From a virus (Duplodnaviria > Caudoviricetes), in IMG/VR virus record IMGVR_UViG_3300032087_000962, positions 1 through 24,677 of that record: DNA of 24,677 nucleotides; one strand, 5' to 3'. The notes beneath the pieces were generated by a model. It ran no database searches. It saw only the letters and a list, made by a program, of their open reading frames with translations, and was not told the DNA's origin. Within the stretch, counting starts at the first letter, position 1; each line of letters opens with the position of its first letter. The translations under genes and the position numbers were made by a program. Of the stretch, positions 1-24,677 are shown piece by piece.

Positions 1-91
1 ATCTAAACCTATATTCTTGTATAAGGCTTTCTACTATTGCATCTGAATATGTTTCTTCTTCTAATTCAGCTAATTTCTTGCGTGTGTCCAT
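1..91 (-). CDS. Hypothetical phage protein, N-terminal part (runs off the left edge): MDTRKKLAELEEETYSDAIVESLIQEYRFR...
   Basis: ATG at 91-89 overlaps the TAA of the upstream ORF (TAATG); the frame stays open to the window edge. Translated by hand. Confidence 0.6.
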   Translation of the reverse strand, partial: MDTRKKLAELEEETYSDAIVESLIQEYRFR

Positions 92-555
92 TATAATAAA
101 TCAAGTTCTAAATGTTTTATGTCTATATATCTTACTTTAACTAATATATCTTTTTTGCCCCATTTTTTTCGGGTGTAAAATTTAAAATAATCAGATTTAT
201 ATGTTGTTTCTTCGTATGTATTATTTTCTACAAATTTTAGCAAGTCTTCGCGATAGTAAATAGAAAAACAATCTAATTCGTGAATATGCATTGCAATATA
301 TAATGCTTCGCCTCTTAACCAACCCTTGTTCCCATTTACATTAGTATGCTCAAGCCATATGGTTTCAAGATGCCTATTTCCTTTTACATCTACACCGTAA
401 CCATTGACATAACAATCTATATGTTTATACCAATCATCTCGTAAAGTACCTTTCTTGTATTTTAATCCCTTTGCTTTTATTTTTTCTTTAAATAAATTTT
501 CAAAGAAATCTCCATCTTTTTTACATCTATCTAATCTTTCTTTGCGAACATTCAT
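91..555 (-). CDS. PD-(D/E)XK-superfamily nuclease-like protein
   Basis: HIDCYVNG..VDVK catalytic-type motif and IWLEHTNVNGNKGWL motif; ATGA-like overlap with the exonuclease gene. Confidence 0.6.
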   Translation of the reverse strand: MNVRKERLDRCKKDGDFFENLFKEKIKAKGLKYKKGTLRDDWYKHIDCYVNGYGVDVKGNRHLETIWLEHTNVNGNKGWLRGEALYIAMHIHELDCFSIYYREDLLKFVENNTYEETTYKSDYFKFYTRKKWGKKDILVKVRYIDIKHLELDLL

Positions 556-1214
556 CGATAGCCTAATTTAAGCAAATGATAACATTCTATAAAACGTTCT
601 CGCCCCTTTGAGCGATAGATTTTTTTAAATAGACCCAAAACCTTCTTTTTGTAGCCAAAGTCCGTAGAAACGCCCTCAAATAACTTTTTAGCGTATGCTT
701 TGCCATAACCCTTGCAATAATTGACATTATCTGCAGTATCACCCACTATCATTTGCTCGTAAAAATTATACAAGGCTTGACGCTTATTTAGTTGTATTAT
801 TTTTCTTTGATTGTAGTTGTATATAGTGCCTTCAAACTGTTTGTAATCTTTGTCAATAGAAATAATAATACAATTTTCGTGTCCTATCTTTTGTTGAAAT
901 ATAGCTACTAAGTCATCGGTTTCCATTCCATTAGCTATCTCAGGTTTGTAATAATGTTCAACATATTTACACAACTGATTAAAATATTGTGGTTTTTCGC
1001 TCGTTCTATTAGCTTTATATTTTTTTGTAATGTATTTCCTAAAATTATTTCTTGAAAGCCCAAAAGGAATAACTTCTTCTACCTCCCATAATTCTTCTAA
1101 ATCATTTACTGCTTTTTGATAGTTTTCATCAAATTTAAACATAGCCTCCTCAGCAGATTCTATATTATAGCAACTTGAGTAGAGTAAACTATCTATGTCA
1201 AATAAAAGAATCAT
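552..1214 (-). CDS. 5'-3' exonuclease / flap endonuclease (T7 gp6 / T5 D15 / PolI 5'-nuclease family)
   Basis: LLFDIDS, NFRK, YKANR, ETDD, SIDKD and GDTADNV...KGYG (H3TH) motifs. Confidence 0.9.
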   Translation of the reverse strand: MILLFDIDSLLYSSCYNIESAEEAMFKFDENYQKAVNDLEELWEVEEVIPFGLSRNNFRKYITKKYKANRTSEKPQYFNQLCKYVEHYYKPEIANGMETDDLVAIFQQKIGHENCIIISIDKDYKQFEGTIYNYNQRKIIQLNKRQALYNFYEQMIVGDTADNVNYCKGYGKAYAKKLFEGVSTDFGYKKKVLGLFKKIYRSKGRERFIECYHLLKLGYR

Positions 1215-1342
1215 TTTGTTTCAGGGGTTTTTTCCAAATCATCTAATCTTTTTGTTAATTGTTCTAACCTTAACGCCAAGACATAAAGTGATTTTTCAAC
1301 ATTAGCTATTCTTTGTTGCTGAGTTATTCTTTGCTTCCTCAT
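1211..1342 (-). CDS. Small coiled-coil hypothetical protein, 43 aa (MRKQRITQQQRIANVEKSLYVLALRLEQLTKRLDDLEKTPETK)
   Basis: Translated by hand; fills the gap; TGA overlaps the exonuclease ATG (ATGA); heptad Leu pattern. Confidence 0.65.
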   Translation of the reverse strand: MRKQRITQQQRIANVEKSLYVLALRLEQLTKRLDDLEKTPETK

Positions 1343-1556
1343 ATTTTTGTATTTGATTTTTCATTGCTTCAATAAATCTTTCTTCATCTGACTGCCTTGC
1401 TTTAATCGCAAAATGCATTAAGCCATCTAAATCGTGAAATAAAGAATCAGCATTCCACACAATATGATGCGCGTCATTTAGAATATGCACTTCACCATAT
1501 TCTTGCCATAATGTATGTGTTTCGTGAATATAAATTTCTGTTACTTTGTTTCCCAT
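1302..1556 (-). CDS. Hypothetical protein
   Basis: ORF track; co-oriented and overlapping its neighbours. Confidence 0.7.
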   Translation of the reverse strand: MGNKVTEIYIHETHTLWQEYGEVHILNDAHHIVWNADSLFHDLDGLMHFAIKARQSDEERFIEAMKNQIQKYEEAKNNSATKNS

Positions 1557-1789
1557 AATTGATTAAGTTCTTGTTTTAATTCTGTGTGTTTTTCTTGTAG
1601 CAAGTCGAAACTATCTTTGTACAGCTGTCTTTCAAGCTCTATCATATTTGTATGTTCTACAATATACTGAAATGACTTAATCAAGTTTTGTAACTCTACA
1701 TTGTTTGGTTTCTTTTCATACCATTTTGTCAAAACATCTAAAGCATAATTTGATGAATTTAAAAATATGTATGAATGTAGGTTATGCAT
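1541..1789 (-). CDS. Hypothetical protein with C-terminal coiled coil
   Basis: ORF track; co-oriented and overlapping its neighbours. Confidence 0.7.
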   Translation of the reverse strand: MHNLHSYIFLNSSNYALDVLTKWYEKKPNNVELQNLIKSFQYIVEHTNMIELERQLYKDSFDLLQEKHTELKQELNQLWETK

Positions 1790-2006
1790 ATTTTTTAATT
1801 ACATCTTGTTCAACGGCATCAAATACATCGTCTGTTAAATATTCTATCAAATTGAAGTGGTTATCAACCCCTATAAAATTAATCTGAACGTCAAACGGAA
1901 CGGGGGCATTAAAATAATCACCCCTATCTTGCGGTCTGTATGTAGCTTTATAGTAAAAGTCCACGTCACCGTTGTAGGTAAAAAAATCTTCTATTGCTTT
2001 CCACAT
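1782..2006 (-). CDS. Hypothetical protein
   Basis: ORF track; operon packing. Confidence 0.7.
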   Translation of the reverse strand: MWKAIEDFFTYNGDVDFYYKATYRPQDRGDYFNAPVPFDVQINFIGVDNHFNLIEYLTDDVFDAVEQDVIKKYA

Positions 2007-2008
2007 AA

Positions 2009-2218
2009 TTAATCTTCTTTTAGTTTGTTAGAAATTTCTCTGTAATCCACTTGTCGAACAAACGCTCTTGCGTAGTCTAAAGCTAGATGTGGAGATTGTT
2101 CTAAAATTTCTTCAACATAATCTTTACATTTTTCTGCATCCCAATCTTCTTGCATTCCGTCAAAAATTTCTAAGTTGATTCGCCAAGTTTCGTAGTTAGT
2201 CCATCCGTTAAATGACAT
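2009..2218 (-). CDS. Conserved phage early protein of the 'NGWTNYETW' type, function unknown
   Basis: N-terminal FNGWTNYETW and C-terminal VDYREI motifs, which I recognise as recurrent in phage small acidic proteins. Confidence 0.75.
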   Translation of the reverse strand: MSFNGWTNYETWRINLEIFDGMQEDWDAEKCKDYVEEILEQSPHLALDYARAFVRQVDYREISNKLKED

Positions 2219-2223
2219 AATAA

Positions 2224-2334
2224 TTAATTTAAAAGGTTAGATAAAATAGTTCCTAATTGATAACCTATATAAGCAAAGGCAAAGTATAGGAACGCTGATT
2301 GTAGTTTTTTGAATAGTTTTCCAAGTGTTTTCAT
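2224..2334 (-). CDS. Small membrane peptide, 36 aa (MKTLGKLFKKLQSAFLYFAFAYIGYQLGTILSNLLN)
   Basis: Translated by hand; fills the gap exactly; basic N-terminus followed by a hydrophobic helix. Confidence 0.6.
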   Translation of the reverse strand: MKTLGKLFKKLQSAFLYFAFAYIGYQLGTILSNLLN

Positions 2335-2336
2335 AA

Positions 2337-2564
2337 TTAACGCAGTTGTTTGCCACACAAAGGATAAAGCCTTGTGTAGTATGATTGACCTTTTTTAATT
2401 TTCTTTTTGTTGTCTAAAATAATATCTTCTGTAGCAACCGCATCAATGCGGCTATAATAGCCTATTTTATCTCTGTCGGCTTCTTTAATTATTTTAGTTC
2501 CGATAAGTTTCGTGTCGATAAGATATTCTACAAAATATCCGATATCTTTAAAAACTGGTTTCAT
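2337..2564 (-). CDS. Hypothetical protein, first gene of a putative early operon
   Basis: ORF track; lies directly downstream of a TATATTTG promoter with an A-rich leader AAACCAATCAAAT-ATG. Confidence 0.75.
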   Translation of the reverse strand: MKPVFKDIGYFVEYLIDTKLIGTKIIKEADRDKIGYYSRIDAVATEDIILDNKKKIKKGQSYYTRLYPLCGKQLR

Positions 2565-2583
2565 ATTTGATTGGTTTATGTTT

Positions 2584-2591
2584 CAAATATA
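2584..2591 (-). promoter_or_regulatory. Bacteroidota sigma-A promoter -7 element (TATATTTG)
   Basis: Exact TAnnTTTG in an intergenic gap 19 nt upstream of ATG 2564; the 17-mer caaatataaaaaataaa is identical to 7111-7127. Confidence 0.75.
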
Positions 2592-2630
2592 AAAAATAAA
2601 TTTTAATTACAAACAAAAAAGTTAAAAAAA

Positions 2631-3080
2631 TTAATATTTAAAATCTTCTTCGGTAAGTGTATTATAATCTACAAGAGATGCTAGGCGTTCGGGCAACAAG
2701 TAAACTTCTTTCTCTTTTCGGTCTTTTGACCACATCGTAGTGGATGGGCATCGAATACTTTTAACGGGTGGTAATTCCATTTGATTTAACCAAAACAAAT
2801 AACTACCCTTATTATCAAAAACATAATAAAGTTTAACCACATCATCGGGTAAGGTCATTAACTTATCGTACTTGTATTTTTCAAGCATCTTTTCTTTGTA
2901 GTACTTTTGGCGTACTTTTATTTCTACCACGCATTTATTTCCGTTAGGACTTAATCCCCTTAAATCATAAAAAGTATTTTCATCGCCTACCCAGTCCAAA
3001 TGAAAGTTTAAAAAGCCATTCATCAGTAAGGCAATGGTCTTTTCATATGTTTCTGATTCATCCTTTGTCATAAAGTTCAT
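2631..3080 (-). CDS. PD-(D/E)XK-superfamily nuclease-like protein
   Basis: FYD...VVEIKVR motif followed by MLEKYKYDKL. Confidence 0.65.
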   Translation of the reverse strand: MNFMTKDESETYEKTIALLMNGFLNFHLDWVGDENTFYDLRGLSPNGNKCVVEIKVRQKYYKEKMLEKYKYDKLMTLPDDVVKLYYVFDNKGSYLFWLNQMELPPVKSIRCPSTTMWSKDRKEKEVYLLPERLASLVDYNTLTEEDFKY

Positions 3081-3255
3081 TTATAGCGTTAATTCTTTGT
3101 TGCCAAACTTTACCGCTACACCCACAATTCACAGTTATTCTTTTGTTTAATTCTTCTGCAAATATCTTTACAATTAATTCTCTATCAGCTTTGGTAAGGT
3201 TGTTTGATTCTACTGATCTAAATTCAGTCCAGTAATCATAGTTTTCTTGTTTCAT
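3058..3255 (-). CDS. Hypothetical protein with CGC motif
   Basis: ORF track; VNCGCSG; ATGA-coupled to the upstream small ORF. Confidence 0.7.
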   Translation of the reverse strand: MKQENYDYWTEFRSVESNNLTKADRELIVKIFAEELNKRITVNCGCSGKVWQQRINAINELYDKG

Positions 3256-3389
3256 TTTCTAAACACTTTTATATTGTCTAACTTTTCTTTTCTTTCTTTA
3301 CAACCGCAGTCATCACCCCATATCTTTTTTACGACCCAAGCAATGCCTGTAAACTTAAATATCTTCTCTAATAGCGTTCCAAGTTTCAT
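3252..3389 (-). CDS. Small protein, 45 aa, with DCGC motif (MKLGTLLEKIFKFTGIAWVVKKIWGDDCGCKERKEKLDNIKVFRK)
   Basis: Translated by hand; LG..EKI...TGI...DCGC.ERKEKL pattern that I recognise from Bacteroidota phages; ATGA overlap with the next gene. Confidence 0.75.
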   Translation of the reverse strand: MKLGTLLEKIFKFTGIAWVVKKIWGDDCGCKERKEKLDNIKVFRK

Positions 3390-3885
3390 AACTATCTTTT
3401 ATTTCGTTTTTAATTATTTTAATTGTATGACGAATAGATTCATATGATAAACATAATTCTCTAGACAATTGCTTCATACTTTTTTTTTCTAGCATTACTT
3501 CATTAAAAATGGTAGCGTGATAAATATCTTCTAAATCTTCAATGTTTTCATAATTTATTTTTTGTAAAGTATTATCATTAATCCACTTTGTTATGTACTG
3601 ACTTTTTAATGTGTCGGTTTCTATGTATTCTTCTTCTTCTATGTGTGGTATTTCTTCGGTAAAGTGAAACCGCTTTTCTTTTTTCTTTAAATCAAATACC
3701 ATATTCCTTAAAACTAAATAGACGAAATAGAAATTAATCTTTTCGCCTATCATAATGTCTTTTTGATAATTAGACATTTTTAAATAAAACTCTTGCACAA
3801 TGTCTTGCGCTGTATCTATATTTACATTAAATTTTAAAACATAATTAATCCAAAGATTATGATGTTTTGATAATAAATGAAGCAT
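3355..3885 (-). CDS. Phage-encoded sigma-70/ECF-like RNA polymerase sigma factor
   Basis: Region 2-like AQDIVQEFYLKM...YLVLRNMVFD..KK and region 4-like HTH KSMKQLSRELCLSYESIRHTIK; 176 aa, typical ECF size. Confidence 0.75.
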   Translation of the reverse strand: MLHLLSKHHNLWINYVLKFNVNIDTAQDIVQEFYLKMSNYQKDIMIGEKINFYFVYLVLRNMVFDLKKKEKRFHFTEEIPHIEEEEYIETDTLKSQYITKWINDNTLQKINYENIEDLEDIYHATIFNEVMLEKKSMKQLSRELCLSYESIRHTIKIIKNEIKDSYETWNAIREDI

Positions 3886-4028
3886 TATAGGTCAAGTTCA
3901 ATAGTCAAAAGTAGTAAATATAATTTAAGTGTTTGATAAGGAAATTCCTCACTAGGATTTAGCACTTCCCACCCTAAACATAATCTTTGATGTGGTAAGC
4001 TAAATATTAATCTTAATTGCCAATCCAT
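3885..4028 (-). CDS. Small hydrophobic protein, 47 aa (MDWQLRLIFSLPHQRLCLGWEVLNPSEEFPYQTLKLYLLLLTIELDL)
   Basis: Translated by hand; starts immediately after the helicase stop and ends in a TAATG overlap with the sigma gene. Confidence 0.7.
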   Translation of the reverse strand: MDWQLRLIFSLPHQRLCLGWEVLNPSEEFPYQTLKLYLLLLTIELDL

Positions 4029-4955
4029 TTATGCTTTTCTTAAAAAGGTTTGTTGCTTTTTGTTTTGTAAGACTGTTTTTAAAATGTTTTGTCCATCTAT
4101 TTCAAAGCCTACGTTATTAATCATAGACTTTAATTTTATTGGTTCGTCTAATGGTGTTGGTCTACCACCGCTTTCGGTTTCTTTAACTTTTCTTATGTGT
4201 ATATGTGTTTGATTCCAATCGCTTGGGTGTTGAGTGTATCTATGTACTACCATAAAATCATCAGCACGATTAACAAACTTTGCCCCACCTTCAACATCAC
4301 CTGCATTTGGGGGTATAGGATAACCTCCATATTCGTGTCCTAAAAAATGTGTCATTCTAATTGCACCTGTATTAGCGTGGGTGTTAAGCCATAAACTAAT
4401 TTCGTTTCGCTTACAAAATTGCCTTAATTCTGTCATTGCTTGGTAATCGTAACTATGCCCGTCAATATTTTTAGACATTTCAGCGTCTTTTATTAAACTG
4501 TTATACGGATCAATTAACATACCTTGATAATCCCACGCAGCTTTGTACGCCTCTCCCAATTTAATTAAATCTTTATAACTATACAATTTTTCAGGACTAA
4601 TAAATTTAAAATAATTCTTAATAACCTTGACAGCATATTGATAACTGTCATCTCTTAGTTTATTTAAAGGTTCAGATAAAGTATATTCTATTAGTTTTCT
4701 TATAATTGAGTATGGTTCGTTTTCACTACTAAAAACAATCCATTTTATATTATGCCTTAATGAGTATAGCAACATCAAATAAAGTGCTACTGATGTTTTA
4801 CCGACATTGGCTTGACCTAATATTACATTAAAGTTTCCTTTCTTAAATCTAAAGTATTCGTCTATTTCGGGTATACCTAATTTATAACCTTCTCGAATTT
4901 CACCTTTTCTTATTTTTTCAAGGTGTTGTAATTGTTGTAAGTAATCTATTAACAT
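4029..4955 (-). CDS. DnaB/Twinkle-like SF4 replicative helicase (RecA-fold domain only)
   Basis: Walker A GQANVGKT, FSSEN, Walker B LIDPYN, LNTH, GGAKFVNRAD and HIRKVK motifs. Confidence 0.88.
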   Translation of the reverse strand: MLIDYLQQLQHLEKIRKGEIREGYKLGIPEIDEYFRFKKGNFNVILGQANVGKTSVALYLMLLYSLRHNIKWIVFSSENEPYSIIRKLIEYTLSEPLNKLRDDSYQYAVKVIKNYFKFISPEKLYSYKDLIKLGEAYKAAWDYQGMLIDPYNSLIKDAEMSKNIDGHSYDYQAMTELRQFCKRNEISLWLNTHANTGAIRMTHFLGHEYGGYPIPPNAGDVEGGAKFVNRADDFMVVHRYTQHPSDWNQTHIHIRKVKETESGGRPTPLDEPIKLKSMINNVGFEIDGQNILKTVLQNKKQQTFLRKA

Positions 4956-4962
4956 TGTTTGG

Positions 4963-4970
4963 CTAAGTTA
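4963..4970 (-). promoter_or_regulatory. Variant -7 promoter element (TAACTTAG) upstream of the helicase
   Basis: One mismatch to TAnnTTTG; sits between a terminator U-tract and the helicase ATG, 7 nt away. Confidence 0.45.
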
Positions 4971-4971
4971 T

Positions 4972-4997
4972 AAAAAAAAAGGGAGGCAAAGCCTCCC
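4972..4997 (-). terminator. Rho-independent terminator after the SSB gene
   Basis: Minus strand reads GGGAGGC-TTT-GCCTCCC followed by T9. Confidence 0.9.
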
Positions 4998-5002
4998 GTT
5001 AG

Positions 5003-5308
5003 TTAAAATGGTAAGTCATCTTCTCTGTCAGGTTGCTGCGCTGCAGCGGTCAATTCTTCTTTTTGTTCTGCAGTAGTTATATTGCCATCTGTCCATATAA
5101 CCCTGCCATTACCAACATAAATACGGTCTTGTTTTGCTTCTCTTTCTTCTCTTGATTGTGAAACAATAACCGAAGCATTTTTGCCATATTGATTTGTTTG
5201 GTCATTGACATTAAGGGACAAATTAATATAAGTACCTTTTTTTCCTTTAATCATTTTTTCTTTTGGTAGCTTAGTTAAGTCTAAACTAAAATTTACAATT
5301 GCACTCAT
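5003..5308 (-). CDS. Single-stranded DNA-binding protein (phage type)
   Basis: Acidic C-terminal DDLPF tail, beta-rich core (GKKGTYINLSL, YVGNG), located between the annealing protein and the helicase. Confidence 0.7.
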   Translation of the reverse strand: MSAIVNFSLDLTKLPKEKMIKGKKGTYINLSLNVNDQTNQYGKNASVIVSQSREEREAKQDRIYVGNGRVIWTDGNITTAEQKEELTAAAQQPDREDDLPF

Positions 5309-5325
5309 TTTAAAATATTTAAAAA

Positions 5326-5439
5326 TTAATCTTCTTCTTTACTAAATGTTGCGTTTTCACGACAATCGCTGCATCGACCATAAATATCATCTAATTCACT
5401 ATATGGAGATGCGCCACAACAGTTGCTAATATAATTCAT
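5326..5439 (-). CDS. Small zinc-ribbon-like protein, 37 aa (MNYISNCCGASPYSELDDIYGRCSDCRENATFSKEED)
   Basis: Translated by hand; SNCCGA...GRCSDC motif; ATGA overlap with the upstream ORF. Confidence 0.75.
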   Translation of the reverse strand: MNYISNCCGASPYSELDDIYGRCSDCRENATFSKEED

Positions 5440-5579
5440 TCTTCTAATATATTTAGTTCTTTTAATCTAATCCAAGAATAACAGTCAGAAAGTGTTCCTA
5501 TAAATGCGGTTGTTTCAGAACTCTTACACTCGGTAATATAATAACCATTTTTAAAATAACGTACAGTATACTTATCCAT
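5436..5579 (-). CDS. Small hypothetical protein, 47 aa (MDKYTVRYFKNGYYITECKSSETTAFIGTLSDCYSWIRLKELNILEE)
   Basis: Translated by hand; overlaps both neighbours in typical coupled fashion. Confidence 0.65.
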   Translation of the reverse strand: MDKYTVRYFKNGYYITECKSSETTAFIGTLSDCYSWIRLKELNILEE

Positions 5580-5955
5580 TTTTAAAACTTTCTGATTCAT
5601 CTTCACCAAATACGCCCAACTGATAAAAGCCAGTCATCTTTAGTACTGCTCTTGACATTGCCCTTTTCTCTGCCATCTCGGCAATGTACCAACTTTGCGT
5701 ATTTCCGTTTTTAAAATCACCGTGTTTAGCAGATCCAAAAGTTTCTAAATAGGCATCGCCTTTTGTTACTGTGGCTTTAAATACTGCATAGTCAGGTTCA
5801 CATCTTACAACTTCATACTTAATGTTTAGTTGTTCTTGACCTAATATTTTTTCAATACCTTGTCTTGTGATAATTGTGTAGTGCTGATGCTTAAAAAAGT
5901 CAGCAGGTTGTAAATTGTACTTTTGATAAAGTTCTCTTAATTTAGTTTTGTCCAT
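5572..5955 (-). CDS. Putative single-strand annealing protein (Rad52/Sak/Red-beta-like fold)
   Basis: IITRQGIEKI and AEMAEKRAMSRAVLK...GVFGEDE motifs; position upstream of SSB. Confidence 0.55.
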   Translation of the reverse strand: MDKTKLRELYQKYNLQPADFFKHQHYTIITRQGIEKILGQEQLNIKYEVVRCEPDYAVFKATVTKGDAYLETFGSAKHGDFKNGNTQSWYIAEMAEKRAMSRAVLKMTGFYQLGVFGEDESESFKNG

Positions 5956-6142
5956 TTACTTCTAATTTGGCGGTTAAAAATTCATTTTCTTGTTCTAATT
6001 CTGTAATGCGTTTAGCCATAGCTTCAATACGAAGCATAGGAAACTTTAGGACATCATTTTTCAGTTCCTTTAGTTCGTTATACATTAAATAGTTTTCGGT
6101 GTGTTTGGCTAGGCCAAGCAGGTAAGTAAATCTTTTTTCCAT
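5942..6142 (-). CDS. Hypothetical coiled-coil protein (start revised from 6187 to ATG 6142, MEKRFTY...)
   Basis: The track's N-terminal extension overlaps a TATATTTG promoter; ATG 6142 has an A/T-rich leader. Confidence 0.7.
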   Translation of the reverse strand: MEKRFTYLLGLAKHTENYLMYNELKELKNDVLKFPMLRIEAMAKRITELEQENEFLTAKLEVNGQN

Positions 6143-6165
6143 AATAAAATTAATTGTTAGATATT

Positions 6166-6173
6166 CAAATATA
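6166..6173 (-). promoter_or_regulatory. Bacteroidota -7 promoter element (TATATTTG) for the recombination/SSB operon
   Basis: Exact TAnnTTTG 23 nt upstream of ATG 6142 and downstream of a terminator. Confidence 0.7.
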
Positions 6174-6205
6174 AAAATTTTTGTCAATAAAAAAAAATAT
6201 TATAT

Positions 6206-6234
6206 AAAAAAAGAGAGGACATTGCTGCCCTCCC
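6206..6234 (-). terminator. Rho-independent terminator
   Basis: Minus strand reads GGGAGGGCA-GCAA-TGTCCTCTC-T7: 9-bp stem with two G-U pairs and a GNRA loop. Confidence 0.88.
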
Positions 6235-6283
6235 TAAAACTTCTAACCAATCAAATTAATATGAAAAACTCATTTAATTAGGT
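6206..6283 (-). ncRNA. Candidate trans-acting antisense small RNA (~75 nt)
   Basis: Bounded by TATATTTG (6284-6291) and the terminator (6206-6234); contains UUUCAU-AUUA-AUUUGAUUGGUU, complementary to the leader and start codon of gene 2337-2564. Confidence 0.55.
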
Positions 6284-6291
6284 CAAATATA
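6284..6291 (-). promoter_or_regulatory. Bacteroidota -7 promoter element (TATATTTG) immediately after the NinG stop
   Basis: Exact TAnnTTTG; no plausible protein gene before the next terminator. Confidence 0.6.
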
Positions 6292-6292
6292 A

Positions 6293-6697
6293 CTAAAACT
6301 TTTCTTTTTCCAAAACTTTTAATCGATTTGTGTAATCTTCTATCATTTCTTCTATCTCAAAATCTGAAAATTTTACAGTTTCCCTTGATCTATATAATAA
6401 AACATCTGAATAACCTTCGCCATACTTTTCATCTATAAACTTTGAGAACAAATACTGCTGCCCTTGTTGCATTACATTACACCCATAACATTGGGGAAAT
6501 ACATTGTCCTCCGACCATCTAGTCGAGTAATGCTTTCTTGACATAAAATGTCCTGCTTGTATTTTATTGATAGGGTACTTTCGGTTGCAGGTTACACATT
6601 CAACAAAGTTGTTCCTTAAATACTTTGTACGAATATATTTTGAAAATACCCTATCTAATGCTACGATAAGATTCTTACGACTTTTCCTTTTTTTCAA
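6293..6697 (-). CDS. ninG: NinG/Rap-like HNH junction-resolving endonuclease
   Basis: LDRVFSKYIR, CVTC, AGHFMSR..YSTRWSEDNVFPQCYGCN motifs; TTG start in a TTGA overlap. Confidence 0.85.
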   Translation of the reverse strand: MKKRKSRKNLIVALDRVFSKYIRTKYLRNNFVECVTCNRKYPINKIQAGHFMSRKHYSTRWSEDNVFPQCYGCNVMQQGQQYLFSKFIDEKYGEGYSDVLLYRSRETVKFSDFEIEEMIEDYTNRLKVLEKEKF

Positions 6698-6846
6698 GGG
6701 ATAATTGTGTTGTCTATTTTACCGATTAGGTAACGAAGGTTTTCTTTGTCTACTTTTGTTTCTATGACTTCTTTGTAAGTATATAATTTAATGTCATAAA
6801 ATTCATCTGATCCTTCGTGTTGTTTTATTCTGATCTCTAATTTCAT
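6694..6846 (-). CDS. Small hypothetical protein, 50 aa (MKLEIRIKQHEGSDEFYDIKLYTYKEVIETKVDKENLRYLIGKIDNTIIP)
   Basis: Translated by hand; its TGA overlaps the NinG TTG start. Confidence 0.7.
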   Translation of the reverse strand: MKLEIRIKQHEGSDEFYDIKLYTYKEVIETKVDKENLRYLIGKIDNTIIP

Positions 6847-7110
6847 ATCTATACATCAAACCCTTTACCCTGCATACTATATATTTAGGATTTTAGGTGT
6901 ATTAAACACATTTTAGCAATTTATATTTCAAACGCATCCCTGCAAGTGCGTATGGCGTATTTATCAAACTTTCGTTCGTGCATTGACCGATTTGTTGGTT
7001 TGTGGAACATTGATCGGATTTACCATTCAATATAAAGAACTGTATTTAGCTACTTAATCTTTTCGCTAATCTTGACATTTGAGTAGGTCAAATCGGAGTA
7101 AACACCTGCT
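6847..7110 (-). ncRNA. Candidate structured non-coding RNA / long leader / replication-origin region
   Basis: Largest gap without a convincing ORF; begins right after a TATATTTG promoter; GAAA-capped hairpin and several helices. Confidence 0.4.
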
Positions 7111-7118
7111 CAAATATA
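7111..7118 (-). promoter_or_regulatory. Bacteroidota -7 promoter element (TATATTTG)
   Basis: Exact TAnnTTTG; 17-nt context identical to the 2584 promoter; lies at the late/early module boundary. Confidence 0.7.
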
Positions 7119-7129
7119 AAAAATAAAAT

Positions 7130-7261
7130 TTATCTTCCTTGACCTTTGTACTTTTTTTTGTACAATTTAGAAGATTTTATCTTTGAAGATTTGGTTTTTG
7201 CGTGTACGTTAGGTCTTTTAACCTTTTTTTTCTCAATCTTAACGCTTACAATCTTTGCCAC
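7130..7261 (-). CDS. Small highly basic protein, 43 aa, ending KKYKGQGR (MAKIVSVKIEKKKVKRPNVHAKTKSSKIKSSKLYKKKYKGQGR)
   Basis: Translated by hand from a GTG start; the C-terminal Y(R/K)GQG motif is recurrent in phage small basic proteins. Confidence 0.75.
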   Translation of the reverse strand: MAKIVSVKIEKKKVKRPNVHAKTKSSKIKSSKLYKKKYKGQGR

Positions 7262-7322
7262 AATAACCTAAACACACTTTATCTAAAGTGATGTATTTAA
7301 TAAATTTACAAATCAGTTTCAT
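7239..7322 (-). CDS. Cys-rich cationic peptide, 27 aa (MKLICKFIKYITLDKVCLGYCGKDCKR)
   Basis: ATG overlaps the holin TGA (ATGA coupling); fills the gap. Confidence 0.55.
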   Translation of the reverse strand: MKLICKFIKYITLDKVCLGYCGKDCKR

Positions 7323-7747
7323 TTCTTATCGCTTGATGTTCCATAATAGTATGCAAAGATATTTGATATTACAACACCCTCTATCATACCCATTAAATGC
7401 ACAAATAAATCATTTTCAATAACCGATGGTACATAAACCACCGCATAAATAGTAAATACAAAAGCAGCTAATCCCGTAATACCTGTTACAAGCATCATCC
7501 AATCATCGCCACCTGCTTTCTTTATTTCTACTTCTCTTTTTCTTGCACTATCTCGATCCGCTACCTCAAGTTCATATAGTTCTTTTAAGAGCGTTTCTCT
7601 TTCTTCTGAGGACAAACTATCATCTGAATCAATTAAATTCTTTACAACGCCTAAAACACCCCCTTCTGGTAGTATATCCCCTGCAAGGTTTGGCAGCTTC
7701 TTAAATAAAAACTGACCTACTTTAGTTTCTTTAAACTTTTTACCCAT
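7319..7747 (-). CDS. Putative holin (3TM-holin-like)
   Basis: DRDSARKRE motif followed by two TM helices ending FAYYYGTS; directly downstream of the endolysin. Confidence 0.65.
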   Translation of the reverse strand: MGKKFKETKVGQFLFKKLPNLAGDILPEGGVLGVVKNLIDSDDSLSSEERETLLKELYELEVADRDSARKREVEIKKAGGDDWMMLVTGITGLAAFVFTIYAVVYVPSVIENDLFVHLMGMIEGVVISNIFAYYYGTSSDKK

Positions 7748-8123
7748 TCCATCGTGCTTTAGTTCCTCTTATGTCGTAGTGTACAAACTTATTCTTTGAG
7801 TAGATTCCAATACCACCTTCTGACATCTTACCATCTTCGATAAGACCTTCTATTACTTTAGCCAGTTCTTTAGGTTTAAGGCTTTCTACATAAATATCCG
7901 CAGCTTTACCTACGATATGTTGGCTTGTTTTACTTCCACCTACCAATTGATTATGTCTTGGTGAACGATAAGCGTTTGTGATGTGTATTGGTTCTTCTAA
8001 TTCATCTCGTAAGACTTGAAGATTCTTGGCAAGTTCTTGAATGTTCTTAAATTGATTTTCGGTCATAGCCGTACCATCCTTACACTCAAATTCTTTTCTA
8101 CTAAAATTCTTTGTTAGTTTCAT
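7740..8123 (-). CDS. Endolysin, peptidase M15A family (Zn peptidase)
   Basis: NFSRKEFEC, ITNAYRS, SQHIVGKAAD and FVHYDIRG..ARW motifs. Confidence 0.9.
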   Translation of the reverse strand: MKLTKNFSRKEFECKDGTAMTENQFKNIQELAKNLQVLRDELEEPIHITNAYRSPRHNQLVGGSKTSQHIVGKAADIYVESLKPKELAKVIEGLIEDGKMSEGGIGIYSKNKFVHYDIRGTKARWNG

Positions 8124-8413
8124 TTAATCGTATTTATAAATGCTTGTAATTCTTCTTCCTTTACTTCTAGCTTTAACATTAGATTGGCTTGATATTGTCT
8201 TACTGGTCTACCATCTTTTAAAATGATAATTGTAGGTACACTTTTTATCTTTGCTTGAACTTCTTTAGGTTGGTGTTCCAAAAGCGTATAAGAGTATTCA
8301 CAATTTTTAAGATGAAGAATAACATCATTTTGTTTATTCCAAGTAGCATTGATTTGTATAACCTCAACTTGAGAATACATTGTAAACGACAATAAAAACA
8401 CTAACCATTTCAT
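8120..8413 (-). CDS. Secreted thioredoxin-fold protein lacking CxxC
   Basis: Short signal peptide MKWLVFLLSFTMYS-Q; NATWN at the AxWC position; IKSVPTIIILKDG cis-Pro loop. Confidence 0.6.
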   Translation of the reverse strand: MKWLVFLLSFTMYSQVEVIQINATWNKQNDVILHLKNCEYSYTLLEHQPKEVQAKIKSVPTIIILKDGRPVRQYQANLMLKLEVKEEELQAFINTIK

Positions 8414-8682
8414 TTGATTTGGTATAAGCGTTCTTCTATCTTGTCTAACTTCTCACCATTTTCTTCCACTTTGTTTTGTGTGTTCATAATGGTTTCTCGG
8501 ATCAGTTGATCTTTTAAGTCGTATTCTGTCCTTGACACTTCACTTGGTGGAAGTTGTTTAGCTAATTCAATTTCAGATTGCAAAGAATACCACATACCTA
8601 TTACAGTCGCAATACCAACCGCTAAAGCACCTAATGTTTCGATGCTTATAGAAAACTTACTATCCTTTGAAAGTTCTTTCAT
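8410..8682 (-). CDS. Membrane-anchored coiled-coil protein (lysis-cassette associated)
   Basis: One TM helix (TLGALAVGIATVIGMWY) followed by a coiled coil (KLDKIEERLY). Confidence 0.65.
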   Translation of the reverse strand: MKELSKDSKFSISIETLGALAVGIATVIGMWYSLQSEIELAKQLPPSEVSRTEYDLKDQLIRETIMNTQNKVEENGEKLDKIEERLYQIK

Positions 8683-9056
8683 TATTCACTAAACTTGTGG
8701 TTATGGTAGTTTAATCCCATAAATGCGTGAACACCATTTGAATCCTCTGGTATGCTTACCGCATAAGACTTCCAACCGTAAGGATGGTCAGCAAGAACCA
8801 AATCCCCCGATTCAGAAACAGAATCAGACAAATCCCAAAGAACATCAATATGATATTTAGAAGATAATGATGGTGGCGTGATTTCATTGCCATCTTCATC
8901 ATAACTGCCTTCCTCAAGAACAATATTGCCAAGATGGACAATACTGTGCTTGTGAGTAGGATAAGTATTTCCATTTTCATCAGTTTCTACGCCAAGTGCT
9001 TCTATTTTAGAATCTGCTTGGTCTTTGTTATCAAAAGCGTATTTTGCTATTTTCAT
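8682..9056 (-). CDS. Fibre-associated protein (possible tail fibre assembly chaperone)
   Basis: Directly follows the fibre genes; YHIDVLW...HPYGWKSY...GVHAFMG motif; function inferred from position only. Confidence 0.5.
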   Translation of the reverse strand: MKIAKYAFDNKDQADSKIEALGVETDENGNTYPTHKHSIVHLGNIVLEEGSYDEDGNEITPPSLSSKYHIDVLWDLSDSVSESGDLVLADHPYGWKSYAVSIPEDSNGVHAFMGLNYHNHKFSE

Positions 9057-9058
9057 TT

Positions 9059-10267
9059 TTATAAAGTTGTTAATTCTTGAAGTTCTGTATCTGTTAATGC
9101 GCTTTGATAAAATTTCATATCATATAACTTAAACGCATCATCTGCTATAATTAATTTTTCAATAGTAAAAGCAGTTGGTCTTGTATAATCGCTTCCTATT
9201 TGACTTCCATCAACAAAAACTTTTAATGTAGCACCATCAATCTTTAAGGCTAATTTTTTTCTTGTTGATGTTCCCATAGAGATAAGACCACCAATATTCG
9301 CAAAAGATGCCTTACCATCTCTAAATCTAATTTGTTCTGCTGGTGCATCAAAATGTAATCTAATTTGTTCTACTGATGATGAATCAGCTAAATAAATTGC
9401 ACGACCACTTTCAATACCAGTTCTTTCTAAATCAATAAACCAAACCGCAGTACTACTATCAAAATTATTAGATTCTCCCCCATCAGAAGTATCCGAATTT
9501 CTCGTTACTGCACTTCCTTCTGTTGGAATGTAGGATGTGGCATAGCTTCCAGCTTCTAATTGTGCGCCATATATGTAAACACCTTTTGAACCATCGCCAG
9601 TATATGATACGTTATTATCAGCATCACAAACATTTATTTTAGCCAAGTAGGATGTGGTATTTGTTGTACCAGTGGATATACATCTGTACCATCCATTACC
9701 CATATCAACTATACTATTTGTACCAGCCGTAGATGTACCTACTGTACCATTAGAAATATCAAACCAAGTATTTATTTGCCCAGAACCAACACCCGAATTT
9801 TCTAATCTCAATCTAATAAAATTTCTTCCATTGGCTTTAACAAAAACACTAAAAGTATAATCAATACCACTTGTTAAAGAAATACCATCTTGTATTCTAT
9901 GTTCCCCTAAAGATGTGTTTTCTATAAATGCCGCAGCGTTATCTACGCCTTTAGGCGATTCTGCTGAATTAATTGTAATTGTTGAATTTGTTTTTGCCCA
10001 AGCTGCGTTGCTAAAATCTTCACTATAAGGCAAAGAATTAGTCCTTTGCGGTTCAAGTAATAAAGAACCATCACCAGTAAAGTCTATTCTTGGAACACCC
10101 GATTGTACTTCTTCAATTAAACCATTACGATTTACCCTTGTCGCAGTTGTTGCCCTTGTAAAGTCAAAAGGAATTGGCTTGTAATTACCATTTTGGTCAT
10201 TGAAACCTAAAAGAGAACCTTCCTTTGTTGCCCAACTTCCACCTAATTTTAAACTTGCTTCTGCCAT
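9059..10267 (-). CDS. Virion fibre/spike protein with carbohydrate-binding jelly-roll and LamG-like C-terminal domains
   Basis: FDFTRATTATRVN, PRID, LLLEPQRTN, GNGWYRC and GAQLEAGSYATSYIPT motifs; C-terminal ALTDTELQELT. Confidence 0.75.
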   Translation of the reverse strand: MAEASLKLGGSWATKEGSLLGFNDQNGNYKPIPFDFTRATTATRVNRNGLIEEVQSGVPRIDFTGDGSLLLEPQRTNSLPYSEDFSNAAWAKTNSTITINSAESPKGVDNAAAFIENTSLGEHRIQDGISLTSGIDYTFSVFVKANGRNFIRLRLENSGVGSGQINTWFDISNGTVGTSTAGTNSIVDMGNGWYRCISTGTTNTTSYLAKINVCDADNNVSYTGDGSKGVYIYGAQLEAGSYATSYIPTEGSAVTRNSDTSDGGESNNFDSSTAVWFIDLERTGIESGRAIYLADSSSVEQIRLHFDAPAEQIRFRDGKASFANIGGLISMGTSTRKKLALKIDGATLKVFVDGSQIGSDYTRPTAFTIEKLIIADDAFKLYDMKFYQSALTDTELQELTTL

Positions 10268-10269
10268 CT

Positions 10270-12447
10270 TTACTCTATATTATAATTTTGTGCAGTAGCC
10301 ATTCTATTAAAACTACTCCAAGATGTTAAACATTCTAATTCGCTATCTGATAATGCTTCTGTAAAAGTAGATACCATTTTTGTTTTTCCAACGAAGTTAC
10401 CTGCGCCAGCAGCATTATCAAAATTTAATCTATCTAATGTGTTAGCTGAATATGTAGCACCGCTTGTATCTGAATAAACTTCCGTTCCGTTTATCCATAA
10501 AGCAAAATCATTAGTTTTATATTTTAAGGCTACTTTATTAAAATCAGAAGCTAATTGTGTTGAAATATATGTTGAGGATGTTGCTCCACCTACTAAAACA
10601 AAATAATAAATATAACCAGTTGTTATTCTTGTTCCAATAAATGTCCTATTATTAGTTGTGCCATCACTAATTGAAATTAATCTATAATCAGCAACATCTT
10701 CATTTTTAAATTCCGCATACAACACACCCTCAGAATCGTTAAACAAATCACTATTACCAGCGTTGTTACAAGTTTCTGCTGCACGAGTAACCGTTGAACC
10801 ATAGGTAGGTATGTAGGATGTTAGATACCCTGCTTCTATTTGTAATCCATAAATTTTTACATCATTACTTGTGGCAAAACTTGCCAATCTTGACATAGTA
10901 GAACTATTGGCTAAAGCAATAAATGGGACTATTGTTGTACTTGCGGTTGCCGTAATTGTTGTGCCTACACGATACCATCCGTTCCCATAATCTTCAATAA
11001 AAGAATCAACAGAACCAGAACTTGAACCAAGCACACCATTTTCTAAATCATAATTTTGATGAAGTACACCAAAAGCGCCAGAACCAGCAACAAATTGAAC
11101 ATAATTTAAAGAACCTTTTTTAGCAAAAAAACTAAAAGTATAACTTGTGCCAGATGTTGCACTTCCATAATTTCTGTAAATATAATGTGAAGTAGATGCC
11201 CCATTACCAGCTAAACTTGCAGCATTATCTACGCCTTCGGGTGATGTTGAATCATTATCTGTTATTGTAGCGTTGCTTTTAGTATAAATATCAAAATATT
11301 CACTATCTGTTACTAAATTAGTCCTACTTGGTTCTAACAAGAAATGACCATTACCACCTTCATAGTTTATTCTTGGTATGTCTTGTCTATCTGTTGTTTC
11401 TAAATAGTCTTTAGCATCTGATCCTTTTACTAATTGTGCGTCTTGTATGTAGATGTTTCCTGCGGTTGTATCAGGAACATCACCAACATAAATTGCAACT
11501 TGTGTTCCACTTCCATAATCAGCACTAAAAGAACATCTATACCATCCATTAGAATTAGGAATAGCCGAAATATTACTATCAATAACACCAGATGTTGATG
11601 ATGATATTGTACCTGACGATAAATCAAATAAAACATCTTCATCTGTATTTATCATTCTTAAATTAAAAGTTGATAAAGAACCTTGTTTTGCAAAAACAGA
11701 AAAAGTAACATTACCTTTTATACTAAATGTCTGTGCAATATTAGTAAAACCACTTGCAGGTTTAGTAAGCAACCAAGCATCATTTGAACCATCATAACCA
11801 ATTTGACCACCAGTTAAAGTTGTTCCATTGTTTTTTACCCAAGTAGTATCAAAAGTATTTGATTGCTGCACCAAGTTATAAGGTACATCTTCAATATACC
11901 CTTGTTCGTTTACCCTTGTAGCTGACGATGCACGAGCAAAGTCGAAATCTGCGCCAATAACTTCTTTTACCGATACATTGTCGATAGTAAATGAATAATC
12001 ACCAGTACCTGTATTTCTTTCAATAAATACACCATTTGAATTAGAATTAGCCACCCAAAAAATTTCAATATTTTGTAAAGTTTCATCTAATGTAACAACA
12101 CCATTCGTTGTAGTTAAACCACCAATATTAGAACCATTGTCCATAAATCTAACTTGCTTACCATTAGAACCTGATGAACCTTGTATATCTCCTTTAATAC
12201 GATATTTTCTACCGCTTGTGTATGTGGTTGATTGAGATATTTTGGCAAATGCACCACCCACAACTGTAACAGTTGCTTCGCCATTTGAAATGACCGCACT
12301 TGTTTTACTCCAATCACTATCAGTATCAAAACTACCATTAGTAACTAATTCACTACCTAAATTAACTACTGGCTTAACACTATGCAATAAACCTTCCGAA
12401 TAAGCGGTAGGTGTGGTAACTGTACTTGCTTTTGTTAGTAAACTCAT
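10270..12447 (-). CDS. Virion fibre/spike protein, multi-module paralogue of 9059-10267
   Basis: ELVTNGSFDTDSDW...IDNVSVKEV module, FDFARASSATRVN, two NGWYR modules, LLEPSRTN, LamG-like end. Confidence 0.75.
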   Translation of the reverse strand: MSLLTKASTVTTPTAYSEGLLHSVKPVVNLGSELVTNGSFDTDSDWSKTSAVISNGEATVTVVGGAFAKISQSTTYTSGRKYRIKGDIQGSSGSNGKQVRFMDNGSNIGGLTTTNGVVTLDETLQNIEIFWVANSNSNGVFIERNTGTGDYSFTIDNVSVKEVIGADFDFARASSATRVNEQGYIEDVPYNLVQQSNTFDTTWVKNNGTTLTGGQIGYDGSNDAWLLTKPASGFTNIAQTFSIKGNVTFSVFAKQGSLSTFNLRMINTDEDVLFDLSSGTISSSTSGVIDSNISAIPNSNGWYRCSFSADYGSGTQVAIYVGDVPDTTAGNIYIQDAQLVKGSDAKDYLETTDRQDIPRINYEGGNGHFLLEPSRTNLVTDSEYFDIYTKSNATITDNDSTSPEGVDNAASLAGNGASTSHYIYRNYGSATSGTSYTFSFFAKKGSLNYVQFVAGSGAFGVLHQNYDLENGVLGSSSGSVDSFIEDYGNGWYRVGTTITATASTTIVPFIALANSSTMSRLASFATSNDVKIYGLQIEAGYLTSYIPTYGSTVTRAAETCNNAGNSDLFNDSEGVLYAEFKNEDVADYRLISISDGTTNNRTFIGTRITTGYIYYFVLVGGATSSTYISTQLASDFNKVALKYKTNDFALWINGTEVYSDTSGATYSANTLDRLNFDNAAGAGNFVGKTKMVSTFTEALSDSELECLTSWSSFNRMATAQNYNIE

Positions 12448-12617
12448 CGTAATCTACAAATTAATTCGTTCAAAATTTCATCGGTTTCATTGCTATTCTC
12501 ATAATAGCTTACACGCACATACATATCATTAGTGATATTCGGTTCATAGTAAATATCACCCCAAAATGTATCTGATGTTTCACCCCACCAGCTTCTATGA
12601 TATATTTCGTTAGCCAT
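12444..12617 (-). CDS. Small virion adaptor-like protein, 57 aa (MANEIYHRSWWGETSDTFWGDIYYEPNITNDMYVRVSYYENSNETDEILNELICRLR)
   Basis: Translated by hand; SWWG...WGDIY motif; ATGA-coupled to the large fibre gene. Confidence 0.75.
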   Translation of the reverse strand: MANEIYHRSWWGETSDTFWGDIYYEPNITNDMYVRVSYYENSNETDEILNELICRLR

Positions 12618-12771
12618 TTCTTTTTTCTTTTATCATTAACCACCATTTAGTCAAAGTGTAACCAATGGCTACAATAGTTAAAATAATCTTTAAGCCTAAT
12701 TCTATATTAGTAAAATTTAACGCTAATGCTATTGTGTTAATGGCGTATATTTTTATATCGGTTAAATTCAT
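12610..12771 (-). CDS. Small membrane protein, 53 aa, holin-like (MNLTDIKIYAINTIALALNFTNIELGLKIILTIVAIGYTLTKWWLMIKEKRNG)
   Basis: Translated by hand; hydrophobic helices with a basic tail; overlaps both neighbours. Confidence 0.7.
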   Translation of the reverse strand: MNLTDIKIYAINTIALALNFTNIELGLKIILTIVAIGYTLTKWWLMIKEKRNG

Positions 12772-12842
12772 TTCTTTTTTTTCTTTAAGTATTCAGCCAA
12801 TTTCTTTAAATTGATCGGTTTTACTTTATATCTTACTTTCAC
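12768..12842 (-). CDS. Tiny basic peptide, 24 aa (MKVRYKVKPINLKKLAEYLKKKKK)
   Basis: GTGA overlap with the upstream stop and ATGA overlap with the downstream start; fills the gap exactly. Confidence 0.55.
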   Translation of the reverse strand: MKVRYKVKPINLKKLAEYLKKKKK

Positions 12843-13339
12843 AGCACCCATCCTACAAAATTAGCGTCTTTATCGGGATCCATATCCTCATTTGTGTTGG
12901 TGTTGTATTCTGGAAACATATTTTGGTTAAAAGACATATAATCAATAAATCTTCTTGTATAAAAATCTGCAAAGTTTCTATGCTTTTGTGTCAAAAAGTC
13001 TACTTCCTCTTTTGTAGGATTATCAGCATTTTCCGAGCGATGTCTAAACAAACCACCGTTTCTTAATTCGTAACTTGCAAATGGTAAATAATCGACCATA
13101 GCAAAATGTATAAGCATAGGTTGTATATAGTCATTGACTAATGTCAAATAATCACCCGTTAAAGTTCCTGCTATAATATCAGCACTTATTCTATTATAAA
13201 GGTCAGTACCTAAATAGTTTTGAATGTGCATTTGTTGTGCAATCTTGATAAACTGAATAAATTTATCAGTATCTACATTACCATCAATAATGCTATTTCT
13301 TACTAAATCTTCCCTTTTTATAAATAACGCAGTAGCCAT
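12839..13339 (-). CDS. Putative head-tail adaptor/connector protein
   Basis: Follows the portal; helical protein with IDGNVD.DK, AQQMHIQNYLGTDLY and FPEY motifs, typical of Bacteroidota phage head-completion proteins. Confidence 0.6.
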   Translation of the reverse strand: MATALFIKREDLVRNSIIDGNVDTDKFIQFIKIAQQMHIQNYLGTDLYNRISADIIAGTLTGDYLTLVNDYIQPMLIHFAMVDYLPFASYELRNGGLFRHRSENADNPTKEEVDFLTQKHRNFADFYTRRFIDYMSFNQNMFPEYNTNTNEDMDPDKDANFVGWVL

Positions 13340-13342
13340 ATC

Positions 13343-15121
13343 TTATTTCTTGTAATTAGGGTGATGTCCGTTATTGGGCATATCCTTTGGTGCAACTTTA
13401 GCCGTTTCGTATTCTCCACCTTTAGGAATGTAGCTTTTTGGTATTTCTTTTACTTCTTCACTACTTGCTAAAGATTTATCTTCATAGTAAGAACCATCGG
13501 TTTTTTTCTTTAGTCTATAAAGATTCTCATTCCAATAATGCCCACAATTTACACCGCCTTTATATTTGAAAAGCGAATAGTTTTGTCCTTTATGCCCAAA
13601 GGAATTATTTACACCTTGAAAACTTGCTTGATCAATATCTTCTTTGCGATAAACCACACCCCTACCCGTTCTTGCCATCATTCTACGACAAAATGTTCTT
13701 GAATTATTACTTGAATATTTTTCAGCATATTCATAACGAACCTTATAATATGACTTATCTAAAAAACTTGGATCGCTTGGCTTAGATTTGATAAGGTCGG
13801 CTAACTTTTGTAATCCTGTTTTCTTTTCCTTAATCAATTTGTTTGCCCAATCTTCAACAGATTCGTTTTCTTCTGAATATTCTCTTTTGTCTACAAGTTC
13901 CCATTCATCATTAATTACTTCGCCTTGCAAATCTTCTTCTAACGCTTCAAATTCTTCATCCGTTAAGTCGTTTAATTCGCTACTTAACTTTTGACCAGTT
14001 TCTTCTTCTACTTGCTCTTTAGTTAAAGCATTTTCCAAGTCTACAAATTCAAGCGGTTGTAAGGTCTTAAAATATAGATTTAAGGCAGCGTTATTAAAAG
14101 CAAGTACTTTGTCAAAGGCAGTTATTAAAAGGTCTTGAAATGGCTTAATAACGGTGTTATCAAATAAGATAGAAGCAGTCTTTAGTTCGTCTGCGTTATT
14201 TCCTAATCCCGTATTGTCTTTGATGCCTAATAACATTGGCGAAATAATCCTATGCGCTACCATAATTTTACGCATTGATTCATCACTCAAGAACTGATAT
14301 TGATTATGTGCGTCTGATAGTTGTACCGTTTCCATTGTAGCTTGACTATCTGCATTATCCGAGAAACTAAGAATGAATTTACCTGCGTTGCTTGTTCCGC
14401 TAAACTTCTGCTGAATCTTTCTTTCTATAATTTCTTGTGTTTCTTCATCTGGCACTCCGTTATTAAAGGAAATCATCATAGATGGCGCAAGACCATTCTT
14501 GATGTTGTTGAGGTGATAGTTAGATATTTCTTCTTCTAATTCTGCATACTGTAAACCACCTTGATAATCAACGGGCGAATAATAATAAAAACCTGCACGA
14601 TAAGGCTTAACACAAAGTATTTCTATTTCGTCTTTAGAAGTGCCGAACGCACTAAATCGCATTGGTTTGTCGCTTGGCTTAATTTTAGACCAATCATTAA
14701 AATAATAGTAAGCATCTATTTCTCCTTCTTCATTTGCCTTACCTACTCTTAATGTTTCAATAGGAAAGTGTGCAACTTCTATAATTCTTTTGTGTGGCTT
14801 GTCGTAAACTACTTGCATAGCACATTGCCCCATTAATTTTAAATCATAGGAAAGTTTTCTTACGCAATTATCGTGAAACAAAGCCTTCATCATTGCATAT
14901 TCTTCTAACTTCTTTGAAGAATCAGTAGCGTCTAAACCTCTACCAAAAATCATTTGACTGATTCCGTTTATTGCAGCGTTATTAGTAGGTGATGCGTTAT
15001 ATAAATCAATCAAATACTGATAGTAATTATTGTCATCACCATAAGAAACCCATTCATCTCTTTTGTTTTCGGTAATCTTTGGCGCAGTATAAGATGCTAA
15101 TTCAACTATTTTAATGCTCAT
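13343..15121 (-). CDS. Portal protein with C-terminal extension
   Basis: WVSYGDDNNY, SPTNNA, YYSPVDY, NGLAPS, FSGTSNAGK and AHRIISPMLLGI motifs; the C-terminal ~190 aa carry SRTFC...KGGVNCGHYW. Confidence 0.85.
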   Translation of the reverse strand: MSIKIVELASYTAPKITENKRDEWVSYGDDNNYYQYLIDLYNASPTNNAAINGISQMIFGRGLDATDSSKKLEEYAMMKALFHDNCVRKLSYDLKLMGQCAMQVVYDKPHKRIIEVAHFPIETLRVGKANEEGEIDAYYYFNDWSKIKPSDKPMRFSAFGTSKDEIEILCVKPYRAGFYYYSPVDYQGGLQYAELEEEISNYHLNNIKNGLAPSMMISFNNGVPDEETQEIIERKIQQKFSGTSNAGKFILSFSDNADSQATMETVQLSDAHNQYQFLSDESMRKIMVAHRIISPMLLGIKDNTGLGNNADELKTASILFDNTVIKPFQDLLITAFDKVLAFNNAALNLYFKTLQPLEFVDLENALTKEQVEEETGQKLSSELNDLTDEEFEALEEDLQGEVINDEWELVDKREYSEENESVEDWANKLIKEKKTGLQKLADLIKSKPSDPSFLDKSYYKVRYEYAEKYSSNNSRTFCRRMMARTGRGVVYRKEDIDQASFQGVNNSFGHKGQNYSLFKYKGGVNCGHYWNENLYRLKKKTDGSYYEDKSLASSEEVKEIPKSYIPKGGEYETAKVAPKDMPNNGHHPNYKK

Positions 15122-15450
15122 AATATGATATAATCGTTATCGTATGAATTTTCAGTAGTGTATTGATTTTCGTTTACGGTGTAATCAGCTATCACTTGGT
15201 CAGTACAGAAGATTTTATCCTTATAAATAACATCACTACCAAATTTACAAGTCATATCGTAAAATCTGTTTTCTACTAACGCCAAAGTTAAGTCAAAAGT
15301 CATATAATCACCACTTGTAGAAGTAGAAACTGCATAAGTTGTGCTTGTATTCGTGCTATTATCTCTTAAAATAACATCAATGTTACTTTGATAATCTCTT
15401 GGAATAATTTTAAGCGATTGAGCAGAAGTGCTTGTCGTTAGAATCTTCAT
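15118..15450 (-). CDS. Virion structural protein, unknown function
   Basis: Beta-rich; IYKDKIFCTDQ motif; first gene after a late-type promoter; ATGA overlap with the portal. Confidence 0.6.
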   Translation of the reverse strand: MKILTTSTSAQSLKIIPRDYQSNIDVILRDNSTNTSTTYAVSTSTSGDYMTFDLTLALVENRFYDMTCKFGSDVIYKDKIFCTDQVIADYTVNENQYTTENSYDNDYIIL

Positions 15451-15454
15451 ACTT

Positions 15455-15479
15455 ATAAAACGAATTTATTTTGAATTTG
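15455..15479 (-). promoter_or_regulatory. Putative late promoter copy 1 (CAAAT-N11-TCGTTTTAT)
   Basis: One of three intergenic copies with identical spacing. Confidence 0.7.
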
Positions 15480-15483
15480 GGGT

Positions 15484-15514
15484 AAAAAAAAAGCCACCTA
15501 ATTAAAGATGGCTT
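15484..15514 (-). terminator. Rho-independent terminator after the putative tail tube gene
   Basis: Minus strand reads AAGCCATCT-TTAATT-AGGTGGCTT followed by a T-run. Confidence 0.8.
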
Positions 15515-15532
15515 CAATTTAATTTAAATTAC

Positions 15533-16057
15533 TTATGGTGCTATTTGAGTAGCACTTGCATTACCAGTTACAATCGAAGCAGTAACAAAATAAGCGGGAA
15601 GTGTTTCTTGTGCAGTAAATACTAAAGTAAATCCTGACAAATCACCCATAGCAGCACCAGTTACAATAGTTCCACCAGAAATGTCCGCACCGTGAGCAGC
15701 ACCTACCAAGAAATAGTTTCCATTGTAATCCTCAACGAACACGTGTGGTCTTGCTTTGGCAATAGTTACAATTTCTTCTTGTGTTGCTAAATCTAATTTA
15801 GTCAAAGTTAAGTTCAAAGTTTGCTCATAAAAAGTAGTTCCGTTTTCACGGCTACTTGTAATCGCTTGTTCAAGGCTTGAATTACCCTTTACATCGAATT
15901 GGAAAAGTGTTGGTGCAACGGCACTAATAGCAGTTACTTCACCAGAGGTTACAGTCAATGTTCCTAAAGAACCATAATCTGCTAAATAAACCGCTTTAAT
16001 GCCACCAACCGAATCCTTACAAGGTAATTCACGACCAGTTGTTAATGTACACGCCAT
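15533..16057 (-). CDS. Major structural protein, probably tail tube
   Basis: MACTLTTGRELPCKDSVGGIKAVY, SRENGTTFYEQ and GDLSGFTLVF motifs; beta-rich, 174 aa, directly after the MCP. Confidence 0.55.
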   Translation of the reverse strand: MACTLTTGRELPCKDSVGGIKAVYLADYGSLGTLTVTSGEVTAISAVAPTLFQFDVKGNSSLEQAITSSRENGTTFYEQTLNLTLTKLDLATQEEIVTIAKARPHVFVEDYNGNYFLVGAAHGADISGGTIVTGAAMGDLSGFTLVFTAQETLPAYFVTASIVTGNASATQIAP

Positions 16058-16073
16058 ATTTTATGTTTTAAAT

Positions 16074-16101
16074 AAAAAAGGGTGGGCAGTTGCGCCCACC
16101 C
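16074..16101 (-). terminator. Rho-independent terminator after the major capsid gene
   Basis: Minus strand reads GGGTGGGC-GCAACT-GCCCACCC-T6. Confidence 0.9.
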
Positions 16102-16126
16102 CTTCTCAAGATTAATAAATATTTAA

Positions 16127-17065
16127 TTAAGAGTAAAGAACGATGTCTGAACCGATTCCGTACTGAACACCACTTGTAAAGCGCATAATTGCTCTAACAT
16201 TCTGGCTTCCATCCAAGTCACCCATATCCAACAATTTAACTTCGTTGTGGTCAGAAAGTAGACCAGTACCAAAGTAAAGGTTAGATTTTTGAGCAGCCAT
16301 CATTTTGTTGTCAGCAAGTCCGTTAGCAACAAACAAAGAAACACCATCAAAAGACAATGCTTGTCCGTTAAACCAAGTTGTACCTTGATTGCCAAGACCA
16401 TTGTTTGAAGTAGCAGCTACGCTAAATCCACCTAAAGCACGAACATAAGCACGAGCAACATTCTGTGGCACATAGATAAATAAATCTTCTTTTCCGTAAA
16501 GTGCAGATGGGATAGCATCTACAACTTTTCCAAGTTCAGCGATAACATTCGCAGAAGTTACAGTAGTACCAACTACATCAACCACATCAGCATCAGCAGT
16601 AGCCAAAGTAACAAAACCATCAAATTCACCTGCAGTAGCATTGACACCACCCCAAATTGTTTGTTCAGTTTTTTCAGCAACTTTAGCAGCTACATAAGAA
16701 ATTAGATAATCAGAGAAAGAAGGTGGTAGGTTGTCAAAAGCACCAACACCCATCTCCATTGCTTCCCAGTCAGAACGGAAATCTTTTTTACAAAGAGTAA
16801 GATTAACTTGGAATTCTTCTGGTTGTAGGATACGCTCAGTCAATGTAATTACATCGTCAGAAGATGAGAAATCACAAGTAGCATTAGCCACAATAGAATC
16901 CAAAGCCATTTTCTTAATGACTTCTTTGTATTTAACATTAGGTTTTACGGTAATACCACCATTATCGATAGTATTTGCACTCAACAAAGCTGCAGCGATA
17001 TACTCACCCGCAAACTCTCCAGCGTATGTTGTAGTAATTGAAGTTACACTTCCACTTGTTGCCAT
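16127..17065 (-). CDS. Major capsid protein
   Basis: ITTTYAGEFAGEYIAAALLS, LQPEEFQVN.LCKKDF and NLYFGTGLLSD motifs; follows the scaffold and is followed by a strong terminator. Confidence 0.85.
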   Translation of the reverse strand: MATSGSVTSITTTYAGEFAGEYIAAALLSANTIDNGGITVKPNVKYKEVIKKMALDSIVANATCDFSSSDDVITLTERILQPEEFQVNLTLCKKDFRSDWEAMEMGVGAFDNLPPSFSDYLISYVAAKVAEKTEQTIWGGVNATAGEFDGFVTLATADADVVDVVGTTVTSANVIAELGKVVDAIPSALYGKEDLFIYVPQNVARAYVRALGGFSVAATSNNGLGNQGTTWFNGQALSFDGVSLFVANGLADNKMMAAQKSNLYFGTGLLSDHNEVKLLDMGDLDGSQNVRAIMRFTSGVQYGIGSDIVLYS

Positions 17066-17086
17066 TTTTTTATTGTTTTAAATTAA

Positions 17087-17746
17087 TTACTTATTTGAAA
17101 TTTTAGATAATACTCTATCAAAGGTTGTTAATGTTCTATTTTTAGAGAATTGAATTTTTTTCTTTTCGCTTTGAACTTCTGGTGTATGTTTAAAGGCTTT
17201 AGATAATTCCTGTTTTGGTTCTTCAACCTCAACTTCTTGATCAGCTTGAACTTCTACTTCTTCTACTTCCTCAACAGATTCTTGAGATAGTTTAGCTTCA
17301 AGTTCGTTTACTTTGTTTTGTAATTCCTCAATCAAAGGATTTACACTTGATAAAATAGCTTCGACAAGTTCGCTTTTTTGTTCTTCGGAAAAATGCGTTT
17401 CTACAACGGTGCTTTCTACAACCTTTTTAGGTTCTTTAGCTTCGTTGCTCATTTCTTCTTCAACCTTAGCTTCTTCTTCCACTACTTCTTCTTCCTCTGC
17501 TTCATCAGCAGCTTTGATAGCAGCAATCACGCCTTCTTCTTCTACAACAAGCATTGAACCATCTTCCATCATATACTCTCCGATAGGCATAGGTATACGC
17601 TCATCTTCGGTAACGATAAATACTGGCTGCCCTTCTGCAAATTCATCAGCAAAAATAACAGTACCATTATCTAACTTGCGGTCTTCAAGTTCAACACGAG
17701 TGTTAAGAAGCGTTTGAATGCGCTTTAACATTTCTGTTGTTTTCAT
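17087..17746 (-). CDS. Capsid scaffolding protein
   Basis: Very acidic, coiled-coil, basic C-terminal helix; immediately upstream of the MCP. Confidence 0.7.
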   Translation of the reverse strand: MKTTEMLKRIQTLLNTRVELEDRKLDNGTVIFADEFAEGQPVFIVTEDERIPMPIGEYMMEDGSMLVVEEEGVIAAIKAADEAEEEEVVEEEAKVEEEMSNEAKEPKKVVESTVVETHFSEEQKSELVEAILSSVNPLIEELQNKVNELEAKLSQESVEEVEEVEVQADQEVEVEEPKQELSKAFKHTPEVQSEKKKIQFSKNRTLTTFDRVLSKISNK

Positions 17747-17767
17747 AGATTTACTTATTTAATATTA

Positions 17768-17792
17768 ATAAAACGATTATAAAAATTAATTG
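17768..17792 (-). promoter_or_regulatory. Putative late promoter copy 2 (CAATT-N11-TCGTTTTAT)
   Basis: Upstream of scaffold-MCP; same spacing as the other copies. Confidence 0.7.
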
Positions 17793-17798
17793 GTATTT

Positions 17799-18248
17799 TT
17801 AGGCTTTTTTCTGAATGATAAACCACTCACTACCATCAGACCAAATTTTAATTCCTTCGTAAACTTTGTTAATTTCGTAGTAGGCAGTTGATCCATCAAG
17901 AGTATCACCGCCCGTAGGTGTTAAATATACTCTTGTGTTTGTGTTAAAACCACCATTACTAATAAATCTTAATGCTCGGTTTGGTATAGCAGATGCACTT
18001 GGTAGGTTAAGTGTCATATTTCCTGCTACGCCTGACCAAGTTAATTTTACAAGCATAGCTTCGTCAAATATTGAACCGCTTAAATTGACAGTTTGACCAG
18101 CTTGTACGGTTAAATTATAAGGTACTAATGTATTTTTAATTTTATTAACCGTAGTTTGCTTTGTTACTCCGCTTTGTACTGTTACTAAAAGTTCCGTACC
18201 CAGTAATGCGGTTGCTGTACTTAATTGTGATATTTTTTTATCTGCCAT
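17799..18248 (-). CDS. Putative head decoration/fibre protein
   Basis: MADKKISQL N-terminus; TLNLP...GDTLDG...SDGSEWFII beta-sandwich pattern seen in virion appendage proteins. Confidence 0.55.
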   Translation of the reverse strand: MADKKISQLSTATALLGTELLVTVQSGVTKQTTVNKIKNTLVPYNLTVQAGQTVNLSGSIFDEAMLVKLTWSGVAGNMTLNLPSASAIPNRALRFISNGGFNTNTRVYLTPTGGDTLDGSTAYYEINKVYEGIKIWSDGSEWFIIQKKA

Positions 18249-18250
18249 AA

Positions 18251-18418
18251 CTATAAGATTATTCTGCTGTTATCTTCTTGTAAGATTAAATCAATATTTT
18301 CTTGTCTTAAATAAAACTCACTTTTTCTTATTACGCCAATACCTTGCGCCCATAAACTACCATCACAACAATCTATGGAATAAGTGTTTCTGTCTTTGCA
18401 ATAACAAGCCCTACTCAT
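18251..18418 (-). CDS. Small Cys-rich virion protein, 55 aa (MSRACYCKDRNTYSIDCCDGSLWAQGIGVIRKSEFYLRQENIDLILQEDNSRIIL)
   Basis: Translated by hand; RACxC...CCDGSL.AQGIG motif; fills the gap. Confidence 0.75.
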   Translation of the reverse strand: MSRACYCKDRNTYSIDCCDGSLWAQGIGVIRKSEFYLRQENIDLILQEDNSRIIL

Positions 18419-19298
18419 TATCTATTTGTTTTAGTTTTCTTTGCGCCCATTCAATGCCTTCACGGCCACCCCAAGCCAAAATCATAAGTTTAGCACAACC
18501 ATCCCCTAATTTCTTGTCATCATATTGTAAATGCCTTGCAAAAGCAGCCATCCTAGCAATGGTATCTCTTGTAATGTTTCTGCCTTTAGCTAATTGATTT
18601 GCTCTTTGTTTACCTACGGGTGTTCCGCAACTACCCCAACCATTTTTCTCAGCGTATTTTAACGCCCTTTTAGCGTTGTTCTGCGCAGCTTTAGGGTAGT
18701 CGTTATATGATTCAAATTCGTATCTTAAAATCGCTTCTTTTATCTCTAACAATTTAAGACCTGCTTCAATTTCCCTTTTTTCTTCTTGTTCTTTTTCTGC
18801 AAAAAATCCTTCAATAGAAAAACCTTTAACAACACCAGTCTTAACATAATCTTGCCAAACTTCATCATTTTCTACTTTAACACTCCCCATCCAAGTACCT
18901 ACGGGTACATCTAAATCATATAATGCTGACTTGTCTTTTTCTTTATCTTCTACGATCCAACTTTCTACCAAAGTAAGTCCATCAATTTTATATAGATGCT
19001 CAAAGGTAGAATTATGCTGATTGCCTTTTTGTAAGAAAAGTTCCGAAGCCTTACGGATTGTTTTTTTAGTAAAATAAATATAGTAATCTTCTTTTTCGTC
19101 TTTTCTATATATCGCTTTGTTAGGCACAAGCAATGCACCCATTAAGATTCTCTTTTCTTTATCTACTTCTTGAAATTTGTATTCTTTCTTTTTGTTTAAG
19201 GCTATAAAATTTTCTTCTATGGCAGGATGTTCAACAATACTAATGGCATCAATACCATTTTCTTGTTCTTCATCTATAATTAGTTCGATAATTTTCAT
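18411..19298 (-). CDS. Prohead serine protease (XkdF-like) with extra C-terminal domain
   Basis: AISIVEHPAIE, LVESWIVED, VPVGTWM and VKGFSIEG motifs; C-terminal SYNDYP...RANQLA domain. Confidence 0.8.
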   Translation of the reverse strand: MKIIELIIDEEQENGIDAISIVEHPAIEENFIALNKKKEYKFQEVDKEKRILMGALLVPNKAIYRKDEKEDYYIYFTKKTIRKASELFLQKGNQHNSTFEHLYKIDGLTLVESWIVEDKEKDKSALYDLDVPVGTWMGSVKVENDEVWQDYVKTGVVKGFSIEGFFAEKEQEEKREIEAGLKLLEIKEAILRYEFESYNDYPKAAQNNAKRALKYAEKNGWGSCGTPVGKQRANQLAKGRNITRDTIARMAAFARHLQYDDKKLGDGCAKLMILAWGGREGIEWAQRKLKQIDNE

Positions 19299-19302
19299 AT
19301 CT

Positions 19303-19327
19303 ATAAAACGATTTTAATTTTAATTTG
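19303..19327 (-). promoter_or_regulatory. Putative late promoter copy 3 (CAAAT-N11-TCGTTTTAT)
   Basis: Occupies most of the 33-nt intergenic gap before the protease gene. Confidence 0.7.
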
Positions 19328-19331
19328 TGTT

Positions 19332-21164
19332 TTATCCTAAAGTCGCACTTTCCACAATATTTCTATCCAAACTTTGTGCAGAACTTACTTCATTACTTAC
19401 CACATACGCCTTAACTGGCTTTTGTGAATCTTCCGCTAACAATCCTGCTAACTGATTAGTAGCACCTGCACCTAAAACATTAAATTGTGGTGCTTGTGTA
19501 GCAGCAGCAGCAAACCCTGATGCCGATGGCGTAGCAGCACCACCCTCAGCACCCCGACCTTTAGGAACTTTAACAGATTTAATTGCTTGTATTTGTTTAA
19601 AACCAGATGCAACCGCAACCGCTGCAGCAGCAGCACCTAATGCAGGACCAACGATAGGAATACCTGCTAAAGATTTATAACTATCTGTTGCCGATTGATA
19701 AGTAGATATTAAAGTACCTGCTATCGCAGCAGCTTTACCTGCACTTGTTTGTTCACCTGCCAATGAAGCAAAATTCATAAGTAAACCACCGACTTTTGCT
19801 AAATTTTGTTTTTTGGCTTCCGCTTCGGCATCATCTATTTTTTTACTTGCTTCTGCGTCTTTTTCTTGTGCATCAAGTTTTTGTTCGGCATAATATGCTC
19901 TGATAGCTTCCTTTTCTTGTTCAGTAGCATTTAACCTATCTAATTCTGCTAACTTTCTTTGTTCCTCTAATTGTACTTTTTGTAAAAAAGATTCTGCTTC
20001 TTTATTTTCTGCCGCAGTAATTATTTCATCAAATATTTTACCCCTCGCTAGTGCATCATCAATGCGTTTTTTATCAGCTTCGGCATTTTTCGCTTCTTGC
20101 TCTTTTCGCAACCTATCCGCTTCCGCAGCATCTTCACGCCTTGCAGTTGTTAATTCTGCGGTTAATGCTTTTTGTAACTTTAACCTTGCAGTTTGTTTTG
20201 ATATTACATCGGCTTCTAATTGTGCTTGTTCGTCTAAATCTTCTTTTGTAGATTTTGATAAGGCGTTTTCTGTTTTCTTTGCTTCAAATCTTAATTGGGC
20301 AATAGCTATTTCTTTGTTTGCTAAATCTTCGCTTATCTTTCCTGCTTCTTCAAGGAATTCAATTCGCTCGGCTGCGGTAAATCTTTCTTTATCTGCTGAC
20401 TGTTCCCTTAATTGTGCAATTTGTCTTTCTGCTTCTGCCCTTTCTACTAATAATCGTCTTGACCTCCTATCTATTTCTGCCCTTTGATCTGCAATTTTAG
20501 CAGCAGCGTTAGCGTCATCTTCTATTTCTTTAGCAAAGTCTTTTATTGATTCAGTTGCGGATGCGACTTTATCCGTAAAATCTTCTACACCAAGAACAAC
20601 TTTTGCTGCTGCATTTGCCGCCACTTCTCCTGCTTCTGCAAATTCACCACTAAATAATAACTTAACCGCTTTACCAAGTTGGGGGATAAGTTCAAGCATC
20701 CCCTCAAAACGATTCGTAATGTTTTCTACAATTAAATCCTTAAAATCTATAATGGCTTGTTTAGGATTCTCAAAAACCTCAATAATTTTTTCTCCTAAAT
20801 CTGCTAATAAGTCTACAAGGTTACCTGTAATACTACCAAGAACACCTAATATCTTTTGGAATTTATTTTGCCCTTCTTCACTTGCAGTAAAAGCAGCAGT
20901 CAAAGCACCAACCGCAACAATAAGAGCACCAATACCAGTACTAATGATTGCTACCCGTAAAGATTTAAAACCACCCGTAACACCCTTTAAAGTACCTTTA
21001 AACGCATTGAATTTAGTGATTGCACCACCAGTCATTTTATTTAGCGAACCAGTTAATTCACCACTTACTTGTTGCGTTTCTTTTATTTCGCTATTAACAC
21101 CCTGCAAACTTTGTTCAGCTTGTTTGGTGTTTGCTTTTACATTAATTACTACTTCTTGCGCCAT
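19332..21164 (-). CDS. Tape-measure-like / DNA-ejection protein
   Basis: Ala/Glu/Lys-rich coiled coil with hydrophobic segments (AIISTGIGALIVAVGAL; GIPIVGPALGAAAAAVA); C-terminal KAYVVS.EVSSAQ motif. Confidence 0.7.
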   Translation of the reverse strand: MAQEVVINVKANTKQAEQSLQGVNSEIKETQQVSGELTGSLNKMTGGAITKFNAFKGTLKGVTGGFKSLRVAIISTGIGALIVAVGALTAAFTASEEGQNKFQKILGVLGSITGNLVDLLADLGEKIIEVFENPKQAIIDFKDLIVENITNRFEGMLELIPQLGKAVKLLFSGEFAEAGEVAANAAAKVVLGVEDFTDKVASATESIKDFAKEIEDDANAAAKIADQRAEIDRRSRRLLVERAEAERQIAQLREQSADKERFTAAERIEFLEEAGKISEDLANKEIAIAQLRFEAKKTENALSKSTKEDLDEQAQLEADVISKQTARLKLQKALTAELTTARREDAAEADRLRKEQEAKNAEADKKRIDDALARGKIFDEIITAAENKEAESFLQKVQLEEQRKLAELDRLNATEQEKEAIRAYYAEQKLDAQEKDAEASKKIDDAEAEAKKQNLAKVGGLLMNFASLAGEQTSAGKAAAIAGTLISTYQSATDSYKSLAGIPIVGPALGAAAAAVAVASGFKQIQAIKSVKVPKGRGAEGGAATPSASGFAAAATQAPQFNVLGAGATNQLAGLLAEDSQKPVKAYVVSNEVSSAQSLDRNIVESATLG

Positions 21165-21286
21165 TCTTTTCTAATTGTGGTTATTGCTTCCTTTAAGGTT
21201 TCTTCTAACTTATACTTACCTTTGGCGATGTCTATATATTCACCGCTTACATCGTATTTTAAACCTTCTAATATTGTCTTTAACAT
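21149..21286 (-). CDS. Small protein, 45 aa (MLKTILEGLKYDVSGEYIDIAKGKYKLEETLKEAITTIRKEWRKK)
   Basis: Translated by hand; overlaps both neighbours; IDIAKGKY motif. Confidence 0.7.
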   Translation of the reverse strand: MLKTILEGLKYDVSGEYIDIAKGKYKLEETLKEAITTIRKEWRKK

Positions 21287-23754
21287 AAGTTTAGTTCTCT
21301 TAAAAGTTCTATTGTTTCTGGTTCGTTCTCGTAAACTTGTGTTCTTGCTTGTAATTCCTCAAGATTTGTTGTAAATGTTATTGCATCACTAACAACACTT
21401 ACAATAATAGATGCCAAACCGCTTAACGCCCCTACTGTACCATAATATGCCTGAACACCTAACACATTCACATCTTCTATGTCTAAACCAGTATATTCAT
21501 AATCTTCAATCAATGCCCCCGAAGGAATTATAGAATCGTGGTATCTACCATTTAAATAAAGTAAATACTCAGTAGCACCACTTACAAATTTCCATTGGAT
21601 CTTTCTATATTTTGAACTTGTTGGCGTAACTAATTCTACATTTTCAGGTTTAGCAAGATCTGTTTTTTGGTTTATATTTTCAGGTAGGTTTACATTTACC
21701 GCAGGGGGTAAGTCGTTATATAAAACAAGTTTACTTTCCTCATTTAGTAAGTTAGTGTTTACCGATTCGATCTTATAAGTGTTTTGCCCTATTCTAAATC
21801 TGTCATTTAATTTATAAGACAACAAAAGACCTAAAGGCAAATAAGCCTTGTATGTAATTTTTCTTGCTGCTTGTTGAAATACCGAAGTAATAGAATCAAA
21901 GTAAAATCTATTATATAAACTTTCGTCTTGTTGGACTGCGCTATATTCATCAATTTGTGCGCCCCAATGTATTGAATTACCATTAGCATCAATGTTAGTA
22001 GGTGCGTTAAATTTATCTAAAGGGAAAACAGTACCATCACCATTATGCCATCTTAAATAAGGCGTAGTCGTATCTCTTAATACAATACAATGAATCAAAG
22101 GCATTCCAACAATAGGTTCTAAATCTTGGTCTATCATTACCCCGTATTGCACCGTGCTTGGCGTACCACCCGAAGATAAAATCCTCTCAAAGTACATATG
22201 CTCAAAATCTAAAGCAACGGAATAATTACCGCCATCCATATCTTCTGTTCCCGCGTTCCAATTCAAATCGCCAAACTTATTATTAGGATATGCTTGGTCA
22301 TAAGCCATTATAGCAGCACTCTTTCTTCCCTTGTAACTAAAGTTTATTTCCTTATACGGTATTAATCTATCTACTTGTGTTGAAGTTACATCTACGTTTT
22401 CTGTAATGTCGTGTGTAACACCCGTTGATTGATAATCTTGCAACGGAAGTACATTTACTGTTTCATCTCCGTTTAGTTCTTTGTCAATAGATGCGGTCAG
22501 TTGGTGCATCTTAAACAAATTAATTACAAAATCATATACCTTCATTTCAGGCATTTGGTCTGGCACATCTAAATTACTTGCAACTGCAATAGCACTTGCG
22601 TTATAAACTGATGTTCCTGCATCTACCCAATTATCGGTATAATTTGTTTTTGTGTGTTTCTTTATTTGTATTTCTTGAGTAGGACTAAATAAAGATTGAC
22701 TTGTTATAATAAATTCTAAAAAGTAAGTTTGTGCAGAACCTTGTAATTCTTGGTTTATATTAAATGTATTTGAACCAGTTGCACTTGAATTATATAAAGG
22801 CGAACCGCTATCAGTTATTGCAAAATCATATGATAATGCACCTGCAAAGGTTACATCATAAGTAAGTATTTCGTACTTAACATAATCAAAGTTTGGGTAT
22901 GGTTCGTTAAACACAAATAAACCACCTTCGGCATTTCTAAAATCTGTACCGCTTGTTAATGTCCAAGTTGAGGTGTCGGAAAAATAAGTTTTTAATTCGT
23001 TTTGTTCTGTGGTCTGCGTCATTACCCCTGCTTCTTTGTGCAGCCACATATATAAATTCTTGAAGTAGGTTGTATTAAAGAAGTCTTGACTAAATGTTAA
23101 ATCATATTTTTCTTCAATAGCATCTACAATAGCTTTTAGTTTTAAAGATGGTTTTAAATCTGTCAATCCTAAAAAATAATTAGGAGATGTTTCACCATTA
23201 TAATCAGATACAATATCTGTACCCGTATATCTAAAAGGTCTTGAATGTGAAATGAAGCTATATTTAATATTTCCGCTATGTATTTGTGTGCGATTATTAA
23301 AACTATGTCTAATGGTTAGATTGTTATATAAATGATTATAATTATTTAAACCATAACTACCACCCGTAAGCATTGATAAAGTATCTTCACCAAATAAGTC
23401 TTTTAAGGCTACCGCATTACCAAAGAAAGTGACTTGATATGATTCAGGTGAATTGTCTTTTAGTTTAACACCGCTTAACCTTAACTTACCATCTTTGTAT
23501 CTTATTCCGTTGACATTTAAGTAAGCATCGACTTTATACCGTGCGTCAAATGTATTTCCTACAATGTTAAAATTATAATAGTGCTTAAATATTCTGTTAT
23601 TTGTAGGTGAAGCAGGAAGTGTAAATTGTCTTGAGTATGCAGTATAGATTTTAGATATATCTTTGACATTAGCAATACTATCTGAAATAGTAATGCTTTC
23701 ATCTTTAAACATATCTACTTGTTCACCATCTACAAAAAGTTGTACTATCTGCAT
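21280..23754 (-). CDS. Large tail (tip/baseplate-type) protein with C-terminal FN3-like domain
   Basis: DISKIYTAYSRQFTLPAS..NN.IFKHYYN N-terminus typical of Bacteroidota phage tail proteins; FN3-like PENV...IQW..VSGATEY...YTGL. Confidence 0.7.
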   Translation of the reverse strand: MQIVQLFVDGEQVDMFKDESITISDSIANVKDISKIYTAYSRQFTLPASPTNNRIFKHYYNFNIVGNTFDARYKVDAYLNVNGIRYKDGKLRLSGVKLKDNSPESYQVTFFGNAVALKDLFGEDTLSMLTGGSYGLNNYNHLYNNLTIRHSFNNRTQIHSGNIKYSFISHSRPFRYTGTDIVSDYNGETSPNYFLGLTDLKPSLKLKAIVDAIEEKYDLTFSQDFFNTTYFKNLYMWLHKEAGVMTQTTEQNELKTYFSDTSTWTLTSGTDFRNAEGGLFVFNEPYPNFDYVKYEILTYDVTFAGALSYDFAITDSGSPLYNSSATGSNTFNINQELQGSAQTYFLEFIITSQSLFSPTQEIQIKKHTKTNYTDNWVDAGTSVYNASAIAVASNLDVPDQMPEMKVYDFVINLFKMHQLTASIDKELNGDETVNVLPLQDYQSTGVTHDITENVDVTSTQVDRLIPYKEINFSYKGRKSAAIMAYDQAYPNNKFGDLNWNAGTEDMDGGNYSVALDFEHMYFERILSSGGTPSTVQYGVMIDQDLEPIVGMPLIHCIVLRDTTTPYLRWHNGDGTVFPLDKFNAPTNIDANGNSIHWGAQIDEYSAVQQDESLYNRFYFDSITSVFQQAARKITYKAYLPLGLLLSYKLNDRFRIGQNTYKIESVNTNLLNEESKLVLYNDLPPAVNVNLPENINQKTDLAKPENVELVTPTSSKYRKIQWKFVSGATEYLLYLNGRYHDSIIPSGALIEDYEYTGLDIEDVNVLGVQAYYGTVGALSGLASIIVSVVSDAITFTTNLEELQARTQVYENEPETIELLRELNLC

Positions 23755-24675
23755 CTATCGGATGTTTTGTACTACATCATTAGCAAATTCAATATCTAAA
23801 GTGTAGTTAATCAGTTTATCGTTTCGGCTTGTCTTGTAACTAATAGAACTTGATGAAATATTACAAGGTAATTCTTGACTATCGTAAAAAATCCATACGT
23901 TCTCGCTTAATAGCAGTTCTTTAAATACGTCATTATTGTTCTCTGGGTAAAAACCACTATTCAAAGTCAAAGATTCATTAGCGTTCTTTAAAACGATTGA
24001 TTTCTGCGCTGCAGTTAAGTTATAATCACCGTTACTTATAATATTCTTTTTATAATAAGTTACATTAGTATTCATATTCCTTACAGACTTCTTAAAAAAT
24101 GTTTGGCTTTGTAATGCACCATATTTATTTACAAATGTTAGTCTATAAGGTGTATCTAAACATTCTTCTACGTTTTCTACGGTGTAAGTATAAATATCAG
24201 CACCCAATCTAACCTCTACTTCATCTACATTTGCAGTTCCACCAGTATTTGAAAAATATTGTACTTGGTCATAGCTATTTGAAGTACTTACAATAGTTTC
24301 TGAATTTACTAATACATTATCTTTTAAAAATCTAATAATAGCACCGTTATAAGAATTATCTACTGGGAATCTTAATAAATGGTCTTTACTTTTTACTATA
24401 TGTGTATTTGATAATAAAGCTATTTTATCTAATTGCGGATTAACATCTTCTTCAAAATATCCATACCCGTCAAATCCTCTTAACTGCACCATTGTTTGTA
24501 CTGATGAACTGTTAATAAAATACCTTGTTACTTGATAATCTACCCAAACATTATTTTTGATGGCAGTATTATTTACAAAGTTTAAGGTCATTTCAATATA
24601 ATCCTTTACCAAGTCTGCTATTTCAAAATCCACCCTTGCACTTACTGCATTAGAACTTAAAGTATAAGTAGGATC
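23755..24675 (-). CDS. Tail structural protein, 5'-truncated (frame stays open to the window edge beyond the GTG at 24633)
   Basis: FEIADLVKDYI, FVNKYGALQ, ELLLSENVW and KLINYT motifs; upstream in-frame codons DPTYTLSSNAVSAR contain no stop. Confidence 0.7.
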   Translation of the reverse strand, partial: DPTYTLSSNAVSARVDFEIADLVKDYIEMTLNFVNNTAIKNNVWVDYQVTRYFINSSSVQTMVQLRGFDGYGYFEEDVNPQLDKIALLSNTHIVKSKDHLLRFPVDNSYNGAIIRFLKDNVLVNSETIVSTSNSYDQVQYFSNTGGTANVDEVEVRLGADIYTYTVENVEECLDTPYRLTFVNKYGALQSQTFFKKSVRNMNTNVTYYKKNIISNGDYNLTAAQKSIVLKNANESLTLNSGFYPENNNDVFKELLLSENVWIFYDSQELPCNISSSSISYKTSRNDKLINYTLDIEFANDVVQNIR

Positions 24676-24677
24676 AG

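Follow-up and report, generated by a model that had tools for sequence, protein, structure and literature searches.

A predicted 74-nt small RNA of an uncultured phage mirrors the start regions of several early genes of the same phage

Immediately downstream of the ninG gene of an uncultured phage (IMG/VR record IMGVR_UViG_3300032087_000962), a promoter, a short body and a terminator follow each other within about one hundred nucleotides, which raises the question whether this cassette encodes an RNA of its own and which mRNAs such an RNA would address. The preliminary description had proposed a small RNA antisense to the start-codon regions of early genes of the same phage. The record is a whole virus sequence of 24,677 bases with 33% G+C and an estimated completeness of 75%, and the window in the following means this entire stretch. 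The recognisable genes are encoded by the minus strand, with genes for tail, head and lysis functions from 24.6 kb to 7.3 kb and then ninG, and small and replication genes are arranged downstream of ninG from 6142 to 91. We infer that the block 3' of the cassette is the early gene class, because it lies behind host-type promoters (6173 and 2591) and contains helicase and exonuclease genes. The sole cultured relatives that we found are the Nonlabens phages P12024S and P12024L with a capsid protein identity of 35%, and no cassette was seen by eye in positions 11000-11400 of P12024S. Based on this kinship and on the promoter type, the host is probably a Flavobacteria-type bacterium. The phage family is apparently lytic, as tyrosine integrase, resolvase and HTH_3 repressor (PF00589, PF00239 and PF01381) were each absent from five of five near-complete relatives. 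Furthermore, scans of 28 and 17 window proteins did not reveal a member of the antirepressor family, and prophage relatives of NinG in bacterial genomes were restricted to four loci with 27-36% identity.

The cassette consists of the following parts:

6293..6697, minus strand: ninG/Rap junction endonuclease gene, the upstream landmark (PF05766, E 2.7e-13; phrog_5034, E 6e-28)
6311..6314, minus strand: -33 promoter element TTTG, within the 3' end of ninG and 19 nt from the -7 element
6284..6291, minus strand: -7 promoter element TATATTTG of the host housekeeping sigma type, assigned by sequence, 1 base past the ninG stop
6206..6279, minus strand: predicted 74-nt small RNA, with +1 set five bases past the -7 element
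6242..6268, minus strand: antisense segment, mirror image of a start region including the AUG (from sequence and unpaired probabilities)
6206..6235, minus strand: intrinsic terminator with a 10-pair stem and GCAA loop (stem-loop 6235-6212) and a U run to 6206

The promoter at 6284-6291 and the GNRA-capped terminator had already been recognised in the preliminary description and both are confirmed, and the -33 element at 6314-6311 is an addition. Bacteroidota promoters follow a -33/-7 consensus with a distance of 4-5 nt between the -7 element and the transcription start, as described in PMC6847099. This spacing, together with the loci of the Bacteroides FopS RNAs, whose 5' end is the fifth base past the -7 element, is the basis for the predicted +1 at 6279. 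A TTG at 19-nt spacing, which doubles as a Leu codon of ninG, is present in 12 of 12 close-clade cassettes with a -7 site. In the centroid fold of the predicted RNA, pairs are confined to the terminator, and judged by unpaired probabilities the RNA is most open in its run of U residues and in the GGUUA seed at about 6243-6249. The window contains just two copies of the 8-mer AACCAATC, one within the cassette and the other in the 2337-2564 leader. As no other terminator with a clear U run is located on the minus strand between 15490 and 6235, the cassette terminator likely also ends ninG and late transcripts. The earlier view that the cassette holds no plausible protein was borne out: a 5-codon frame in the RNA body is not conserved, and an ATG is present on the sense strand in 10 of 30 cassettes with unrelated peptides. 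A coding role was rejected for either strand, since peptide conservation is absent on both. One RNA run (share 0.06) yielded 16 contigs at a depth of about 1-2, which are uninformative on start, end and strand.

To define how common the cassette is, 80 NinG relatives from viral contigs were compared. A terminator is found at most 170 nt past the ninG stop in 62 of them and is missing in 18. A promoter-like site 25-100 nt before the hairpin is present in 31 of 44 distinct cassettes, compared with 976 of 7988 background windows, and absent from the other 13. Within the close clade, promoter and terminator are kept and the body varies. In two relatives (L003:2853-2880 and L009:1968-1996) a hairpin takes the place of the RNA's 5' part; its stems differ by paired changes, and the 3' seed is identical to that of the window. 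Look-alike GATTGGTT cassettes also occur in more distant phages, where a pattern scan returned 43 stretches, many of them chance matches or terminatorless. Phages with promoter, body and terminator in this arrangement are L081, L084, L088, L095, L097, L108, L112-L114, L120, L105 and L099; several of the distant phages have a G+C content of about 45%, and few of their own leaders match. The inspected look-alike phages seldom carry the address in their own leaders, and self-targeting is therefore a sequence-based statement about the NinG-linked family only.

Further elements were noticed in the vicinity and among the late genes. On the minus strand (7118-6847), about 270 nt of higher G+C content, with no frame longer than 48 codons, lie behind a host-type promoter, TATATTTG at 7118. 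The stretch is 91-95% conserved in L003, L004 and L009, and in L005, L007, L010, L011, L013 and L016 its place is taken by about 300 nt of unrelated sequence that is just as well conserved. No Rfam match was obtained for 7118-6847, which we regard as a candidate for a structured non-coding RNA or an origin. The motif CGTT(T/A)TA precedes the ATG of several late genes (protease, scaffold and a 110-aa gene) by about 5-20 nt, with minus-strand sites at 19310, 17775, 15462 and 596 of the window and also in G001, G002, G004 and G005. The motif, which recurs in relatives, is a candidate late promoter and is perhaps read with the 176-aa protein of gene 3355-3885, which had no Pfam or PHROG match and whose likeness to sigma factors is our impression.

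Which mRNAs could be addressed was analysed by pairing the body with all start regions of the window. With 500 dinucleotide shuffles of the body as control, 9 of 19 early start regions reached p<0.02 compared with 0 of 24 others, and the best energy over all 43 regions, one of which was misplaced by 2 nt from the start codon, was reached by 2 of 500 shuffles. Counting the opening cost of both RNAs, the top 8 of 42 start regions were all early (2218, 5955, 2006, 6142, 4955, 1556, 3885 and 2564, named after the first base of the gene), with a chance of 6e-4. The net pairing energies are modest (-8 to -14 kcal/mol), and by raw duplex energy on both strands two windows inside late coding sequences slightly beat every start region. 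The predicted targets are:

6135..6161, minus strand: 19-nt leader and first codons of gene 5942-6142 (p 0.010; -9.8 kcal/mol net)
5963..5980, minus strand: start region of gene 5572-5955 (p 0.004; -11.3 kcal/mol net)
4947..4971, minus strand: start region of the DnaB-like helicase gene 4029-4955 (p 0.014; -9.8 kcal/mol net)
2559..2576, minus strand: 15-nt leader and AUG of gene 2337-2564 (p 0.002; -7.8 kcal/mol net)
2223..2241, minus strand: start region of gene 2009-2218 (0 of 500 shuffles; -14.0 kcal/mol net, the best of the window)
2004..2034, minus strand: start region of gene 1782-2006 (p 0.002; -10.0 kcal/mol net)
1548..1570, minus strand: start region of gene 1302-1556, a weaker target (p 0.016; -8.8 kcal/mol net)

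The leader of gene 5942-6142 lies behind the early promoter 6173-6166 and that of gene 2337-2564 behind the early promoter 2591-2584, gene 5572-5955 (127 aa) is an internal gene without its own promoter, and the helicase gene is located behind a terminator at 4997-4981. The latter, on the minus strand between the ssb-like gene and the helicase gene, is the second strong terminator observed, and a weak promoter-like TAACTTAG is located immediately upstream of the helicase start. The individual matches reported previously are all present, namely 12+6 pairs with a 4-nt bulge to the leader of gene 2337-2564, 7+8 pairs to gene 2009-2218 and the match with equal spacing to gene 5942-6142. The leader of gene 2337-2564, taken as the strongest partner at that time, has to cede this place to the 2218 leader, and the list of three leaders holds for its members but is incomplete, as 5955, 2006, 4955 and 1556 score too.

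If the RNA acts on these leaders, both partners are expected to change together among relatives. For this comparison, the 40 nt before each hairpin were taken as body and grouped into 23 families including the window, and genes were called by simple ORF tiling that was blind to the RNA; L044 was left out of the resulting 22-family test as it has two downstream genes. Own bodies paired with own starts at a top-four mean of -15.4 kcal/mol compared with -13.4 kcal/mol for foreign bodies, a difference reached in 0 of 100000 permutations, although such permutation values overstate independence in families related by descent. The own body ranked first in just 7 of 22 families and among the top three in 11. 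Within start regions, 109 of 11808 positions carry a perfect antisense 9-mer, compared with 105 of 111349 positions elsewhere; per kb of start region, the values are 9.23 for own bodies versus 2.75 for foreign, 1.77 for shuffled and 0.59 for same-sense sequences. At least nine contiguous pairs were possible at 26 of 193 early starts, but at only 4 of 127 upstream late starts. The matches peak at -20 to -5 of the starts, which is the region that sets initiation in Flavobacterium, where adenines at -3, -6, -12 and -13 are the determinants according to PMC6847099.

The orthologous helicase start allows the same gene to be compared across 18 of the 22 families, the other four having no usable helicase start. 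Here, own bodies form 7.8 contiguous pairs versus 5.7 for foreign ones (0 of 20000 permutations). The helicase leaders, 0.8-2.2 kb away from the cassette, carry different words in each branch of the helicase tree, and each is mirrored in the own RNA, with match lengths of 19 nt in L066, 14 in L035, 11 in L063 and L067 and 8 in L026 and L017; the contiguous match of the window's own helicase is short (6). For the 127-aa gene, pairing energies of the orthologues co-vary with the RNA (n=7; 23 of 20000 permutations), co-variation is marginal for the starts of the 176-aa gene and of the first gene, and the starts of the ssb and exonuclease genes and of the 149-aa and 65-aa genes show none.

A further search, this time with the helicase, yielded 21 loci with ninG and, after L205 was dropped as a known family, four new families that served as a held-out set. 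In these families, own antisense 9-mers occupy 44 of 2048 start positions, equal to 21.5 per kb, versus 3.25 for foreign, 2.2 for shuffled and 1.46 for same-sense controls, and at least nine pairs occur at 13 of 64 early starts compared with 0 of 13 late starts. A single C/T switch distinguishes L227 from L229 and is present in the RNA and in several leaders alike. In contrast to this general prediction, the prediction for the helicase leader failed: own bodies did no better than foreign ones in 10 of 11 distinct held-out pairs, and several of the helicase genes concerned appear to lack a leader. The helicase leader was therefore rejected as a universal target, and the failed and the passed prediction together indicate that the target set shifts between lineages while the principle stays. 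In L212, L213, L218, L220-L226, L228 and L231 the helicase ATG is located about 4 bases past a promoter-like element, which suggests a leaderless helicase mRNA in this clade. Relatives thus also carry the promoter-antisense-terminator unit, and in the tests of 22 and of four held-out families it changes along with the early leaders of the same phage; complementarity exceeds shuffled controls in the window as well as in the 9-mer test of the relatives. Both tests had been proposed in the preliminary description. On this sequence evidence, the cassette is a real, conserved and co-evolving RNA-leader system.

Several other explanations have to be considered. The RNA might be real but mainly directed against the host, either by mimicking FopS and thereby lowering host outer-membrane or secreted proteins, or by titrating a host RNA-binding protein, and the match to phage leaders would then be a by-product of the start-region style shared by phage and host. 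FopS represses SusC transporter mRNAs and was found in one phage, as stated in PMC11697453. In the body of the window's RNA, 28 of 40 aligned columns are identical to a FopS copy, a value that 7 of 2000 shuffles equalled, and the Rfam FopS model (RF04319) aligns to 6203-6271 over its full length with 30.6 bits (E 1.3e-4), below the cut-off of 56. A chromosomal pair of like build in G298 (L142 and L147) and the distant look-alike phage cassettes without many own targets point in the same direction. However, this likeness fades in relatives, with 0 of 10 related phage records above the FopS cut-off and 17.8 bits at best, and seed scores drop from 41 to 18 across the 23 families. Late genes need the host start style equally, yet they are without a match. 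The exact 12-base address before an ATG gave 43 matches in 36 of 150 Bacteroidia genomes versus 18 for the reversed pattern, in a set from which one unpublished genome was left out and which does not include the true host genome, and 2 of 24 inspected chromosomal matches look like gene starts; the earlier suggestion that similar host leaders are targets finds little support here. The window-type cassette pattern was also considered as a common host gene and rejected, as it is not enriched (7 of 401 Bacteroidia genomes versus 4 reversed-control matches). We therefore consider a mainly host-directed RNA unlikely.

It is also quite improbable that the element is simply the 3' end of ninG or late transcripts, that is a long mRNA, a processed 3' fragment or a cis-acting read-through hairpin, in which case the switch would be tied to late transcription. 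The 13 cassettes without a promoter-like site, several of them with stop codons 21-36 nt before the hairpin, would fit such a 3' end, as would the lack of a clear terminator between the late genes and the cassette terminator and the 3' UTR-derived FopS-14 (PMC11697453). Against this stands the full -33/-7 promoter at fixed spacing in the window phage and its clade. Furthermore, a purely cis-acting fold is excluded, because the best targets are 0.25-4.2 kb away and some are located behind their own promoter or past a terminator.

We regard it as very unlikely that the shared word is a DNA site, such as an operator of a phage protein, or the result of local inverted copying, and that RNA pairing is absent. 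Three matched leaders are located directly behind promoters and inverted copying would give rise to co-variation too, but the best matches belong to the promoterless internal genes 2218, 5955 and 2006, the cassette copy is antisense (0.59 same-sense versus 9.23 per kb), matches cross the AUG and peak at -20 to -5, and an HTH_3 protein is absent from all five relatives. The mismatches lean to G-U as well. Among transition mismatches in own pairs, 322 of 441 (73%) are compatible with G-U, compared with 66% in shuffles (p 0.002); the share in foreign pairs is 69% (own versus foreign p 0.09, with symmetric scoring), and a stricter cut gave 140 of 180 (p 0.002 versus shuffles and 0.047 versus foreign). 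This bias leans toward RNA pairing without being strong. Hardly credible, and largely refuted, is a body that represents the start region of a small opposite-strand gene or plain U-rich sequence pairing with any A-rich leader: the plus strand can be read as a leader with ATG and six codons, leaders in Bacteroidota are rich in A, and start regions show an about threefold enrichment for foreign bodies as well, but the opposite-strand ATG is absent in 13 of 23 families, with unrelated frames of 3-26 codons in the others, the opposite-strand promoter is absent in 21 of 23, and the values for own bodies are three to ten times those for foreign and shuffled bodies.

The reading that we prefer, and consider probable, is that the cassette encodes a stable 74-nt RNA which pairs in trans with several early start regions of the same phage and dampens early translation. 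Beyond the observed anatomy, the complementarity above chance, its bias for early genes and its co-variation across relatives, we infer that the RNA would repress these genes and determine the timing of their expression. The host sigma factor and polymerase would transcribe the RNA from phage entry on, the open GGUUA seed would nucleate on UAACC-type leader words, and pairing would extend across the A-rich stretch and the AUG used by Bacteroidota ribosomes, so that ribosomes would be kept off some early mRNAs by pairing over -20 to +6. The RNA would accumulate with time, genome copy number and probably with the ninG and late mRNAs that appear to share its terminator; early translation would be turned down, and late genes without an address would escape. 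In an apparently lytic phage, this would provide a delayed brake for the change from early to late expression. The delay is assumed rather than read from the sequence, because the RNA and the early genes have promoters of one type. As a side effect, a second phage bearing the same address could be excluded.

How lytic phages shut off early genes without a translational repressor is, to our knowledge, largely an open question, and most phage antisense RNAs described so far guard a single gene within a lysis-lysogeny circuit. Here, one 74-base RNA would address a gene class, and natural compensatory variants are available in about 26 sequence families. We tentatively extend this to a more general idea, which we hold to be possible but somewhat doubtful: a lytic Bacteroidota phage family might shut off its early class with one small RNA and a leader address, and this pair, drifting between lineages, might serve as an identity code made of RNA alone, with no repressor, by which superinfecting kin bearing an identical address are excluded. 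If true, ribosomes that ignore Shine-Dalgarno sequences leave leaders free for private addresses, the FopS mechanism would be extended from host metabolism to phage timing, and small orthogonal RNA-leader pairs would become available for gene control in Bacteroidota. The RNA-leader pairs are directly testable with existing Flavobacterium reporters.

Among known RNAs, no Rfam family reached its cut-off in the window or in six related loci. An all-family Rfam scan with E up to 10 returned two chance matches only and missed FopS, which was found by the single-family search. In the latter, the cassette is the best match in the window and the only copy, and six of six FopS loci used as positive control scored 59.7-80.8 bits. 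Like the cassette, FopS (RF04319; together with GibS) consists of a canonical sigma-ABfr promoter, an open U-rich 5' part and a terminator, and its length of 65-70 nt is close to the 74 nt predicted here (PMC11697453 for FopS). FopS pairs over many mRNA start regions and blocks initiation, the same mode that we propose for the phage RNA. For FopS RNAs, the block of initiation by pairing next to the start codon was demonstrated with compensatory rescue, and FopS-10, which is of like build, blocks translation by pairing over the start region (PMC11697453). The 5' words of FopS and the phage RNA are very similar. Nevertheless, both differ in several points: FopS comprises 12-15 chromosomal paralogues in Bacteroidaceae with a conserved seed and targets SusC transporters (PMC11697453), whereas the phage RNA is present in single copy, its seed changes between lineages and its predicted targets are early genes of the phage itself. 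Convergence on a shared start-region consensus would give the same likeness of the R1' seed, so that homology and convergence are indistinguishable. We regard the phage RNA as working like FopS without being a member. The expectation of an undescribed phage RNA switch therefore does not hold entirely, as FopS RNAs of Bacteroides share the build and act on host genes by the mechanism proposed here (PMC11697453), while no Bacteroidota phage RNA directed at early genes of the same phage turned up in the literature covered, which excludes subscription papers and preprint supplements. In G298:C31, the chromosomal units L142 and L147 consist of promoter, FopS-like body and terminator and score below the Rfam cut-off; FopS-like RNAs may extend beyond Bacteroidaceae.

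The genes of sar and OOP overlap their targets on the opposite strand, whereas the phage RNA shares the strand of its predicted targets and is encoded at a distance from them. According to PMC12197685, sar of P22 and OOP of lambda, the latter listed as cis-acting, resemble the phage RNA as short promoter-to-terminator units that repress a phage gene by pairing, but each of them has one target and belongs to a lysis-lysogeny circuit. The phage RNA would instead address many early genes.

With respect to self-targeting, the nearest known case is the c4 RNA of P1 and P7, beside which the CI RNA of P4 is a kindred system. The C4 covariance model had no match in 5300-7300 at E up to 10, and the phage RNA is not a member of this family. 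As described in PMC12197685, c4 confers lysogenic immunity via one antirepressor mRNA and requires its folded structure, whereas the body of the phage RNA is mostly open and integrase and repressor were not found in the relatives searched. On the other hand, c4 is a 77-nt RNA that acts in trans on the ribosome-binding region of an mRNA of its own phage, and sequence changes between relatives define its specificity (heteroimmunity; PMC12197685). Both traits, trans action on own ribosome-binding regions and lineage-specific pairing, appear in the phage RNA at the level of sequence.
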